Source of the DNA: Salinispira sp.
Lineage (GTDB): Bacteria; Spirochaetota; Spirochaetia; DSM-27196; Salinispiraceae
Assembly: GCA_965602015.1 (NCBI GenBank)
Contig: OZ271918.1
Coordinates: 800,001-864,000, forward strand
Length of the DNA: 64,000 nt
Direction of reading: 5' to 3'
The notes under the pieces are model-generated. The model did no database searches. It was given only the letters and a program-made list of their open reading frames with translations, and was not told where the DNA came from. Position 1 is the first letter of the stretch; each line of letters begins with the position of its first letter. This document shows, piece by piece, positions 1-64,000 of the stretch. A program made the translations under genes and the position numbers.

Positions 1-121
1 CACTCAGAAGAATCGGCTTTGGCCTGAAGGGGGAACAAGTGGCGAATATCCCCAACTCTAAGGTGAATCCCTCTGCAAGACTTACCGACCCAAGGTCCTT
101 GAGATTGATCGCTTTTTGCAT
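1..121 (-). CDS. possible 5' part of a gene running off the left edge (hypothetical)
   Basis: ATG at 121-119, just downstream of the AraC gene; frame stays open to the window edge (MQKAINLKDLGSVSLAEG...). Confidence 0.35.
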   Translation of the reverse strand, partial: MQKAINLKDLGSVSLAEGFTLELGIFATCSPFRPKPILLS

Positions 122-149
122 GCTTACCTTCATTCCAATGGAGGTCGCA

Positions 150-1109
150 TCACTCCATAGGCTTCACGGGGATTCCCAAAACCACCCGGGCTTTCCCCTT
201 TTCTCCCTGGCCATCCTCCTGGAAATATTCCTCGTAGGCCAGCCCGTCATCCGGGACAAAGCCGCTGATCGGCAGCCATTGCCCATAAAACCATTCCCAG
301 GCCTTCTGATAGTCCTTGGGACCCAAATACCATTCGCTTCGAGCGTATGAACATTGCATAATCTCCATGACCCCGATTTTTCCATCTCCCTCAATGCCCC
401 AGGGAACGTTAGTTCCAATACTCAGGCGGAGCTTTGGTTCTTCAGTGGTGGAAGGATCATTATGATAAAAAGACAAATACCGGGTGTTTGCGTTTTCCAA
501 GAAACCCCGTGGACCCGCCCAACGACAATACTGGTCCCAGAGCCTCTGAAATAGACCGGCATCTCCCTTGTACGGCCCGGTGTGACGGACATAGGCAAAG
601 GCCATCGCTTCCTGGTTAACGATCCGAACAATCCGCTTCGTTCGATCTTTTCCAATCCAAATTTGGCTTTGTTCTCTGTGCTCAATATGCCCCTCAGGGC
701 CGGGAAATACTTCACGATCCTTGCGAAGGCCTTGCCGATTCTTGCTATCTTGCTCGTTTATTTTCTTTATAGAGAAAATCCGGATTCGCTCCTTACGATA
801 TTCAGAAGGAGCTATGCCGAATTTTTCCTTGAAGGCTCTCGAAAAAGCCGAGGAGCTGGAGAACCCGCATTCCAGGGCGATGGTGGTGAGACTCTTCTTG
901 CTGTCATACATCAAGAGGGCAGCTTTGGAGAGTCGGTGGCGAAGAATGAACTGATAGAGGGGTTCCCGGGCGATGGAAGAAAAAATTCTATGGAAGTGGA
1001 AAGGGGAAAATGCCGCCTCCCGAGCGAGGGTCTCCAAATCTAAAGGATCCCCGAGATGGGCTTCGATGTAATCCATGATTCGATTGATCCGTTGAGTATA
1101 TTCTTCCAA
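150..1109 (-). CDS. AraC-family transcriptional regulator with C-terminal GyrI-like effector domain
   Basis: N-terminal AraC HTH pair (FSPFHFHRIF; IALECGFSSSSAFSRAFK); C-terminal RHTGPY...W..FYGQWLP GyrI-like region; TTG start with AGGAG RBS. Confidence 0.9.
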   Translation of the reverse strand: MEEYTQRINRIMDYIEAHLGDPLDLETLAREAAFSPFHFHRIFSSIAREPLYQFILRHRLSKAALLMYDSKKSLTTIALECGFSSSSAFSRAFKEKFGIAPSEYRKERIRIFSIKKINEQDSKNRQGLRKDREVFPGPEGHIEHREQSQIWIGKDRTKRIVRIVNQEAMAFAYVRHTGPYKGDAGLFQRLWDQYCRWAGPRGFLENANTRYLSFYHNDPSTTEEPKLRLSIGTNVPWGIEGDGKIGVMEIMQCSYARSEWYLGPKDYQKAWEWFYGQWLPISGFVPDDGLAYEEYFQEDGQGEKGKARVVLGIPVKPME

Positions 1110-1216
1110 CTCATCTCCTGTGCATAAACTTTGGGAAGCAATTGGTATTTTTACCGTCTGTTTTTGGCCTATCGGTTTTTCCGATTAATGCAGTTGGTAC
1201 CGCGCTTTCGTGGCAA

Positions 1217-1241
1217 CAAAAACCCCGCCGGATGGCAGGGC
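1217..1241 (-). terminator. intrinsic terminator of arcA-arcB
   Basis: minus strand GCCCTGCC-ATCC-GGCGGGGT followed by TTTT. Confidence 0.65.
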
Positions 1242-1341
1242 TAATAGTAGAAAATAAATAGGTTTTCATCCAGTCGCGTGAACTCTCCCGGATCCCTTTG
1301 GGCCCACGCTCTGTTTTGAAAGATAACATTGGCTTTGCTAT

Positions 1342-2337
1342 TTACAGGTTTCCGATTGTGGCGACCATTACTGCCTTGATGGTGTGCAGCCGGTTTTCCG
1401 CCTGGTCGAAGACCACCGAGTGGTGGCTTCGGAACACCTCATCGGATACTTCCATTTCATGCAGACCGAATTTTTCCTTGATTTCCCGGCCGATTTCTGT
1501 GGCAGTATCGTGGAAGCTCGGAAGGCAGTGGAGGAATTTAACGTCGGGGTTTCCCGTTGCCTTAACCATTTTCATGTCCACCCTGAAAGGCTCGAGAAGT
1601 TTTATGCGTTGGGCGAACTGCTCCTCTTCACCCATTGAGACCCACACGTCGGTGTACAGCACGTCGGCTCCCTTGACCCCCGAGGCTATGTCGTCGGTGA
1701 GCACTATGCTGCCGCCGGTGGCATTGGCGACCAGCTTCATTTCTTCTACCAAATCCGGATCGGGAAACAGGCTCTTCGGCGCTACCGCGACGAAGTCGAT
1801 TCCCATCTTTGCCGACCCGATCATGAGGCTGTTGCCCATGTTGTTGCGGGCATCGCCGACGTAGACGAATTTTACCCGGTCCATGGGTTTGCCCACATGC
1901 TCCTGCACGGTCAGCAGATCGGCTAAAACCTGAGTCGGGTGGTAGCGGTCGGTGAGACCGTTCCACACCGGCACACCGGCATAACGGGAGATTTCGTTGC
2001 AGGTTTCCTGGTGAAAGCCCCGGAACTCGATGCCGTCGTAGTACCGCCCAAGAACCCTGGCGGTATCTTCGATGCTCTCCTTTTTGCCCATCTGGCTGTT
2101 GGACAGAAAAGTCACCTGTCCCCCTTCGTCGAACGCGGCGGTTTCGAAAGCCGCCCGTGTTCTGGTGGATGTCTTCTCGAAGAGCAACACGATATTCTTC
2201 CGGTCAAGCAGGTCGCCGCGTATGCCGGCGCGCTTCTTGTTCTTGAGATCGCGGCTGAGCTCCAGCAGATAGCGGATCTCCTCGGGGCTGAAATCTTTCA
2301 GCGTAAGAAAATGACGTCCTTTCAGATTTACTGGCAT
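1342..2337 (-). CDS. arcB: ornithine carbamoyltransferase (probably catabolic)
   Basis: STRTR, HPTQ, DVWVSMG and HCLP motifs; start placed at MPVNLKGRH behind GAGGAG RBS; directly downstream of arcA. Confidence 0.95.
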
Positions 2338-2411
2338 TTGCTTCTCCTCATTATGTGTTCCGGCCCAACCCGGCCCAGGCCTTCGGGGCATCGGCCGCCC
2401 GGCCTTGTGTA

Positions 2412-3659
2412 CTAGCTCTCTTGAGAGTAATCCCTGGCCAGGGGCATGCTCATGCAGCGCGGACCCCCCCGGCCCCGGACCAGCTCCGATCCGGGTATTT
2501 CAACCACTTCCACGCCGTTTTTGCGAAGCAGGTCGTTTGATACCCGGTTCCTGCGGTAGGTAATCACCTTGGCCGGAGCAATGGCCAGGGTATTGGTACC
2601 GTCATTCCATTGCTCCCGTTCGGCGGTAAGCAGATCTCCGCCGCCGGTTTCGATGAGCTGCACCGCATCGATATCCAGCGCTGAAGCCAGGGTCCCCTTG
2701 AGATTTTCCCGGCTTTGAATGCGGATCTCGCCGTTGCCCGCAGGGGTCAGTTCGAAAAGTGTAATGTAATCTGCAATGCCGGGGAAGATGGTGAATTTGT
2801 CCCGGTCCACCATGGTGAACACCGTGTCCAAATGCATATAGGCCCGGGCGAAGGGTATCTGCATGACCAGTACCCGCCGCAGCTCGCTGTGTTCGGCGAA
2901 AAGCCGCTGGGTAAGCTCCTCAATGCCCTCGGGACTGGTGCGCGCGCTGCACCCGATGGCCAGGGTATGGGGACTGAGAATCAGGATGTCCCCTCCCTCG
3001 ATGCTGTCCCGTTCGTCGTAATGGTGCCAGGGCTTTTGACCGTGGCTCAGGAATCGGGGATGAAACTCGGCAATATACTCCAGCAGCATGCTCTCCCGAC
3101 GGCGGGCCCTGGCTTTCATGGTATTTACCGATAGCCGGTTGCCGATTACCGTGCCGTAGTCTCTGGAGAAGTAGAGATTGGGAAGGGGATCGAGATAAAA
3201 GGGGTAGCCCTCTTTAATATAAAAAGACAGCCGCTTCTCCTCGCCCCGGTGGGGAATCTCGGTTTTTGTAAGACCCGAAACCAGACTGCTGGCAAGATCG
3301 CCATCGGCCTTGTCCAACAGCAGCTGTCTGATATCTTCCTTCAGGGTTCGGGAGTTTACCCTCAATTCATCGAGAACCTCGTTAACTATCAGATCACGGG
3401 CCACGCCCCGTTCATTGCTGCGGCTCAGGGACTCGGCGAGCAGGTCCTCGAAGTACAGAACTTCCGCCCCGTGCTCCCGCAGGCGGGCGGCAAATTCATC
3501 GTGTTCTTTCTGCATCTGTTCAAGGTATGGTATGTCCTCGAAAAGCATCTCATCGAGATATTTGGGCATGAGCTGCTCGAGTTCCCGCCCCGGACGGTGA
3601 AGCAGGATACTCTGAATGGGATCAATCTCCGATCTGATGTTGAGAAATGCCGTACTCAT
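2412..3659 (-). CDS. arcA: arginine deiminase
   Basis: [49 protein letters not shown] (catalytic Cys). Confidence 0.97.
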
Positions 3660-3802
3660 TATGGGTCCGCTCCTCGTAATTCCGATAGTATGTTACCACT
3701 GTAATAGTAATAATGGAAGAGCAAAAGGACATCTGTTACTATTGCAGTAGTTATGATAAAATATCATCACCTGCCGTGCACCATAATTCAGGAGGCCGCC
3801 GG

Positions 3803-4114
3803 ATGATACCACAGGGAAGTCTCGTCGACATTCACACCATTCTGCTCAGCGCCGACCAGCGCAGTTCTTCAATCCCCGAGGACACCAAACGGGTGAATCT
3901 GGAGATGAAGGTCAAGGGCATTCTCTGCGCCGATGCGTCCCCCGGCGATTCGGTGGAAATCGAAACGCCCGTCGGGCGAAGGCTCAGGGGTACCCTGATA
4001 GAGGCCTATCCAGCCTATAAACACCGATTCGGACCGCCGATTCCCGAGCTGGTGAATATCGGAGGCGAACTTCGCCGCATCCTTCGGGATTACCGGGAGG
4101 CTGCTGATGAGTAG
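3803..4114 (+). CDS. ortA: 2-amino-4-oxopentanoate thiolase alpha subunit
   Basis: PEDTK.V.LEMKVKG.L, VEIETPVGR, P.Y.H.FG.PIPEL; GGAGG RBS before ATG 3803; overlaps ortB start. Confidence 0.88.
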   Translation: MIPQGSLVDIHTILLSADQRSSSIPEDTKRVNLEMKVKGILCADASPGDSVEIETPVGRRLRGTLIEAYPAYKHRFGPPIPELVNIGGELRRILRDYREAADE

Positions 4115-5561
4115 GGTAGCACAAGACCGGGACCGCAGCTACCAGGCGGTCATGGCCCGAAAGTCGGAAATCATGCGCAGTTCGGTGGGCATAGACTACA
4201 GCGCGTACAACCACGGCACAATCGCCTTCGACTATGAAGCAATGCTTTCCGATCCGGGCTACGCCATTGAGGACATCGCCGCAATTCAGGCTGAAACCGC
4301 GGTGGGCAACACCCCCCTGGTTGAATTAAAAAATCTCACCGATATTGTCAGAGCCATGTCCAAACCCGGCATGGGCGCCAGAATCTTCATCAAGGATGAA
4401 GCCGCCAACCCTTCGGGATCATATAAGGACCGCCGGGCTTCTCTCTCAGCATGGGAGGCAAAAAAACGAGGCTACCGGGGCATCGCCGCGGCATCCAGCG
4501 GGAATTACGGAGCGGCAGTGGCCAGCCAGGCGGCAAAGCATGGTCTTGCCTCAATCATCGTTCAGGAGAGCTTTGACTCCCGGGGAGTGGAGCAGCCGGA
4601 AATTGCCGAGAAGACCCGGGCCTGCGAGGCCTACGGCGCCGAAGTGCAGCGGCTTTCGGTGGGGCCGGAGCTGTTCTATCAGTTCCTTCTCACCCTGGAA
4701 GACAGCGGTTTTTTCAACGCCTCGCTGTACACCCCGTTTTCTATTCTCGGAGTGGAGACCCTGGGAAGCGAACTGGTCAGCCAGGTCCGCAGCCGCTGCG
4801 GTCGGGACCCCGATGTGGTAATCGCCACCAACGCCGGCGGGGGTAACCTCACAGGTACCGCCAGGGGCATTGTGAAGGCCGGAGCCCAGTCATGTAGCAT
4901 TATCGGCGCCAGCGTCGACCTTTCCGGGCTCCACATGGCAAGCGACGGGGATTTTAACCGCAAGTCCTTCACCACGGGCCACACCGGCTTTGCCATACCG
5001 TTTACCACATGGCCTGACCGCAGCGACGTACCCCGTAGCGCAGCCCGTCCCCTGCGGTATATGGACCGTTTTGTCACCGTAACCCAGGGCGAGGTTTTCT
5101 ATGTTACCCAGGCACTTGCCGAGCTCGAGGGAATGGAGCGGGGCCCGGCGGGCAACACCTCCCTTGCCGCCGCGTTGAGCATTGCCCGGGAACTGCCGAG
5201 GGAACAGATTGTGGTAGTCCAGGAGACAGAGTATACCGGTGCGGGAAAGCATCCCATAGCCCAGCTGAATCTGGCCAGGCAGATGGGCATCGAGCTGCGC
5301 CGGGGAGACCCTTCCGAAAACCGGCCCGGCAAGGCCATCGTCATCCCCGAGCACCCATCCCAGATTCAGGCCCGAGAGGTGAGCATGGAGCGCCTCCAAA
5401 ACAGTTACCTCCAAAAAGCCCTGTCCGCCCTGGGCCGGGAGAGACCCGCGCTTGAAGTATTGGGACACTATGATATTGAGTACCTTGCAGCGGAAACCCG
5501 TCTTTCCGTCGATGGTATAAAAAAGCGTATTCTTCAGCTCGAAAATGCGAAAATCGAATAA
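4107..5561 (+). CDS. ortB: 2-amino-4-oxopentanoate thiolase beta subunit (PLP-dependent)
   Basis: SYQAVMARK.EIM, KDEAANPSGSYKDRRA (PLP Lys), SSGNYG, FNRKSFTTGHTGF, QETEYTGAGKH. Confidence 0.93.
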   Translation: MSRVAQDRDRSYQAVMARKSEIMRSSVGIDYSAYNHGTIAFDYEAMLSDPGYAIEDIAAIQAETAVGNTPLVELKNLTDIVRAMSKPGMGARIFIKDEAANPSGSYKDRRASLSAWEAKKRGYRGIAAASSGNYGAAVASQAAKHGLASIIVQESFDSRGVEQPEIAEKTRACEAYGAEVQRLSVGPELFYQFLLTLEDSGFFNASLYTPFSILGVETLGSELVSQVRSRCGRDPDVVIATNAGGGNLTGTARGIVKAGAQSCSIIGASVDLSGLHMASDGDFNRKSFTTGHTGFAIPFTTWPDRSDVPRSAARPLRYMDRFVTVTQGEVFYVTQALAELEGMERGPAGNTSLAAALSIARELPREQIVVVQETEYTGAGKHPIAQLNLARQMGIELRRGDPSENRPGKAIVIPEHPSQIQAREVSMERLQNSYLQKALSALGRERPALEVLGHYDIEYLAAETRLSVDGIKKRILQLENAKIE

Positions 5562-5568
5562 ATTACCC

Positions 5569-5596
5569 TTGCATTTTGCGAAATACGTTTTATTAT
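5569..5596 (+). promoter_or_regulatory. sigma70-like promoter upstream of ald
   Basis: TTGCAT-16 bp-TATTAT. Confidence 0.4.
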
Positions 5597-5628
5597 CAGC
5601 GTAGAACGACCTGTTTCGGAGGTAGAGT

Positions 5629-6765
5629 ATGATAGTTGGAACTGTCAAAGAAATAAAGCGGCATGAATACCGGATCGGCCTCACTCCCCAGTGCGTGGCG
5701 GCCTATGTTTCTCACGGCCACAGCGTGCTGGTGGAGAAGGAAGCCGGACTGGGTGCGGGATTCACCGATGAGGAATACACCGAGGCCGGAGCCCAGCTGG
5801 CCGACAGCGCGGCAGAGGTGTTTAAAAAGGCCGATATGATCGTCAAGGTCAAGGAACCCCAGAAGCCCGAAGTGGCCATGCTCCGCAAGGGTCAGATTCT
5901 TTTTACCTACCTGCATCTCGCCGCCGACCAGGAGCTCACAGAATCGCTTCTGGCAAGCGAAGCCCACGGCGTGGCGTACGAAACCATCGAGCCCGAAGCC
6001 GGCTTGCTTCCCTGTCTCAAACCAATGAGCGAAATCGCCGGCAGGTTATCAGCCCAGGAAGGCGCGAAGTACCTTGAAAAGCCCTTCGGCGGGCGCGGGG
6101 TCCTTCTGGGAGGAGTACCCGGGGTGGCAAGGGGAAAGGTCGCCATTTTGGGAGCCGGCGTGGTGGGCACCAACGCAGCCCAGATCGCCATGGGAATGGG
6201 CGCCGACGTCACCATCCTGGATATCAACTCCCGCCGCCTGGAGTACCTCGACCAGCTCTATCACGGCACCCTGACAACCCTGTACTCCACGCCTCCCAAC
6301 GTAGAGCGGATCCTCCGGGAAAGCGACCTGATTATCGGGGCAGTGCTGATCCCCGGGGCCAAGGCCCCCCGGCTCGTTACCCGGCAGCAGCTCTCCCTGA
6401 TGAAACCCGGAGCCCTGCTGGTGGATGTGGCCATTGACCAGGGCGGCTGTTTCGAGACCTCCCGGCCGACGACCCATGACGATCCGGTGTATACCGTTGA
6501 CGGCATACAGCATTACTGCGTAGCCAATATGCCCGGAGCCGTAAGCCGGACCTCTACTCTGGCCCTGACCAGCACGACCCTTTCGTACGGGCTTATGCTG
6601 GCCGACAGGGGCATACAGACCGCATGCCGCAATAATGCCGCCCTGCGCCGAGGGGTTAATACCTTCGCAGGGAAGTTGACCTGCAAGGCTGTCGCCGAGG
6701 CCTTCGCTCTGGAATATACCGATCCCGCCGGAATTTTCGACGCCCCCGCCACGGCTTATGTATAA
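5629..6765 (+). CDS. ald: alanine dehydrogenase
   Basis: KEIK..EYRIGLTP, KVKEP, FTYLHLAA, PMSEIAGR, GAGVVG, DVAIDQGGCFETS, HYCVANMPG. Confidence 0.97.
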   Translation: MIVGTVKEIKRHEYRIGLTPQCVAAYVSHGHSVLVEKEAGLGAGFTDEEYTEAGAQLADSAAEVFKKADMIVKVKEPQKPEVAMLRKGQILFTYLHLAADQELTESLLASEAHGVAYETIEPEAGLLPCLKPMSEIAGRLSAQEGAKYLEKPFGGRGVLLGGVPGVARGKVAILGAGVVGTNAAQIAMGMGADVTILDINSRRLEYLDQLYHGTLTTLYSTPPNVERILRESDLIIGAVLIPGAKAPRLVTRQQLSLMKPGALLVDVAIDQGGCFETSRPTTHDDPVYTVDGIQHYCVANMPGAVSRTSTLALTSTTLSYGLMLADRGIQTACRNNAALRRGVNTFAGKLTCKAVAEAFALEYTDPAGIFDAPATAYV

Positions 6766-7195
6766 ACCCGACGAAGTCGACTGGAGTATTATCCGGCTGC
6801 TTCGGGAGGAATACGAAAACAACAACGCCATCGCCCGGAAGCTTGGGGTTTCAGAGGGCACTGTCCGCCAGAGAATACGCCGCCTCAAGGAGGCGGATAT
6901 TCTCAGGGTGCGCGGACAGATCAATCCGGATATCCTGGAAGAGCAGCAGCTTGCCCTCATCGGAATAAATGTGGGGCCGGCGGGAAAGCTCGAGACAAAG
7001 GCCCGGGAAATTGCCGCTCTGTCCCATGTGCAATCGGTCTCCATCGCCTCGGGCCGCTATGATGTCCTGGCCGAGGTTCTGGTGAGCTCCAACAAGGGGC
7101 TGGTTGATTTCCTTACTCATCAGCTTTCCACCGTGGACGGCCTGATATCCTCCGAGACCTTTCTGCTCCTGAAATCATATAACCGTTTTGTATAA
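6758..7195 (+). CDS. Lrp/AsnC-family transcriptional regulator
   Basis: IARKLGVSEGTVRQRIRRL HTH; SGRYD in the C-terminal RAM domain; overlaps ald stop. Confidence 0.92.
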   Translation: MYKPDEVDWSIIRLLREEYENNNAIARKLGVSEGTVRQRIRRLKEADILRVRGQINPDILEEQQLALIGINVGPAGKLETKAREIAALSHVQSVSIASGRYDVLAEVLVSSNKGLVDFLTHQLSTVDGLISSETFLLLKSYNRFV

Positions 7196-7283
7196 AAACC
7201 CAGCATTGTTGCCCGCGGCGTCGAGAAAAGCTACAATCGAGCATATACTACTGTAGTCGTAATGACCGGAGGTCGATTCGCCC

Positions 7284-8477
7284 ATGATTCTTATTCAAAA
7301 CGCCGACATCTATGCCCCCTCCCGCCTTGGTCGAAAAGACCTTCTTATGGCCGGCGGGAGCATAATTGCAATTGAGCCTGCGGGAGGACTTGATGACCTG
7401 TTGTCTTCTTCCCAGGTTGAAGTTTTCGACGCCGAGGGTATGACGGCGGTTCCGGGTTTTATCGACAATCATCTTCACCTTATCGGCGGAGGAGGGGAGG
7501 GGGGATATACGACCCGTACTCCGGAGATGATGCTGGGAGATATGGTGGCCCACGGCGTCACCTCAGTGGTCGGCACCCTGGGCACCGATGCCACCAGCCG
7601 GTCCATGGCCGATCTGCTTGCCAAGGTTAAGGCGCTGCGTGAAGAAGGCATCGGCGCATGGTGCTGGAGCGGAAATTACCACCTTCCGGTAAAAACCCTG
7701 ACGGGAAACCTGACCGACGACATCATGCTCATCGAAGAAGTGATCGGTGCGGGCGAGATCGCCGTGTCGGACCATCGTTCCAGCCAGCCGACGGTCTCGG
7801 AATTGGCCCGCCTTGCCTCCCAGGTCCGGGTGGGGGGAATGCTGTCCGGGAAAGCCGGATTGGTAAACCTCCATCTTGGCGACGGAAAGGGCGGTTTGGA
7901 GCTTCTGCGCGAGCTTATTGGTCAAACAGATATTCCGATTTCCCAGTTCCTGCCGACCCATCTCACCCGCAACCCCGGGCTGTTCAGTGAGGCAATAGAC
8001 TGGGCTTTACAGGGCGGACGGGTTGATTTCACCGCATGCACGGTGCAGTCTTTTCTCGATGATGGGGAAATTCGGGCCAGCGACGGCTTTCGCAGGATGC
8101 TCGATGCGGGAGTCGATCCCCGGAATATTACCTTTTCATCGGATGCCGGGGGAAGTCTGCCGGAATTCGACTCCCGGGGGGAGCTCATCGGCATGAGCAT
8201 CGGCAGCTGCTCCAGCCTCTATGGGGAAATAAAGCGGTCGGTAACCGAGCAGGGCATCGATCTGGAAACCGCGCTGCTTCCCGTGAGCGCTAATCCCGCC
8301 GCTACCCTGGGGTTGAAAGGCAAGGGGCGGCTCGAGGTCGGCTTTGATGCGGACATTGTCCTGCTCGATGGCCCGGCGGACAGAGGGGAAGCGGCAATTC
8401 ACAGTGTTTTTGCTCGTGGTAGGGCCATGGTGCGGGCCGGTGAGCTCCTTGTACGCTCCCGGTTTGAATCCCGGTGA
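7284..8477 (+). CDS. iadA: isoaspartyl dipeptidase (beta-aspartyl peptidase)
   Basis: PGFIDNHLHLIGGGGEGG..TRTPE, GEIAVSDHRSSQPT, ARVGG-like RVGGMLSGKAG, PTH, SSDAGGSLP. Confidence 0.95.
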   Translation: MILIQNADIYAPSRLGRKDLLMAGGSIIAIEPAGGLDDLLSSSQVEVFDAEGMTAVPGFIDNHLHLIGGGGEGGYTTRTPEMMLGDMVAHGVTSVVGTLGTDATSRSMADLLAKVKALREEGIGAWCWSGNYHLPVKTLTGNLTDDIMLIEEVIGAGEIAVSDHRSSQPTVSELARLASQVRVGGMLSGKAGLVNLHLGDGKGGLELLRELIGQTDIPISQFLPTHLTRNPGLFSEAIDWALQGGRVDFTACTVQSFLDDGEIRASDGFRRMLDAGVDPRNITFSSDAGGSLPEFDSRGELIGMSIGSCSSLYGEIKRSVTEQGIDLETALLPVSANPAATLGLKGKGRLEVGFDADIVLLDGPADRGEAAIHSVFARGRAMVRAGELLVRSRFESR

Positions 8478-8486
8478 GCGGAAGTT

Positions 8487-8840
8487 CTATGGAAGCTTGC
8501 TGTTGAGCCGATATTCCCGGCCGGCCCCGTCGCGGAACAGAAATTTATAATCGATAAGGTAGCGGCGAATGGTGGCCACGTCCTGGTAAACCGGCTTTAG
8601 GAGACCAGTGATGTCCCTGTCGCTGTAGACCCGATTCTTCTCAAACAGCCCGGCGACGGCTCGGAGCACCACAAGCTTCGCCTTTTCTTTTCGGGGAAAC
8701 GTCTTAATTTTAAATTCGGCGCCTCGGTCAATATGCTTGCCTTCTATGCTCCGGGCTTCCTCAACGGTAATGCGAACCCGGTCATCCTGTATGGGAATGT
8801 CAGGGTGATATTGTAGCAGCTCTGCCATGTCATTCTCCAT
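8487..8840 (-). CDS. DUF2087-type protein
   Basis: FP.KEKAK..VL...F...R.YS...D.ATIRRYLIDY.FL.R pattern. Confidence 0.8.
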   Translation of the reverse strand: MENDMAELLQYHPDIPIQDDRVRITVEEARSIEGKHIDRGAEFKIKTFPRKEKAKLVVLRAVAGLFEKNRVYSDRDITGLLKPVYQDVATIRRYLIDYKFLFRDGAGREYRLNSKLP

Positions 8841-8881
8841 TGCACCAGAACACCCTCGAGGAGCTCATGTGTATGGCGTCT

Positions 8882-9277
8882 TTACGCCAAGGCTCTCATG
8901 ACGCCCGGGGCAAAATTTCGGATGTAATCTTTTGCGGCGTCCCCCGCACTGACCTGCGGCTGGGTCTGCTTCAAATAGTACCAGTGAGTCGACAATCGGA
9001 ACAAGCGTTCGGCCCGGCTGAGATCCGGGAATGCCATCCGGAAATCCGGCGTCTCGCAGGCCGTGAGAAGGGGCTCGAACACCTCTTCCATCCAGGAAAA
9101 CACCGCCTCCCCCCATTCGAGGGGCCATGACGCCTCTTCACTTCTGAAATATTTATGTACATCTACATGATCAACCAGGTTGTCCCACCAGCTTTCATCT
9201 TCGGGAAACATGCCCAGATTGAGCAGCGTCATCTTAAGCAGGTATTTCTTTTCGTCTTTCGGAATGATATAATTCAT
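8882..9277 (-). CDS. hypothetical protein (DUF4032-like helical domain)
   Basis: GGGAGG RBS; W.E.VF.P...FP....E.......HWYYL pattern recalled from DUF4032-type proteins. Confidence 0.55.
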   Translation of the reverse strand: MNYIIPKDEKKYLLKMTLLNLGMFPEDESWWDNLVDHVDVHKYFRSEEASWPLEWGEAVFSWMEEVFEPLLTACETPDFRMAFPDLSRAERLFRLSTHWYYLKQTQPQVSAGDAAKDYIRNFAPGVMRALA

Positions 9278-9318
9278 CTTCCCTCCCAGACAGAAGCCTT
9301 ATGATTTCTGTCCGGGAG

Positions 9319-9386
9319 ATAATGTATCCCGCTGCAGGAAAATGTCAACAATAATCCTTGACAAAACACAATTTTAACCCGTATCA
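9319..9386. promoter_or_regulatory. back-to-back divergent promoter region
   Basis: TGTCAA (9343-48) and TTGACA (9358-63) give a perfect -35 hexamer on each strand in an AT-rich intergenic region. Confidence 0.45.
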
Positions 9387-9484
9387 AAATTTCTCTAAAA
9401 TATCCTTGTTTTATGTGATATTTTTGAATGACGATCGGGATACGCATTGCCTTTTTTTTTCCGTCAGCCCATTATGTATATATC

Positions 9485-11128
9485 ATGAGAATATTACTCA
9501 AGGAACGATTTGCTGATTTTTCACTCCGCCGGGAAATTTTCGGTGGACTCACCACTGCCGTGGTGTCGCTTCCCATGGCCATCGCCTTCGGGGCATCATC
9601 CGGGGCCGGTGCCGAGGCCGGATTATACGGCGCTATTATTCTCGGGTTCTTCGCCGCGCTGTTCGGCGGAAGCCGAACCCTGATTTCCGAGCCCACCGGC
9701 CCGATGACAGTCTTGATGACCGCGGTCATTATGGGGGCAATTGCCGATCATCCGGAAAACGGCCTGGTGTTGGCGTTTAGCGCCGTAATGGTGGCCGGAG
9801 TGGTTCAAATTCTTTTTGGCACCCTAAAACTCGGCAAATATTTCACCATGATGCCCTACAGCGTGATTTCCGGCTTTATGTCGGGAATCGGCGTCCTTCT
9901 TATACTAAACCAGCTTCCCTCCCTGGCGGGTTCAGTGGAGTCGGGAGCGAATGTCTTCCAATCCATCAGCGTGAGCTTCCGGGCGTTAGCCAGCCCCAAT
10001 TGGGTCGAGTTAAGCATTTCCGGGGCGTCCCTGCTAGTGCTGTTCGGTATTCCCCGGCGAATTCAGCGCTATGTGCCGTCCCAGCTCATAGTGCTGGTGC
10101 TGGGAACCGCCGCAGCCGCCCTGTTATTGCCCGCAGCCGCCTTCCGCAGCGTGGGGAATATCAACTTCACCCTCCCGGCCATAAATCTGCCGAGAATCCC
10201 CCTGGACATCTGGCCTGAGATTTTGGTGAACGGGGCCATACTCGGCATTCTGGGGAGCATCGATACCCTGCTGACAGCCATGATTGCCGACAGCCTGACA
10301 AGGGAACAGCATAACAGCGACCGGGAGCTCATCGGGCAGGGAATAGGAAACCTGGCCTCCGGGCTCTTCGGGGGACTGCCCGGCGCCGGAGCGACCATGG
10401 GAACGGTGGTCAATATCCAGACCGGCGCCAGGACGCCGGCGGCCGCAATGATCCGCGCCGGAACCCTCATAGCTCTGGTTTCGGTGTTCGCCCCCCTTGT
10501 GCGATTCGTCCCCATGGCTGTGCTCGCGGCAATTGCGGTGAAGGTCGGCTTCAACATCCTCGACTGGAGCTTCCTCGGGCGGGCCCACAAGATTTCCCGA
10601 GCAGCCAGTTTTATTATGTACGCCGTTTTACTGCTCACGGTTTTTGTCGACCTGTTGGTGGCCGTGGGGGTCGGGGTGTTTATCGCCAATGTCCTGACGA
10701 TTGAGCGGCTTTCGGCTCAGCCGGCGACCCGGGTCCGCAGCATAGACCCCAGCGGCGACCCGGTGGTGGTCAACGCCGAGGAGAGGGAACTGCTTGAGGC
10801 TCTGGGAGAGTCGGTGGTGCTGTTTCACTTGAGCGGACCCATGATATTCGGGGTCGCCCAGGCCATCGCCCGGGAGTCGTCCCTCATGAGGGAGTCGGCC
10901 TCCGCCCTGATTATCGACCTCACGGAAGTTTCGTTTCTCAGCACCACGGTGAGCCTTGCCCTGGAAAACATTATTCTCGACGCCAGGTCCAGTGATCAGT
11001 CGGTGTACATAGCCGGAGCCAGTGTGGAGTCCCGGGCAAAAATGGAGAAGATCGGCGTGAGTTCGCAGCAGGTGCAGTACAGCGACTCTCGGCTCGATGC
11101 GTTGAGAAGCCTCAGTCCGCCGGCATAG
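9485..11128 (+). CDS. SulP/SLC26 anion transporter, BicA-like bicarbonate transporter with STAS domain
   Basis: LPMAIAFG..SGAG..AGLYGA, ISEPTGPMTV, IDTLLTA, GAGATMGTVVNI; C-terminal STAS (GPMIFG). Confidence 0.9.
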   Translation: MRILLKERFADFSLRREIFGGLTTAVVSLPMAIAFGASSGAGAEAGLYGAIILGFFAALFGGSRTLISEPTGPMTVLMTAVIMGAIADHPENGLVLAFSAVMVAGVVQILFGTLKLGKYFTMMPYSVISGFMSGIGVLLILNQLPSLAGSVESGANVFQSISVSFRALASPNWVELSISGASLLVLFGIPRRIQRYVPSQLIVLVLGTAAAALLLPAAAFRSVGNINFTLPAINLPRIPLDIWPEILVNGAILGILGSIDTLLTAMIADSLTREQHNSDRELIGQGIGNLASGLFGGLPGAGATMGTVVNIQTGARTPAAAMIRAGTLIALVSVFAPLVRFVPMAVLAAIAVKVGFNILDWSFLGRAHKISRAASFIMYAVLLLTVFVDLLVAVGVGVFIANVLTIERLSAQPATRVRSIDPSGDPVVVNAEERELLEALGESVVLFHLSGPMIFGVAQAIARESSLMRESASALIIDLTEVSFLSTTVSLALENIILDARSSDQSVYIAGASVESRAKMEKIGVSSQQVQYSDSRLDALRSLSPPA

Positions 11129-11173
11129 GGAAAAAATGCTTCGTCACATCGATTGTATTGACAGGGGAAGACC

Positions 11174-12097
11174 GTGACGCTGTTCCTCACCTCCCTGGCT
11201 CAGGTCCTGCCGCTTTTTGTGCTGATACTGCTGGGCTTATTCCTGCGCAGGGGCGGGGTAATAGACGACGCCTTCGTTTCGGGAGCATCCCGGCTGGTGT
11301 TCCGCATCGCCCTGCCGGTCATGGTTTTCCGTCGGCTGTCGCAGATAGACTCAATACCCGCGGAACTGTTTGCCGGCATCGGCCTGTTTGCCGCTGTGAC
11401 CCTGCTGGTCTTTGTCTCGTTATGGATATTTCTTCGACGCATTCCCGGGCCGCAATGGGCCGCGGCCATACAGGGGGCATTCCGCAGCAACATCGCAATA
11501 ATCGGATTGGCGGTAATAGAAAACAGCTACGGGCCCCGGGCCTTGGCCCTCGGGGCGGTTGTGCTTGCGGCTATTATGCCGCTGTACAACCTGCTGGCTA
11601 TTACCGTCCTCAGCCACGGGGCGCACCGCAATGAAGGCTCTCTCTGGCTCAAGGTGGCCAGGGAAGTTTCGACCAATCCCCTGTTGTGGGCGGTGGCGGC
11701 GGGGATTTTCGCCTCGCTTGTGTCCCTGCCCCTGCCCACTGGCGCCCAGCAGGTTCTGGATTACCTGTCCCGGCTTACTCTGCCCTTGGCGCTTATCAGC
11801 ATAGGGGCATCCCTAAGCGTCAAAGGCCTGGTTCACCGCCGCGGCCTGTGGGCCCTGGCCTCCGCGGTAAAACTCGTGGTTATTCCCGCTCTGGTGTATG
11901 CCGGCGGACTGCTTACGGGCATTGATGGTGATCTGCTCCGAGTTCTGGTGTTGACCTCCGGCTGTCCGACGGCGGTGGCCAGCTTTGTGATGGCCCGGGC
12001 CATGGGCGCCGACAGTGAGCTTGCCGGCGAGATAATCAGCGTGACCACTCTCCTGTCGGTTCTGACCCTTACCGGATGGATTAGCATTGTAGCCTAG
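11174..12097 (+). CDS. AEC (auxin efflux carrier) family transporter
   Basis: LVFRIALP, FRSNIAIIGL, NPLL, LPLALISIGASL, PTAVASFVMA; about 10 hydrophobic segments. Confidence 0.9.
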   Translation: MTLFLTSLAQVLPLFVLILLGLFLRRGGVIDDAFVSGASRLVFRIALPVMVFRRLSQIDSIPAELFAGIGLFAAVTLLVFVSLWIFLRRIPGPQWAAAIQGAFRSNIAIIGLAVIENSYGPRALALGAVVLAAIMPLYNLLAITVLSHGAHRNEGSLWLKVAREVSTNPLLWAVAAGIFASLVSLPLPTGAQQVLDYLSRLTLPLALISIGASLSVKGLVHRRGLWALASAVKLVVIPALVYAGGLLTGIDGDLLRVLVLTSGCPTAVASFVMARAMGADSELAGEIISVTTLLSVLTLTGWISIVA

Positions 12098-12205
12098 TGA
12101 TCTGGCGGTAAGAGTCCGGATTGGCGCATGTGAGCTAAGCTTTCGGGTTATGCTAACCGGGGCTAAGCGCCCTTGATCTTGCGTCGTTCTTGACGGTATT
12201 ACTTA

Positions 12206-12916
12206 ATGGCTATGCCTATAAAAAGAGTCGGGAAATATCTCGAATCTGATGACCTTGGGAACTACCCCTCTCTGGGTATTGAATCTTCGCTCCTCAAGCC
12301 TTGCATACGGGAAATTCGACGGCGGAAAATCCCCGGTGTCTTCGGCTGCCCTGCGTTCGGATTCAAGGAACAGAATTTGGATTTCCTGAATGCCATGCCA
12401 TTTGTCAGGCAGGTCTGGTTTTGGGAAGTTCGATTGGACTCAATTGACGGGCTGAATAGTCTCGACCAGCTCGAATACTTCGGGGTCCATGATGTGCGTC
12501 CCGGAATAGATTTCTCGCATTTTACCCGATTAAAAAAGGCCGTGTGGCATCCAGTCGATGGGGATTGGGGCCTCGAAAAACTACCTGTGCTTACAGAATT
12601 GGACATGTGGAGATTCAAGCCTTCAACTAAGCGCTATTCGGACTTTAAAGCTCCGGCATCATTAAAGAAGCTCGCTTTGAACTGGTGCAATCCTCATTCG
12701 CTTGAAGGTTTGCCGAAATTGCCGAATCTCCTGGAGCTTCAGGTTCATTACTGTAAAAATCTCAGATCCCTCGACGGCCTGCTATCCGCCGCACCGAAGC
12801 TGCAAAGACTCGTCATAACGCGCTGCCCGAACCTGAAAGATTATTCAATAGTTGAGGGCAGGTCCTGGGAAAAACTCTTTATCAATGTCCGGGGCAGGAC
12901 GCTGTTTGATATTTGA
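12206..12916 (+). CDS. leucine-rich-repeat-like protein
   Basis: repeated L..L..L.l motifs (SLEGLPKLPNLLELQV, LRSLDGL, LQRLVITRCPNL). Confidence 0.7.
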   Translation: MAMPIKRVGKYLESDDLGNYPSLGIESSLLKPCIREIRRRKIPGVFGCPAFGFKEQNLDFLNAMPFVRQVWFWEVRLDSIDGLNSLDQLEYFGVHDVRPGIDFSHFTRLKKAVWHPVDGDWGLEKLPVLTELDMWRFKPSTKRYSDFKAPASLKKLALNWCNPHSLEGLPKLPNLLELQVHYCKNLRSLDGLLSAAPKLQRLVITRCPNLKDYSIVEGRSWEKLFINVRGRTLFDI

Positions 12917-12977
12917 TCAGAATACTGGGGAAGAGAGCCGGAATACCGTGAGAGCCAGCGCCCGTTTTCCCGCGTCA

Positions 12978-13529
12978 TCACAATTCCCGGTCTGACTCCA
13001 CTTCGCCCATTTCCCTGAGCACGTCGAACATATTGGGCACCCGGTGACCGAGGGGGTCCACCGGCCGTTCACCATGGCCGGGCTTCCGCCGGCGCTTTAT
13101 TATCATATTATCGTCTTCGCGCACCCGCAGGTCCCGATAACGGCGCTTCGGCGCCGTCGGCCCCTCCATGCCCCGGAGGGAACAGAGAACCCAGTAGAGC
13201 TCGTTCAGGTCATCGGCGGATTCGCAGACAATATATCGATAGTAACAGTCGCCGCTGATCAGGTACTTCTCTATGTTCCGGTTGGTCCGCTCTGAGGCGT
13301 CGGCTTCGAATCGAATCTCATTTCGCAGCCCGCCGTACCATGCCCTTCCCATCTTGATCAGCCGGGGCTTGCGGGACTGCTCGAGCCAGTACAGTTCCCA
13401 GATTCCCGCCAGCGAGGGCACCGATCCGTTTATCGACCGTCGTTCTACCGGCAGAAGGGGGGACCAGTCCAGATCGTAATACGCGATCTCCCGATGGACC
13501 CGCTTGGACACGCTGTGGGGGGTGCGCAT
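12978..13529 (-). CDS. hypothetical protein (possible degenerate GIY-YIG-like fold)
   Basis: 4 nt downstream of the MinD-like gene; VPSLAGIWEL...IKMGRA..GGLR pattern. Confidence 0.65.
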   Translation of the reverse strand: MRTPHSVSKRVHREIAYYDLDWSPLLPVERRSINGSVPSLAGIWELYWLEQSRKPRLIKMGRAWYGGLRNEIRFEADASERTNRNIEKYLISGDCYYRYIVCESADDLNELYWVLCSLRGMEGPTAPKRRYRDLRVREDDNMIIKRRRKPGHGERPVDPLGHRVPNMFDVLREMGEVESDREL

Positions 13530-13533
13530 CCGC

Positions 13534-14673
13534 CTATCCCTTCCTCATGGTGAGCATGCGAACCGTATTCTGCAGTTCGTGAATCCGTTCTTTTTGGGCG
13601 GCAAGTATCTCTATGAATTCTTCGGTATCCGAGTTCTTCCCGCCCTCCGGCGCGCCGGCCTCTGCCTGCCGGGTAGCCAGATCATTGGAAAGCTCTATGC
13701 GAAGCAGCTCATAGGAATCGCTGTACAGGCTGGTATCCAGGGCCAGATCGGGAAAATCCGGCGACTGGACGATTTTTTGGGCGATCCGGTCGACCTGCAT
13801 GGCCATCAGGCTGTCGGGGGCTTCGATGATATGGGGATTGTGGGCCCGGTAGCTTTTGGCCAGGTCCTCATCGGCCATCACGAATCCCAGGGCTTCAAGG
13901 GAGTAGGTGAGGTTCTTCCCCACGAGGTCGCGAAGGCTCTCGGCGATATTCAGGTCTTCGGAGCTCCGTACCAGGTTCAGTACGAGCTGGGGTTTCAAAT
14001 AGCCCAGAATCCGTTCCGCCCGGTCCGCCTGTACCGGATCCATTTCCCGCATTCCCTTGACTACCGATATGACGCTCACCGGATTGCCCGGCTGCCGCTC
14101 TTTTATTGTCTGGCGGATGTATTTTTCCACCTCGCTGTCCCCGCTGAATGCCCGCATCAGAAAGCGGAAGGTAGTGTTCTTCATAAAACTGTAGGCGTTG
14201 AGTATTGCCCCTACATGGGGGGAGGACACTACGATGCCCGAATTCGAAGCCAGGAAGAAGTCGACGACGTTATTGTTCGCGCCGGAGCCCAGGTCGAGCA
14301 GGATGTAATCCGCCTCTATTCTTTCAATGTGTTTTATTACGCTCCGCTTCTGGGCGAAGGTGATATTCGGCGTGTTGGCAACCAGAACGTCGCCGGGGAT
14401 AAAACGGAGGTTGGGGAAAGGGGTGTCCGACAGGATTTGTTCGAATCCCAGCCTGCGGTCTGATAAAAAGTTACCCAATCCGTAGTTTTTATTCTTGATG
14501 CCCAGCGCAGAGTGGAGGTTAGATCCTCCCAGGTCGAGGTCGATGACCACCGTATTGTAACCCAACTGGCCCAGGCGCACTCCGAGATTGGCGCAGATTT
14601 CGGTTTTGCCCACTCCGCCCTTGCCGCCGGCTATGGGGATTATCTTTGTTGCTCGATTTTGCGTTATAACCAT
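13534..14673 (-). CDS. MinD/FlhG (ParA superfamily) ATPase with C-terminal coiled-coil extension
   Basis: deviant Walker A GGKGGVGKT, DLDLGGSNLH, DYILLDLGSG; C-terminal EILAAQKERIHELQNTVRML. Confidence 0.88.
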   Translation of the reverse strand: MVITQNRATKIIPIAGGKGGVGKTEICANLGVRLGQLGYNTVVIDLDLGGSNLHSALGIKNKNYGLGNFLSDRRLGFEQILSDTPFPNLRFIPGDVLVANTPNITFAQKRSVIKHIERIEADYILLDLGSGANNNVVDFFLASNSGIVVSSPHVGAILNAYSFMKNTTFRFLMRAFSGDSEVEKYIRQTIKERQPGNPVSVISVVKGMREMDPVQADRAERILGYLKPQLVLNLVRSSEDLNIAESLRDLVGKNLTYSLEALGFVMADEDLAKSYRAHNPHIIEAPDSLMAMQVDRIAQKIVQSPDFPDLALDTSLYSDSYELLRIELSNDLATRQAEAGAPEGGKNSDTEEFIEILAAQKERIHELQNTVRMLTMRKG

Positions 14674-14767
14674 TTTTTACCCCGATTGGACCACAATACT
14701 CGAAAATACGAAAAAATGCCACCGCCGATGCTGACAACAGGCAATCGACCCCTTATAGTTATAGTCG

Positions 14768-17398
14768 GTGGAAACTTCTAACAGCAATATGCCTACGGGC
14801 AGCAGAGTCTATCATCTCGACCGCGAGTGCTACGTAATTTACATGGGCAAGGGCGATCGCCAGTACCGGCCGTTCCTGCGCATCGGAACGAGTCCGTTTA
14901 TCCCATCGGATATTCGAAGGCATATCGGATCGGTTGTGCTTCCCGACCGGATGACCGGCGACTACTTTCAGGAAGCCGACTGCCTTGAGCAGCCCATTAC
15001 CCGCAACATGCATTATGTGGGCTCTCCCGAGCTGATAAAGGCGGTCCGCCATTTTATAAGAAAGGATGAAATCGCCCTTCAACCCATTCAGTCGGTGAAG
15101 GACAAACCCGAGGAAACCGGCGCCAAGGTTCACTTCTTTAAAGACGGCAATCTTCGGGTGTTTATGGACGGGCACCGCCTGTTCGACCTGGTTGAACGGG
15201 AGAAAAGCGATAACCACCAGGTTTATCAGTACCGGCGGCTTTGCGAGCTCATCGAAAGTGATACCCATGCTTTTACTGAGGCGGATTTTGAGGATCCCGG
15301 CTTTATTCCCATGGACGGACCCGAGGTGTTTGGATTTGCCAACGGCATTATTGAGATCCACGGTACCGGAGGGGCGAGCGCCGCGCGGCTGGTTTCCCGG
15401 CTGCTGCCCCTGACCCTTGTTCGGCGCTTCGGAGCCCGGGCCAACCGGGACGCCATGTTCTCCCTGGTGAAATGGCACCATGTGGAAAACCGTTCAATCG
15501 AATTCGTTCTCGAAGACCTGAACACCAAAACCGGCCCGACCAGCGACCTCGAGGCCGATCTGTTGGAAATGCTGGACCATATACACGCCAAGGCCAAGGC
15601 AAAACCCGGCCTCGATCTCCCAGCGCCCGCACCCGCCGCCTTTGTCAAAGCCGCATTCGGATCGCGAGTTGACAGTCAGGCCGACGGCCAAACCGACGCA
15701 CAGGCAACGGGCAAATCCGGCGGTGCAATTTTCAACCGCCTGGATCTGCAGGCCGGAGATCCAGGCGGTTCCACTGAACTCTTCCTCGCCGAGGGACAGA
15801 CCTGGCACGGAGGCCGTGAGCCGGCCTTGTTCACCGGGGTTCCGGTACACATCGGCAGTGCTGGAGACGGCCTGTGGAAAAAGGCCGTTTCAGACTCACA
15901 GGAGAGCCTTTCGCGCCTTATGGGCAGCCAGCACCTGGCGGCCATTGAGCAGTTTTCCGGCTATGACGAGAGCGCGAAGCAGCGGCACATCGGACAGCTT
16001 CTCAGTGAGAGCGAGGATCCGGTGGGCCGGCTGGCAGCCCTGCTGTGGATCTGGAACGATCAATATCTTCACGAAGTTGCCGGCGGGTCGCTGTTTAGCT
16101 CCGCGCAGATAGGCCTCATGGCCTCCCTGCAGGATGAGCAGATATTTCCCCTCATCGGCCGTCTGGTGGACAGCGGCGAAGGTTGGGTGACGGTGTACCG
16201 CCTCACCAAAGATATCACCCGAAGCGAACTGCGCCAGCGGCAGCAAATCGTCGAAAAAATCCAAAAACTCCTCGCCTGGAATGACCCCAGGTCCGACTAT
16301 GAAGCCGACCGCCAGCGGCTGAGCGATACCCTAAAAGCCCTCCTGGCTTCAAAGAGCCTTCACAGCAGCAAGCCGAAGCCCCACGCTGCCGCCGACTCTT
16401 CGGCGCAGTCGGACGAAGCCCAGCCCGCTGATTCCCCGCCGCCCCAAAGCGAAGCGGCTGGCGACGCCGAGGGACGTGCTAAAACCGGAGATGGTCAAAC
16501 CGGGGATGTTAAAACCGCCCAGGATAGCGAACGCGATTCTGCAAGCCGGGAAGGTTCGACGGCGTCAGGCGGTGAATCTTCTATCGCCGCAGGCCGCGGA
16601 ACCGCCGATGCCGCCGATCGTGGGTCTTCCGGAAGCGCTGCCTCAGACGCGATTGACGGATCCGGACGCTCGCCCTGGGGAAGCATACTCCTGGGCATCA
16701 TCCTCATAGGCATAATCGCCGTTCTTATATGGCTCATCTTTTTCAGGCAGCCCGTTCCCCCATCCGAAGCTGCCGGCGGCGGCCAGGCTGCGGCGCAGCA
16801 GGAGTCTCCCGCCGATCCGGACGGCGGGGAAACCGGAGCCGGCTCACAGGCTGCCGGACCGGGAAGCGCGGCCTCCGATGAGGAAGTCGGCGGCGTTTCC
16901 GGTGAAACCGGCGACGAAGATGCAGAGCAGCCCCCGGAAACCGGCGGCGCTGACGATGGCACAGATGATTCCAGCGAGGCTGCCGATGATCGGGACGGCG
17001 AAGTCTCAGGCGAAAGCGGTGATTCCCAAAGCGGCGAGGACAGAGCTCCGACGGCAATGGGAGATCAGGGCCCCCGGCGGCCGGAGGATGGCCCCGCAAT
17101 GCCCTTCGAGTCGGTCTGGACCATGGCGGAGATTCTGCGGGTGTCGAACTGGATAGCCGGCAACAACGGTTTTGCCCTTATCGGTCAGACCAGCGACCTG
17201 CGCAGAAACCCCGACTGGATTTTTACCGGGAACGTGTTTACCCTTCCCAACGGTGAAAGCTATGAGGTTCGCGACGGGGACATGATCTGGACCATCGCCG
17301 ATGAATATCTCAGCAATGAATTCGAGAATTCCGGCCTGAGTATTGAGGAATTCCGTGAGAATATTACTGACCTGAACTATAATCAAAATGGAAATTAG
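14768..17398 (+). CDS. large bitopic membrane protein with acidic low-complexity linkers and C-terminal LysM-like region
   Basis: single TM (ILLGIILIGIIAVLIWLIFF); D/E/G/S/A-rich flanks; NPDWIFTG and YEVRDGDMIWTIA LysM half-motifs; CTGACA-17-TATAGT upstream. Confidence 0.75.
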   Translation: METSNSNMPTGSRVYHLDRECYVIYMGKGDRQYRPFLRIGTSPFIPSDIRRHIGSVVLPDRMTGDYFQEADCLEQPITRNMHYVGSPELIKAVRHFIRKDEIALQPIQSVKDKPEETGAKVHFFKDGNLRVFMDGHRLFDLVEREKSDNHQVYQYRRLCELIESDTHAFTEADFEDPGFIPMDGPEVFGFANGIIEIHGTGGASAARLVSRLLPLTLVRRFGARANRDAMFSLVKWHHVENRSIEFVLEDLNTKTGPTSDLEADLLEMLDHIHAKAKAKPGLDLPAPAPAAFVKAAFGSRVDSQADGQTDAQATGKSGGAIFNRLDLQAGDPGGSTELFLAEGQTWHGGREPALFTGVPVHIGSAGDGLWKKAVSDSQESLSRLMGSQHLAAIEQFSGYDESAKQRHIGQLLSESEDPVGRLAALLWIWNDQYLHEVAGGSLFSSAQIGLMASLQDEQIFPLIGRLVDSGEGWVTVYRLTKDITRSELRQRQQIVEKIQKLLAWNDPRSDYEADRQRLSDTLKALLASKSLHSSKPKPHAAADSSAQSDEAQPADSPPPQSEAAGDAEGRAKTGDGQTGDVKTAQDSERDSASREGSTASGGESSIAAGRGTADAADRGSSGSAASDAIDGSGRSPWGSILLGIILIGIIAVLIWLIFFRQPVPPSEAAGGGQAAAQQESPADPDGGETGAGSQAAGPGSAASDEEVGGVSGETGDEDAEQPPETGGADDGTDDSSEAADDRDGEVSGESGDSQSGEDRAPTAMGDQGPRRPEDGPAMPFESVWTMAEILRVSNWIAGNNGFALIGQTSDLRRNPDWIFTGNVFTLPNGESYEVRDGDMIWTIADEYLSNEFENSGLSIEEFRENITDLNYNQNGN

Positions 17399-17504
17399 GT
17401 AAAAATAGGATTTGGAGACGTGCAGTTGCGGTCGTAGACCCGCTGAAAAACATGGCAAGAACAAGGGTTAGCAGCCCGGGGAAGTATCCAAGGAGGAATT
17501 CCAC

Positions 17505-19493
17505 ATGTCAGATCTTAACCACAGCCCGAATATATTCCATCCTACGAAACCGTCAGCGGTGGGATCTCGCAACAGTATGGCGCAGGAAGGCCGGGATCAG
17601 AAAAAGGAGTACGACAACCTGGTCCAGGAGGAAACCAACAAAATCCTCAACGTCATCGAGTCCAAGCTTCCGAAGGAAGTTCTCGAGCGCCTCGATATCA
17701 CCGGCGGTCTGAAGGAAAAACTGTACAACTACTTCAACCAGAACTACCAGAACATGTTCAACCGGTATATCACCACCACTGAAGACGAGATGGTGAAGAA
17801 AATCCGGAACTTCATCGACAAGGAAGAGAACAAGGCTCTGGCCCGCTACACTCCGAAAGAAATCGCCAACATGCTTGACGAGATCGCCGGTGCCGACAAG
17901 TTCAATACCGGTGAAATCGAAAAATCCATTGTCAACATGTACGGTCACCTGCAGGGTCACATTCAGCGGGGGATGAACGACCTGGAGAACGACACCAACA
18001 GCCTGCTGAGGCAGAAAACCGACGTCGGTGCTTTTATCCGCGGGGAAAACGCCTACTCGGTTGTGAAATGTGCATTCAAAGACAGTGCGCATCGGCCGAA
18101 AACCGTTACCGATGTAAAGCTCTCGGTCAACATCCTGGACTCCGAGCTCATCAGTCCCATTTTCCAGTATCAGGCTACAGTTGAGTACCTCATAAAGGAT
18201 CAGATCAGCCGGACCATCACCAATCTCATCGATGCGGAAATTGAGAAATATCAGGACGAGCTGATCGACGAGGGCAAGGAAGAGCTCACTGACTCGGAAA
18301 TCATCTTCGAAAAGATGAGACGGGTGCCCACCTTCACCGATGACGACGCGGCGGACGAAACCAGCAAGCGCTACACCTTCCTGGCCAAGGATCTGATGGA
18401 CAAAATCGAAGGGCTCCGGGCGGAAATCGACCCCAGCCAGTTTGACCCCATCAATATCCGGGAAAACTTGAAGAAAATCATCGACATGGAAAATATCCGG
18501 AACCGGGGTTTTAATACGGTGGTCAATTCGCTTACCTCCATTCTGGACACGTCCAAGATGGGTTATCAGTACGTGGAAAACCTCAAGAATGCCCGGGAAC
18601 TTATCGTGCGGGAATATGAGGACACTGACAGCGAGCAGCTGCCCGACGAGCGCTACCAGATCCGGCTGAAGTATTTCGATGCCGATCAGCTCCACAAGGA
18701 ACAGTCTGCCTATGACGCCCAGCTGGAATCTTTCCGCCGGAAAATTCAGGAGCTGTACGATGTGGTCGAGCAGATATATCTGGACCGCCGAAGCCGCTTC
18801 AATGTCAATGATTACGAAGACCTGTCCCGCCGCCTCAAACGGCGCATCGTCCGACGAAAAGACGAGAGCCCCTTCGACGCATCGGGGGATCCCATCGTCG
18901 AGGAATTAAAAAGAGTGTGGAACGAGATCATCGCCCTCAAGGCCGATCTCACCGAGGTCGAGCGGCTGAATCAGACCTATCTCCACGAAAAGGAACTGTT
19001 CAAAAAAATGCTCAGCGCCATCAGCAAGAAGATCGAGAGCATTTTTGGCTTTCAGAATCCCCGTGAGCGGGTCATTCTGGACAACCGGGTGGGTTTCCTG
19101 CGCAAGCAGTTCGATAATTTCGACTACATCATCAACCCCTATCACATCCAGCCGGGGCTGCTGCTAGATATTGACATCGTCAGTATAAAGAGGAAGAAGT
19201 ACACCCTGGGCAGCATGGCCAACGTACTCAACGAATTCCTCCACGGCGTTTCCAAGGGCTTCCAGGATGCGGCGTTCGCGGCATTCAAGCGCCGCCGCTC
19301 AACGGTCCGCGACGATATCGGCATGAGTTTTTCCGCTGACTATGATCGCGGAGGCGAAATGGAAAACATGGGAACCGACACCATTGCGGCGCCCAAGAGC
19401 TCTTCGAGCAGCACCGCCACGGCAGTGAAGGGCCAGGCCGACGTTTCACCGGGTAAAGGCGATATATCCGGCGACGACCTGCAGGAGCTGTAG
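17505..19493 (+). CDS. cfpA: cytoplasmic filament protein A
   Basis: N-terminus [21 protein letters not shown] matches treponemal CfpA as I recall it; [18 protein letters not shown]; strong AAGGAGG RBS. Confidence 0.92.
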
Positions 19494-19498
19494 ACCTC

Positions 19499-20419
19499 AT
19501 GGTCGGTAATTTGGATCTTTTTTCCCGCAGGGCCGGTTTTAATTCGGCCCTGCGGCATTTCAAATTCACCACCGGCCTGATTGAACCGGTTACCCGGGGG
19601 GGCAATATCGCCGACCTCCTCAGGGAAGCCGAACTCAACGGGACAATTATCAAAGAACAGTTTTCACCAATACTTTCTGCGCTTCTCGTGGATAAATTCG
19701 AGTACTCCGTTGAGAGCCGGAACTGTCCGGTTCTTATAGATGATCCTTCAGACATCGTCGGCATTCTGAGCACATGGACGGCATTTCAAATCGTCATCGT
19801 CTATCAGCATCCCGAAGTCGGACCATTTCCCATCAATCCTCGCAATGCCGAATCCTGGGAGGCGGCGCTGCCCATACTCAAGGATGAGCTGATGGTGGCG
19901 TATATCAAAGACCTGAGCGGCAAGCACAGCAGCGAAGATGTCAAAGCGGCCCTCGGTTTGGTTCATGACGTTCTTGCGGGCCTATCGGTTGAAGCACCCA
20001 AAAGTTTTACCGCTTCGGGAGCTCCAAAACCCGCCCCGGCACCGGCCCCCAAACCCGCAGCTCAGGCTGCCGGGAAGCCTAAGGGTGCCTACCGGAAGAC
20101 GCCCCAGTACTCGGTTGTGGTAACCAATGAGCTTTTTCACAACGGAAATGTGGAGGCATGGAAACGCATTATTGCCTCCTATCGTCAGAGCTATCCTGAA
20201 CTGGACGTGCTTATCTACTACGACAATGAACGCATAAAGGACATAAACGCCCTGTTTAAGTGGGGGAAGGTCAAGCACGGAACGCCGATTCTTATATCCG
20301 TGGCCGGCACCAATATAAAAGACGTTTCCAAACTTCAGAGATATCTCTTCGAAGGTGCCAGTCCCCGTTTTGAAAATTTTCTCAAGGGAAGCATTGATCA
20401 GCCCCTTGAGCTCTTCTGA
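19499..20419 (+). CDS. two-domain protein with C-terminal HPr-like domain
   Basis: 5 nt after cfpA; Pro/Ala/Lys linker, then VVVTNELFHNG...DVLIYYDNERIKDINALFKWGKVKHGTPILISVAG aligning by eye with HPr (gene certain, fold inferred). Confidence 0.7.
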   Translation: MVGNLDLFSRRAGFNSALRHFKFTTGLIEPVTRGGNIADLLREAELNGTIIKEQFSPILSALLVDKFEYSVESRNCPVLIDDPSDIVGILSTWTAFQIVIVYQHPEVGPFPINPRNAESWEAALPILKDELMVAYIKDLSGKHSSEDVKAALGLVHDVLAGLSVEAPKSFTASGAPKPAPAPAPKPAAQAAGKPKGAYRKTPQYSVVVTNELFHNGNVEAWKRIIASYRQSYPELDVLIYYDNERIKDINALFKWGKVKHGTPILISVAGTNIKDVSKLQRYLFEGASPRFENFLKGSIDQPLELF

Positions 20420-20434
20420 TCCAGGAGCCATAGT

Positions 20435-23050
20435 ATGAACAGCTTTATCCATTTCGGCGACTCCCTGGGGCCCGAAAAGGGCAGCGAACGGGAAGTCCTC
20501 GGAAGCCGCGGCCGCCGTGCCGTATCCCTGGGCGAGCTGGAAATGCCCATATGCCCGGGTTTTGTGGTGCTTAATGAACAGGTCCAACGCCTTGCCGAAG
20601 ATCCCTCGCCGCTCATAAAACCGCTTAGCGAGTCGGTGGTCGCCATCGAAAAGGTCATGGACAAGAAATTCGGCGGCGGCGACAGTCCGCTTCTCCTGAA
20701 AGCCGTGGAATCTCCCATGCTGAACGTACAGAGTTCGCTGCCTTCGGTTCACCACATCGGGCTCACCGAGAAAACCGTAGAGATAGTCGGAAAAATGACC
20801 GGTGAGAAATTCGCGTATGCGGAATACGCTCATCTGCTGCAGAATATTCTCAAGCTTGAGGTTGCAGCCGTCGGTGAGGACGGCGAAAAAACCGCCTTTG
20901 AAGGCTACATAAAAAAACTCAAAAGCGCGAAGACTAAGGCCGCGGTAGTCAAGGCCATAAGTGAGAATCGGGACCTGCTTCCCGAAGAAGTCTATACCGA
21001 ACCGCTGTTTCAGCTCCAACACGTCATTCAACGGTTTTATCACGCATTGAAGCAGAGCCCCACCAGCGAGGATTCCGCGGTGATGGTTCAGGCCATGGTC
21101 TACGGGAATCTCGGCGAGAGTTCGGCTGCAGGGTATTTTTATACCCACCATATCGTCAGCGGCGAGGACCGGCTGCAGGGGCAGTTTTTTCCTTCGGCTT
21201 TTGACGAGTCGGCGAAAAATGGAAAAGCCATCGATAAAATCGACGCTGGAATCCTGGATTCTCTTAAACTGATAAGCCGGAAACTTGAGGACCACTTCAA
21301 AGAACTCCGCTTCGTGCGATTCGCCGTTGAGGCCGAGACCCTTTGGCTGGTTGATCAGTCATCGGTGCCGAACAAGTCCGCTCAGGCGGAAATCCGCACT
21401 CTGCTCGATCTGCTCGAACGGGGAGTGGTAAATAACGACTATCTCATCGAGAAGGTCAAACCTGGTCGGCTGTCGGAAATCCTTCACCCGACCCTCGATC
21501 CCGACTCGGTTGCTGACTTTCATTGCTTTGACGGCGGCATCGCCGGAGCCGTCGGGGCCGCCATCGGCCGGGTGTACTTCAGCGCCGAAGCCTTGGTGAC
21601 TGCCTTCAGACAGGCTCAACAGGCAGGCGAAGACACCAACATGATACTCGCCATGCCCGCCACCTTCGCGGGAGATGTGAAGGCGATCGAAATTGCCCAG
21701 GGTGTTCTCTCTTCCGAGGGCGGATACGCCTCTCACGCTCCGGTAGTTGCCCGGAGCTTGGGAAAAGTCGCCCTGGTGCGCACCGACGCGGTAATCGGCG
21801 CTAAGTCTCTTGATTTAAACGGAAAGGTCATAAAAGAAGGGGACTACCTCACCATGGACGTGCCGTATTACGAGGAACCCCGTTTATTCGTGGGCAAAGG
21901 AAGCCTCACCAAACCCAGTCAGGAAGAAAGCGGACTCCTTGAGTTCCTTGAGGTCGTCCAGACCAGGATATCGGGAATCGATGTTCACGCGAATGCAGAC
22001 CAGCCGCGGGATGCCCAGCTTTCCCGGAAATTCAACGCCCGGGGCATAGGGCTGTGTCGAACGGAACACATGTTTTTCGACGAGAGCCGCATAAACCGCT
22101 TCAGATACATGATTCTCGCAGATGACACGGAATCCCGGGTGAAATTTCTGGATGATCTGGCCAAGGATCAGACCGGTGATTTCTACGAGTTGCTGAAAAT
22201 TATGGACGGTTTTCCGGTAACCATTCGGCTGCTCGACGCGCCGCTTCACGAATTCCTTCCGGCCGACGATGCCGGCATGAAGGCCTTTATTGCCCAGGCA
22301 AAAAAGGACAAAACCGGGCTGACTGCCAAACACATTACCGAACGAAGCCAGCTTCTGAGAGAATTTAATCCCATGCTGGGCCATCGGGGTATTAGGGTTG
22401 CGATTTCCTATCCGGAAATCTACCGCATGCAGACCCGGGCGATTTTCGAAGCGGCATACAAGCTGCTTGATGAAGGTTTGGATCCCAAGCCTGAAATCAT
22501 GATTCCCCTGGTGATGAACCCCAATGAGCTGAAGGTAGTGCGCAACGGGAAGAAAATCGAAGGCAAACATATATTGGGCATCAGGGACATAGAAGAGCAG
22601 GTGCGTCGATCACATCCCGAAAAGAGCCTGGAGTACTCGGTGGGAACCATGATCGAATTACCCGCCGCGGCGTTAAACGCTTCGTCCATTGCCCGGTACG
22701 CCGACTTCTTTTCCTTCGGAACCAACGATCTGACACAGACCACCTACGGCATCAGCAGGGACGACTTCAATACCTTCTTCTCGGACTACACCGAGTTGGA
22801 CCTGCTGCCCGCCAATCCCTTCAAAGTACTCCAGCCGCAGGTTAAGGAGCTTGTGCAAACCGCTGCCCTGCGCGGACGTATGGTGCGGCCCGATTTGAAG
22901 CTCGGACTGTGCGGTGAACACGGAGCCGAGCCGCAGAACATCGATTTTATCGCCGAGACCGGATTGAACTACGTGTCGGTATCGCCCTACGGCATTCCGA
23001 TTGCAAAACTGGCCATTGCACAAATGAATTTACAGGCAGCCAAAGGCTGA
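20435..23050 (+). CDS. pyruvate phosphate dikinase-like PEP-utilising protein with degenerate nucleotide-binding domain
   Basis: GGYASHAPVVAR phospho-His motif; GIGLCRTEHMFF, IRLLDAPLHEFLP, NPMLGHRG, FSFGTNDLTQ, GLCGEHG intact; N-terminal ATP-site motifs substituted. Confidence 0.9.
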   Translation: MNSFIHFGDSLGPEKGSEREVLGSRGRRAVSLGELEMPICPGFVVLNEQVQRLAEDPSPLIKPLSESVVAIEKVMDKKFGGGDSPLLLKAVESPMLNVQSSLPSVHHIGLTEKTVEIVGKMTGEKFAYAEYAHLLQNILKLEVAAVGEDGEKTAFEGYIKKLKSAKTKAAVVKAISENRDLLPEEVYTEPLFQLQHVIQRFYHALKQSPTSEDSAVMVQAMVYGNLGESSAAGYFYTHHIVSGEDRLQGQFFPSAFDESAKNGKAIDKIDAGILDSLKLISRKLEDHFKELRFVRFAVEAETLWLVDQSSVPNKSAQAEIRTLLDLLERGVVNNDYLIEKVKPGRLSEILHPTLDPDSVADFHCFDGGIAGAVGAAIGRVYFSAEALVTAFRQAQQAGEDTNMILAMPATFAGDVKAIEIAQGVLSSEGGYASHAPVVARSLGKVALVRTDAVIGAKSLDLNGKVIKEGDYLTMDVPYYEEPRLFVGKGSLTKPSQEESGLLEFLEVVQTRISGIDVHANADQPRDAQLSRKFNARGIGLCRTEHMFFDESRINRFRYMILADDTESRVKFLDDLAKDQTGDFYELLKIMDGFPVTIRLLDAPLHEFLPADDAGMKAFIAQAKKDKTGLTAKHITERSQLLREFNPMLGHRGIRVAISYPEIYRMQTRAIFEAAYKLLDEGLDPKPEIMIPLVMNPNELKVVRNGKKIEGKHILGIRDIEEQVRRSHPEKSLEYSVGTMIELPAAALNASSIARYADFFSFGTNDLTQTTYGISRDDFNTFFSDYTELDLLPANPFKVLQPQVKELVQTAALRGRMVRPDLKLGLCGEHGAEPQNIDFIAETGLNYVSVSPYGIPIAKLAIAQMNLQAAKG

Positions 23051-23081
23051 GGCCGGCGGGCTGCTTCGGCACACAAACGTT

Positions 23082-23116
23082 AAAAACCGCGGGGTGCAAT
23101 CACTCCGCGGTTTTTT
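23082..23116. terminator. bidirectional intrinsic terminator
   Basis: AAAAA-CCGCGGGGTG-CAAT-CACTCCGCGG-TTTTTT between convergent genes. Confidence 0.8.
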
Positions 23117-23921
23117 CTATTTCATCACATAAACCGGACAGGGCTTTCAGCAGATATAGTTTGATGAGGGTCTCCGGAACGTAGCAGCTCTTGGGAAAAT
23201 TCGACAGGAGGAACATGAGGTTTTTCTCTGCGGCCGAGCGTGCTCCCGGGCATATCAGGCCTTGCTGTCTTTCCATTTTTAACAGGCCTCGATAAATCGC
23301 CCGGTCGAGGGAGGTGCTGCCGAGGCGATATAGCTTTTGGGCTTTCGCTTCGTCACCGATGTATACCTGATGCTCTTTTGGTTTGATCAGGAGGTTTTCA
23401 TAGAAGGCCTGGGCAAAGTCCCGTATACCCCGGATTTGCCGGTGCTGGATGGCCGACCCGGGCATTTCTCCGCAAAGAGCCAGGCTTTCGATGACGTGAG
23501 ACAGCTTGCGCATGAGAGCCCGGTAGCGCTGCCGCATGCTGCCCTCTTGCCGAAGATAAATCTTATCCATGCCTTCAACGTAGTAGCTGTGAATAAGATC
23601 GAGAATCATATCGTAAATATTGGCAATTCTCGCCTGGGTACCCAGGGAGTACCCCGAGTCCTGGGTGCTTTCGGGCTGGCTTTCCTCGTTTTCCCGGGAT
23701 TCGGCGCTTGCTTCGAGGCTCTCCTGGTATGCCAGTATGGCCTGGTACGCTTCAGTCAGCCGAATGGTCATCTGGTGTGACCAGTCGCTTCGGTGGCTGT
23801 TCAGATCCGGGTGATACTTTATCAGCAGCCGTTTGTACGAGGCGTTGATTTCCGCGGGAGAAGCGCTTTGCTCAATTTGGAGTATTTCGTAGGCTGCACT
23901 GACTTTCATCACTTTTTTCAT
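23100..23921 (-). CDS. J-domain (DnaJ-like) protein
   Basis: AYEILQI...EINASYKRLLIKYHPD...LTEAY; unknown helical C-terminal region. Confidence 0.85.
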   Translation of the reverse strand: MKKVMKVSAAYEILQIEQSASPAEINASYKRLLIKYHPDLNSHRSDWSHQMTIRLTEAYQAILAYQESLEASAESRENEESQPESTQDSGYSLGTQARIANIYDMILDLIHSYYVEGMDKIYLRQEGSMRQRYRALMRKLSHVIESLALCGEMPGSAIQHRQIRGIRDFAQAFYENLLIKPKEHQVYIGDEAKAQKLYRLGSTSLDRAIYRGLLKMERQQGLICPGARSAAEKNLMFLLSNFPKSCYVPETLIKLYLLKALSGLCDEIEKTAE

Positions 23922-23988
23922 CTTAATTCAGCACAGACAATCTTACAATGATTAGAATAGGGGTATTGATACTCGACGGAGGTAATGC

Positions 23989-24540
23989 ATGGGATTGCTT
24001 GAAACATTTAAGGCGTATCAGGAACATCGACTGCCCGACCAGTACGGGTACATCCTCTCGGTTTTTTACCATAATCATTCGACGTATACCCGGTATGAGC
24101 TCATTTCCTTCGGAAACGTCAAGGACATCTATACTTCCGATGAGGGGCTGGTTTTTTCCGCCGAGGGCAGGAAGCTTTATCTTCTCGTTCAGCCGGCGGG
24201 CTATCCTACAAGCCACATTGAACCGGCATACAGGCCCGATGCCGAGCGAATACCCTATCGCTTCAAGGAGCTCATAGATTACACCACGAACCGCCAGGAT
24301 CATGTATTTATCGGGGCCGAGCCCATTGTCACCTACACGAACTTCACTGTGCTCAAGCCAATCGGTCAGGATGTAAGCTATGTTTTTTTCCCCACGGAAA
24401 CTGTCAAGGAAGACATCCTCGAGTTTTTCCGAATTTCAATATGGAAACAGGCAAGGGTTCCCCAGTCCGACGCACGGAAACTGCTTGACCCCATAGGCAA
24501 GGTCTTCGACAAGTTGCGGCTATCCGACGGATCGTTTTAG
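23989..24540 (+). CDS. hypothetical protein
   Basis: GGAGG RBS; 183-aa ORF filling the gap between neighbouring genes. Confidence 0.75.
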   Translation: MGLLETFKAYQEHRLPDQYGYILSVFYHNHSTYTRYELISFGNVKDIYTSDEGLVFSAEGRKLYLLVQPAGYPTSHIEPAYRPDAERIPYRFKELIDYTTNRQDHVFIGAEPIVTYTNFTVLKPIGQDVSYVFFPTETVKEDILEFFRISIWKQARVPQSDARKLLDPIGKVFDKLRLSDGSF

Positions 24541-24558
24541 GGTCGACCGGAGATCTGC

Positions 24559-25083
24559 TTACTCTTCAAAGTTTTTTGCGGTCTCCCGGTGTTCCCGAGC
24601 CATTGTGACGTAGTCCGATGCGTTTTTTCTGATTTTCTCCAGCATCGCATCATCCACGTTTTTTACCGCCTTGGCCGGGCTGCCGATAATCAGTGATCGG
24701 GGAGGAAACCGTTTTCCTTCGGTAACCAGGGAGCCGGCGCCAACCACCGAACCCTCGCCGATGTCTGCACCATTGAGAATTATGGCTCCCATGCCGATCA
24801 GGCAGTCATCCCCGACGGTGCAGCCGTGAAGTATGACACTATGGCCTATGGTGACCCCGCTGCCGACGATGCACGGCTGCTCGTGGTCTACATGGAGCAC
24901 CGAATTGTCCTGAACGTTCGTCCTGCCGCCCACCCGGATCGGCGCCATGTCTCCCCTGAGGGTCGCCGAGTACCACACCCCGGTGTCCTGCCCGAGAACC
25001 ACATCGCCGACCACCTCGGCATTCCAGGCGATAAATTGCGCCGCCTCGGTCTGCGGTCGGATGTTCTTATAGCTGTGTTTCAT
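24559..25083 (-). CDS. gamma carbonic anhydrase family protein (hexapeptide repeat)
   Basis: LRGD..PI.VG..TNVQD.SVLH, TIGHSVILHGC; start placed at MKHSY, 7 nt after an extended -10 (an upstream in-frame ATG exists at 25116). Confidence 0.92.
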   Translation of the reverse strand: MKHSYKNIRPQTEAAQFIAWNAEVVGDVVLGQDTGVWYSATLRGDMAPIRVGGRTNVQDNSVLHVDHEQPCIVGSGVTIGHSVILHGCTVGDDCLIGMGAIILNGADIGEGSVVGAGSLVTEGKRFPPRSLIIGSPAKAVKNVDDAMLEKIRKNASDYVTMAREHRETAKNFEE

Positions 25084-25265
25084 AGACCGCATAGTATCAA
25101 CGGCTGCTTCGGACATTCAAGGGTTTTCGCTTCCTCCGCTACTCTTCCCGACAGGCGGTTCGGGCTGCTTGTCGATATGAGACTTCGACTGGGCCAGTTC
25201 CCATAGATGTTGTATGTGCTCAATATTCATGTCTGTCACGGTATCACGGAATGGGGACAGGCTGG

Positions 25266-26405
25266 CTACATGCCGCTGCGGGATTCCTCATGGCTCAGCT
25301 TGCCTAAGCGGACAATGCAGGCAGGTGATCCTGTCGGCAGTTCGGGCCCCGAAGCGCCTTCACAGCTGCCGGAGCCGGGGGAAAAACCTAAGGAACTGAT
25401 GCAATCACTGTCCTGATTGGCGATGAGCAATAGGCTTCCCTCGCCGTTGAATTCCATGTCCCTGGGGGTTTTTCCCCCGCAGGAAAACTCTCCGCCAGGG
25501 CTTAGCGCCGGGTTTCCTGACCCGATATAAAACACTGAGATGTGATCGGTAAATCTGTTGGCCACTGCCAGGCTTCTGCCGGAAGGGTGAACTTTGACTG
25601 CCGACGGTGCAGGGCTTATAGACATAGTCGCGGCCGCCGGGGAAGCTGAGTTCTCTGACCCGGCTGTACTTGGAATATCCTGAATGACTTTCAAGGCACC
25701 GGTTTTCACATGTATTTCAGCGGCTACTATTCGGGGAGCGAGCTCGCAGAGAATGTATGCCCGTGGGGTATGCCGGTTAAAAGCCAGGTGCCGAGGACCG
25801 TACCCCGGCGGGAGCTCCAATGCGGCTGTGGGCGGACCCGCAGGACGGCCGAGTGAATCTACACGAAAGGACCAAATCCTGTCAGTTCCCAGGTCGCAGA
25901 GATATAGGCAATCAGACCAGGGTGAGTGCAGGGCCTGGTGGATATGCGGGCCCTCCTGTCTTTCCGGGTCGGCCCCGGAGCCCTCAAAGGAGATCATCAT
26001 TTCCTCTGTTATATTCCCGTTATTGCCCACCCCGAAGGATGCAAATTTTCCAGCGCCGTATGATGATGCGTACAGAGCGTTCGAATTGGGTGCCAGACTG
26101 ATATGACAGAAATCGAAACCCGGGCCCTTCTTGCTTCCCATGTGGTCCATCTGGCCGTTGTTGCTGATGCGGTGCCAGTTTACCTGCCCCGGGTCGTCAC
26201 CGGCTTCGCTCGAAGAGTATAGAAGCCCCCGTGTCCCATCCCAGGCGGCGAAACTCGGGTTCTGGAGCGTGCTATCGGCATCACATGCGCTGAGAACCGA
26301 ACCCGCAGATGCGGCATCCAGGGCGATTAGCTGCAAACCCCTGCCTGCGGCCCGGGGAACATGGGGGAGGGAAGTCGTGTAACTGCCTACGGCGAAATAT
26401 TCCAT
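25266..26405 (-). CDS. lactonase family protein (YbhE/cycloisomerase-type beta-propeller)
   Basis: VGSYT, NPSF, RQEGPHIH, DLGTD, GPRHL, GKTPRD, ANQDSD. Confidence 0.9.
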   Translation of the reverse strand: MEYFAVGSYTTSLPHVPRAAGRGLQLIALDAASAGSVLSACDADSTLQNPSFAAWDGTRGLLYSSSEAGDDPGQVNWHRISNNGQMDHMGSKKGPGFDFCHISLAPNSNALYASSYGAGKFASFGVGNNGNITEEMMISFEGSGADPERQEGPHIHQALHSPWSDCLYLCDLGTDRIWSFRVDSLGRPAGPPTAALELPPGYGPRHLAFNRHTPRAYILCELAPRIVAAEIHVKTGALKVIQDIPSTAGSENSASPAAATMSISPAPSAVKVHPSGRSLAVANRFTDHISVFYIGSGNPALSPGGEFSCGGKTPRDMEFNGEGSLLLIANQDSDCISSLGFSPGSGSCEGASGPELPTGSPACIVRLGKLSHEESRSGM

Positions 26406-26568
26406 ATCCGCGATTCTATCACAGTCTTCGGCTCACAATGAAAAGAGAGGGCCGACATGTGTCCTGATTTGCCGGAGCTCTGGAGGATTATGTTGACGCC
26501 GCTTCCTCCAAAGAGGATAATTTAGGCTCTGCCCCGAAAACAGCTGATTTTCCGGGGGCATTTCAGGA

Positions 26569-27039
26569 GTGAACATGAATATCTGGTATATCCTGCTTGC
26601 GGTTCTGATAATTCTCCCGGTGCCGATGATTGTGCGGAACAACATGGTGCCGCGGAATCTCGGCCCGGATGACAGCGGCAGGCTCGGTGAGCTGCCTTCC
26701 AGTCCGAATGCAGTTTCAAGTCAAACCGATGATTTGTCCCGGAGGGTTGAACCCCTGCCGTTTATCGGAAGTCTCAGCGAAAGCCGTCAGCGGCTTGTGA
26801 GGGCCGCCGAAGCGTACGGACGGGTGCGGCTCATCAGGGACGAGCCCAACTACCTCCACATGGTGTTTACCACCGCATTGATGAGATACAAGGATGATGT
26901 GGAGTTTTTATTCGTTGAAGAAGACCGAACCATCCACGTGCGAAGCGCTTCGCGCATCGGGTATTCCGATATGGGGCTTAACAGAAGCCGCTATGACCAG
27001 TTGCGCCTTTTCTACTTGGAGAATCCCGAGCTTCCCTGA
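26569..27039 (+). CDS. DUF1499 family membrane-anchored protein
   Basis: N-terminal TM; P.SPNAVSSQ, DDVEF, VRSASRIGYSDMGLNR.R. Confidence 0.88.
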   Translation: MNMNIWYILLAVLIILPVPMIVRNNMVPRNLGPDDSGRLGELPSSPNAVSSQTDDLSRRVEPLPFIGSLSESRQRLVRAAEAYGRVRLIRDEPNYLHMVFTTALMRYKDDVEFLFVEEDRTIHVRSASRIGYSDMGLNRSRYDQLRLFYLENPELP

Positions 27040-27131
27040 GTTGTGAAGGCCTCTACAGGGTAATCCTACGCCCGGTCAAAGCGGCCGGCGTTTAAACCGC
27101 CATGTTACCTGCTGGTCACCTATTCACCTGC

Positions 27132-27521
27132 CTAAAGGTGATCTTCCATTTGCTTGTCCATCTGTTCGATGTGGTTGACCACTGATTCTTTAAATATGAG
27201 CAGTTGCTTTTTTACCTCATCGGTGGGATAGGTTTCGATGTGGTTTATCACTTCGTGAATCGATTCCCTGAGAATTTTATGCTCTTCGCGGTGTGCGCTG
27301 AGGTAATCCGGGGGCATTCCCGAATCGGTCATAAATTGTTCTTCTTCCAGAAAATGAACCGCCGCGTGTTTATAAATATCGATCATGAGGCTTAATAGTT
27401 GGGCACGGCTGGTCACAGACTCAACCTGTCCGAGGCGGTTTATTATTTCATCGTGGGCGTCATCTATTCTGCTATTATTGACCCGGGGAATAGCCGGTTT
27501 GCTTGCATCCATATTAGTCAT
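27132..27521 (-). CDS. bacteriohemerythrin (single domain)
   Basis: IDDAH, HFLEEE, H.EEH, HI...D di-iron ligand pattern; start could be 27533. Confidence 0.85.
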   Translation of the reverse strand: MTNMDASKPAIPRVNNSRIDDAHDEIINRLGQVESVTSRAQLLSLMIDIYKHAAVHFLEEEQFMTDSGMPPDYLSAHREEHKILRESIHEVINHIETYPTDEVKKQLLIFKESVVNHIEQMDKQMEDHL

Positions 27522-27622
27522 AGTATATCTCATAATCCTCGGTTTCTGTGCCAGATAATTACTACAGTAATATTCATGATCGTCTCGATATATACGGATT
27601 GGTGAGGCTGCCTTAGAAAAGG

Positions 27623-29527
27623 TTATATCCGTTTGCGGTCCAATAGGAGCAGTCGATCGCGTAGAGTCGGCATATCCTCGGATTCCATCCATATCTTTTC
27701 GAAATCCTCATGCCGGATGATGTGCACCAGGCCGGAAAGTATCTTCAAATGATCGTCGCTCCGCTCCTGATTGCCGATGATGCCGATCATGGCCCTGATG
27801 TTCTTGTGATTTTCATCAAAGAACATTCCCTTTCTGCACCTCAGAAGGAAGACGTGAATGTCCTTGTCGCCGGGAATAAGCACATGGGGAATGGAAACGA
27901 ATTCCGAAAGGGCGGTGGACATGGAAGCTTCCCGCTCTTCAAGCATGGATGTCAGGGTTTCAGAGGGGATGCCGGTGTAGGGAGCGAGGGCGCTTCCCGC
28001 CGCCTGGAAGGCTCCATGAAGGGTTTCGGGGTGATCGATATCAAGCATCATTGCCTTTTCCAGAAGACTGTCCGCCAGGTCGTTGGCCAGATCATTCCTG
28101 GTACGCAGAATATCTCTCAGCTCGCTTTCCAGCCGGTCATCCTGGAGCTGCCGGTCAACTATCCGCTTTAAGAGGTGCAATGCGGCGAACTCGTACTGGG
28201 AGCGCTGCTTGCCGTAACTTAAATACATCAGCAGCCCGACTCCCGCAAAGAGGAGAAGAGCCTCGAGCGAACTTATTCCCAGTTCGACAAGAAAGTAGCT
28301 CATAAGTACCAGGGAGAGAACCGGAGTTAACGGATAACCCGGTATCCTAAACTGCGGGCGGTAGTTTCTGATGGGGCTTTCCCGGAGGATGATAAGGGCT
28401 ACATTGATTGCCATGTAGGAGAGAAGTATTACCGTTGAGGCCAGCTTCACAAGGCTCTCAAGAGGAATGAGAACCGCGATGGCTATACCTGCTCCGGTGA
28501 GAAGGAGCGCTCCGACTGGAATGTCCCGGCCGCTGGTTTTCGCGATACCCGGAGGAAGCAGGTGATCTCGGGCCATGGCCAGGGGATACCTGCTGGCGGC
28601 CAAAATACCCGCATTTCCCGTGGTGACGAAGGCCATTGCTGAGGCAACAGCAATGATAATAGCTCCGGCATTGCCGAGGAGGATGCCCGCGCTGTCGGCA
28701 ATCGGCGTGAGCGATCCGGCGAATATGCCGGGGGGTAATACGGCGGTGGTGGTGAGCACCATGGCGACGTACAGCACGGTGATAATAATGACCGACAGCA
28801 GCATGGCCCGGGGAATTACCTTTCCGGGGCTGCGCACTTCCTCGGCGAGGGTGGTAACGTTGAGAAGGCCGCCGAAGCTGACAAAAACAAAAGCCGCATT
28901 GGAGAACAGGCTGCGCATCCAGGCCATGGATCCGGCAAAGCCGCCTTCCTGAACGGAGGCTGATTGCTCAGCGCCGCCCCCGGCGAGGGCGGGCAGCCAG
29001 ATTCCCCTGTCAAAATGCTCCAGGTTCCAATTGGCCGACCCGACAACGATGAATCCTGCCATTATGACGAGCAGCGCAAAGACCAGAATAATTTCCAGGG
29101 TTACGGCTTCGCCGGTACCCAGGAGATTGATGAGCAGAAACAGACCCGTGAGGACCAGGGCGGTGAGGCGCGGGGGCAGGCCAAAAAATACCAGGCCGAG
29201 TTCCGCCAGGCCGAACACTGCGAATGCGGTTTTTAGCATCAGGGCGAGCCAACTGAGCAGGCCCATTATGGTACCCACCGCCGGCCCCATGCTTCTGGTG
29301 ATGTAAAAATAGTCTCCGCCGGCCTTGGGCATGGCGGTAGCCAGCTCGATAAGCGCCAGACTTGAAAGCAGGGCCACGATGCCTGCAAGCAGATAGCTGA
29401 GGCTGACCGCCGGACCGATTCGGGAAAATGCGAGGCCCGGAAGAATAAAAATCCCGCTGGAGATCATGGTGCCGCTGGCGATGGCGAACAGGGCTGTGGT
29501 GCCGATTCCCGGATTGCTCCGTTTCAT
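27623..29527 (-). CDS. APC-family amino-acid permease fused to C-terminal PTS EIIA (Fru/Mtl/Ntr-type) domain
   Basis: GTMISSGIF.LPG, ELATAMPKAGG.Y, AEEV..P; C-terminal ERE..MST.....SIPH...HLKILS. Confidence 0.88.
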   Translation of the reverse strand: MKRSNPGIGTTALFAIASGTMISSGIFILPGLAFSRIGPAVSLSYLLAGIVALLSSLALIELATAMPKAGGDYFYITRSMGPAVGTIMGLLSWLALMLKTAFAVFGLAELGLVFFGLPPRLTALVLTGLFLLINLLGTGEAVTLEIILVFALLVIMAGFIVVGSANWNLEHFDRGIWLPALAGGGAEQSASVQEGGFAGSMAWMRSLFSNAAFVFVSFGGLLNVTTLAEEVRSPGKVIPRAMLLSVIIITVLYVAMVLTTTAVLPPGIFAGSLTPIADSAGILLGNAGAIIIAVASAMAFVTTGNAGILAASRYPLAMARDHLLPPGIAKTSGRDIPVGALLLTGAGIAIAVLIPLESLVKLASTVILLSYMAINVALIILRESPIRNYRPQFRIPGYPLTPVLSLVLMSYFLVELGISSLEALLLFAGVGLLMYLSYGKQRSQYEFAALHLLKRIVDRQLQDDRLESELRDILRTRNDLANDLADSLLEKAMMLDIDHPETLHGAFQAAGSALAPYTGIPSETLTSMLEEREASMSTALSEFVSIPHVLIPGDKDIHVFLLRCRKGMFFDENHKNIRAMIGIIGNQERSDDHLKILSGLVHIIRHEDFEKIWMESEDMPTLRDRLLLLDRKRI

Positions 29528-29618
29528 AAGCCGCTCCTTTTTTTATGTACGCCGTGGCGTTGATCGGATGAATATTAGTATAATACCAATAAATATTCTG
29601 CCGTCGATGAGGACATGT

Positions 29619-31301
29619 ATGAAAAAAACTAATAATGAACCGCGTTACAGCACCGACATGACCGGAGGGGTGGAGCGCATGCCGAACAGGGCCATGTTAC
29701 GGGCCATCGGATTCGAAGATGAAGATTTTCACAAATCTCTTGTAGCATTGGCATCTTCCGGGGCTGAACTCAGTCCCTGTAATTTTCACCATGACGCCCT
29801 GGCAGCTGTCTCGAAAGAGGAAATAAACCGGATCGGGCTGAAGGCCATGAAGTTCAATACCTTTGTGGTGACTGACGGTCAGGCCATGGGTCATGAAGGC
29901 ATGAAGGCAAGCCTGATATCCCGGGATTCAATAGCTGATGTCATCGAGCTTGTTGTCCGGGGGCACGCTTTGGACGCGATTTTCGGAATCGGTGGCTGCG
30001 ACAAAACCATACCCGGAACCGTCATGCCCATGGCACGGCTGAACAGGCCTTCTATTTTCTGCTATGGGGGAACTATCAAGGCGGGAAATCACCGCGGCAA
30101 AGCAGTGGATATTGTGTCGGCCTTCGAAGCCGTGGGAGCCTACAGCTCGGGAAGTATAGACGAGGAAGAGCGCTACCAAATCGAGTGCAGCGCATGTCCC
30201 GGCGTTGGAGCGTGCGGCGGAATGTATACCGCCAATACCATGGCGTCGGCCATGGAGGCTATCGGCATGAGCCTTCCCGGAAGCTCCAGCATCCCGGCGG
30301 TGGACAAGGCCAAGTCCGAACATATGCGTGAGAGCGCCCGCGCCCTTGCCGATCTGATCGCCCGGGATATCAAACCACGAGACATTATGACGAGAAAAGC
30401 CTTTGAAAATGCCATCCGGACAGTAATGGCCCTGGGCGGGAGCACAAACTCGGTGCTGCATCTCCTGGCACTGGCGAGGGAAGCGGAGGTTTCCTTGAGC
30501 ATCGAAGAGTTTAATTATTTCCACGACACCACGCCGATGCTGGTGGACATGAAGCCCGCCGGGCGCTATGTCATGGAGGACCTTCACCGGGTCGGCGGCG
30601 TTCCCGTGGTAATGAAGATGCTTCTGGATGAGGGACTTCTGCACGGAGATTGTCTTACCGTGACCGGAAAAACCGTTGCGGAAAATTTGGCCGGCGTCTC
30701 CACCAACCTCGAGGGCCAGGACGTTATAAAGCCCTTTTCCCAGCCGGAAAAGGCCACCGGGCCCATTGCCATCCTGTTCGGGAACCTGGCTCCCGACGGC
30801 GCTGTCCTTAAAACCTGCGGGCTGAAGGTCACTGAGCACAGCGGGCCCGCCAAAGTGTTCGAGGGAGAAAAGGCGGCCCTGGATGCCATTCTGGCGGGGA
30901 AAATTGTCGAAGGCGATGTGGTCGTCATCCGCTACGAGGGTCCGAAGGGCGGACCGGGAATGCGTGAAATGCTGGCTCCCACCGCGGCCATCGCCGGTCA
31001 GGGGCTGGCGGGCAAGGTGGCCCTGCTTACCGACGGCCGGTTCTCCGGCGGCAGCCACGGTCTTATTGTCGGTCACATTACGCCTGAGGCTCAGGTGCGC
31101 GGACCCATCGCGGCCTTGAAAGATGGCGATGTCATTTCCATCAGCCTGAAGGATAAGACCCTCTCGGTCGACCTGTCGCAGGAGGATATTGAAGCGCGGG
31201 TTGCCGACTGGAGCGAACGGGATCACGGGTACCATCGAGGCGCCCTTGCCAAGTTTGCCAGATTGTGCCGCTCAGCCAGCGAAGGGGCGGTGACCAGTTG
31301 A
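29619..31301 (+). CDS. ilvD: dihydroxy-acid dehydratase
   Basis: PCN, TDG..MGHEGMKASL.SR, GCDKT, CGGMYTANTM, GGSTN, GPKGGPGMREML, TDGRFSG; GAGGA RBS before ATG 29619. Confidence 0.93.
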   Translation: MKKTNNEPRYSTDMTGGVERMPNRAMLRAIGFEDEDFHKSLVALASSGAELSPCNFHHDALAAVSKEEINRIGLKAMKFNTFVVTDGQAMGHEGMKASLISRDSIADVIELVVRGHALDAIFGIGGCDKTIPGTVMPMARLNRPSIFCYGGTIKAGNHRGKAVDIVSAFEAVGAYSSGSIDEEERYQIECSACPGVGACGGMYTANTMASAMEAIGMSLPGSSSIPAVDKAKSEHMRESARALADLIARDIKPRDIMTRKAFENAIRTVMALGGSTNSVLHLLALAREAEVSLSIEEFNYFHDTTPMLVDMKPAGRYVMEDLHRVGGVPVVMKMLLDEGLLHGDCLTVTGKTVAENLAGVSTNLEGQDVIKPFSQPEKATGPIAILFGNLAPDGAVLKTCGLKVTEHSGPAKVFEGEKAALDAILAGKIVEGDVVVIRYEGPKGGPGMREMLAPTAAIAGQGLAGKVALLTDGRFSGGSHGLIVGHITPEAQVRGPIAALKDGDVISISLKDKTLSVDLSQEDIEARVADWSERDHGYHRGALAKFARLCRSASEGAVTS

Positions 31302-31368
31302 TGAATTCCATATAGTCACCAGATTTCGCAGAATCATTCTTGATTTTTATCTTTAGCTATTCTACTAT

Positions 31369-31385
31369 ATAGGGTAGGGGGGTAT
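31369..31385. promoter_or_regulatory. CsoR-type operator
   Basis: ATAGGGTAGGGGGGTAT: G-tracts flanked by ATA/TAT immediately upstream of csoR. Confidence 0.65.
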
Positions 31386-31390
31386 TCTAT

Positions 31391-31687
31391 ATGAGCGTCA
31401 AGCAGTCCGCCAGAAAGGCCCATCATTCCTATAAAACCAAAGAGGCCATGCTCACCCGCCTCAAGCGAATCGAGGGTCAGATCCGGGGAATCAGCCGGAT
31501 GATCGACGAGGATGTATACTGCGACGATATACTCCATCAGTTTATGAGCGTCGACTCGGCAATCGCAGGGGTCAAAAATATGCTTCTGGAAGCCCATGTG
31601 AAAAGCTGTGTAATCGATCAGATCCGCGAGGGCGATATTGCGGTAGTCGACGAGCTCATGAGCACCATTGCCAAAATGAGAAAGTAA
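31391..31687 (+). CDS. csoR: copper-sensing repressor, CsoR/RcnR family
   Basis: [14 protein letters not shown]....YC.DIL.Q, H...CV; upstream of copA. Confidence 0.92.
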
Positions 31688-31767
31688 GGCCGGAGAGTAA
31701 GGATGTCGGCTGTGCAGCGCCTGGGGTTAACGCCCGGGGCAAGCCGGCGAGAAACAGGAGGAATATC

Positions 31768-34251
31768 GTGGAAATTTCCCAACTAAATATAGAAGGCATG
31801 ACCTGCGCTTCATGCGTCGCTCATGTGGAGAAAGCCATTTCCCGGCTTGACGGCATAGATATGGCCAATGTCAATTTGGCGACGGAAACCGCCACCGTAA
31901 GCTATGACCCGTCGAGGGTTGAAGTATCGGGCATAATCGAGTCGGTCCTTCAAGCCGGGTATTCTGCGAGCCTGCGCTCCCAGGATGACGATGAAAACGA
32001 GATGAAGCGGCAGGCCGGACTGCGAAAGCTTCGGAATCTAACCCTGATTTCAGTGCTCCTCAGCCTACCGCTTTTGGCTGCCATGATTACCATGGTGATT
32101 CCGGTTCCCGGGCTGATGTTTCTTCACAACCCATTGTTCCAATTCGTTTTTGCCACCCCGGTGCAATTTATTATCGGCTGGCGTTTTTACCGGGCAGCCT
32201 TTCTGTCATTAAAGGCCGGCAGCCCGGGAATGGATGTGCTGGTAGCGTTGGGAACTTCGGCTGCTTATGCGTACAGCATCGTCAACGGGTTCTTCGCAGA
32301 CGCCCTGGGAATAGCCGGAAGCGGTTTGTACTTCGAGGTCTCCGCAATGGTCATTACGCTGGTGCTCCTCGGGAAGTATTTCGAATCATTGGCCAAGGGC
32401 CGGACATCCAAGGCATTAAAAAAGCTGTTGAACCTTCAGCCCAAGACCGCCAGGGTCAGCCGGGGGGGCGAAGCGTTAGAGCTTCCGGTCGGCGATGTGC
32501 AGGTCGGCGATCTGGTTCTTGTCCGGCCCGGAGAATGCATACCGGTGGACGGCGCAGTGGTATCCGGTTCATCAGCGGTGGACGAAAGCGCGATAACCGG
32601 CGAAAGCCTGCCGGTGGAAAAACAGGCCGGGGATCAGGTCTTAAGCGGAACCATAAATACCCACGGCAGTATCAGCTTCGAAGCCCTCAACGTCGGCAAG
32701 GATTCAATGATTTCCCGAATCATCTCTATAGTGGAGGAAGCCCAGGGCTCCAAAGCTCCCATCCAGCAGGTGGCGGACAAGGTTGCGGCGATTTTTGTTC
32801 CCGCAGTCCTGGCCATCGCGGGCGTGACCTTTCTGGTGTGGTGGCTCGCCCTGGGCAACGGAACACAGGCCTTTGTATCAGCGGTGGCTGTTCTGGTGAT
32901 AGCCTGCCCCTGCGCCCTCGGTCTTGCCACGCCGACGGCCATTATGGTGGGAACCGGGCTGGGAGCGCAGAAGGGAATTCTCATAAAGAACGGCGAAATC
33001 CTTCAACAGGCCGGTGAAATTGATGCGGTGGTCCTGGACAAGACCGGGACCGTCACCAGGGGAAAACCCGAATTGGAGGGCGTTTTTCCTGTGGAAAAAA
33101 GTAAGCGGCACGATGAGCAGTCGCTTCTGATCCTCGCGGCCAGTCTCGAACAGTATTCCGAGCATCCTTTGGCACGGGCCGTTGTCGCTGCCGCAGAGGA
33201 AAAGGGCTTACAGCTGGAAGCAGCTGAAAACTTTACCGCATATCCCGGAAAGGGGATCGCCGGAACTATCGCAAATACGTCGTATCGCATAGGCACCTCC
33301 CAGTTCCTCATTGAGGCCGGAATATCGCTGCAGGAAGTCGAGCAGCAGAAGACCGCTCTCGAAAATAACGGAGCGTCGGTGGTGCTCATATCCGACGATG
33401 AGAATCTTCTCGGCATGTTGTCCATCGCCGATCAGATTAAGGAGGAATCCCGTGAGGGAATCCGTCGCTTGAAGGAGGCGGGGATCTCCGTCTATATGAT
33501 TACCGGAGACAACCGGGGTACTGCCGCCAGCATTGCAGCCAAGGTCGGCCTCGAAGAGCGTCATGTCCTGTCCGAAGTACTGCCTCAGGACAAGGCCGGC
33601 GAGGTGGCAAGGCTGCAGCGCGAGGGACGGAAAGTGGCAATGGTGGGTGATGGAGTTAACGATGCGCCGGCCCTGGCAAGCGCCGATACGGGAATCGCCA
33701 TGGGGCAGGGAACCGACATTGCAATTGAGAGTTCGGATATCACCCTGATTCGCGGAGACCTGAGAGATATCGCCCGAAGCATCGCCTTGTCCAGAAGGAC
33801 CATGTCCAAAATCAGGCAAAATCTGTTCTGGGCCTTTGGGTATAACTCGTTGGGCATTCCCTTTGCTGCCCTGGGCCTGCTCAATCCGATGATTGCCGGG
33901 GCTGCCATGGCATTCAGCTCGGTGTCGGTGGTGACCAACTCCCTATTGCTTCGAAGGGCGGATATTGACCGTCTCCCCGGAAAACCTAGTCGAACAAAGA
34001 ACAAGACAGCTTTTAAGGCTGCAAAGGAGAAGAACAGCATGATTGAAGTTAAGGTTAGCGGCATGTCCTGCAATCACTGTAAAATGCGGGTTGAGCAGGC
34101 GGCAAAAGAGGTCGCCGGCGTCGGTATGGCGGAGGTCGATTTGGATGCCGGAGTATTGACGGTCGATATCAGCGGTGACGACAGCGCTCAAATATTGGAC
34201 AGCGTCAAGGAAGCGGTTCGAAACGCGGGTTATGAGCCGGCACAGGCCTGA
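31768..34251 (+). CDS. copA: Cu(I)-translocating P1B-type ATPase with N- and C-terminal HMA domains
   Basis: GMTCASC, TGES, CPC, DKTGT, SEHP, GDGVND, YN..., MAFSS; C-terminal GMSCNHC. Confidence 0.96.
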
Positions 34252-34374
34252 TGTCCCTCGGCTGCTGTGCCCGGTAGCCGGCCCATGTTCGGCGGCTGAT
34301 CGATGGCGGCCCATGGTCGGCGGCCGGCCGCAGGGACGTGATTAACCGGCGATGTATATAGTAGTCTTTGTCGA

Positions 34375-35283
34375 ATGAGCATCCCACAGTTGCTGATTAT
34401 TGCGGGCATCATTGTCGCCGCGGGTATTATTGGGTTTATAGCAAAATACCTTCTCATTCCCGATTCACATATTATTACCCGGCTTATCCGGGAGGCATCC
34501 GCTTTGCCTCCGGCGGAGGGAAAGGTTCACCTCGACCTACGCTACCGGGGAGCATTGAGACCCGGCGCGACCATGGATATATATGAGCCATTGGGTTCAT
34601 TCTCCTTCAACGCGGCGCCGGTGGTGGTATTTCTCCACGGGGGCTCGTGGATACACGGCGATAAGGTCACAATCCGGATTATCGACCGCTTTTTACAAAG
34701 AATGCGAAGCGAGGGCTACTTCGTGGCTGCGGTTAACTACCGGTCTGGACTCTTGGGAGGGTTTGCCGCGCCCCTGAATAATACCATGTCGGCCCTGGAT
34801 TGGCTCGATAAACACTCCGAACGATACGAATTTGATCCGGCGTCCCTCGCCCTGTACGGAATATCCGCCGGTGGCCAGCTTGCTCTGATGGCCGAATCCC
34901 GGCTACGTTCCCGGGGTGTCGTGAAATTTGTCCTCGCCGAGTGCGCGCCCGTCGATTTACCGGCGATGGCTGCCGGGGACGCGTTCGAAAGGTCTTCTTT
35001 CCTCGGTATTCTGCCTTCGGTTTACCTCAGGCGTCACAGCCCCGTTCACCAGGTAAGTTCGGATATGGCTCCGGTGCTTATTTATCATGGCGATGCCGAT
35101 GAGGTGGTTCATGTACGACAGGCACATTTGCTCAAAAACGCTATTGATGCCGCCGGCGCTCATTCGGAGATCGAAATCTATCCCGGCGGTACCCATGCCT
35201 TTCTGGGAATGCCCGATTCCCTGTGGTTTGAGCAGGAAACCCGGGCTCTTCGTTTTATGAGGGAGCGTTTTGGACCACACTGA
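34375..35283 (+). CDS. alpha/beta hydrolase (esterase) with N-terminal membrane anchor
   Basis: HGGSW, GISAGG nucleophile elbow, HGDAD.VV, GGTHAF. Confidence 0.9.
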   Translation: MSIPQLLIIAGIIVAAGIIGFIAKYLLIPDSHIITRLIREASALPPAEGKVHLDLRYRGALRPGATMDIYEPLGSFSFNAAPVVVFLHGGSWIHGDKVTIRIIDRFLQRMRSEGYFVAAVNYRSGLLGGFAAPLNNTMSALDWLDKHSERYEFDPASLALYGISAGGQLALMAESRLRSRGVVKFVLAECAPVDLPAMAAGDAFERSSFLGILPSVYLRRHSPVHQVSSDMAPVLIYHGDADEVVHVRQAHLLKNAIDAAGAHSEIEIYPGGTHAFLGMPDSLWFEQETRALRFMRERFGPH

Positions 35284-35328
35284 GGATAGGCAGCTGCAAT
35301 CGCCCCATCGCCTGGCTGAGTACCCTCA

Positions 35329-37779
35329 TCAATAGGGCTTTTTCTTTTTCCGCGCGATTATTTGGAGAAAACCTTTGAGAAAGCGTCGGTTCATCATGCT
35401 GATCAGTCCGTCGACGAGGGATGAGCTCATCCCCCCCAGCATGGCAATGCTTTTTATGGGCATTTCCCGCACCATTGCGGCCATCATTTCCCGGGTCTTC
35501 TCGTCGGCGTTTTTTCCCGCCATCTTTGATATTTGCCGCTTAGCGCCCCAGTACAGAATGCCGCCGACCAGGGTTTTGCTCACGTCCTCGAGGGTCGAAA
35601 ACCTGCTGAAGGGAGTGCCGCGGGGAATGTCCCGGGGCGGAAGGCCTTTGCCGTAGAGCCCGGCGAATGGCCCCTGGTCACTCAGATCGGCAAATACTTT
35701 CGTCGAAGGCTCATAGTAGCCCGGTGCCCTTTCCTTCACTGTCCGGGCCCAGGGGGAAAGCTCATCGCCGTTTTTTATATTCAGCACTGCCTGTAGCCGG
35801 ATATCACGGGATGACGAGCCGATAAGAATTTCAAAATCACCGGCTTCAACGGCCCATTTTTCCGCCCCGGCATCCCAGAAGCTGAAATCCCGGCGGGTGA
35901 GCTGGAGAATAAGCTCCCTGCATTCTCCCGGTTCCAGAGAAATCTTTGAAAAGGCTTTTAGCTGCTTGTCCGGCATAAACACGCTTGACTCGATATCCCT
36001 GATATAAAGCTGGACTATTTCCTTCCCGCTGACGCTGCCGCTGTTGCAAACGGTAAATTTTGCCTGTACCGCGCCCCCGTCATCGGGTCCGGTGATGGAA
36101 AGATCCGAGTATTCAAAAACCGTGTAGCTCAAACCATGGCCGAAGGGAAAGAGCAGGGGGGTGCCGGCTTTGTCATAATAGCGGTAGCCCACATAGACGG
36201 ATTCCGCATAAACCACGCTATTCGTCCCGCCGGGAAAGTTCACCGTTGAGGGCACGTCTTCGAGCCTCAGCGGGAAGCTCTCTGCCAGTTTGCCGCTGGG
36301 GTTTACCCGACCGAAGAGCAGGTCGACTACCGCAGAACCCCAGGCCTGTCCGCCGAGATAGGTCTCAAGCACCGCGCCGACGTTTTCTATCCAGGGCATT
36401 GTCACCGGAGAACCGTTGGAGAGAACGACGATGCAGTTCAGGTTAACCTTGGCAACTTCTTCTATGAGCCGCCGGTGGCCATCGGGCAGATCCAGATGCT
36501 TCCGGTCAAAGCCCTCGGATTCGGAAATATCCGGCAGTCCGGCAAATATCACCGCGGTCTCACATCGGGCCGCAACGCTCACTGCCTCCTGAATGAGCTG
36601 GGGATGGGCTGCTTCGTCGTGGGCCCGATAACCCGGGGCATAACTCAGCTCCGTTATATTTTTGCAGAATTCAAGCATGGCGTCCCATGCGCTATCTATT
36701 CGTGTGGGCCGTATCAGCGAGGATCCCGAGCCCTGGTAGCGGGGGATTTTTGCGAACTCGCCGATGACGGCCAGGGAGCCGCCGGCTTCCAGCGGCAGGA
36801 GCGAATCGTTTTTTAGCAAAATCGCCGATTCGGTGAGAATTCTCCGCGCCGCCTGATGATGATCTTCTTCGTCATAGCGAAAGGGCTCAGAAAGGGTTTT
36901 GTAGGTTCGAAGAACCACAGCGAGTATTCGCCGCACCGCTTCGTCGAGAACCTCTTCAGCTAGGCTGCCGCTTCGCACCGCATCGATAATCAGGGATGTG
37001 TTGTGTTCTGAAGGTCCCGGCATTTCCAGTTCCTGCCCGGCAATCAGACCTTCAACCCTGTCGTTTTCCGCCCCCCAGTCGGTGACAACGAAACCCCGGT
37101 GACCCCATTCCTTTCTTAAAATGTCCGTGAGGAGGGTTTTATGCTCCGAGCAATATACGCCGTTGAGCCGGTTATAGGCGTTCATTACCGTATCCGGTTT
37201 TCCCTCTTTGACAGCGATCTCAAAGCCCGTCAGATAAATTTCCCGGAGAGCCCGGTTATCGACAATGGTATCGATGGTCATACGGCGATGCTCCTGGTTG
37301 TTCGCCGCGAAGTGCTTGAGGCTTGCGCCGATGCCCCGTTTTTGGACCCCTCTTATGTGGGCAGCCGCCAGTTTTCCGCTGAGAACCGGGTCTTCGGAGA
37401 AGTACTCGAAATTTCGCCCGCATAAGGGCGAACGCTTTATGTTCGCCCCGGGACCCAAAAGAATTGCAACCTTCTCCTGGCGGCATTCGTCGGCCAGCAG
37501 GCTGCCCATTTCTTCGATGAGCTCTTCATCCCAACTCGAGGCGATGGCTGCGGCGCTGGGGAAGCAGACTGCCGGAACAGACTCGCTGAGGCCGGCGTGA
37601 TCCCCTTTGCCTTCCTGCTTTCTGAGACCATGGGGACCGTCAGTCAGCATGATGGAAGGTATGCCCAGATCTTCATAGCCGACCAGGTTCCAAAAATCCT
37701 TCCCAGAACACATTTGTGCCTTCTGTTCAAGGCTCAATCTTCCGAGAATGGCGTGGATGTCCGTGCTTTGCTTCTTCAT
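35329..37779 (-). CDS. glycoside hydrolase family 3 beta-glucosidase with Fn3-like domain
   Basis: TDGPHGLR, GRNFEYFSEDP, KHFAANNQE, VVTDWG, SEGFDR, FPFGHGLSYT. Confidence 0.95.
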   Translation of the reverse strand: MKKQSTDIHAILGRLSLEQKAQMCSGKDFWNLVGYEDLGIPSIMLTDGPHGLRKQEGKGDHAGLSESVPAVCFPSAAAIASSWDEELIEEMGSLLADECRQEKVAILLGPGANIKRSPLCGRNFEYFSEDPVLSGKLAAAHIRGVQKRGIGASLKHFAANNQEHRRMTIDTIVDNRALREIYLTGFEIAVKEGKPDTVMNAYNRLNGVYCSEHKTLLTDILRKEWGHRGFVVTDWGAENDRVEGLIAGQELEMPGPSEHNTSLIIDAVRSGSLAEEVLDEAVRRILAVVLRTYKTLSEPFRYDEEDHHQAARRILTESAILLKNDSLLPLEAGGSLAVIGEFAKIPRYQGSGSSLIRPTRIDSAWDAMLEFCKNITELSYAPGYRAHDEAAHPQLIQEAVSVAARCETAVIFAGLPDISESEGFDRKHLDLPDGHRRLIEEVAKVNLNCIVVLSNGSPVTMPWIENVGAVLETYLGGQAWGSAVVDLLFGRVNPSGKLAESFPLRLEDVPSTVNFPGGTNSVVYAESVYVGYRYYDKAGTPLLFPFGHGLSYTVFEYSDLSITGPDDGGAVQAKFTVCNSGSVSGKEIVQLYIRDIESSVFMPDKQLKAFSKISLEPGECRELILQLTRRDFSFWDAGAEKWAVEAGDFEILIGSSSRDIRLQAVLNIKNGDELSPWARTVKERAPGYYEPSTKVFADLSDQGPFAGLYGKGLPPRDIPRGTPFSRFSTLEDVSKTLVGGILYWGAKRQISKMAGKNADEKTREMMAAMVREMPIKSIAMLGGMSSSLVDGLISMMNRRFLKGFLQIIARKKKKPY

Positions 37780-37819
37780 GTAGGGTCTCTCTCTTGCTCG
37801 ATTGACGATTTACTGCTAA

Positions 37820-37840
37820 TATGCAACATCGTGTTGCATA
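37820..37840. promoter_or_regulatory. palindromic operator, probably for the adjacent TetR regulator
   Basis: TATGCAACA-TCG-TGTTGCATA perfect inverted repeat between divergent GH3 and tetR genes. Confidence 0.7.
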
Positions 37841-37911
37841 ACACAATAACACGGCCTTTGTGTCTGGGCAAGGAAAATAGCGGAGAGAAGAAATTCTGCA
37901 TGGGAGGGCTG

Positions 37912-38541
37912 ATGATACCGTCGAAAATGTCGGTCAAACGGGACAATGAGGAATTCCAAAGCCCCAAACGCCGGGAGCAAATTCTCGAAGTCTCCAGGGA
38001 CCTGTTCCTGGAGCGGGGTCTGGATAAAACCAGCATGAAGGACATTGCCCAGGCCTCACAGATAAACCGGGCAACCCTGTACCGGTATTTCCCCGATTTA
38101 GAGCGTATTGCGGTCGAAGTATCCATCGGCATATTACGCGAGGATTTTTTTCCCGTGCGGATTGCCGGCGATAGTAAAAAGCGCTTCGCCTCGGCAATAA
38201 TGGCGATGATCGATAATTTCCACACACTCAAAAAGCAGTTCAGTTTCTTTGCGGTATACGACAGCCTGTATACCGACAGCAGTCGCCTCCCCGGCGGAGA
38301 GACCAGCGCATGGTACGGCCAACAATTGTTATCTCTCCTGGGACTTGAACCTGGCGAAGAGTCGGGCGATGTTCCTCCCCTCAATGCGGCGCGGCTGATT
38401 ATGATCGGTAATGCAGTCATGAGCTTTCTCAAAACCCTTGCCATTCGCGGACGTATTTTGGAAGAAGAGCAGGGTGTGGGAGTCGATGCCGAATTGACGC
38501 TGTTTAGGCAGATGATCGCCCGGGAGCTGGCAGAATCCTAA
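37912..38541 (+). CDS. TetR/AcrR-family transcriptional regulator
   Basis: RREQIL....LF.ERG...TSMKDIA....INRATLYRYF; start uncertain. Confidence 0.9.
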   Translation: MIPSKMSVKRDNEEFQSPKRREQILEVSRDLFLERGLDKTSMKDIAQASQINRATLYRYFPDLERIAVEVSIGILREDFFPVRIAGDSKKRFASAIMAMIDNFHTLKKQFSFFAVYDSLYTDSSRLPGGETSAWYGQQLLSLLGLEPGEESGDVPPLNAARLIMIGNAVMSFLKTLAIRGRILEEEQGVGVDAELTLFRQMIARELAES

Positions 38542-39311
38542 TGAAGCTCAGGGAGAAGGGCTGCGGCCTCGGTATCGAGAAACAGTTCCGCTGAGCTGCA
38601 GGACCTGAGAATGCGCCGGGCCGGAAGCTGGGAATCCGGGGAATCGCTTTTCTCGGCGCACACCCGGCTCAGAATCTCCGCCTTTGCCGAACCGGTTACC
38701 AAAAAGCTTATCCTCCGGGCGGCGAGGATTGCCGCCTCGCTGATGCTCACCCTCGGCTGTCCGGTTTCAGGATGGGCGGCGGGAAAGTAAAGCAGGGGAG
38801 TGCCGTCCATGTCAGTCTGGGCGGAAATGGCCTGTCGGCCGGGGAAAATGGATGCGCAGTGCCCGTCGCCGCCGATACCCAGAATTACCCAATCAAACCG
38901 GGGCAGGGTGGGCCCCTTCTCCCCGGCGGGGTTTTCGCATTGCAGCAGGGTTCGAACATGTCCGGCGTATTTTTCTGCGGCCCGGGCGCTATTTCCGTCG
39001 CAGAATATTGGGTGAAGATTGGTTTTCCGTATGCTTACCTCGGCAAAAAGGGTTCTGAACGCCTGACCAAAGTTGCTCTCCTCACTTTGCTGGGGGACGC
39101 AGCGCTCGTCGCCCCACCAGAAGTTGAGGTTGGTCCAGGCGATTCGTTCTCTCCAGGGCTGTTCCGAGAGCATTTTGAACCATTGCAAGGGGGTGCTTCC
39201 CCCGGATAGGGCTATGTGCGCCGGAGCAGTCTGACGGCTCATGGCTTCCAGCTCAGCGGAAATTTCGGTGAGAAGGTCATGAACGTTGTTTTGCATCCGG
39301 TAGCGGGCCAT
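38538..39311 (-). CDS. pgl: 6-phosphogluconolactonase (DevB/Pgl type)
   Basis: IALSGGSTP, WGDERCVP...ESNF, LGIGGDGHCASIFPG; follows zwf. Confidence 0.93.
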   Translation of the reverse strand: MARYRMQNNVHDLLTEISAELEAMSRQTAPAHIALSGGSTPLQWFKMLSEQPWRERIAWTNLNFWWGDERCVPQQSEESNFGQAFRTLFAEVSIRKTNLHPIFCDGNSARAAEKYAGHVRTLLQCENPAGEKGPTLPRFDWVILGIGGDGHCASIFPGRQAISAQTDMDGTPLLYFPAAHPETGQPRVSISEAAILAARRISFLVTGSAKAEILSRVCAEKSDSPDSQLPARRILRSCSSAELFLDTEAAALLPELH

Positions 39312-39313
39312 GG

Positions 39314-40822
39314 TTATAGCTCGCAGTAACTGGTATCTGCGAGATTTTTACAGGGATAGCGCCAGCTTCGCTCATCGCTCTCGATCATTTCATGGGACTC
39401 ACGGGGACCCCAGGTTCCCGCGGCGTAGCCGTAGAGGGGGTAATCCCCGCGCATTCGCTGAAGAATGGGCTCCACGTACTGCCAGCAGGCTCGGACCGCA
39501 TCGCTGCGGGCGAACAGGGTGGCGTCGCCCCGGGCGGCGTCGAGCAGAAGCCGTTGGTAGGCAGTCAGCAGATCTGCGCCTTCCAGATCCTTGTAATGAA
39601 AGTCCATGGAGACTTCCTGGGCATCGAATCCCGACCCCGGCTTTTTCAAGCCGAATTTGATGAGTATGCCTTCATCGGGTTGTATGCGAATAATAAGCTT
39701 GTTTGCGATGCCATTGGTAAAAAACGCCGGATGGGGAGTTTGCTTGAAGTGTATAACCACCTCGGTTACCCTGGTCGGCATCCGCTTGCCGGTCCGAATG
39801 TAAAAGGGAACCCCGTTCCAGCGCCAGTTATCGATATGTACCTTGAGGGCGACAAAGGTCTCTGTCCGCGAAGAGGGATCGACCCGGTTTTCATCCCGAT
39901 AACCTGCTACCTTTTCCCCCCGGATCTGCGATTCGGTGTACTGCCCCAATACCAGGTTCTCTTCCAGATCCGAGTCGCTCAATGGGCGGAGGCATTGGAG
40001 CACCTTGAGAACCTCATCCCTGGTGAAGCGGTCATTGATGACCGCCGGCGGTTCCATAGCGGTCATAGCCAAGACTTGAAGCAGGTGATTTTGAAACATA
40101 TCGCGCAGGGCGCCGGTGCCGTCGTAGTATCCCCCCCGCTGCTCGACTCCGATCGATTCGCATGAAGTGATTTCCACGTGATCGATGTATCCCCGGTTCC
40201 ACAGGGGTTCGAACATGCCGTTCGCAAAACGGAACACCAGAAGATTCTGCACGGTTTCCTTGCCCAAATAGTGATCAATCCGGTAGATGTTTTCCTCATC
40301 GAAAAAGCGGTGTAGCAGATCATCCAGTTCGGCGGCGCTGCCTAGATCAGATCCGAAGGGCTTCTCGACGATGATCCTCTTCCAGCCGTTTTGAGGGTCG
40401 GTTAGGCCGGCCTGGTGAAGAAGGGCCGGGATTCGTGAGTACAGCGTCGGCGGCGTTGCCAAATAATACAGATAATTCTGGGGGATCCCCTGTTCATCTG
40501 ACATCCGATGTAATCTCTCGGTCAACGTGGAATATTCCCCGGCCTCGGCGGTCTCCATGGAATGATACCAGACTCTGGCCAGAAAACCGTCTATCCGCTC
40601 GATTTCCGCCCTTGACTCACCGTAAATATCCTTGAGAACCGAGCGCTGCTTGTCTCTGAAAGATGTGTCCTCGAACTCCGTCCTGCCGATACCCAACAAG
40701 GCAAAGTTCTCTGGAAGGCGCTGGTGGACGAAGAGATCGTAATAGGCTGGAACGAGCTTGCGCTTGGTCAGATCACCCGATGCCCCGAATATCACGATTA
40801 TGCTGTCTTCAGGTTTTTCCAT
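39314..40822 (-). CDS. zwf: glucose-6-phosphate 1-dehydrogenase
   Basis: GASGDLTKRKL, EKPFG, RIDHYLGKE, DMFQNHLLQ, RW.GVPFY.RTGK. Confidence 0.98.
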   Translation of the reverse strand: MEKPEDSIIVIFGASGDLTKRKLVPAYYDLFVHQRLPENFALLGIGRTEFEDTSFRDKQRSVLKDIYGESRAEIERIDGFLARVWYHSMETAEAGEYSTLTERLHRMSDEQGIPQNYLYYLATPPTLYSRIPALLHQAGLTDPQNGWKRIIVEKPFGSDLGSAAELDDLLHRFFDEENIYRIDHYLGKETVQNLLVFRFANGMFEPLWNRGYIDHVEITSCESIGVEQRGGYYDGTGALRDMFQNHLLQVLAMTAMEPPAVINDRFTRDEVLKVLQCLRPLSDSDLEENLVLGQYTESQIRGEKVAGYRDENRVDPSSRTETFVALKVHIDNWRWNGVPFYIRTGKRMPTRVTEVVIHFKQTPHPAFFTNGIANKLIIRIQPDEGILIKFGLKKPGSGFDAQEVSMDFHYKDLEGADLLTAYQRLLLDAARGDATLFARSDAVRACWQYVEPILQRMRGDYPLYGYAAGTWGPRESHEMIESDERSWRYPCKNLADTSYCEL

Positions 40823-40992
40823 ACGTTCTCTCTCATCCTCCTGGCGCTTTGTAAAAGGGTAATAGGAAGCCCGGAGGGAATCAAGCTGCGCGCGGGGCTT
40901 CGGCGCAATTGTATATCCCGGGTGATAGGGGTACCATGTTCTGCAGCTCCGCCGTGCACAGGTATATATACGGCGGACAGGAGAAAGTTACG

Positions 40993-42789
40993 GTGTTGCA
41001 GCTGGCCCAGGTTTTCCAGGACAGGATGGTTATTCAATGCGATAAAGCCCTACGCATTTTCGGCAGGGCGGATACCCAAGGGGTGCTGAAGCTGCTGGTA
41101 AACGGCAAAAGCCTGGGTGAGGCTCACATCGAGCCGGGGGAGTTTTCCTGCGTTTTCACCTCCCGGGCCGCCTCCCGAAGCAATACCCTTGAACTGCATT
41201 TTGGGGATGAAGTGCGGCAGTTCACTGATGTGGCCTTCGGCGAAGTGTGGCTTGCCGGCGGGCAAAGCAATATGGAATTTCCCCTGCGGTACGACCGTAA
41301 TTACAAAAAGATTCGCCAGAATCTCTCCGATGCGGACATACGATGCTTTGAAGTACCCCGCCGTCGTTATGAAGACGAAAACCTTGGGTCACATAAAACC
41401 TATTTGGGTGTGAATACCTGGCGCAGTCTCACGCCAACAAGCTGCGGGGATTTTTCCGCCGCGGCACTCTACTTCGCCCTCGAAATACGGCGTAATCTCG
41501 GCGTTCCGGTCGGCATTATCAGCTGCAATTACGGGGGAACCTCAGCCCTTGCCTGGACCCGGGAAGAGTATCTGGCGCAGGACGCCGAGCTGGCGAAGCT
41601 GATAGATGCGCACCGCAGCCGTGCCGCCGGGATAGGTCCCGAAGAATATGAACGGCGGGAGAAGCGCTACGCCGGGCTTCAGCGGGGATGGCTTTGGCGG
41701 CTGTTCAATCACCTTCTTATGAAGGGATTGCCCTTTTGGGTGACCCGGATACTGGGAGTGGCAAAAAACCTTGCGCCTCAGCCGCCGGTCGGCCACAAGT
41801 CACTAAACCGGCCCGGAGGCTTGTTTTCCACCATGGTATCGCCGATTGCCGGATACGGCCTGCGCGGGATTCTGTGGTACCAGGGGGAATCAGATGCCGA
41901 CCGGGCCGGGCTGTACTCCCGGCTGTTCACCGCGACCATTTCCTGCTGGCGCGATGCCTGGGGCGAAGACCTCCCCTTCCTGTTTGTGCAGCTGGCTCCC
42001 TTCCTGCGCTGGATGAATAGCCGGGGAGAAAAATTCCCCGCCCTCCGGGAAGCCCAGCAGAGCTGTGCAGATGAAATTCCCGGTGTGTGGATGGCGTCAG
42101 TAATGGACGCCGGCATGCGCGATGATATCCATCCCAAAGACAAGCAGCCCGTGGGCCGCCGGCTTGCCCTTTTGGCGCTGGCGTATATGTACAATGCGGA
42201 TGTGCCCTGTGAGTCCCCCCGCCTGAGGTCTGCCCGGTTTGTATCTGAATCACTTTATGCGACCGGCTGCCCGACGAACGGCAGGTCCGCGGGCAAATCG
42301 GGACCCTTGCCCGGCGGCACAGCAGACGGCAAGTCGGAACCCTTGCCCGACGGCACAGCAGAGGGCAAGTCGGGACCCTTGCCCGGCGGCACAGCAGACG
42401 GCAAGCCGGAACCCTTGCCCGGCGGCACAGCAGACGGCAAGCCCGCCAGTCAGTCGGGCCCGGTACTGGAGCTGACATTTGAACACAGCGGTGACGGGCT
42501 CCAGCTGAGGCAGCATTGGGTACGCACGGGTAAACCCTTCTTCTTTTTGCCCCGAAGCTATGAACCGAGGGGGAGCATCTGCACTGCCCTTGAAATCCGG
42601 GACGCCCAAGGCAGCCTGATCAAGGTATGCCAGGCCCATGCGCAGGGCGAGCGTCTCCTTCTTCAGCTCCGTCCGGGCTTTGCTGCTGGGCCTCTGGACA
42701 TTGTGTTCGCCGGAAAACCCTGGTGCCGGGTCAATCTGTACAATAGCTCTTGGTTGGCCGCCCGGCCGGAATCAATCCGCCTCAATTAG
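40993..42789 (+). CDS. sialate O-acetylesterase family (SGNH) carbohydrate esterase
   Basis: GEVWLAGGQSNME, GILWYQGESD, DIHPKDK..VG.RLA; GTG start behind AGGAG. Confidence 0.88.
   Translation: MLQLAQVFQDRMVIQCDKALRIFGRADTQGVLKLLVNGKSLGEAHIEPGEFSCVFTSRAASRSNTLELHFGDEVRQFTDVAFGEVWLAGGQSNMEFPLRYDRNYKKIRQNLSDADIRCFEVPRRRYEDENLGSHKTYLGVNTWRSLTPTSCGDFSAAALYFALEIRRNLGVPVGIISCNYGGTSALAWTREEYLAQDAELAKLIDAHRSRAAGIGPEEYERREKRYAGLQRGWLWRLFNHLLMKGLPFWVTRILGVAKNLAPQPPVGHKSLNRPGGLFSTMVSPIAGYGLRGILWYQGESDADRAGLYSRLFTATISCWRDAWGEDLPFLFVQLAPFLRWMNSRGEKFPALREAQQSCADEIPGVWMASVMDAGMRDDIHPKDKQPVGRRLALLALAYMYNADVPCESPRLRSARFVSESLYATGCPTNGRSAGKSGPLPGGTADGKSEPLPDGTAEGKSGPLPGGTADGKPEPLPGGTADGKPASQSGPVLELTFEHSGDGLQLRQHWVRTGKPFFFLPRSYEPRGSICTALEIRDAQGSLIKVCQAHAQGERLLLQLRPGFAAGPLDIVFAGKPWCRVNLYNSSWLAARPESIRLN
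42292..42444 (+). repeat. 36-bp coding tandem repeat, about 4.25 copies
   Basis: unit GGCAAGTCGGGACCCTTGCCCGGCGGCACAGCAGAC (GKSGPLPGGTAD) with few substitutions. Confidence 0.95.
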
Positions 42790-42801
42790 CCCTACGGTAC
42801 A

Positions 42802-43830
42802 TTAGCGTTGTACACGGCCGGACCCGTCGCCCTTGAGCAGGGCCTCTACCTCCGGCCTGCTGATCAGCGCCACGTCTCCGGGAATCGAGTGTTTCAGACA
42901 AGACGCGGCGACCGCAAAGCGCAGTGCAGCTTCGTCATCCTCGAGGCGGGTGAGCCCGAAAATCAACCCCGCGGCAAAGGAGTCTCCTCCGCCGACCCTG
43001 TCCACTATGTCGGTAATATCGTACTTCTGGGATTCGATAAAGCGCTCCCTGTTGTGCATCACTGCCGACCAGCCGTTTCGGTCCGCCGAGTGGCTTTCCC
43101 TCATGGTAATGGCAATTTTTTCGCAGCCCGGGTACCGGTCCAGAACCTCGAGACATATATCCCGATATCGCCGGGTACCCAGATCGGCATTTCCGACCTC
43201 GGCCCTGGAGCTGATTCCCAGGCTCTTTTGGCAGTCCTCTTCATTGGCAATGGCCACATCGACGTATTTCATTATTTCGCCCATCACATCCGGGGCGGAT
43301 TTCCCGTAGTTCCAGAGTTTTGCCCGGTAATTGAGATCGCAGGAGACAGTGATGCCGCGGCTTTTGGCTTCCGTGACTGCCCGTAGGCTGAGCTCGGCGC
43401 CCCGGATTGAAATGGCCGGAGTGATGCCGGTAATGTGAAACCAGCCTGCGGCATGGAAAACCATATCCCAGTCAAAATCATCGGGCCCGGCCTCGCTGAT
43501 CGATGAGCCTTCCCGGTCGTAAACCACTCTGCTTGGTCTCTGGTTTGCCCCGGTCTCAAGGAAGTAGCTGCCTACACGGCTGCCCTGCAGAATAACTCGC
43601 GATGTGTCGACTCCCCGGCTCCGAAGAGACGCAATGGCTGCCCGGCCGACCGGATTGTCCGGCAATGCGGTGATGAAGGCCACCGGGGCATCCAGAAGTG
43701 CCAGGGCTGAGGCAACATTTGCCTCGCCGCCTCCAAAGGTGGCTTCAAACGTCGGGCTCTGGAATAAGCGCTCGTGGGATGGGGCTTTGAGTCGCAGCAT
43801 GATTTCCCCAAGGGTGACAATTGTGCTCAT
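42802..43830 (-). CDS. kdgK: PfkB-family sugar kinase, 2-keto-3-deoxygluconate kinase
   Basis: GEIMLRL, GGGEANVA, DLNYRAKLW, DRVGGGDSF; coupled to eda. Confidence 0.9.
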   Translation of the reverse strand: MSTIVTLGEIMLRLKAPSHERLFQSPTFEATFGGGEANVASALALLDAPVAFITALPDNPVGRAAIASLRSRGVDTSRVILQGSRVGSYFLETGANQRPSRVVYDREGSSISEAGPDDFDWDMVFHAAGWFHITGITPAISIRGAELSLRAVTEAKSRGITVSCDLNYRAKLWNYGKSAPDVMGEIMKYVDVAIANEEDCQKSLGISSRAEVGNADLGTRRYRDICLEVLDRYPGCEKIAITMRESHSADRNGWSAVMHNRERFIESQKYDITDIVDRVGGGDSFAAGLIFGLTRLEDDEAALRFAVAASCLKHSIPGDVALISRPEVEALLKGDGSGRVQR

Positions 43831-44495
43831 GGTTTCCGTACATCCCGAATGATGGCCAAAGCTTCCCGGGTCAGCCGCGCTACCTCGTCGAATCTGCCCT
43901 CATCAATCAGCTTCGAACTGACAATCCACGATCCTCCGCAGGCCCATACTGAGGGCAGCCGGAGGTAATCCCCGATGTTTGTATGATTAATGCCTCCGGT
44001 GGCTAAAAACCGTGCGTCGGCGTATGGAGCGCTTAAGGCCTTGATCATCGATATACCGCCGGTGGCCTCAGCGGGGAAGAATTTTACCACTGACAGCCCC
44101 CGCTGCATGGCGAAATCAATGCCCATGGGATTATTCACTCCTGGGTATACGGGTATTTCCTGTTCCAGGCAGTAGTCAACTACTTCCGGATTAAAACCCG
44201 GACTGACGATGAACTGAGCCCCGGATCCCCGGGCAACTTTCGCCTGCTCGACGCTCAAGATCGTCCCGGCTCCGCATAAAATGCCCGGGCGGCGGCCCCG
44301 AATTTTTTCCATGGCTGCGGCAGCGGCGCCGCTTCTCATGGTAATCTCAATTATGGGAAGGCCGGCTCCCTCGAGAGTCTCCGCCAGCGGCACGGCATCC
44401 TCGGCATTACTCATTTTCACAACGGGAATGATTCCCGCTGTTCGGAATTCTTCGGCGATCATTCTACTTTTTTCATCACCGGACGCTTTGCTCAT
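43827..44495 (-). CDS. eda: KDPG/KHG aldolase
   Basis: IEITMR, GAGT, FIVSPG, KFFPAE..GG, TGGI. Confidence 0.95.
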   Translation of the reverse strand: MSKASGDEKSRMIAEEFRTAGIIPVVKMSNAEDAVPLAETLEGAGLPIIEITMRSGAAAAAMEKIRGRRPGILCGAGTILSVEQAKVARGSGAQFIVSPGFNPEVVDYCLEQEIPVYPGVNNPMGIDFAMQRGLSVVKFFPAEATGGISMIKALSAPYADARFLATGGINHTNIGDYLRLPSVWACGGSWIVSSKLIDEGRFDEVARLTREALAIIRDVRKP

Positions 44496-45268
44496 TGCTT
44501 CTCCTTTGGGTGGTAACCCATTGACCGTGAAATATCATCAGCACAGCTCACCGCGAGGGGCATGTAGTCATTCCGTTTTTGCTCGAAATCCCCAAAAAAC
44601 GGAACGCTCAACGCCGCAATAACTTCGCTTCGGCTGTTAAAAACGGGTGCAGCGACTGCATAGATACCCAGGGTTTCTTCCTGGTAATCGCTGGCTATGC
44701 CGTTCTCTTTGACCTTTTCTATCGCCAGGTCCAGCTCGCTGAGGCTTGTAATGCTGAATGGAGTGCGGGCTTCCAGTGATGAACCATCGTCTAGTCCCTG
44801 ACGGTAGCGCTGACCTTCACGGCTGAGGGCAAGGAGCAGCTTTCCCGCCGCGCCGATGTGGGGAGGAAACACGGTTCCCGCATCAAGGGTGATGCGTATG
44901 GGAGACGGACTCTCACAGCTCGCCACCGGATAGACACGGCCGCTCCGCAGGACGCTGACTTTGACCATTTCCTCGATTTTCCCGCTCAGTGATGCAATAT
45001 GAGGACCGGCAGCCGAAGCAATATCAAGCCCTCTTTCGGCCCGGGCGCCCAAAACCATAAGCTTGGGTCCCAGGGAGAACCCCGAAGCGCTCTGCTCAAG
45101 GTACCCCCGCTCCTGCAAACTATTCACCAACCGTGAAACCGTCGCTTTTGCCAAACCGGTCTTCACGCATATCTCGGATTGGGTCAGTTTGGCATCTGAT
45201 CCCGAAAGACAGCGGAAAATGAGGTCCATTTTATCAATGGCGGGTACCGGGGAAAGCTGGTCGACCAT
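44492..45268 (-). CDS. IclR-family transcriptional regulator
   Basis: GLAKATVSRLV.SL...GYL HTH; GAAGK.LLA; AVAAPVF. Confidence 0.92.
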   Translation of the reverse strand: MVDQLSPVPAIDKMDLIFRCLSGSDAKLTQSEICVKTGLAKATVSRLVNSLQERGYLEQSASGFSLGPKLMVLGARAERGLDIASAAGPHIASLSGKIEEMVKVSVLRSGRVYPVASCESPSPIRITLDAGTVFPPHIGAAGKLLLALSREGQRYRQGLDDGSSLEARTPFSITSLSELDLAIEKVKENGIASDYQEETLGIYAVAAPVFNSRSEVIAALSVPFFGDFEQKRNDYMPLAVSCADDISRSMGYHPKEKQ

Positions 45269-45274
45269 TGGTAT

Positions 45275-45303
45275 GTTATATCCCCGGGGATAAGCATTGT
45301 CAA
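45275..45303 (-). promoter_or_regulatory. sigma70 promoter of iclR-eda-kdgK (probably leaderless)
   Basis: TTGACA-17 bp-TATAAC on minus strand, 6 nt before the ATG. Confidence 0.7.
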
Positions 45304-45308
45304 CAGAA

Positions 45309-45342
45309 TTTCATATATAAAACGAGGTTTCATATATGAAAC
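45309..45342. promoter_or_regulatory. tandem palindromic operators, probably IclR sites
   Basis: TTTCATATATAAAA (45309-22) and perfect GTTTCATATATGAAAC (45327-42). Confidence 0.7.
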
Positions 45343-45440
45343 TGACCTTAGGCAGACTCAGGTTTATTGACCTGGAAATCAGCTGTTTTCGGGGCACGCC
45401 ATTCTTGCTGCGGAACGGTTCTTACACTATAACTGTGCAG

Positions 45441-45938
45441 ATGGATATCAATACAATGCTCAGCAGGCTTCCCGCCATGGCAGCAGGGCATAAAAAAGAG
45501 TTCACTGAGCTGGTTAAGAAACTCAGGAAGCGCCGGGCGGGCGACATTGAGTCGATAGTTGAGACACTTCACCGCCGGGCATTCGATGAGATTTCCTGCC
45601 TGGAATGCGGTAATTGCTGCCGCAGTCTTGGCCCCCGGCTAAACACCCGCGATGTCCAAAGACTCTCCGCTAATCTTGGTCTGACGACCGCAGAGCTTGA
45701 GCTGCGCTATCTCAAAATCGATGAGGATGGCGACCGGGTATTTCAGGCGATGCCCTGTCCCTTTCTCGGCGAAGATAACCACTGTTTTGTCTATCAAAAC
45801 CGTCCCAAAGCCTGCGCTGAATATCCCCACACCGAAGGAAGGCAGATCAGAGGCAGGTTGAATCAACTGGTGAAAAACAGCGCATATTGTCCGGCGGTAT
45901 ACCGGATGCTCGAAATGCTTAAAGACGACGGCATATAG
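45441..45938 (+). CDS. YkgJ-family cysteine-cluster protein
   Basis: CLECGNCC, PCPFL...NHC.VY..RPKAC..YP, CP. Confidence 0.88.
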   Translation: MDINTMLSRLPAMAAGHKKEFTELVKKLRKRRAGDIESIVETLHRRAFDEISCLECGNCCRSLGPRLNTRDVQRLSANLGLTTAELELRYLKIDEDGDRVFQAMPCPFLGEDNHCFVYQNRPKACAEYPHTEGRQIRGRLNQLVKNSAYCPAVYRMLEMLKDDGI

Positions 45939-45986
45939 GCTTCAGGCTGAAGACGACCCGCATGTCATAAGCGCGTTACCTCTAAG

Positions 45987-46010
45987 CGCCAGTCGAATAA
46001 TCGACTGGCG
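45987..46010. terminator. hairpin after the YkgJ gene (possible terminator or stabilising stem)
   Basis: CGCCAGTCGA-ATAA-TCGACTGGCG perfect 10-bp stem; no U-tract. Confidence 0.4.
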
Positions 46011-46060
46011 GAACAGGGCTTCACCGGCTACAATAGCCCAAAAGGGGCGGCGAACACATC

Positions 46061-46918
46061 ATGAACAGCACTACCTACCTTCACATTGACAGCGACGACA
46101 AACTATTTTCATATATGTCCCGGCTCCGTGAACAGCGGATAGAGGAAATCGCCATGGATTTCGAAGGCGAATTTAATCTGCACGGCTATGGTGAAAAGCT
46201 CTGCCTTATCCAGATTTTCGACGGCCGGGATTTTGCCATTGTCGATCCTCTGCGGGTCAGCGTCAAAGCCCTGGACAACTTGCTTGATAATAAGATTATC
46301 AAGTTGTTTTTCGACGCTTCGTCCGACCGCCTGCTTGTCTATCGTCAGCATGGAGTTCGGCTCACCTCGGTGCTGGATCTCAAGCATTACCTCAGCGCTC
46401 TTCAGTGGAAAAAGACCGGGTTGAATCATGCATTGGAACAGATGCTGGGCATAGGTATCGAGAAAAAATACCAAAAATACAACTGGATGCGCCGGCCCAT
46501 CGATCCGGCTGCCATGGAATACGCCCTGGAAGATGTCAGCCATTTGTTCGCGTTGCGGGACGCTCTGCACAGCCGGGTGAGCAAGGAAGGAAAAATAGAC
46601 AAGCTTTTAGAGGCGATGGTTCGGGAAGATATCAATTACGAAAAAAAGAGCGTTCCGTCCATCCAGAAAAAAAGCCGCTACCAGAAGTTTTCATCTGTGC
46701 AAAAAAAGAGGGCCGACGCGATTTTCGCTGCCCGGGAACGCATTGCCGCCCAGGTTGACTGGCCGCCCCACAACGTCCTGGCCAATGACGAGCTCCTGAC
46801 TCTGGCGGAAACCGCTTCCTCAGGTGGCGATCTGCCGGTCAGCCGTCGGCTCTCGGCGGATATCCGCCGTCGCCTCATTTCCGAGATTCGGGAAATTCTC
46901 CGTGATTCGAACTATTAA
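46061..46918 (+). CDS. rnd: ribonuclease D-like 3'-5' exonuclease with HRDC domain
   Basis: AMDFE, LCLIQI, W..RP.....YALEDV, RERIA...D.PP..VL.N. Confidence 0.8.
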   Translation: MNSTTYLHIDSDDKLFSYMSRLREQRIEEIAMDFEGEFNLHGYGEKLCLIQIFDGRDFAIVDPLRVSVKALDNLLDNKIIKLFFDASSDRLLVYRQHGVRLTSVLDLKHYLSALQWKKTGLNHALEQMLGIGIEKKYQKYNWMRRPIDPAAMEYALEDVSHLFALRDALHSRVSKEGKIDKLLEAMVREDINYEKKSVPSIQKKSRYQKFSSVQKKRADAIFAARERIAAQVDWPPHNVLANDELLTLAETASSGGDLPVSRRLSADIRRRLISEIREILRDSNY

Positions 46919-47248
46919 AAGATATTTATACAAGATAGACAATTTAATCCCTAGTTTTTATCCGGATGAGGACAATCAGAAGCGCTGAGCTGTCGCCATT
47001 TTCCCTCCAAAGCCACTTTTTGTCTAATAAAATAGCTTTTTTGATGCAAAATATTACTAAATCTCTATTAAATAGCAATAAATTGCTATGTATAAAATAC
47101 CCTTTTTGTTTGACTGTCTTTGAAAGACCTGCCATGCTTTTGCCTGAGTGAGGATCGGATTGGTACAGTATTAACAGGAAGGCCCATGAAACGGGTGTAT
47201 TATATATTGTACATACCCGATCGAATAAAATCGTCGTATTAACGCCTA

Positions 47249-48394
47249 ATGAACGCGAATAGAACACTTTATCTCCTTGAATCTCTGGGTCGGTACTTCA
47301 CATCGAATGTAATGACATCGGCAAAAACCATGCTCTCCCTGTTGATTTCATTCGTGTTTCCCTTGCTGGTGTTCCAATTCGATGGCTTCGTCAGGGATCA
47401 GCTGTCGTCGAATCGTTTTTACGAACCGGCAAAATTGGCTGGTGTAAACATCAGCGGATTCCAAGGGCTGTCATTTACCGGCCCGGAAAATGTAGAAGAT
47501 TCCCAATACCTGTTCTTACAGATACCGAATCTCGGATCAATAGTCCGCATTGTGGTTGACGGTTCGGTAGTACAGCACCCCAGTACTTATCTTTCAAAAG
47601 ACAGCCTTCGAGTCTTCAAGGTTCCGATTCTCCGGGGAAGATACTTCCAAATAGAAGAACTGAATGAAGACTTTCATGTCTGCATACTTACGCATTCGAT
47701 GATCTCCGAACTACGTCTATCAGTGGACGTAGGCGATGCCATTGAAGTCAATGGGTGGAAGTACCGCGTCATTGGAATTACGGATGCTGGATTATTGCAG
47801 AATTACATTATTTTTCCCATATCCAGTTATCTGCCTCTGAATGGCCCATCCGGTACTCGAGAAGCTAGTTTTTTCCTCCGGCTCAGGGAGGAATACAGCG
47901 ATGATATCGAGCGTTCCCTCTATGCCGCATTTGAGGCGAGCTATCCGGATGCGCATATCGAATTGTGGTCTTATGAATCATTTGACTCGGCCAATGAAAA
48001 TCGTGCGAACAATGTATTAGTGATCTTGTTCTTCGCGGCATTCTTAGTCTACCTGTATACCCTATCAAACCTGTCTGGACTTATTCTTCTCGAGTTTCAA
48101 CGCAGCCGCTTCGATATCGGAGTGAAATTGTCTTTCGGAGCGACTTTTTTTCATATCTGTTTGGAATATTTCCTTAGGTATCTGTTGATCTCGATGCTGT
48201 CAGCCGTCATTCTCGGGATGCTGATCCCGATAATAAACGTGGTTCTCGAAGATCAGATTGGATATGTTTTCCGAGTGTACGATTCGGTGTTGTGGGGGCT
48301 TTTTACATTCCCCATTATCACCTCCGCTGGAATAACGATGTTTATCCATTGGCATTTAAAACGCCTCGGTATCAAACAGGTGCTTCATTCATGA
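47249..48394 (+). CDS. ABC transporter permease (MacB/FtsX-like)
   Basis: N-terminal TM, periplasmic GRYF...VGD.I...G..YRVIG, three C-terminal TMs with IGVKLSFGA. Confidence 0.8.
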   Translation: MNANRTLYLLESLGRYFTSNVMTSAKTMLSLLISFVFPLLVFQFDGFVRDQLSSNRFYEPAKLAGVNISGFQGLSFTGPENVEDSQYLFLQIPNLGSIVRIVVDGSVVQHPSTYLSKDSLRVFKVPILRGRYFQIEELNEDFHVCILTHSMISELRLSVDVGDAIEVNGWKYRVIGITDAGLLQNYIIFPISSYLPLNGPSGTREASFFLRLREEYSDDIERSLYAAFEASYPDAHIELWSYESFDSANENRANNVLVILFFAAFLVYLYTLSNLSGLILLEFQRSRFDIGVKLSFGATFFHICLEYFLRYLLISMLSAVILGMLIPIINVVLEDQIGYVFRVYDSVLWGLFTFPIITSAGITMFIHWHLKRLGIKQVLHS

Positions 48395-49656
48395 TCCATT
48401 TGTTTAGGCTGACCTTGTCACTGCGGCAGATCATGAGGAATTTCTCATTGTACGTTCTGATAATCCTCGGTCTTGCGATCTGTTTCGCCTTTCTGATCGT
48501 CAGCAATATCATCCATGAAACGATACAAGTCCACTATTCGCAGTTCACCCGATCTGAAGACTACTATGCGTTTTTTCTTGATGGGACATCCGCGGAATTC
48601 ACTTCTGATGATCAGCCCGTATTTGATCAGGCGTTGAGTTTCGATTATTCCGACTTCCTCTACCTTTCGTCGCTATTGCCGACGGAAAATGATCTGAAGT
48701 TCTATATCCGGATAAATAGTACGTTATTCGGGCCAAACCTTGAGGATGAGGTGAAGAACCTGGTAGTGATTTTGGCTGCCGACCCGGTTTTTGCATCGAA
48801 GTATCAATTCGATGGGGCTGTTCCGGCATTTTTTTTCTTTGGTACCGAAGTGCTTGCCACCTTGCTGCGATATAGTTCGCAACCCCTTAACGGAGATTTT
48901 CCATTTAGATACGATAAGCGAGCGCAAAGCTTTGATTTTTTCGGCAGACAGATTAATAGAGACGCGATAGTCGACATCTCAGGTAGCTCCGATTCGCCGG
49001 ACCGACCTTTATTGGTTTTTGCGAACAATGAATATCATTCAAACCCCTGGAATGACGTAATCTTCGCTTCACTTGACGTTGATGGGATGGCAATTGAGCG
49101 GCAACTGGAAGAATCCGGATACCGATTCGCCAAAAGCCTGAGCATCGGCAATACGGCATTTTATGAAAATTCCGATACAAATGCGCTCTTTCTTGAATAT
49201 CTCAACCGGAAATACGCAGATCAGTACCGATATAGATTTATTCAGCCGGTGACGGTGTACCAGCCGAGAATCGATGAGGCCATGTTCTATGTCCGCCTCC
49301 TCAGAATCTTCGGCATCCTCAGTATCGCGATTATGGTTGCGAATACTGCTAATACGTTCTCCGCACTGTTTCTCACCAGGCAGCCCGAGATCAAACTCAA
49401 ACTGTGTCTCGGCGCTTCACTCCTGGGGATTTCCATTGAATGGCTGTTCGAGCTGATGATCGTTATCGCAGCGGGATTCGTGCTTTGCGCAGGGCTGCTG
49501 ATCATCGTCTCTCCGGTGGTGGTCGAACAGTTGGATGTGCGGCTGTCCGTCAACTATTGGGATATTCTGATGCTGGTTCCGGCGATCTCACTGCCAGTAT
49601 TGTTGACGATTACAGGTCCAATACTGGCTATCGACCGGATGAGGCCGGGTAAATGA
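48391..49656 (+). CDS. ABC transporter permease (MacB/FtsX-like)
   Basis: ATGA overlap with the previous gene; N-terminal TM; R..EIKLKLCLGAS motif and C-terminal TMs. Confidence 0.75.
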   Translation: MIHLFRLTLSLRQIMRNFSLYVLIILGLAICFAFLIVSNIIHETIQVHYSQFTRSEDYYAFFLDGTSAEFTSDDQPVFDQALSFDYSDFLYLSSLLPTENDLKFYIRINSTLFGPNLEDEVKNLVVILAADPVFASKYQFDGAVPAFFFFGTEVLATLLRYSSQPLNGDFPFRYDKRAQSFDFFGRQINRDAIVDISGSSDSPDRPLLVFANNEYHSNPWNDVIFASLDVDGMAIERQLEESGYRFAKSLSIGNTAFYENSDTNALFLEYLNRKYADQYRYRFIQPVTVYQPRIDEAMFYVRLLRIFGILSIAIMVANTANTFSALFLTRQPEIKLKLCLGASLLGISIEWLFELMIVIAAGFVLCAGLLIIVSPVVVEQLDVRLSVNYWDILMLVPAISLPVLLTITGPILAIDRMRPGK

Positions 49657-49669
49657 CAAGGGGAATTAA

Positions 49670-50338
49670 ATGATACGGCTTGAAAACGTCCACAAGGATT
49701 ATACCGATGTAACCCCCCCATTGAGGGTAATTAAGGGGATTGATATGCAGATTTCAAGAGGGGACTTTGTCACGATATCCGGAAGATCAGGTAGTGGAAA
49801 ATCGACGATATTGAATCTTCTGGGTTTGATGGATCGAATTGATTCGGGCTCGTACAGTTTCAATGGAGCGGAGGTGTCGCAGCTCAACCATCGGCAGATG
49901 GCTGAATTTAGGAATCGGAATATCGGGTTCGTTTTTCAGTCCTTCAATCTGATTTCATCGCTGAACGTAATAGAGAATATCGAATTGCCGTTGGGATATG
50001 GGAACGTGAAACGAGCGCTAAGGAAAGCAAGGGCTTATGAGCTCCTACGAGAAGTCGGATTGAGCGGAAAGGAAACCATGCATCCGCATCAACTTTCGGG
50101 CGGACAACAACAACGTGTTGCCATTGCTCGGGCATTGGCGAACAACCCAGATGTGGTGCTCGCCGATGAGCCGACGGGAAACTTAGATTCCGTCACTTCG
50201 TCGCAAATTCTGGATTTGTTTTCTAAACTTCATAAGTCTCTGAATAAAACCTTCGTCATAGTGACTCATGATTCCGAGGTAGCTCAATACGCCGATAGGG
50301 AAATTATTATTAATGATGGACTTATTTACAAGGAGTAA
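49670..50338 (+). CDS. ABC transporter ATP-binding protein (LolD/MacB type)
   Basis: [48 protein letters not shown]. Confidence 0.96.
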
Positions 50339-50510
50339 TTGAAATGAAAAAGAGCTGTTGGCTGGTTATTGCCTTTGTTGGATAGGTGATTTCAGCTCCT
50401 GTGACGAGCTCATCCTAGACATGGGATCAGATACCCTCCTGCTACAGCAAAGCTGCCGGTCACCCCTCATATCCCTTGAAAATCTGGGATAAACCGCTAC
50501 AGTGTGTCGT

Positions 50511-51203
50511 ATGAGCAGTCCGGTTGCCGCGTATATACCGTTGTTAACATCCCTCATACTCTTTAAGGGGATCAGTCCAGAGCTTCTCACCCGGTATTTG
50601 GAACGCTGCGCATGCTCGATCAGACATTACCGGGAATCGGAGGTTATCGCCCTTTCCGGAGACCCCCTCGAAGAGCTGCTTATTTTGGTTGATGGCCGCC
50701 TGAGCGCGGATTTCTTGTCAATCGAGGGACGCAGCCTCAAGGTTGAAAATCTGCAGCCACCGGCCCTTGTGGGCAGCACGGTTCTCTTCGCCGAAGATAA
50801 TGTTTTCCCGGTTCAGCTGACCGCGGTCATCGATTCGGTCATCATCGCCATATCCAAGGATGAGCTGCTGCGGATGGTCATGAATGATCGGATCATTCTG
50901 GAAAATCTCCTGCGGGATTCGGGCAACCGCCTCAGATTCCTCGCGGACAAGATTAAGTTTATACAATTCGACTCAATCGAGAAAAAGACTGCGGGATTTT
51001 TGATCGATCTCAATCGAAGAGGAAGAACCGCGGAATTTTCCCTGCCGTACAGCGTTCAGGAGCTCTCCGAGCTCTTCGGGGTGGCCCGGCCCTCCTTGAG
51101 TCGGGTCCTGGGGAATCTCGAGTCCCAGGGGATAATTGCAAAAAGCGGAAAAACCGTACGCATCCTCGACAGCGACGCCCTTAGCCGCCTTCTCGACGAG
51201 TAG
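50511..51203 (+). CDS. Crp/Fnr-family regulator (HcpR-like)
   Basis: cNMP-binding-like N-terminal domain; C-terminal HTH ELSELFGVARPSLSRVL; next to hcp cluster. Confidence 0.88.
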   Translation: MSSPVAAYIPLLTSLILFKGISPELLTRYLERCACSIRHYRESEVIALSGDPLEELLILVDGRLSADFLSIEGRSLKVENLQPPALVGSTVLFAEDNVFPVQLTAVIDSVIIAISKDELLRMVMNDRIILENLLRDSGNRLRFLADKIKFIQFDSIEKKTAGFLIDLNRRGRTAEFSLPYSVQELSELFGVARPSLSRVLGNLESQGIIAKSGKTVRILDSDALSRLLDE

Positions 51204-51221
51204 AGAATAATTATGATCTTT

Positions 51222-51235
51222 GTAACATAGGTTAC
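51222..51235. promoter_or_regulatory. HcpR-type binding site
   Basis: GTAAC-ATAG-GTTAC upstream of the Fe-S gene; same motif upstream of hcp. Confidence 0.75.
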
Positions 51236-51290
51236 GGCTATGTGAGTCTGGCTCAGGTATACTCTCAAAAAACAGAAAAGGCGGTAGGCC

Positions 51291-52226
51291 ATGATACGGG
51301 ATATCATCCAGATTGACGAAGAACTTTGCAATGGCTGCGGAAATTGCGTCCCGGGCTGCCACGAAGGCGCGTTGAGAATAATTGACGGGAAGGCCCGGCT
51401 AATCAGCGACCTCATGTGTGACGGTCTGGGGGCCTGCGTGGGCCATTGTCCCACCGGGGCTATGACGGTGGTAAAACGTGAGGCAGAGGCTTACGACGAG
51501 GGCAAAGTGATGACGGAAAATATCATTCCCGCAGGCGCCAATACCATTTCCGCCCATCTATCCCATTTGCTGGATCACGGTGAAACCGAGTTCTATGATC
51601 AAGCCATTGCGGTGTTACGAGAGCATAATATCGATATTCCCGCCCACGGCGAAAAAGACGCAATGCCAGCCATGAGTTCGGGATGTCCGGGTACCGCGGC
51701 ACGAAGTTTTTCTCCTGCGGCAGATTCCCGGCGGCATCCGGTTACCCGGGGCCGACAGACCGTTATTCCGCCGGTTTCCGATTCCGCGGGGGGGCCGGCT
51801 TCTGAGAACTACTCGCCGGGTAATGAGGCTATATCTTCACAGCTTGGACAGTGGCCGGTCCAGCTGCATCTGCTTAGCCCCGCTGCCCCGTACCTCAAAA
51901 AGGCGGACCTGCTGCTTGCAGCGGACTGTACTGCCTACGCCATGGGCGACTTTCATCAGCGCTATCTCAAGGGAAAGAGCCTTGCGATTGCCTGCCCGAA
52001 ACTTGACCAGGGACAACAGAATTACATCGATAAACTTACTGCCATGATTGAACAAGCAGAGCTCAATTCCATCACTGTTCTGATGATGGAGGTGCCCTGT
52101 TGCGGCGGACTGCTGATGATGGCCCGCAGCGCTGTCCGCCAGGCATCGAGAAAACTGCCTATCAAGAAGGTCATCGTTTCCATCCGGGGTGATATCCTCG
52201 ACGAACAGTGGGTGCTGGATCCCTAA
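51291..52226 (+). CDS. 4Fe-4S ferredoxin-domain protein
   Basis: CNGCGNCVPGC, CDGLGACVGHCP, GCPG, QWPVQL, AADC, ACPKLD, MEVPCC. Confidence 0.88.
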   Translation: MIRDIIQIDEELCNGCGNCVPGCHEGALRIIDGKARLISDLMCDGLGACVGHCPTGAMTVVKREAEAYDEGKVMTENIIPAGANTISAHLSHLLDHGETEFYDQAIAVLREHNIDIPAHGEKDAMPAMSSGCPGTAARSFSPAADSRRHPVTRGRQTVIPPVSDSAGGPASENYSPGNEAISSQLGQWPVQLHLLSPAAPYLKKADLLLAADCTAYAMGDFHQRYLKGKSLAIACPKLDQGQQNYIDKLTAMIEQAELNSITVLMMEVPCCGGLLMMARSAVRQASRKLPIKKVIVSIRGDILDEQWVLDP

Positions 52227-52976
52227 ATGGTGAATAGTTCGCTTTACCGGCGCATCGCCGACGAGTACGCCGACCTATTTCCTTCTTCCCCCGAAAAGAT
52301 AGCATTCGCCGAGTCTTTAGTAAGCGAAACCCCGGCTGTACGGATTCTCGACATCGGATGTGCCAGTGGCGAGTTTTGCGTTTCCCTGCACAAAGCTGAT
52401 AGGACCATACGAGGCATAGATCTCGATCCTGCAATGATAGAAGCAGCCAGAAGGCATGCCGCCGAGTCCGGAGCACCTGAGATGACGTTTACCCAATCGG
52501 AAATGCTGGAGTATCTCTGCTCGGCGAAAACCGATTCAATGGATGTTATTTTTTGCATGGGGAATACCGCCGCCTACCTTACTGATCGTGAAAGCATACT
52601 GGTTTTTTTTGAGAACTGTCTCCGGCTTCTGTGCGCCGGCGGTACTCTGGTATTACAGCTTCTCAACTATGACAATCATGTGTTTGCTCCGGGGTATGTG
52701 TTTCCGCCGTTAACGGGCACTAGTCTGCATATGTACCGAAGTTACCTGCGCGCAGAGTCTTCAGAACATCTGGAATTCCACACAAAAGTCACTGATAGCA
52801 AAGGAACTACTGTCATTGAGGACCGGCATATTCACCGTAGGACCGGTAGCGATGAAGTAGAAGCACTGGGGCGTGAAGCAGGATTCGAAATGGTGAGGAT
52901 TTTCGGCGGATATTCCCGCAGCAAGCCCAGCGACGGAGATTTTTTCCGCCTTTTTTTACTCAGTTCTCCACGTTAA
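52227..52976 (+). CDS. class I SAM-dependent methyltransferase
   Basis: ILDIGCASG, GIDLDPAMI, FCMGNT. Confidence 0.9.
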   Translation: MVNSSLYRRIADEYADLFPSSPEKIAFAESLVSETPAVRILDIGCASGEFCVSLHKADRTIRGIDLDPAMIEAARRHAAESGAPEMTFTQSEMLEYLCSAKTDSMDVIFCMGNTAAYLTDRESILVFFENCLRLLCAGGTLVLQLLNYDNHVFAPGYVFPPLTGTSLHMYRSYLRAESSEHLEFHTKVTDSKGTTVIEDRHIHRRTGSDEVEALGREAGFEMVRIFGGYSRSKPSDGDFFRLFLLSSPR

Positions 52977-52977
52977 A

Positions 52978-53001
52978 CAGCCCCCGGCTTCCCGGGGGCT
53001 G
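52978..53001. terminator. hairpin terminator between convergent genes
   Basis: CAGCCCCCGG-CTTC-CCGGGGGCTG. Confidence 0.65.
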
Positions 53002-53022
53002 AATTGGCAGTTCTCTGCTGCC

Positions 53023-54651
53023 TTAGCGAGCGGCCATCATTGCTTCGACGTCTGCGGCGACCTCGCCGGTTGCCTTTATGTTGAATTTTTCCACCAACAC
53101 CTTTGCTACGTTGGGCGAAAGAAAGGCCGGAAGGCTGGGTCCGAGCCGGATTCCCTTCACTCCCAGATGAAGCAGCGCCAATAGGACGGCGACGGCTTTC
53201 TGCTCATACCAGGCGATGTCATAGGATATGGGCAGATCATTAATATCATCCAGGCCGAAGGCCTCTTTGAGCTTGAGTGCTATGAGGGCCAGGGAGTAGG
53301 AATCATTGCACTGTCCCGCGTCTAAAACCCGTGGTATCCCGCCGATTTCACCCAGATCCAGTTTGTTGTACCGGTATTTGGCGCAGCCGGCGGTGAGAAT
53401 AACCGAATCCGATGGCAGCGCCTTCGCAACATCGGTGAAGTAACTCCGCCCTTTCTGCCGTCCGTCACAGCCGGCCATAACGATGAACCGGGAGATGCTT
53501 CCGTTCTTTACCGCGTCCATTACCTTGTCCGCAAGAGCGCCGACCTGAGCATGGGCGAACCCGCCGACGATGCGGCCGGTCTCAATTTCTTTCGGAGGGG
53601 GGCAGCTTTTGGCCCGCTCGATAAGGGCGGTGAAATCCTTCGATCCGTCCTCCGCCTCCTCGATGTGAGAAACCCCCGGGTAGCCTGCCATCCCGGTGGT
53701 AAAAATCCGGTCGCGGTAGCTCTCTTTCACCGGAACAATGCAATTAGTAGTCATAAAGATGGCGCCGTTGAAGGTTTCGAATTCCGAGGATTGCTTCCAC
53801 CAGGCGTTCCCGTAGTTTCCGACGAAATGGGAGTACTTTTTAAAGCCCGGGTAGTAATTGGCCGGGAGCATTTCCGAGTGGGTGTAGATGTCCACCCCGG
53901 CATCTGCGCTTTGCTCCAACAGCTGTTCAAAGTCTTTTAAGTCATGGCCGGAGACGAGAATTCCCGGCCGGTTTCCAACGCCGATATTCACCTCGGTTAT
54001 TTCCGGGTTTCCGTAGCTTTGGGTATTCGCCCGGTCCAAAAGGGCCATTCCGGCGACGCAGGTTTCGCCGGTTTTGAGAACCAACGCAGTGAGGGCGTCG
54101 GGATTCGACTCGATTACCAGGGTCTCAAGGGCTTCGATCATAAAATCCCAGACGGTCTCATCTTCGAAACCAAGGACCGACGCATGGGTCACATAGGCCG
54201 CAAGTCCCTTGAGGCCGTAGGTCGTGAGTTCTTTGAGGCTGCGGATATCTTCATCCGGCTCGGATAAAACGCCGATTTTACTCGCCTTTTCTGCCCATTG
54301 GCCTTCTTCAACTGACCAGCTTGCGCAATCATGGGGGAACTCCGCCCCGGCTTCATGCAGGCGAGTCCGGATTTCCAAGACTTCCCGGATAAGGGCCGCG
54401 AGTCGCTCATCATCGAAGTTGGCGTTGGTGATGGTTGCAAACAGCGCTCTGGCGATAAATCGGCTTACAGATCCTTTTTGACCGGGATCTATCTGGGAGT
54501 TTTTCGCCGCTGCCCCGGCGAGTCCCGCTACGCCTTTGAGGGTGTAGATGAGCAGATCCTGCAGGTTCGCCGTTTCTCCGGCTTTACCGCAGACGCCCCG
54601 AATTTCACATCCTGTCCCCTTTGCGGCTTCCTGACACTGATAACAAAACAT
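53023..54651 (-). CDS. hcp: hybrid cluster protein (hydroxylamine/NO reductase)
   Basis: MFCYQCQE...GC...[39 protein letters not shown]. Confidence 0.97.
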
Positions 54652-54712
54652 ATGTACCTCCTAAAGCTTCTGGTAGTGCTCTCACTACCATAGGTCCGTT
54701 AGCCTCAGGGGT

Positions 54713-54730
54713 CGGTAACATATGTTACCG
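54713..54730. promoter_or_regulatory. HcpR-type binding site upstream of hcp
   Basis: perfect palindrome CGGTAACATATGTTACCG. Confidence 0.8.
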
Positions 54731-54790
54731 TAAAGGAACATTTATTTTTTTACGCTAAAGAGGAAGCTGCGCCGCTAAGGGTTTACGAAA

Positions 54791-55261
54791 TCAGTGTTTT
54801 TCCAGAGCCGCCGACGGATCGCGCCGGTAGTCGGCGATAAAGGTTGAGACCTTGGCTTTTATCTCCCTCATCACCACTTTGGTGCCCGCAAGGCGTTCAT
54901 CATGGTTTCCGCTGAATGAAGAGGGATCCTTGAACGGCCAATGCATCCGTTTCTCAGTGCCGGGGAAGAGGGGGCATTTTTCCGCCGCCTCGGGATCGCA
55001 GACGGTAATCACATAATGGTAGCTCTTCCCGGCGTTATAGAGAGCCAGGGCGCTGCGGGTTTTTTTACCGGAAATATCGATGCCTTCGTCTTGTAATGCT
55101 TCGACGACAAATGGATTGAGCGTACCTGGCTCGATTCCCGCGCTCTCGGCGATGAACAGATCGCCGGCATAGTTTTTAAAGAACTCCTCGGCCATCTGAC
55201 TTCTGGCGCTGTTGTGAATACAGACAATCAATACGGTCTTTTTCATAGAGTCATTAGACAT
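54791..55261 (-). CDS. arsC: arsenate reductase (LMW-PTP fold, thioredoxin type)
   Basis: CIHNSARSQMAE P-loop; VC......CP; HWPFKDP; overlaps acr3. Confidence 0.9.
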   Translation of the reverse strand: MSNDSMKKTVLIVCIHNSARSQMAEEFFKNYAGDLFIAESAGIEPGTLNPFVVEALQDEGIDISGKKTRSALALYNAGKSYHYVITVCDPEAAEKCPLFPGTEKRMHWPFKDPSSFSGNHDERLAGTKVVMREIKAKVSTFIADYRRDPSAALEKH

Positions 55262-56324
55262 GTGCTTCTCCTTTTGCATGTCGGTCGGTAAATGAGGCTC
55301 GGGTTCTGTTTGCAAAATTCACCAGCAGAAGCATTATTGGCACTTCTACCAGGACTCCGACAACCGTCGCCAGGGCCGCCCCGGAGTCCAGCCCGAACAA
55401 TGCGATTGCCACGGCTACCGCCAGCTCGAAGAAGTTGCTGGCACCGATGAGGGCCGCCGGTGCTGCAATGTCGTGGCTGGTTTTCCACAGATATGCCCAG
55501 AAATAGGCCGCGGCAAAAATCAGGATGGTCTGGAGAACGAGGGGGATGGCAATGAGCGCGATGTCCGCCGGATTGTCCAAAATCGTCTGACCCTGGAACG
55601 AGAAAATGATCACCAGGGTGAGAAGCAAACCGGCAGTGGTAACGCCGCTAAACCGCTTGATAAACACATTGTTGAAGTAATCGCTGCCCTTTTTGCGGAT
55701 AACGTGTATTCGGGTCAGAGCGCCAAGGGTCAGGGGAAATACGACGAAGAGGATCACCGAAAGAATGAGGGTATCAAAGGGCACCGAAATGTCGCTTATG
55801 CCCAACAGGAAGGCGACGATGGGCGTGAATGCCACCAGAATCACCAGGTCGTTTACCGCAACCTGGAGAACCGTAAACGCCGGGTTTCCCTTGGTGAGAT
55901 GACTCCAGACAAAAACCATCGCGGTACAGGGTGCGGCGCCCAACAAAACGGCTCCCGCAATATACTGCCGGGCGGTTTCATCGGGAATCCAGGATGAGTA
56001 CAAGACCTTGAAAAACAGCCAGGCGATGGCGAACATGCTGAAGGGCTTGATAATCCAGTTTGTCACCAGGGTAATGGCCAGGCCTTTCGGCACCCGCAAA
56101 TGCTGGCGAAGCGAGGTGAAATCCACCTTCATCATCATTGGATAAATCATGAGCCAAATGAGTACGGCGATAGGTATGGACACATTGGCGTATTCCAGGG
56201 TGCTCAGAGCCCGGGGAAATGCCGGAATATAGACGCCGATGAGAACGCCGGCAGCGATGCATACCAGTACCCAGAGAGACAAAAACTGTTCGAAAAAGCC
56301 GATTTCGGCCTGCTGTTTAGACAT
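55254..56324 (-). CDS. acr3: ACR3-family arsenite efflux transporter
   Basis: LIWLMIYPMM, NWIIKPF, APCTAMVFVWS, ASNFFELAVAVA, GVLVEVP. Confidence 0.96.
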   Translation of the reverse strand: MSKQQAEIGFFEQFLSLWVLVCIAAGVLIGVYIPAFPRALSTLEYANVSIPIAVLIWLMIYPMMMKVDFTSLRQHLRVPKGLAITLVTNWIIKPFSMFAIAWLFFKVLYSSWIPDETARQYIAGAVLLGAAPCTAMVFVWSHLTKGNPAFTVLQVAVNDLVILVAFTPIVAFLLGISDISVPFDTLILSVILFVVFPLTLGALTRIHVIRKKGSDYFNNVFIKRFSGVTTAGLLLTLVIIFSFQGQTILDNPADIALIAIPLVLQTILIFAAAYFWAYLWKTSHDIAAPAALIGASNFFELAVAVAIALFGLDSGAALATVVGVLVEVPIMLLLVNFANRTRASFTDRHAKGEAHV

Positions 56325-56355
56325 GGGGGCTCACCTACAATTAGATATATAGCGA

Positions 56356-56401
56356 AATGTAGAATAAGCAAATTGATTAATCAAGAACCCCATGATAAAT
56401 T
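56356..56401. promoter_or_regulatory. overlapping divergent promoters for acr3-arsC and arsR
   Basis: palindrome TTGATTAATCAA (56373-84) supplies TTGATT on both strands, each 17 bp from a -10 (TAAATT on +, TACATT on -). Confidence 0.6.
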
Positions 56402-56408
56402 TCCGGCG

Positions 56409-56741
56409 ATGCAGCAAAGTATTGAGCAATTAAAAGCCCTCGGAGAGAGCAACCGTTTTCGTATCATGATGATGCTGAGATCCAGGCCGCTTTGCGTCTG
56501 TGAGCTCCTTGAGATTCTCGATGTCAGCGGCGCCACCATGTCCAGTCATTTAAAGACCCTGAAATACGCTTCGCTTGTGGAGAGCAGACGGGACGGTAAA
56601 TGGATTGAATACCGCATCGCCGAGGACGCAGGTTCCCTCGTCGAGTACCTGTATGCAAGCTGCGAAGATACCGCACAAATCGACGAAGATTCCCGACAGC
56701 TCAAAATCATTGACCGAAGCGTCTGCTCAATCAAATCCTGA
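56409..56741 (+). CDS. arsR: ArsR/SmtB-family repressor
   Basis: KALGESNR.RI, LCVCEL As(III) motif, SSHLKTL, RRDGKWIEY. Confidence 0.92.
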   Translation: MQQSIEQLKALGESNRFRIMMMLRSRPLCVCELLEILDVSGATMSSHLKTLKYASLVESRRDGKWIEYRIAEDAGSLVEYLYASCEDTAQIDEDSRQLKIIDRSVCSIKS

Positions 56742-56856
56742 TTTCACCGGCAGCAGTTACTAATCTCTAATGGAAGCTTGTTTGTTACGGCCGTATCGTT
56801 TGCTATTGCAGTCTCTACTGTTATTCCCGTCATTTTTATTAACGCTGTCTCTTTTG

Positions 56857-57222
56857 CTACGGGCGTTCCTGAAGGAGGGAAATTATCGCGCTGCTGTGAA
56901 GGGGTTTTTCAAGATACCCGATTGGCGACAGGTTCATGGCGTGGGCCATGGTGTCGGAATCGGGGTACCCCGACATAAATATGATTCCCGTGTCGCTGAA
57001 CTCCCGAATTCTACCCGCGGCCTCTATGCCGTTGAGGTATCCCGCCAACCCGATGTCCATCAGAATTACATCGGGCAGCTGTTCACGGGCCACCTCCACG
57101 GCATCCTCACCTCGGGAGCATATTTTAACCACCTCATATCCGGCGGCCGCCAGCTCGCGCTGCAGGCACATTGCCGAAAAAAACTCGTCCTCCACAATGA
57201 GCACTCGCCAGTAATCACTCAT
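56857..57222 (-). CDS. single-domain response regulator
   Basis: LIVEDE, ILMDI (phospho-Asp), FMSG, EKP; no output domain. Confidence 0.92.
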   Translation of the reverse strand: MSDYWRVLIVEDEFFSAMCLQRELAAAGYEVVKICSRGEDAVEVAREQLPDVILMDIGLAGYLNGIEAAGRIREFSDTGIIFMSGYPDSDTMAHAMNLSPIGYLEKPLHSSAIISLLQERP

Positions 57223-59693
57223 ATCCTGGCCCCGTAGGTATCAAGGGGGAAGGATATGCGGCAGGACATCCCATCGCCCCCTTCAAACGTAATTTCACCC
57301 TGAAGCTGCTGTTCGGCTATTGCCTTGATTGATTGCAGCCCGAGAGTTTCCATGTTGGCAAAGTCCAGGGATCCGGTGAATCCCACGCCGTTGTCCGAAT
57401 ACAATAATTCGGCGTGGTCTTCAGTTAGCGTACGGAGGGTCACGCTAATCCGGGCGTCTTTCATTTCGGGGAAGCCGTGCTGAATCGAATTAGTCATTAG
57501 CTCATTGAGGATGATGCCGCAGGGTATGGCGGTGTCGATGAGAACCTGCAGGGCCTGGACATCCAGGCTAAGCTCGATGGGATTTTGATCGGCGAGCTCC
57601 GGACTTGTCTGAATGATAAGCTCGGCGAGCTCCGTAATGTATTCCCTGAAATTGATATGGGACAGGTCTTGAGATTGATACAGTTTTTTATGTACGAGTG
57701 CCATGGAAAGAATGCGTTTTTCAGTGCTTGAAACCAGCCGGGTTATTTCCGGAGATTCGCCGAGGGTCGAAGCCTGAAGAACCAGCATCGAACGGATGAC
57801 CTGGAGGGTATTTTTCGTCCGATGGTACAGTTCCTTGAGCAGCACCTCTTTTTCCGCCAGGGAAGTGCGGAGCTGCTCCTTTGCTATTTGCTCTTTGGTA
57901 ATATCCTGGTTGATGCCGATCATTTTTTCCGGCTCATTATTTTTGCCGAATATCACGACGGCCAAGGATTTGATCCATTTTACCGTGCCGTCTTGCTGAA
58001 CAACCCGGAATCTCGTGTCGAAAGGGGCCTCTCCTCGCAGCGCTTTCTGGATGAGTTCGCTGCTGTCATTCCGATCCTCTTCGTGGACTCCCGACAGCCA
58101 GGTGTCGTAAACCGGCTCGTTGTGATGCTTTTTGTCGATGCCGTATAATTCGTACATGCGGTCGTTCCATACCAGGCGATTGCTCGGAATTGCCCATTCC
58201 CAAATGCCCAAACCGGCAGCCCGAACGGCCAGGTTCATTCGGCTGTGCTGTATGCGTAGATCCTCGGAAATTTGCTTTAGATCGGTGACGTCCTGAAAAA
58301 TGACTACCGCATGGGCGATTTCTCCGCTGTCGTTGTACACTGGCGCGGCGTTGGCAATAACGTGTAATTGCTGGCCTCCCGGTTGAGTAATTATCATTTC
58401 CTCCTGGCATAGCTCTCCCTTGAACAATGCCCGGGTCAGGGGTAGTTCATCGGGTGAAAAATCTGTGCCGTCGGGATGTCGAATTGACCAGTGCGATGTG
58501 TAGTCGGTGACTCCTAAGTCATCATCCAGTTCCTCGGCGGATTCCCCCTGTATACGAATACCCGCCCTGTTTACATAACGGATTTTACCATCCGGGGCAT
58601 CGGCGATGCTGATTCCAAGAGGGCTTTGATCAAAGGCCGCCTGAAAGAAGGCTCTGCTCAGCCTCAGCTCCTTTTCAGCCAGGCTGCGCTTTTCAAGTTC
58701 CTTGCGTAAATTTTCCGACTTTGTGTTCAACAGGGAACTATGGGTGTCCAGCCGCTTGATCAGAATACCGACGAATGCCAGGAGGACGAGCATCAATGCC
58801 GCCCACAAGAGGCTGTAACCGGAAATATTTCTCAGAATGGTACCGCTGTCAAAACTTAAAAAAAATCGGAGGGGCAATGGAGATAACAGATCGGAGTTCA
58901 ACAGAATTACGCCGCCCCGCATGGCCGGGAACGGAGAAGGCAGTGTTATCTCTTCCGCAGGAAACCTCTCCAGCTCATCCGACATAAATTCTTCCAGATT
59001 GCGACTGATAAAGCTCTCAGGATGGGGGGCGTGACTGAGTATTGTTCCGTCCCTGAGGGTCAGGGCGAGTTTGTATGCTGCTTCGCCGGAGGAAGTAGGG
59101 CTTAACAGCTCGGTGCTCAGGGTAACCGTCTCGAAATACTCTGGTCTCAGGGATGTCACAACGACGAAGGCCAGATTTCCGTCAGGACCGTAGTATGCCC
59201 GGGATATCGGCATTGCCCACCGGCCGTCGACCCGGCTTTGCACCGGGGGACCGATAAAAAGACCGGTTTCTGTACCGTTTGCGTGGGCGGCGAAGTATTG
59301 TCTGTCCTGTACATTGAGACCGACGGCTTCCCGGTTCGCCCGAGAGTCCATAAGGACCTGCCCGTCAGCTCCGACAATGAGGAACACCCTGATCATGGGA
59401 AGCGAGGCTGCCCGGTCTGCCATAAGCGCGTGGAGGTCGTCATCAGCTGAGGAGGTGAACTCGTAGCGCTCGGCTATGGACTGCATAAGACTGTCTGCGC
59501 TGACAAAAATTGTCTCCACTTGTTGGGAAGCTTTCCGCAGGTTATACCTCAGAAGGTTTTCCCTGGCCAGCATATTTGAACGGTAATCGCCCATGAAAGC
59601 CCTAATACTAAAATAGAGGGCAACCGCAACAAGTCCATAGAATAAAATCCACAGCAATCGGCTGGCATTCCCGGTTTTTATCTCACTGGTCAC
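57219..59693 (-). CDS. sensor histidine kinase (Cache-like periplasmic domain, PAS domains, HisKA_2-type)
   Basis: two TMs; DRQYF...IGPP..SR; PAS motifs; ELYHRTKNTLQ, NELMTNS, DNGVG, LGL. Confidence 0.92.
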   Translation of the reverse strand: MTSEIKTGNASRLLWILFYGLVAVALYFSIRAFMGDYRSNMLARENLLRYNLRKASQQVETIFVSADSLMQSIAERYEFTSSADDDLHALMADRAASLPMIRVFLIVGADGQVLMDSRANREAVGLNVQDRQYFAAHANGTETGLFIGPPVQSRVDGRWAMPISRAYYGPDGNLAFVVVTSLRPEYFETVTLSTELLSPTSSGEAAYKLALTLRDGTILSHAPHPESFISRNLEEFMSDELERFPAEEITLPSPFPAMRGGVILLNSDLLSPLPLRFFLSFDSGTILRNISGYSLLWAALMLVLLAFVGILIKRLDTHSSLLNTKSENLRKELEKRSLAEKELRLSRAFFQAAFDQSPLGISIADAPDGKIRYVNRAGIRIQGESAEELDDDLGVTDYTSHWSIRHPDGTDFSPDELPLTRALFKGELCQEEMIITQPGGQQLHVIANAAPVYNDSGEIAHAVVIFQDVTDLKQISEDLRIQHSRMNLAVRAAGLGIWEWAIPSNRLVWNDRMYELYGIDKKHHNEPVYDTWLSGVHEEDRNDSSELIQKALRGEAPFDTRFRVVQQDGTVKWIKSLAVVIFGKNNEPEKMIGINQDITKEQIAKEQLRTSLAEKEVLLKELYHRTKNTLQVIRSMLVLQASTLGESPEITRLVSSTEKRILSMALVHKKLYQSQDLSHINFREYITELAELIIQTSPELADQNPIELSLDVQALQVLIDTAIPCGIILNELMTNSIQHGFPEMKDARISVTLRTLTEDHAELLYSDNGVGFTGSLDFANMETLGLQSIKAIAEQQLQGEITFEGGDGMSCRISFPLDTYGARI

Positions 59694-59808
59694 TTCATTT
59701 GCCTCACGGAAATACGGCTGGCTCTACACATCACATCTATTCCCATTCCAGTATCGCTTTGCCTGTGAATGAAGTCAAATAAGTGGAGAAATGCAAAAGT
59801 AGACTGTC

Positions 59809-61275
59809 TTACATAATCGGGGCGAAAATACGCAAGACGCTGTTCCGCAATCGCTTCAGCGGACCGATTTTCCGCAGTGATTCGGTGCTTACTTCGACAC
59901 AATGTTCTCGGTCGAGGGCAAACTGCTCGATCAACGCGTGGGAAAAATCCGCGTCGTATATTACCGCGTTTACTTCGAAGTTGATGTGAAAGCTTCTCAT
60001 GTCCATATTGCAGCTTCCCAGGGTGGCGTAGGTTCTGTCCGAGACGACGAATTTGCTGTGCAGAAACCCGCCGCTGTAGCGGTAAATTTTTACTCCGGCG
60101 CTTAATAAGCCCGCGAAGTAACTCTCGGCAGTCCAAAAAGGAATCTTCTTGTCCGGCACCCCGGTCATCATGAGGTGCACCTTCACCCCGCTCTGGGCTG
60201 CGGTGGCGAGCGCCATGAGGATAGTGGTGCTGGGAATAAAATACGGGCTTTGAATCCAGATTTCCGAGTTCGTATTGGTGATCATTTGGAAGAAAAGCTG
60301 CTCGATGTTCGGCCAGCGGGAATCCGGGCCGCTGAACGCCAACTGGACAGGGGTCCGGATATCGCCGGTATCCGCCTGACCGGGGAAATTCTTTTCATCC
60401 ATTTCCAGGGCTTTACCGCTGCTGCCCCAGTCCGCAAGAAAGAGGGCTTGAAGAAGAAGTACCGAATCGCCGGTCAGCCTCACCGCCTTGTCCCGCCAAC
60501 TCTCGAAATGGGTCCCTCCGTCAATATACTCGGCCCCCACGTTCATTCCGCCGAGGTAGCCGATTTTCCCGTCCACCACCACGATTTTCCGGTGATTGCG
60601 GTAATTGACTTTGAGCCGCGCCAGAAAGCGCCCGAGGTCGAGGAAGTAGGCGAATTCGATACCGTGCTGCTTTAATTCTCTCCGGTATTCCCGTGATATC
60701 TTATTGAAGGAGCCAAGCCCGTCGAACAAAAGCTTGATTTCAACCCCGGCACCGGCCCTTTCTATCAGCAGTTCCTTTATCCGCTGTCCGAGACTGTCAG
60801 AGCGCCAGATGTAAAACTCCATATGAATGGATTCCCTGGCAGACTTCAGGTCGCGGAAAAGCCGGTCGAATGCGCTGCGTCCGTCATTCAGAAGCTCGAC
60901 CTCATTATTCACTGTCAGCATTGAGTTGTTCGCGGAAATCAGCATCCGCGCGCATTTGAACATGTCCGACTGTTCTTCCCTGAGCCCCCTGGAATTGAGG
61001 CGGTCGAAGTAGAGTCGTTGGCGGTCGAGGAGTTTTGATAGGTAGCTGGCAAAAATTTTCTCGGGGTGCTGCCGGACAATATTGCCTTTTTTCCAGTTGA
61101 TGCCTATGAGGATATACAGGGCAACACCGGCCCAACGGAACAGGAAAATTACCAGCAGCCAAGCGATGACCGAATTGCTGTTTTTGCTGTCATCGGTAAT
61201 AATTACCAGGGCCGTAAAAATGGTGACGGCATTGCTGAGCACAAGTAAAACCTGAATCATATCCACCGCAGTCAT
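59809..61275 (-). CDS. cls: cardiolipin synthase
   Basis: two N-terminal TMs; two HKD motifs (RNHRKIVVVDG, LHSKFVVSD); SPYFIP. Confidence 0.95.
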   Translation of the reverse strand: MTAVDMIQVLLVLSNAVTIFTALVIITDDSKNSNSVIAWLLVIFLFRWAGVALYILIGINWKKGNIVRQHPEKIFASYLSKLLDRQRLYFDRLNSRGLREEQSDMFKCARMLISANNSMLTVNNEVELLNDGRSAFDRLFRDLKSARESIHMEFYIWRSDSLGQRIKELLIERAGAGVEIKLLFDGLGSFNKISREYRRELKQHGIEFAYFLDLGRFLARLKVNYRNHRKIVVVDGKIGYLGGMNVGAEYIDGGTHFESWRDKAVRLTGDSVLLLQALFLADWGSSGKALEMDEKNFPGQADTGDIRTPVQLAFSGPDSRWPNIEQLFFQMITNTNSEIWIQSPYFIPSTTILMALATAAQSGVKVHLMMTGVPDKKIPFWTAESYFAGLLSAGVKIYRYSGGFLHSKFVVSDRTYATLGSCNMDMRSFHINFEVNAVIYDADFSHALIEQFALDREHCVEVSTESLRKIGPLKRLRNSVLRIFAPIM

Positions 61276-61376
61276 GAGCCCAGTATAGCCCCGGAATGCA
61301 GCTTACTCTATTAAAAAAACGTCAGCTTTGCCTTTCTCTGTGGTTCAGAATCGATGTACCCCTGCCGCCCGGAAAC

Positions 61377-62993
61377 TCAGCCGGCGCTGGAGCTTTTAGC
61401 AATATTCTCATTAATGCGCAGGAGGGATTGGGCTACCTGGTTCAGTTGACCTATTGATTCTTCTATTGCGTCATTGCCCGTTGCGATGGATTCCAGGTTG
61501 CCGCTCAGTTGCACAATCATGGTTCCCGTACCTTTCATGTGTTTGCCGATAAGTTCCTGCGCGCTGCTGATGGTCTGCGCACCGCCATGAACCCGGCTGC
61601 TTAAATCAGTCAGTGCGGAAATGCTCTCCAGAATTTCCCGGCTGCCGGCACCGAGCTGATCGGTGCTTGCGGCAATCTCCTCAAGGGCTGCCTGCGTTTC
61701 TCTTACCTCTCGGGAAACCCGGGAGAATGCCGCCAGGGTGCGCTCTCCGGCCTTGGAACTCTGGGAGATTTTTTGCACCACATCCTTGAGGACGCTGCCG
61801 ATGTTCCGGGCATTGACTGCGGTATTTTCCGCCAGCTTTCTGATTTCATCGGCAACCACCGCAAAACCCCGGCCCGAGTCCCCCGCATGAGCCGCTTCAA
61901 TTGCGGCATTCATGGACAGCAAATTGGTTTGTGATGTTATTTTATTGATGATTCCAACCATCTCAAGAATTGAGTCCACGCTTCCGGATATTTCGTTAAT
62001 AAGGGTTACGGTGCTTTCGAGTTCCTGCCCGCCCCGCTCAGTGGTCTCCATAAGCTCCCGGGCGGACGCGCTTTTTGCCTGGACTATGCCGGCGACGCTT
62101 TGAATTGAGGCGACCATTTGGTTGGTCGAAGCGGCGGACTCTTCCTGGGCGCTGGACTGTTGAAATACCGCTTCGTTGAGGTCGATGATGCGCTCTCCGA
62201 TGCTGACCACCTGTCCCGATGATTCAGTAAAACCTGAGTCGAACTCCCGTATATAGTCCTTGATCGATTGAATTTCCCGGTTTGCCGCCGCTACCTGTGA
62301 CTGAATCTGCTCGATATTCCGAACGAGGTCGGCGGTTATGCCTATGCCGCTTCGCACGTCGGCAATATTTTGCTCGAGCTCGACGGTTTTCTCCTGAGCC
62401 CGTGTCTGCAGCTCGTCGCCCTCGGTAAGAAGGCGATTGGCGATGCGGTGCTTTTCCATTGTCCAGTGAGCTATGAAAAACAGAAGCAGGAGGGAAAAAA
62501 TGAGGTAGCGGAACACCAGGTCCGCAGTTGAGATATCTGGATTCGCCGGAAGTACCCGGGCGAAAAAGGTGTACAAAACCGCCAGCACGGTTGCGATGGC
62601 CAAAATATAGATGAGCCGGGTTTTGCTCGACAGTAGGGCGCTGAGCATGGTTGGTGTGGCCAGGTACAGCGCGGTGACAAATACGCTTGCCGGATGGGTG
62701 TCGCTGTTGAAGTACGCCATGGCTCCCATGAACGCAAATGTAGAAACAGAAATAAGAGCAGCGCTTATTTGAAACCGGCCCCTAAATCCGAATGTAAAAC
62801 TCACAGCAAAACTGAGGAGGGTGACGCCGACAAAAACGAGTTTGAAAACTTCCCCATTGATAATATAGAGCGCTGAAATAATGAGTGCCACGGCGCCCAT
62901 AAGAATGTGAGCCATTAACAATGCCCGGGCCTTGGAGCGCACCTCCCGGCCCCGGGCAGAAAGGTTGCTAATAAATTGTTTTCCGATCGACAT
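61377..62993 (-). CDS. methyl-accepting chemotaxis protein with multi-TM sensor
   Basis: [35 protein letters not shown]; about six N-terminal TMs. Confidence 0.95.
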
Positions 62994-63115
62994 TTAGATT
63001 CCTGACTGTTTTTTACTTGAGAGCGAATATATCAGGATATTCACCCCTTGGGCAAGATAGCGAAAGCATTGCGCCGGAATTATCAATGCCAAACCTTGGC
63101 TGCATGAAGGCAGTA

Positions 63116-64000
63116 TTATTTCATTTTTATCGACAACGGGTAGATACTGCGAATCTTTCCGTCTTTTTTCTTTTCCATGAGCTTCGTCAGAATTCTGATT
63201 ACCGGATCACCGGGTTCGCGCATAGACGCCGCTTTGAGCTCGGCCTCGCCGCGGAGGTAATCGTTTTCGAGAATCGCCGAGACGGCTTTTGAAAGGAATA
63301 CATCCGCCTCATAGCGGCTCTTGCTCTGGTCGGAGCTTTTGCCCCTCAGCTCATAGGCGGCAACGGGTTCATCGATTCCGATAAGTTTTATCTTCCCGAT
63401 CAGCCTGGCGGCAATTGAGTCATCGAGCTGGGCGAAGGTGCTTTCGCTCAAAAGCACTGAAGTGTGCAGAATCTTGTTTGCGCCCTCCAATCGGGAAGCG
63501 GTGTTTACCACCAGACCCATTGCGGTGTAGTCCATCCTCCGGGATGTTCCCAGGTTGCCTACCAGGGCGGTACCGCTGTTTATTCCGACCCGGGTTTCGA
63601 TTCCCCGATCGATGCCGAACTGATCCTGAATCTCCTGGGTGAGCGATCGGAAGGCGTTCTGCATTTCGATGGCGGCCTCAACCGCCTGCTGGGCATGCCG
63701 TTCGCTGTGAATCGGCGCTCCGAAAAAGGCGACGATGGCGTCTCCCTCGAATTTATCAATGGTTCCCCCATGATCCATGATAATATCCGACATCCGCGTA
63801 AAGTAGAGGTTAAGAAGCGCCACCAGATCTGTGGGATTCAGCAGCTGGGCCAACCCCGAAAAGTCCTTAATGTCGGTGAACATCATGGTGATTTCCCGTT
63901 CTTCTCCCCCGAGTTTGAGCCTGTCCGGGTGCTCCACAAGCAAATCTATGAACTCATGGGAGATATACCTCCCGAAAGCCTGGTATAGCCATCGTTTCTC
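63116..64000 (-). CDS. class III adenylate/guanylate cyclase (3' part; gene begins beyond the window)
   Basis: frame open to the edge (AFGRYIS...); MFTDIKDFS, DKFEGDA, GINSG, DYTAMG..VNTASRLEG. Confidence 0.93.
   Translation of the reverse strand, partial: EKRWLYQAFGRYISHEFIDLLVEHPDRLKLGGEEREITMMFTDIKDFSGLAQLLNPTDLVALLNLYFTRMSDIIMDHGGTIDKFEGDAIVAFFGAPIHSERHAQQAVEAAIEMQNAFRSLTQEIQDQFGIDRGIETRVGINSGTALVGNLGTSRRMDYTAMGLVVNTASRLEGANKILHTSVLLSESTFAQLDDSIAARLIGKIKLIGIDEPVAAYELRGKSSDQSKSRYEADVFLSKAVSAILENDYLRGEAELKAASMREPGDPVIRILTKLMEKKKDGKIRSIYPLSIKMK

Follow-up and report, generated by a model that had tools for sequence, protein, structure and literature searches.

Why does cfpA, the gene for the spirochaete cytoplasmic filament protein, share a locus with a gene of the TP0747/TDE0843 family and a gene resembling pyruvate phosphate dikinase (PPDK), and could the latter two form a PEP-driven phosphorelay, as an earlier note on this DNA proposed? 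In the window, a 64,000-nucleotide stretch of a Salinispira sp. contig, ORF1 is cfpA (NF040882, 1118 bits against a cut-off of 500, positions 1-605), and ORF2 and ORF3 follow it on the same strand after gaps of 5 and 15 nt (Table 1). RBS-like purine-rich runs precede all three starts (3/3), and the hairpin beyond ORF3 was equalled by 0/200 shuffles; the reading of the three genes as one unit with a strong terminator is borne out. Because A/T runs flank the hairpin at either end and it overlaps a convergent J-domain gene at its stop, the terminator is probably bidirectional. Five sigma-70-type sites were found where 4.0 were expected by chance, among them the weak possible promoter listed. The window has no listed RNA holder.

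Table 1. Features of the cfpA locus; positions are those of the window.
Feature	Positions	Strand	Basis
cfpA, cytoplasmic filament protein, 662 aa	17505..19493	+	NF040882 profile match
ORF2, TP0747/TDE0843 family, 306 aa	19499..20419	+	PF27497 TP_0747_N; AF2 model
ORF3, pseudo-dikinase, TP0746/TDE0844 family, 871 aa	20435..23050	+	TIGR01828, below cut-off; PDB PPDK match
Possible sigma-70-type promoter, weak	17355..17383	+	match 10/12
ORF2 residues 69-162, first predicted HPr-fold domain	19703..19984	+	VIA structure comparison
ORF2 residues 200-289, second predicted HPr-fold domain, best-conserved part of ORF2	20096..20365	+	AF2, Foldseek, VIA
His214 codon, candidate phospho-acceptor before first helix of C-domain	20138..20140	+	AF2 secondary structure, alignment
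ORF3 residues 1-345, remodelled nucleotide-binding domain	20435..21469	+	canonical site lost
His434 codon, catalytic His of swivelling domain	21734..21736	+	GGYASH434APVVARSLG; PF00391
ORF3 residues 505-871, PEP/pyruvate barrel, intact site	21947..23047	+	PF02896
Intrinsic terminator hairpin	23082..23115	+	15 pairs, -23.4 kcal/mol, z -8.3

A survey of cfpA neighbourhoods across 151 Spirochaetota genomes, the check that the note had proposed, found the ORF2 and ORF3 families in an identical set of 56 genomes and cfpA in 55 of these, against 0/95 of the remaining genomes; in the sole exception (G044), a contig end lies 55 nt upstream of ORF2. The co-occurrence persists where the genes are unlinked, ORF2 and ORF3 lying apart in 4 genomes and cfpA apart in 11. 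The three genes are inherited together, usually as neighbours, and constitute a conserved module, which makes ORF2 and ORF3 named candidate partners of CfpA. Treponemes have the same genes in the same order (TP0748-TP0747-TP0746 and TDE0842-0844); TP0746 (ppdK) and TP0748 (cfpA) are recorded at one locus in T. pallidum, as the note had expected, and TDE0842-0844 are repressed together in T. denticola (PMC3914990). In the literature searched, the second gene of these loci is left as a hypothetical protein and the third is taken for an active PPDK, but by alignment and genome survey the treponemal cfpA-adjacent "PPDK" belongs to the ORF3 type, in line with the suspicion of a conserved, mis-annotated system. 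A split ORF2 was seen at 1 of 80 metagenome loci (L152).

Over its full length ORF3 matches PPDKs in the PDB (E 8e-142), and it has the same three-domain layout, swivelling His and PEP-barrel residues as the dikinases (TIGR01828; PDB 1DIK/1KBL, 5JVJ); however, its TIGR01828 score of 633 bits lies below the equivalog cut-off of 843, its nucleotide-site residues are lost, and Ala or Ser stands in for the regulatory Thr at position -2 from the His (Thr in 0/132 pseudo-dikinases). Pfam gives PF00391 at E 1.3e-10 and PF02896 at E 6.6e-70, with PPDK_N merely at E 0.022. Taking columns invariant in 15 canonical PPDKs and counting a column as kept when 90% or more of the 124 main-clade sequences retain it, we found 17/111 kept in the nucleotide domain, 15/35 in the linker and His domain and 85/107 in the PEP barrel. 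We take K22, G101/M103, Q240, D321, Q335 and R337 (C. symbiosum numbering) to be nucleotide-site residues of PPDK. The equivalents of R92, Q240 and E323 occur in 0/132 pseudo-dikinases against 15/15 canonical PPDKs, E323 being charge-reversed to R/K in 129/132; K22 gives way to Arg, a conservative change, and Q335 persists (132/132). SMPGM is found in 0 and the Arg337 equivalent in 1 of the 14 pseudo-dikinases in the alignment shown. According to PMC5507339, Arg95 and Glu324, equivalent to R92 and E323, bind ATP directly. His434, which lies together with ORF2 His214 exactly where both had been placed before, is kept in 132/132. As judged from these alignments, the nucleotide-site residues are lost family-wide while the His site is kept, and the third gene does retain its phospho-His and PEP domains while lacking ATP-site residues, as claimed. 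The pseudo-dikinases form a clade of their own, apart from a canonical paralogue that in this genome lies at G000:C1:2366590-2369226 and scores 1338 bits with TIGR01828; in a tree, 32/32 of them grouped on a long stem (node support after re-rooting 0.14 to 0.90, on which we place no weight), and 53/56 genomes with the module have a second PPDK-type gene.

It is hardly credible that ORF3 is an ordinary divergent pyruvate phosphate dikinase, as annotated. The full-length PPDK architecture, the mild change at K22 and the retained Q335 would suit that activity, which PMC10013896 assumes in making TP0746 the final, ATP-yielding reaction of glycolysis in T. pallidum, but of the 111 invariant columns of the nucleotide domain 94 have been lost, E323 is reversed and most module-bearing genomes hold the second gene. 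The 1.14-Mb genome G088 bears on both sides: no pyruvate kinase was found in it and its ORF3-type gene is its only PPDK-type gene, as an ordinary dikinase would have it, but it has another route from PEP to pyruvate, with GTP-PEPCK and OadA both above cut-off in profile searches. Since the orthologue in G088 has also lost the nucleotide site, and this genome does without pyruvate kinase while encoding PEPCK and OadA, TP0746 is very probably mis-annotated as an ATP-making dikinase, which holds even if the relay fails. Its standing annotation as the ATP-forming last glycolytic step is thereby challenged; if this is true, the annotated dikinase of the syphilis spirochaete would not produce ATP.

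The PEP site tells a different story in two parts of the family. In the main clade R542, R598, R651, E741, N764, D765 and C826 are each present in 124/124 sequences, including ORF3, and the PPDK PEP-site residues R561, R617, E745, N768, D769 and C831 (C. symbiosum numbering) are matched in 124/124. In 8 full-length ORF3 sequences from a divergent clade, which includes three proteins labelled Deltaproteobacteria, the site has decayed (R561 equivalent 0/8, D769 0/8, C831 3/8), but His434 (8/8) and His214 (11/11) are retained, so that conservation of both histidines does not require a functional PEP site. The label "PEP-driven" may fit the main clade, where the site is intact in sequence, and is not universal for the family, the Arg561 and Asp769 equivalents being missing in 8/8 divergent sequences. 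The remodelled N-domain has a conserved set of its own (R25, K89, S93, H106, F256, R292 and Q308), of which R25, K89, R292, Q308, H106 and S93 each occur in at least 97% of the 132 pseudo-dikinases. These six basic or polar residues could hold an anion, and it is conceivable, if improbable, that ORF3 uses PEP to phosphorylate phosphate (to PPi) or another small molecule there, with ORF2 as a regulator or tether: acceptor domains have been swapped in other swivel-His enzymes, namely rifampicin phosphotransferase and PigC, and PEP-to-pyruvate turnover would be useful in G088, which is without pyruvate kinase. Set against a small-molecule acceptor are the Arg337 equivalent in just 1/14, the same N-domain set in the clade without a PEP site, where turnover could not run, and the invariant His214, which it leaves unexplained.

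The AF2 model of ORF2 (mean pLDDT 81.8) comprises a four-helix N-terminus, a His-less HPr fold, a Pro/Ala/Lys linker, a His-bearing HPr fold and a conserved C-terminal tail. For the C-domain (pLDDT 94.3), HPr fills the first seven Foldseek rows (lowest E 4.8e-3), and VIA gave Z 8.1, rmsd 2.0 and 78/85 residues aligned, with rows 1-25 all HPr or Crh entries; its predicted fold is the beta-alpha-beta-beta-alpha-beta-alpha open sandwich of HPr, and the expectation that the middle gene ends in an HPr-looking domain with a conserved His agrees with this model and with His214 in 173/173 aligned homologues. Residues 69-162 are likewise predicted to be an HPr open sandwich (VIA against E. coli HPr with the predicted model, Z 10.3, rmsd 2.0, 80/85), a second copy absent from the earlier note; no His is conserved ahead of its first helix (the most at any one position from 76 to 89 is 13/167 sequences), and its role is probably to bind protein. 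In this it resembles Crh and other His-less or regulatory HPr-fold proteins, but in ORF2 the His-less fold is fused in tandem with a His-bearing copy and the four-helix N-terminus, and there is no conserved Ser46-type site (the C-domain equivalent is Asp in 150/173 and Asn in 23/173). An HPr fold does not by itself amount to phosphorylation, because the C-domain Z of 8.1 is about the level of common alpha/beta sandwiches and the His-less domain scores better.

The placing of His214 on the HPr His is tentative. In six VIA rows model residue 3 falls on HPr residue 1, which, if gapless, puts His214 on His15 (a fit within one residue); pairwise sequence alignment to the three HPr proteins of this genome places the HPr His on His214 in 1/3 and on E219 in 2/3. 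We take the HPr active-site residues after His15 to be Arg17 and Pro18, in the motif G-[LI]-H-x-R-P; ORF2 reads ELFHNGN, with G-N in their place and helix A about one turn longer. Among 93 sequences 38 positions of ORF2 are invariant, 33 of them beyond residue 200, and the entire C-domain surface is near-invariant. By the curated model ORF2 is not a member of the HPr family, as it lacks the HARP motif and gave no match to PF00381 (0/42 C-domains, with solely sub-threshold Pfam matches); the likeness is invisible to Pfam and PDB sequence searches, and hhalign of ORF2 against three HPr proteins gave E 0.014 at a probability of 3%. ESM Atlas returned the family itself and one 0.83 lead. NusA (E 0.06), folliculin and an RxLR effector, which came up in PDB sequence searches, were treated as chance matches, and most short "stand-alone" C-domain proteins proved to be fragments or to have mis-called starts; several of them cluster with full-length members.

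ORF3 and ORF2 resemble Enzyme I and HPr of the PTS (TIGR01417, PF00381) in pairing a PEP barrel and swivel-His donor with a predicted HPr-fold partner that has a His before helix A, encoded by adjacent genes, but the unit is without EII genes and is tied to a cytoskeletal gene. By the curated model ORF3 is not an Enzyme I either (123 bits under a cut-off of 342, the match confined to the barrel), and its N-terminus aligns to the PPDK nucleotide domain, not to the EI N-terminal helical HPr-binding domain; it descends from PPDK, with a remodelled ATP-grasp domain replacing the EI helical domain. To our knowledge HPr is the sole protein acceptor of PEP-barrel/swivel-His enzymes, and the product of the neighbouring gene is predicted to have an HPr fold, with an invariant His just ahead of helix A; we therefore favour, with a probability of roughly 55%, the reading that ORF3 is a PPDK descendant acting as an Enzyme-I-like PEP:protein phosphotransferase that passes phosphate from PEP via His434 to ORF2 His214, likely on the CfpA filament. 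EI and PPDK are homologous (PMC5371819). Counted against the relay were the histidines kept in the clade without a PEP site, the G-N replacement and the agreement of 1/3 alignments; of the relay as proposed earlier, the conserved module, the lost nucleotide site and the predicted HPr fold stand, while the PEP site is not universal and both proteins fall outside the curated EI and HPr families. Phosphorylation of His214 by the ordinary PTS, through Enzyme I or HPr, with ORF3 draining to pyruvate or merely reading the state, would account for histidines without a PEP site, the reaction being reversible, and HPr and an EI-sized PEP-utiliser are encoded in 5/5 genomes tested (that of G088 passes TIGR01417). 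Such an input is nonetheless highly improbable, as ORF2 tracks ORF3 exactly in distribution and presumably lacks the HPr residues that EI recognises.

A purely structural role deserves more weight, although we consider it unlikely: ORF3, as a barrel dimer, and ORF2 would bridge or anchor the filament ribbon, the histidines would be kept for interfaces, and PEP, if bound, would act at most allosterically. The divergent clade retains the module and both histidines without a PEP site and has two cfpA copies at 5/11 loci, and the near-invariant ORF2 C-domain surface would suit an interface. TDE0844 and CfpA are among 16 major envelope-fraction bands, which list no further glycolytic enzyme and do not include TDE0843 (PMC3931704), and in T. 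pallidum the transcription of TP0746 ranks with the highest; the bands were also counted for the relay, and such abundance suits a structural part as well. The title of a 2004 tomography paper names unidentified bridging and anchoring components, whose identity was not found in the literature searched; nor, in that literature, mostly without subscription papers, was a degenerate PPDK or HPr fold at the cfpA locus described. A pure scaffold, however, needs none of the seven PEP-site residues, catalytic Cys included, that the main clade keeps, and would leave it to coincidence that, beside a swivel-His enzyme, an HPr fold caps the start of its helix A with an invariant His. The ORF2/ORF3 pair is probably also a stoichiometric filament component.

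Were the relay to operate, PEP would very probably phosphorylate His434 with release of pyruvate, by analogy with PPDK and EI chemistry; because this step would be reversible, the phospho-state would track the PEP/pyruvate ratio. We lean toward the remodelled ORF3 N-domain docking the ORF2 C-domain at the former place of ATP, like the EI helical domain, with the swivel then reaching His214. With rather less assurance, and at slightly unfavourable odds, the helical N-terminus and His-less fold of ORF2 may tether it to CfpA or its anchor, its phospho-state adjusting how the ribbon bundles, is anchored or is remodelled in connection with division; according to PMC3398590, T. denticola requires the filament to divide normally and for its normal chromosome state and infectivity. 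If transfer is real, a phosphotransferase system would have re-evolved from PPDK, coupling carbon flux directly to the cytoskeleton. The full picture is tentative and rather less likely than not: a second, independently evolved PEP phosphotransferase system, in which a dikinase turned protein-histidine kinase docks an HPr-fold acceptor in its old ATP pocket, built on the cytoskeleton so that the PEP/pyruvate ratio sets bundling and division, with ORF2 and ORF3 as the bridges within the treponemal ribbon, and with glycolysis in T. pallidum finished via PEP carboxykinase and oxaloacetate decarboxylase, not PPDK. The T. pallidum two-hybrid table of PMC2386257 is uninformative: TP0747 has five preys there, all low-scoring and promiscuous, TP0748 has one, and TP0746 has no row. 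Co-folding of ORF3 1-500 with ORF2 196-306 scored 0.30 and 0.29 (mark 0.32) and was counted neither for nor against the relay.

cfpA, the middle gene (ORF2) and the PPDK-like gene (ORF3) had been proposed in the earlier note to form one unit, and the sequence confirmed the three ORFs, their spacing of 5 and 15 nt and the terminator; the terminator hairpin scores -23.4 kcal/mol (z -8.3), and none of 200 shuffles was as good. A match to NF040882 at 1118 bits identifies ORF1 as CfpA. Pfam and NCBIfam profile searches returned no match for ORF2, which carries PF27497 (TP_0747_N) of newer Pfam. Solved PPDKs align with ORF3 over its entire length in a PDB sequence search (E 8e-142), and its score on the PPDK profile, 633 bits, is below the cut-off of 843. 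ORF3 is a spare paralogue in the Salinispira genome, because elsewhere this genome has its own PPDK (1338 bits), a pyruvate kinase and three HPr genes, as well as four further PEP-utilisers, two of them of Enzyme I size.

Genes of the cfpA locus and its flanks in the window
Feature	Position	Strand	Remarks
MinD/ParA-type ATPase, 379 aa	13534-14673	-	two genes upstream of cfpA
876-aa protein	14768-17398	+	upstream of cfpA; relatives in 42/100 loci
cfpA (ORF1), 662 aa	17505-19493	+	
ORF2, 306 aa	19499-20419	+	TP0747/TDE0843 family
ORF3, 871 aa	20435-23050	+	TP0746/TDE0844 family
J-domain protein	23100-23921	-	convergent on the operon terminator; 43/100 loci
183-aa gene	23989-24540	+	hypothetical; conserved downstream, 38/100 loci

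ORF2 relatives were found in 531 of 599 stretches scanned. The best 80 of these 531 were kept, a set weighted towards close kin. In 71 of its 73 loci having at least 400 nt upstream, cfpA is the gene directly upstream of ORF2; ORF3 lies no more than 400 nt downstream in 79 of the 80, and at 406 nt in the remaining one. In an evenly drawn sample of 151 Spirochaetota genomes, the suggested survey of cfpA neighbourhoods bore out the co-occurrence of the three genes: ORF2 is present in 56 genomes, and the ORF3 profile, with a clean gap between 56 genomes at 1079 bits or more and all others at 746 bits or less, picks out the identical 56. cfpA was found in 55, every one among these; in the sole exception the contig stops 55 nt upstream of ORF2. 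None of the three genes was found in the other 95 genomes. As read from the survey tables, ORF2 sits beside ORF3 in 52/56 genomes, and cfpA adjoins ORF2 in 43/56, with two assembly breaks and 11 genomes in which it lies apart; since these 11 keep all three genes, co-inheritance outlasts lost linkage. Related genomes are not independent of each other, and no statistical test is claimed. One genome (G005) has three cfpA copies (contigs C97, C69 and C102), one only beside the ORF2-ORF3 pair. The statement that treponemes have an annotated PPDK near cfpA proved correct: the same trio is reported in T. pallidum at TP0748 and TP0746 (PMC8525777), and joint repression of TDE0842-0844 is described in T. 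denticola (PMC3914990).

Full-length ORF3 sequences, 124 from the main clade and 8 from a divergent clade, were aligned with 15 canonical PPDKs from the same phylum; fragments below about 800-840 aa were left out, and the sequence sources overlap. PPDK sites are numbered as in C. symbiosum, through the ORF3-PPDK alignment. K22, R92, Q240 and E323 are all retained in 15/15 canonical PPDKs. The K22 position is Arg in all 132 pseudo-dikinases, the SMPGM loop is missing in 14/14 of those shown, and R337 is kept in 1/14; these features, like Q240, belong to the nucleotide site. R92, Q240 and E323 are absent from 132/132 (the E323 position is R/K in 129), which makes it most improbable that ORF3 is a true dikinase. 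The equivalents of R92 and E323 are described as contacting ATP directly (PMC5507339). His434 is conserved in 132/132, and PEP-site residues R542, R598, R651, E741, N764, D765 and C826 in 124/124 main-clade sequences. Columns invariant in canonical PPDKs are kept by the main clade at 17/111 in the nucleotide domain, 15/35 in the linker and His domain and 85/107 in the barrel. The remodelled N-domain is not simply decaying, because it has its own set conserved at 97% or more (R25, K89, S93, H106, E130, F256, R292 and W304). Judging from these residues, ORF3 is not an ordinary dikinase. A second PPDK-type match occurs in 53 of the 56 module genomes; residues were inspected in 12 such paralogues and in three genes from module-free genomes. 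His106 is specific to the pseudo-dikinases (at least 97% of 132), is Leu in 15/15 canonical PPDKs and may be a second phospho-site. In one lineage (loci L098 and L099, genomes G051 and G042), ORF3 is longer, at 965 aa, and its N-terminus has diverged further.

The AF2 model of ORF2 (80 sequences, pLDDT 81.8) comprises four helices (11-66), a domain at 69-162, a disordered linker and a domain at 200-289, both domains having beta-alpha-beta-beta-alpha-beta-alpha order. The first superposes on HPr in this predicted model (Z 10.3, rmsd 2.0, 80/85) and has no conserved His ahead of its first helix. The second, folded by itself, reached pLDDT 94.3; its seven best Foldseek matches are all HPr, none at E <= 0.001, and in VIA the first 25 entries are HPr/Crh (best Z 8.1, rmsd 2.0, 78/85), against 6.5 for the best unrelated one. 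Mean column conservation is 0.80 in the second domain versus 0.48 in the first. His214 lies directly before helix A in the model and is present in 173/173 sequences, and the motif E.FH.G occurs in 237 of the 240 proteins among the matches listed. The HPr-looking C-terminal domain and its conserved His thus stand as a predicted fold; that His214 is in register with the HPr active His is likely on the model, the register coming from VIA end points alone and pairwise sequence alignment agreeing for 1/3 HPr proteins. The residues following His214 differ from those after the HPr active His.

Because the barrel and His are kept and the nucleotide site is lost, the remaining half-reaction would be PEP + His434 <-> pyruvate + phospho-His434, the part described as shared by PPDK and Enzyme I (PMC5371819). 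The swivel would carry the phosphate to the former ATP cleft, where the acceptor would be co-inherited ORF2, with its predicted HPr fold and invariant His214 at the acceptor position. We give this PEP -> His434 -> His214 relay a probability of about 0.55; a small molecule accepting the phosphate instead is unlikely. The pair may be likened to Enzyme I-HPr in its way of working, but ORF3 and ORF2 fall outside that system by both membership tests, and ORF3 falls outside PPDK as well.

A 107-aa protein match labelled Deltaproteobacteria led to 11 metagenome loci (L129-L139, e.g., L134:3054-11031), two more proteins of which bear the same NCBI label. In 5/11 the order is cfpA'-ORF2-ORF3-cfpA, and in two loci put to the test NF040882 is passed by both flanking copies. 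The claim that the third gene lacks ATP-site residues and keeps the phospho-His and PEP domains holds for the whole main clade and fails here for the PEP site: 8/8 full-length divergent ORF3s lack the equivalents of R561 and D769, 3 keep C831, and only 49/107 barrel columns remain. R25/K89/F256/Q308 are nevertheless intact, as is His434 with its motif, and His214 is present in 11/11. PEP input is thus dispensable in this one lineage, and the conserved core is the remodelled N-domain, His domain and ORF2 C-domain, because these are kept where the PEP site has decayed. The pattern fits a constrained interface among the three; a structural role, or phosphate from a different donor, would fit it just as well. 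Retention of both histidines beside a decayed PEP site is in keeping with a scaffold without phosphotransfer, a less likely alternative to the relay, and would also allow phosphate entry from the ordinary PTS, which we consider very unlikely.

TDE0844, from gene order apparently the pseudo type, is reported as band 1 among the 16 major proteins of the T. denticola envelope fraction, each above 1% of protein, and co-fractionates with CfpA and flagellins; no other glycolytic enzyme is among those 16 bands, and neither is TDE0843 (PMC3931704). The proposed link of the module to filament behavior comes from co-inheritance and co-fractionation. T. denticola cells that have lost CfpA are reported to grow as filaments, to have condensed chromosomes and to be no longer infective (PMC3398590).

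The TP0746 product is described as most likely converting PEP, AMP and PPi to pyruvate and ATP (PMC10013896); this annotation as an ATP-making dikinase is probably wrong. G088, a reduced genome of 1.14 Mb in one contig and 99% complete, appears from its size and gene order to resemble the T. pallidum group. No pyruvate kinase was found in it, and its ORF3 copy, without the same nucleotide-site residues (TIGR01828, 609 bits), is its only PPDK-type gene. Enzyme I and HPr are also encoded. GTP-PEPCK and OadA, both above cut-off (G088:C1:64388-66136 and 141081-142181), may offer another way to complete glycolysis, in which pyruvate is likely reached by PEP -> oxaloacetate -> pyruvate.

The module genes themselves are known, under other labels. 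In the literature searched, neither the lost ATP site nor HPr folds are described for the cfpA locus; the original cfpA papers (1996-2004), outside that search, may discuss the operon. The module is real, conserved and mis-annotated, and the variant of the PTS principle is new, the relay itself being proposed and unproven.

Three CfpA histidines (148, 152 and 547) are invariant in 125/125 sequences and may be a further phospho-acceptor or a metal site. Upstream of cfpA, the 876-aa protein carries conserved domains at both ends, the C-terminal one resembling LysM on visual inspection, along with acidic linkers and a single transmembrane segment; it is a candidate membrane or wall anchor. The MinD/ParA-type ATPase, a candidate positioning factor, has relatives in 31 of 100 loci searched, many of them too short to show the gene. 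A second lineage (L069-L093) has a different conserved gene pair upstream of cfpA.

Follow-up and report, generated by a model that had tools for sequence, protein, structure and literature searches.

What might be the function of a hypothetical protein that spirochaetes encode between a cytoskeletal filament gene and a gene annotated as a glycolytic enzyme? In the window analysed here, a stretch of 64,000 nucleotides from Salinispira sp., a gene for a 306-aa protein starts 5 bases after the stop codon of cfpA, which encodes cytoplasmic filament protein A, and ends 15 bases before a PPDK-like gene (Table 1). CfpA has roles in cell division and chromosome segregation. The 306-aa protein belongs to the TP0747 family, as indicated by its match to the Pfam 38 model PF27497 (TP_0747_N), its length within the range of ~300–350 aa and its position between cfpA and ppdK. 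A search with this query returned more than 3,000 relatives at E ≤ 0.001, and PF27497 was found on the query and on all 120 matches listed, among which the nearest named relatives come from Salinispira and Spirochaeta. A member of the same family stands in the same order, cfpA – hypothetical – ppdK, in T. denticola (TDE0842–TDE0843–TDE0844), whose locus differs in nothing of kind from the one described here, and these three genes are repressed together (PMC3914990). The treponemal PPDK, TP0746, has been interpreted as catalysing the final ATP-yielding reaction of glycolysis (PMC10013896). No description of the cfpA–TP0747–ppdK system was found in the open-access literature searched, including passages of PMC10013896, PMC3914990 and PMC2405797, and a search for TP0747 by name found no open-access paper. 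The positions that the initial annotation had given for the open reading frame, His214 and Asp248 proved correct.

Table 1. Features of the cfpA–TP0747–ppdK locus, with positions in the window
Feature	Position	Strand	Basis or remark
cfpA, cytoplasmic filament protein A	17505–19493	+	NF040882, 1118 bits
TP0747-family gene, 306 aa	19499–20419	+	in order: helices, His-less HPr fold, Pro/Ala linker, His-bearing HPr fold, conserved tail
N-terminal four-helix segment, residues 5–66	19511–19696	+	candidate CfpA or dimer contact
Second HPr-fold domain, without active-site His, residues 69–162	19703–19984	+	VIA-align
Flexible Pro/Ala linker, residues 175–195	20021–20083	+	pLDDT < 50; least conserved segment
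C-terminal HPr-fold domain (predicted), residues 201–289	20099–20365	+	AF2 model, VIA-align, Foldseek
His214 (CAC), His15 equivalent, predicted phosphoacceptor	20138–20140	+	residue preceding helix A; conservation
Gly216 (GGA), Arg17 position	20144–20146	+	conservation compared with true HPr
Asp248 (GAC), Ser46 position, helix-B N-cap	20240–20242	+	residue preceding helix B
C-terminal tail, residues 290–306: extra helix and terminal Leu-x-Leu-Phe	20366–20416	+	conserved, absent from HPr
Divergent PPDK paralogue, 871 aa	20435–23050	+	His swivel and PEP barrel kept; ligands of the ATP-grasp domain missing
His434 of PPDK paralogue (His455 equivalent), predicted phosphodonor	21734–21736	+	
Terminator-like hairpin, 15 pairs, closing the cfpA–TP0747–ppdK run	23082–23115	+	pattern match; total count not above shuffles

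The surroundings of the three genes are also recurrent. Directly upstream of cfpA lies a gene (14768–17398, + strand) whose 876-aa product has a single predicted membrane segment and, at its C-terminus, a weak LysM-like match; this upstream position is conserved in most close loci, and the protein is a candidate envelope anchor of the filament. A MinD/ParA-type ATPase gene (13534–14673, − strand) and a gene for a DnaJ-domain protein (23100–23921, − strand) flank the locus in many relatives and are found together downstream where one side is rearranged. A promoter-like site at 17355–17383 was set aside as being at chance level (6 found against 3.9 ± 2.3 in shuffles).

The initial annotation had proposed an HPr-like C-terminal domain. 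By sequence comparison alone, this resemblance is barely beyond chance. The HPr family model PF00381 did not match the 306-aa protein in Pfam (E ≤ 1), NCBIfam and the ESM Atlas offered no route from it to HPr, and the PDB sequences held no HPr match at E ≤ 10, while a search of the same genome for HPr led to three other genes and not to this open reading frame. Alignment by hhalign of the family profile with 32 spirochaete HPr sequences scored 14.6 (E 0.06), which was matched by one of 60 column shuffles. Residues 198–306 modelled alone (AF2, 85-row alignment) gave a pLDDT of 93.6 and a pTM of 0.88, and DSSP of this model places strands at 204–207, 235–241, 244–246 and 263–270 and helices at 215–231, 249–256 and 276–286, with an extra helix at 289–294, which is the strand-helix-strand-strand-helix-strand-helix order of HPr. 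When the model was compared with 48,161 chains by VIA-align, HPr took the top four places (best Z 7.7, rmsd 2.1 Å, 78 of 85 residues aligned) and the next fold followed at Z 5.9; in Foldseek, the top five matches were HPr (best E 5e-3, probability 0.94–0.99, none at E ≤ 0.001). Sequence identity in the structural matches to HPr was 8–22%. Because a VIA-align Z below 8, such as the 7.7 found here, can reflect a common arrangement, the HPr assignment leans on the agreement of two aligners and on the residue register, which was taken from DSSP of the model for both His214 and Asp248. In the full-length model the C-terminal domain folded less well, and VIA-align put HPr onto residues 69–162 instead. 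The C-terminal domain is predicted to have the HPr fold, a proposal borne out by the modelled structure, with HPr as the top match in both aligners and the register in agreement, and only marginally by profile similarity.

The N-terminal part, which had been regarded as unrecognised, turned out to correspond to PF27497 and to comprise a helical segment and a second HPr fold. Residues 69–162 of the full-length model aligned with HPr at Z 10.3 (rmsd 1.9 Å, 80 residues aligned), so that the likeness to HPr is greater here than in the C-terminal domain. The histidine before the first helix is not conserved in this domain (at most 4 of 71 sequences in columns 74–87). The hhalign score of this middle domain against HPr, 15.9, was reached by one of 60 shuffles, and that against the C-terminal domain by seven of 60; neither is significant, and an internal duplication is therefore not shown by sequence. 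Residues 5–66 are helical and gave generic helical matches alone (Z ≤ 6.3). At the other end of the protein, a beta-clamp motif considered in the C-terminal tail was dropped since its Gln is not conserved.

The register of the modelled C-terminal domain puts the residues of interest where they would be expected in HPr. Asp248 immediately precedes helix B, where Ser46 lies in HPr, in agreement with the placement proposed earlier. His214 directly precedes helix A, as does His15 in HPr (PMC8509676). The claim of a conserved histidine at this site holds for close and distant relatives: His214 is present in 119 of the 120 close proteins listed (one gap), at 130/130 genome loci and in 87 of 91 distant representatives (50% clustering), the other four being without His. 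These 91 were obtained from an HMM search of 1.84 billion representatives, which gave 129 hits, after removal of two spurious hits (repeat/methyltransferase proteins), 12 short stand-alone proteins and 24 sequences not spanning both sites; Pfam found no HPr among the 22 of the 129 hits that were scanned. The absence of Arg17 was likewise upheld, as the corresponding position 216 is Gly in 87/91 and Arg in 0/91 representatives, against Arg in 32/32 true HPr. One of the three true HPr genes of the same genome (G000:C1:1075749-1076054, L082) encodes His15 and Arg17 together with a natural Asp46, the single case among the 32 HPr sequences.

The proposal that Asp248 resembles the S46D phosphomimic did not survive. 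Although the residue is near-invariant among close relatives (120/120 and 124/130), 51 of the 91 distant representatives have Asp, 30 have Asn and 10 have other residues (Ser in one), a helix N-cap pattern, and the phosphomimic reading was rejected on the Asn present in 30/91; the exchange of Asp for Asn fits a helix cap instead. Insulation from HPr kinase stands in a plainer sense, since the site is without Ser or Thr in 90/91 representatives and offers no hydroxyl to HprK, which is encoded in the same genome. Among 71 full-length sequences, the mean share of the commonest residue is 0.92 in the His loop and helix A and 0.73 in helix B, against 0.53–0.61 in the remainder of the C-terminal domain and 0.37 in the His-less domain. 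The conservation peaks of the C-terminal domain are the face that HPr uses for its partners, and it is with helix A and the adjoining loop that HPr binds Enzyme I (PMC8509676). Residues near His214 vary just as little (Asn217 in 91, Asn210 in 89 and Glu219 in 89 of 91), and conservation alone therefore does not prove phosphorylation.

The protein encoded next door is a plausible source of the phosphate. Judged from its sequence, the PPDK paralogue falls outside both canonical PPDK and Enzyme I: it scores 633 bits against TIGR01828, below the cut-off of 843, and 123 bits, through the barrel only, against TIGR01417 (Enzyme I; cut-off 342), and Pfam finds in it no PF05524, the helical HPr-binding domain of Enzyme I. 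The motifs were surveyed in 90 copies, with the numbering of the C. symbiosum enzyme checked on the 1dik sequence. In common with PPDK, the paralogue has the three-domain length, the equivalent of His455 (His in 89/90 copies, one masked) and all PEP-barrel motifs, with CRTEH, IRLLD, MIE, GTND and CGE essentially invariant. It departs from PPDK, apart from its score, in the loss of Arg92 (Val in 77, Ala in 9, Leu in 3, Ile in 1) and of Glu323 (Arg in 68, Lys in 22), the change of Lys22 to Arg in 90/90, the deletion of the GEDVVAG loop and the change of Thr453 to Ala or Ser, and Arg is not among the five commonest residues in the column of Arg337. Lys22 and Arg337 also have roles in the ATP site of PPDK. 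In the plant enzyme, ATP is bound directly by Arg95 and Glu324 (PMC5507339), which by their motifs would map to Arg92 and Glu323; nothing on mutant PPDK residues was found in the open-access literature. PPDK and Enzyme I share a homologous PEP barrel and His transfer (PMC5371819). Since the ATP site is lost and the PEP site and His are kept, the paralogue would be an Enzyme I-like donor; having a PEP site and a His and lacking a nucleotide site, it is predicted to be, in chemical terms, an Enzyme I seeking a His acceptor. In its N-terminal pocket, Arg25, Lys89, Arg292, Gln308 and Ser315 are invariant, and Arg25, Lys89, Arg292 and Arg/Lys295 are invariant basic residues gained in the former ATP cleft. 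The genome also encodes a separate canonical PPDK, a pyruvate kinase and three HPr, besides two PEP synthase-sized and two Enzyme I-sized genes, so that glycolysis does not depend on the paralogue. By family and gene order, TP0746 probably belongs to the same divergent PPDK class.

Of the 90 copies, 62 have Ala and 27 have Ser at the Thr453 site of the paralogue (residue 432, 21728–21730). Thr453 is the regulatory Thr of PPDK, through which the PPDK regulatory protein acts, so that most copies would escape this control.

The distribution of the genes supports the earlier suggestion that the protein is dedicated to its neighbour. Among 251 genomes of the phylum, the TP0747 family occurs in 87 and cfpA in 87, with 86 shared, and the divergent PPDK was found in exactly the 87/251 genomes with the TP0747 family, its class limit of 142 bits having been set after the gap was seen (next hit 115). 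In a synteny sample of 100 loci, counted where the flank sufficed, cfpA lies directly upstream of the TP0747-family gene in 90/92 and the PPDK paralogue directly downstream in 96/97 loci; the two locus sets may share species. Five small genomes (G068, G075, G089, G121 and G156), the flanks of which were read for G089 alone, keep all three genes, though on different contigs. As kin are not independent, this co-occurrence is suggestive and does not amount to independent evidence. The Enzyme I N-terminal domain PF05524 was found in 249/251 genomes and HPr in 61/61, and the pair of TP0747-family protein and paralogue is therefore no substitute for a missing PTS; the same count rules out that the paralogue serves ordinary HPr in treponemes without Enzyme I. 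Most carriers of the paralogue also have a second, canonical-type PPDK. In one genome (G005), two further full-length paralogues of cfpA lie elsewhere than at the main locus (C69:22694-24508 and C102:30441-32243), and the 1.1-Mb genome G088 has two PEP-barrel genes only, for an Enzyme I-type protein and a divergent PPDK, and no pyruvate kinase match.

Two more distant groups extend the picture. In seven divergent metagenome loci (L192–L198), the order cfpA–family–ppdK and His214 are kept, and the five complete paralogues all keep the swivel His. The proteins of this group are shorter and have Tyr after the His, and the paralogue of L195, with 771 aa, has a deletion in its N-terminal domain. 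Stand-alone homologues of the C-terminal domain of ~120 aa (L170–L191) are without His at that site. They adjoin an AICAR transformylase (PF01808) gene in 21/22 loci (e.g., L190:7737-8342), and neither cfpA nor the paralogue was found in their sequenced flanks. In five of the loci scanned, they precede a ubiE-type methyltransferase gene. The stand-alone His-less homologue is possibly an HPr-fold regulator of purine synthesis.

These observations suggest a private Enzyme-I/HPr-like relay encoded with CfpA, in which His214 of the C-terminal domain takes phosphate from the PEP-loaded His434 of the paralogue, a reading that we hold to be narrowly probable. PEP would load His434 with release of pyruvate, following the chemistry of PPDK and Enzyme I, for which the motifs are seen in the sequence, and, with the ATP-grasp ligands lost, the phosphate presumably could not pass on to AMP/PPi. 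The swivel domain would then turn to the former ATP cleft, now basic, where the HPr-fold domain would be docked, and His434 would meet His214. The docking face of the C-terminal domain, without Arg17 and with invariant acidic residues (Glu211, Glu219 and Glu244 are kept), may form a charge-reversed interface that would also keep the domain from pairing with Enzyme I, which would explain the insulation better than Asp248 does. In the last and least supported step, the phospho-state of His214 may let the CfpA filament sense the PEP/pyruvate ratio through the linker-tethered N-terminal half. Against the relay stand the loss of Arg17, which is invariant in true HPr (32/32), the four of 91 representatives without His, and the invariant N-terminal pocket of the paralogue, which might instead accommodate a small molecule as acceptor. 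The supplementary tables of a T. pallidum two-hybrid screen list TP0747 with five low-score, promiscuous preys, neither CfpA nor TP0746 among them, and TP0746 is absent from these tables (PMC2386257). A more far-reaching version, in which the locus encodes a second, independently assembled PEP:protein phosphotransferase whose PPDK ATP domain has been turned into a dock for a tandem-HPr protein, coupling the PEP/pyruvate ratio to the filament, is attractive, and we would lean slightly against it; on that version, the treponemal gene annotated as a glycolytic PPDK would encode a signalling enzyme.

Much of the same evidence could be accommodated by a non-catalytic docking or regulatory subunit, the HPr folds of which tether the paralogue to the CfpA filament, with His214 as a structural helix cap in a binding patch. 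HPr folds serve as binding modules in Crh and in HPr bound to Rsd or glycogen phosphorylase. The fully invariant motif in which His214 is embedded, the absence of Arg17 and the second HPr fold without His would all be expected of such a subunit, and the persistence of His-less stand-alone homologues beside another enzyme gene (21/22 loci) indicates that the His can be dispensable in this fold family. However, the His is kept beside the paralogue (7/7 of the divergent loci L192–L198) and lost in the stand-alone group, and the paralogue has a strongly conserved PEP site and His and no evident nucleotide acceptor; we consider this explanation unlikely, if deserving of serious attention.

The remaining explanations look elsewhere for the acceptor or the donor. 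The paralogue may still act in metabolism, its acceptor pocket rebuilt for another nucleotide, phosphate or a small molecule, with the TP0747 protein as its accessory subunit or as an intermediate carrier to that acceptor. The invariance of Arg25, Lys89, Arg292, Gln308 and Ser315 in the N-terminal domain fits such a pocket, TP0746 has been taken as 'most likely' an ATP-forming glycolytic Ppdk (PMC10013896), and in G088, where the paralogue is the sole PPDK-like gene and pyruvate kinase was not found, a metabolic role is favoured. Yet Glu323 (to Arg/Lys) and Arg92 (mostly to Val/Ala) are both lost in 90/90 copies, most carriers have the second, canonical-type PPDK, and the phyletic pattern tracks cfpA and not a need for PPDK, which makes a metabolic enzyme improbable. 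Phosphate transfer between histidines is reversible. It is thus conceivable that the protein is an output of the housekeeping PTS, with Enzyme I or HPr phosphorylating His214 and the paralogue acting downstream, or with the flow reversed from His214 through His434 to pyruvate to make PEP, and the partners for this are at hand in nearly all genomes (249/251 for the Enzyme I N-terminal domain, 61/61 for HPr). We regard it as very improbable, because two residues of the face that binds Enzyme I (PMC8509676), Arg17 and Pro18, are replaced and because the family, in 87 genomes, tracks the paralogue and not Enzyme I.

The proposed relay would resemble the pair of HPr (PtsH, PF00381) and Enzyme I (PtsI) in several respects. 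The C-terminal domain is predicted to be the same open-faced beta-sandwich, with the same order of strands and helices and a His before helix A, its conservation is centred on helices A and B, and its likely donor has the same PEP barrel/His-swivel chemistry. In contrast to HPr, it has no Pfam match, has Gly in place of Arg17 and Asp or Asn in place of Ser46, and is part of a protein with two tandem HPr folds, a helical N-terminus and a C-terminal tail. It is not a member of PF00381, as it lacks the model match, Arg17 and Ser46 and shares the predicted fold and the His. Unlike Enzyme I, the donor is PPDK-derived, with an ATP-grasp N-terminus in place of the helical HPr-binding domain, and no Enzyme II is linked. 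Crh, NPr and the double-HPr FPr of Haemophilus are HPr-fold paralogues of regulatory or tandem type, NPr having a dedicated donor. Unlike the domain described here, they can be recognised as members of PF00381, and they depend on donors of the Enzyme I type or on HprK. The nearest precedent on the donor side is VadK (Rv1127c) of mycobacteria, a PPDK-derived histidine kinase that autophosphorylates from ATP (PMC13400623). Both would be cases of a PPDK repurposed as a regulatory phospho-His protein, here by prediction, and they appear as mirror images, since VadK keeps the ATP-binding and His domains (PMC13400623), whereas the paralogue, its ATP ligands lost, has retained the PEP barrel and the His and is encoded together with an HPr-fold partner.

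The relay assigns a testable function to a hypothetical protein that is kept in about a third of the sampled genomes of the spirochaete phylum, and it points to the TP0747-family protein and its neighbour as the first concrete candidates for regulating the CfpA filament. If the relay is true, an Enzyme-I-like chemistry would have been re-invented from PPDK, and the treponemal 'PPDK' beside cfpA would have to be re-annotated, which would alter metabolic models of these bacteria.
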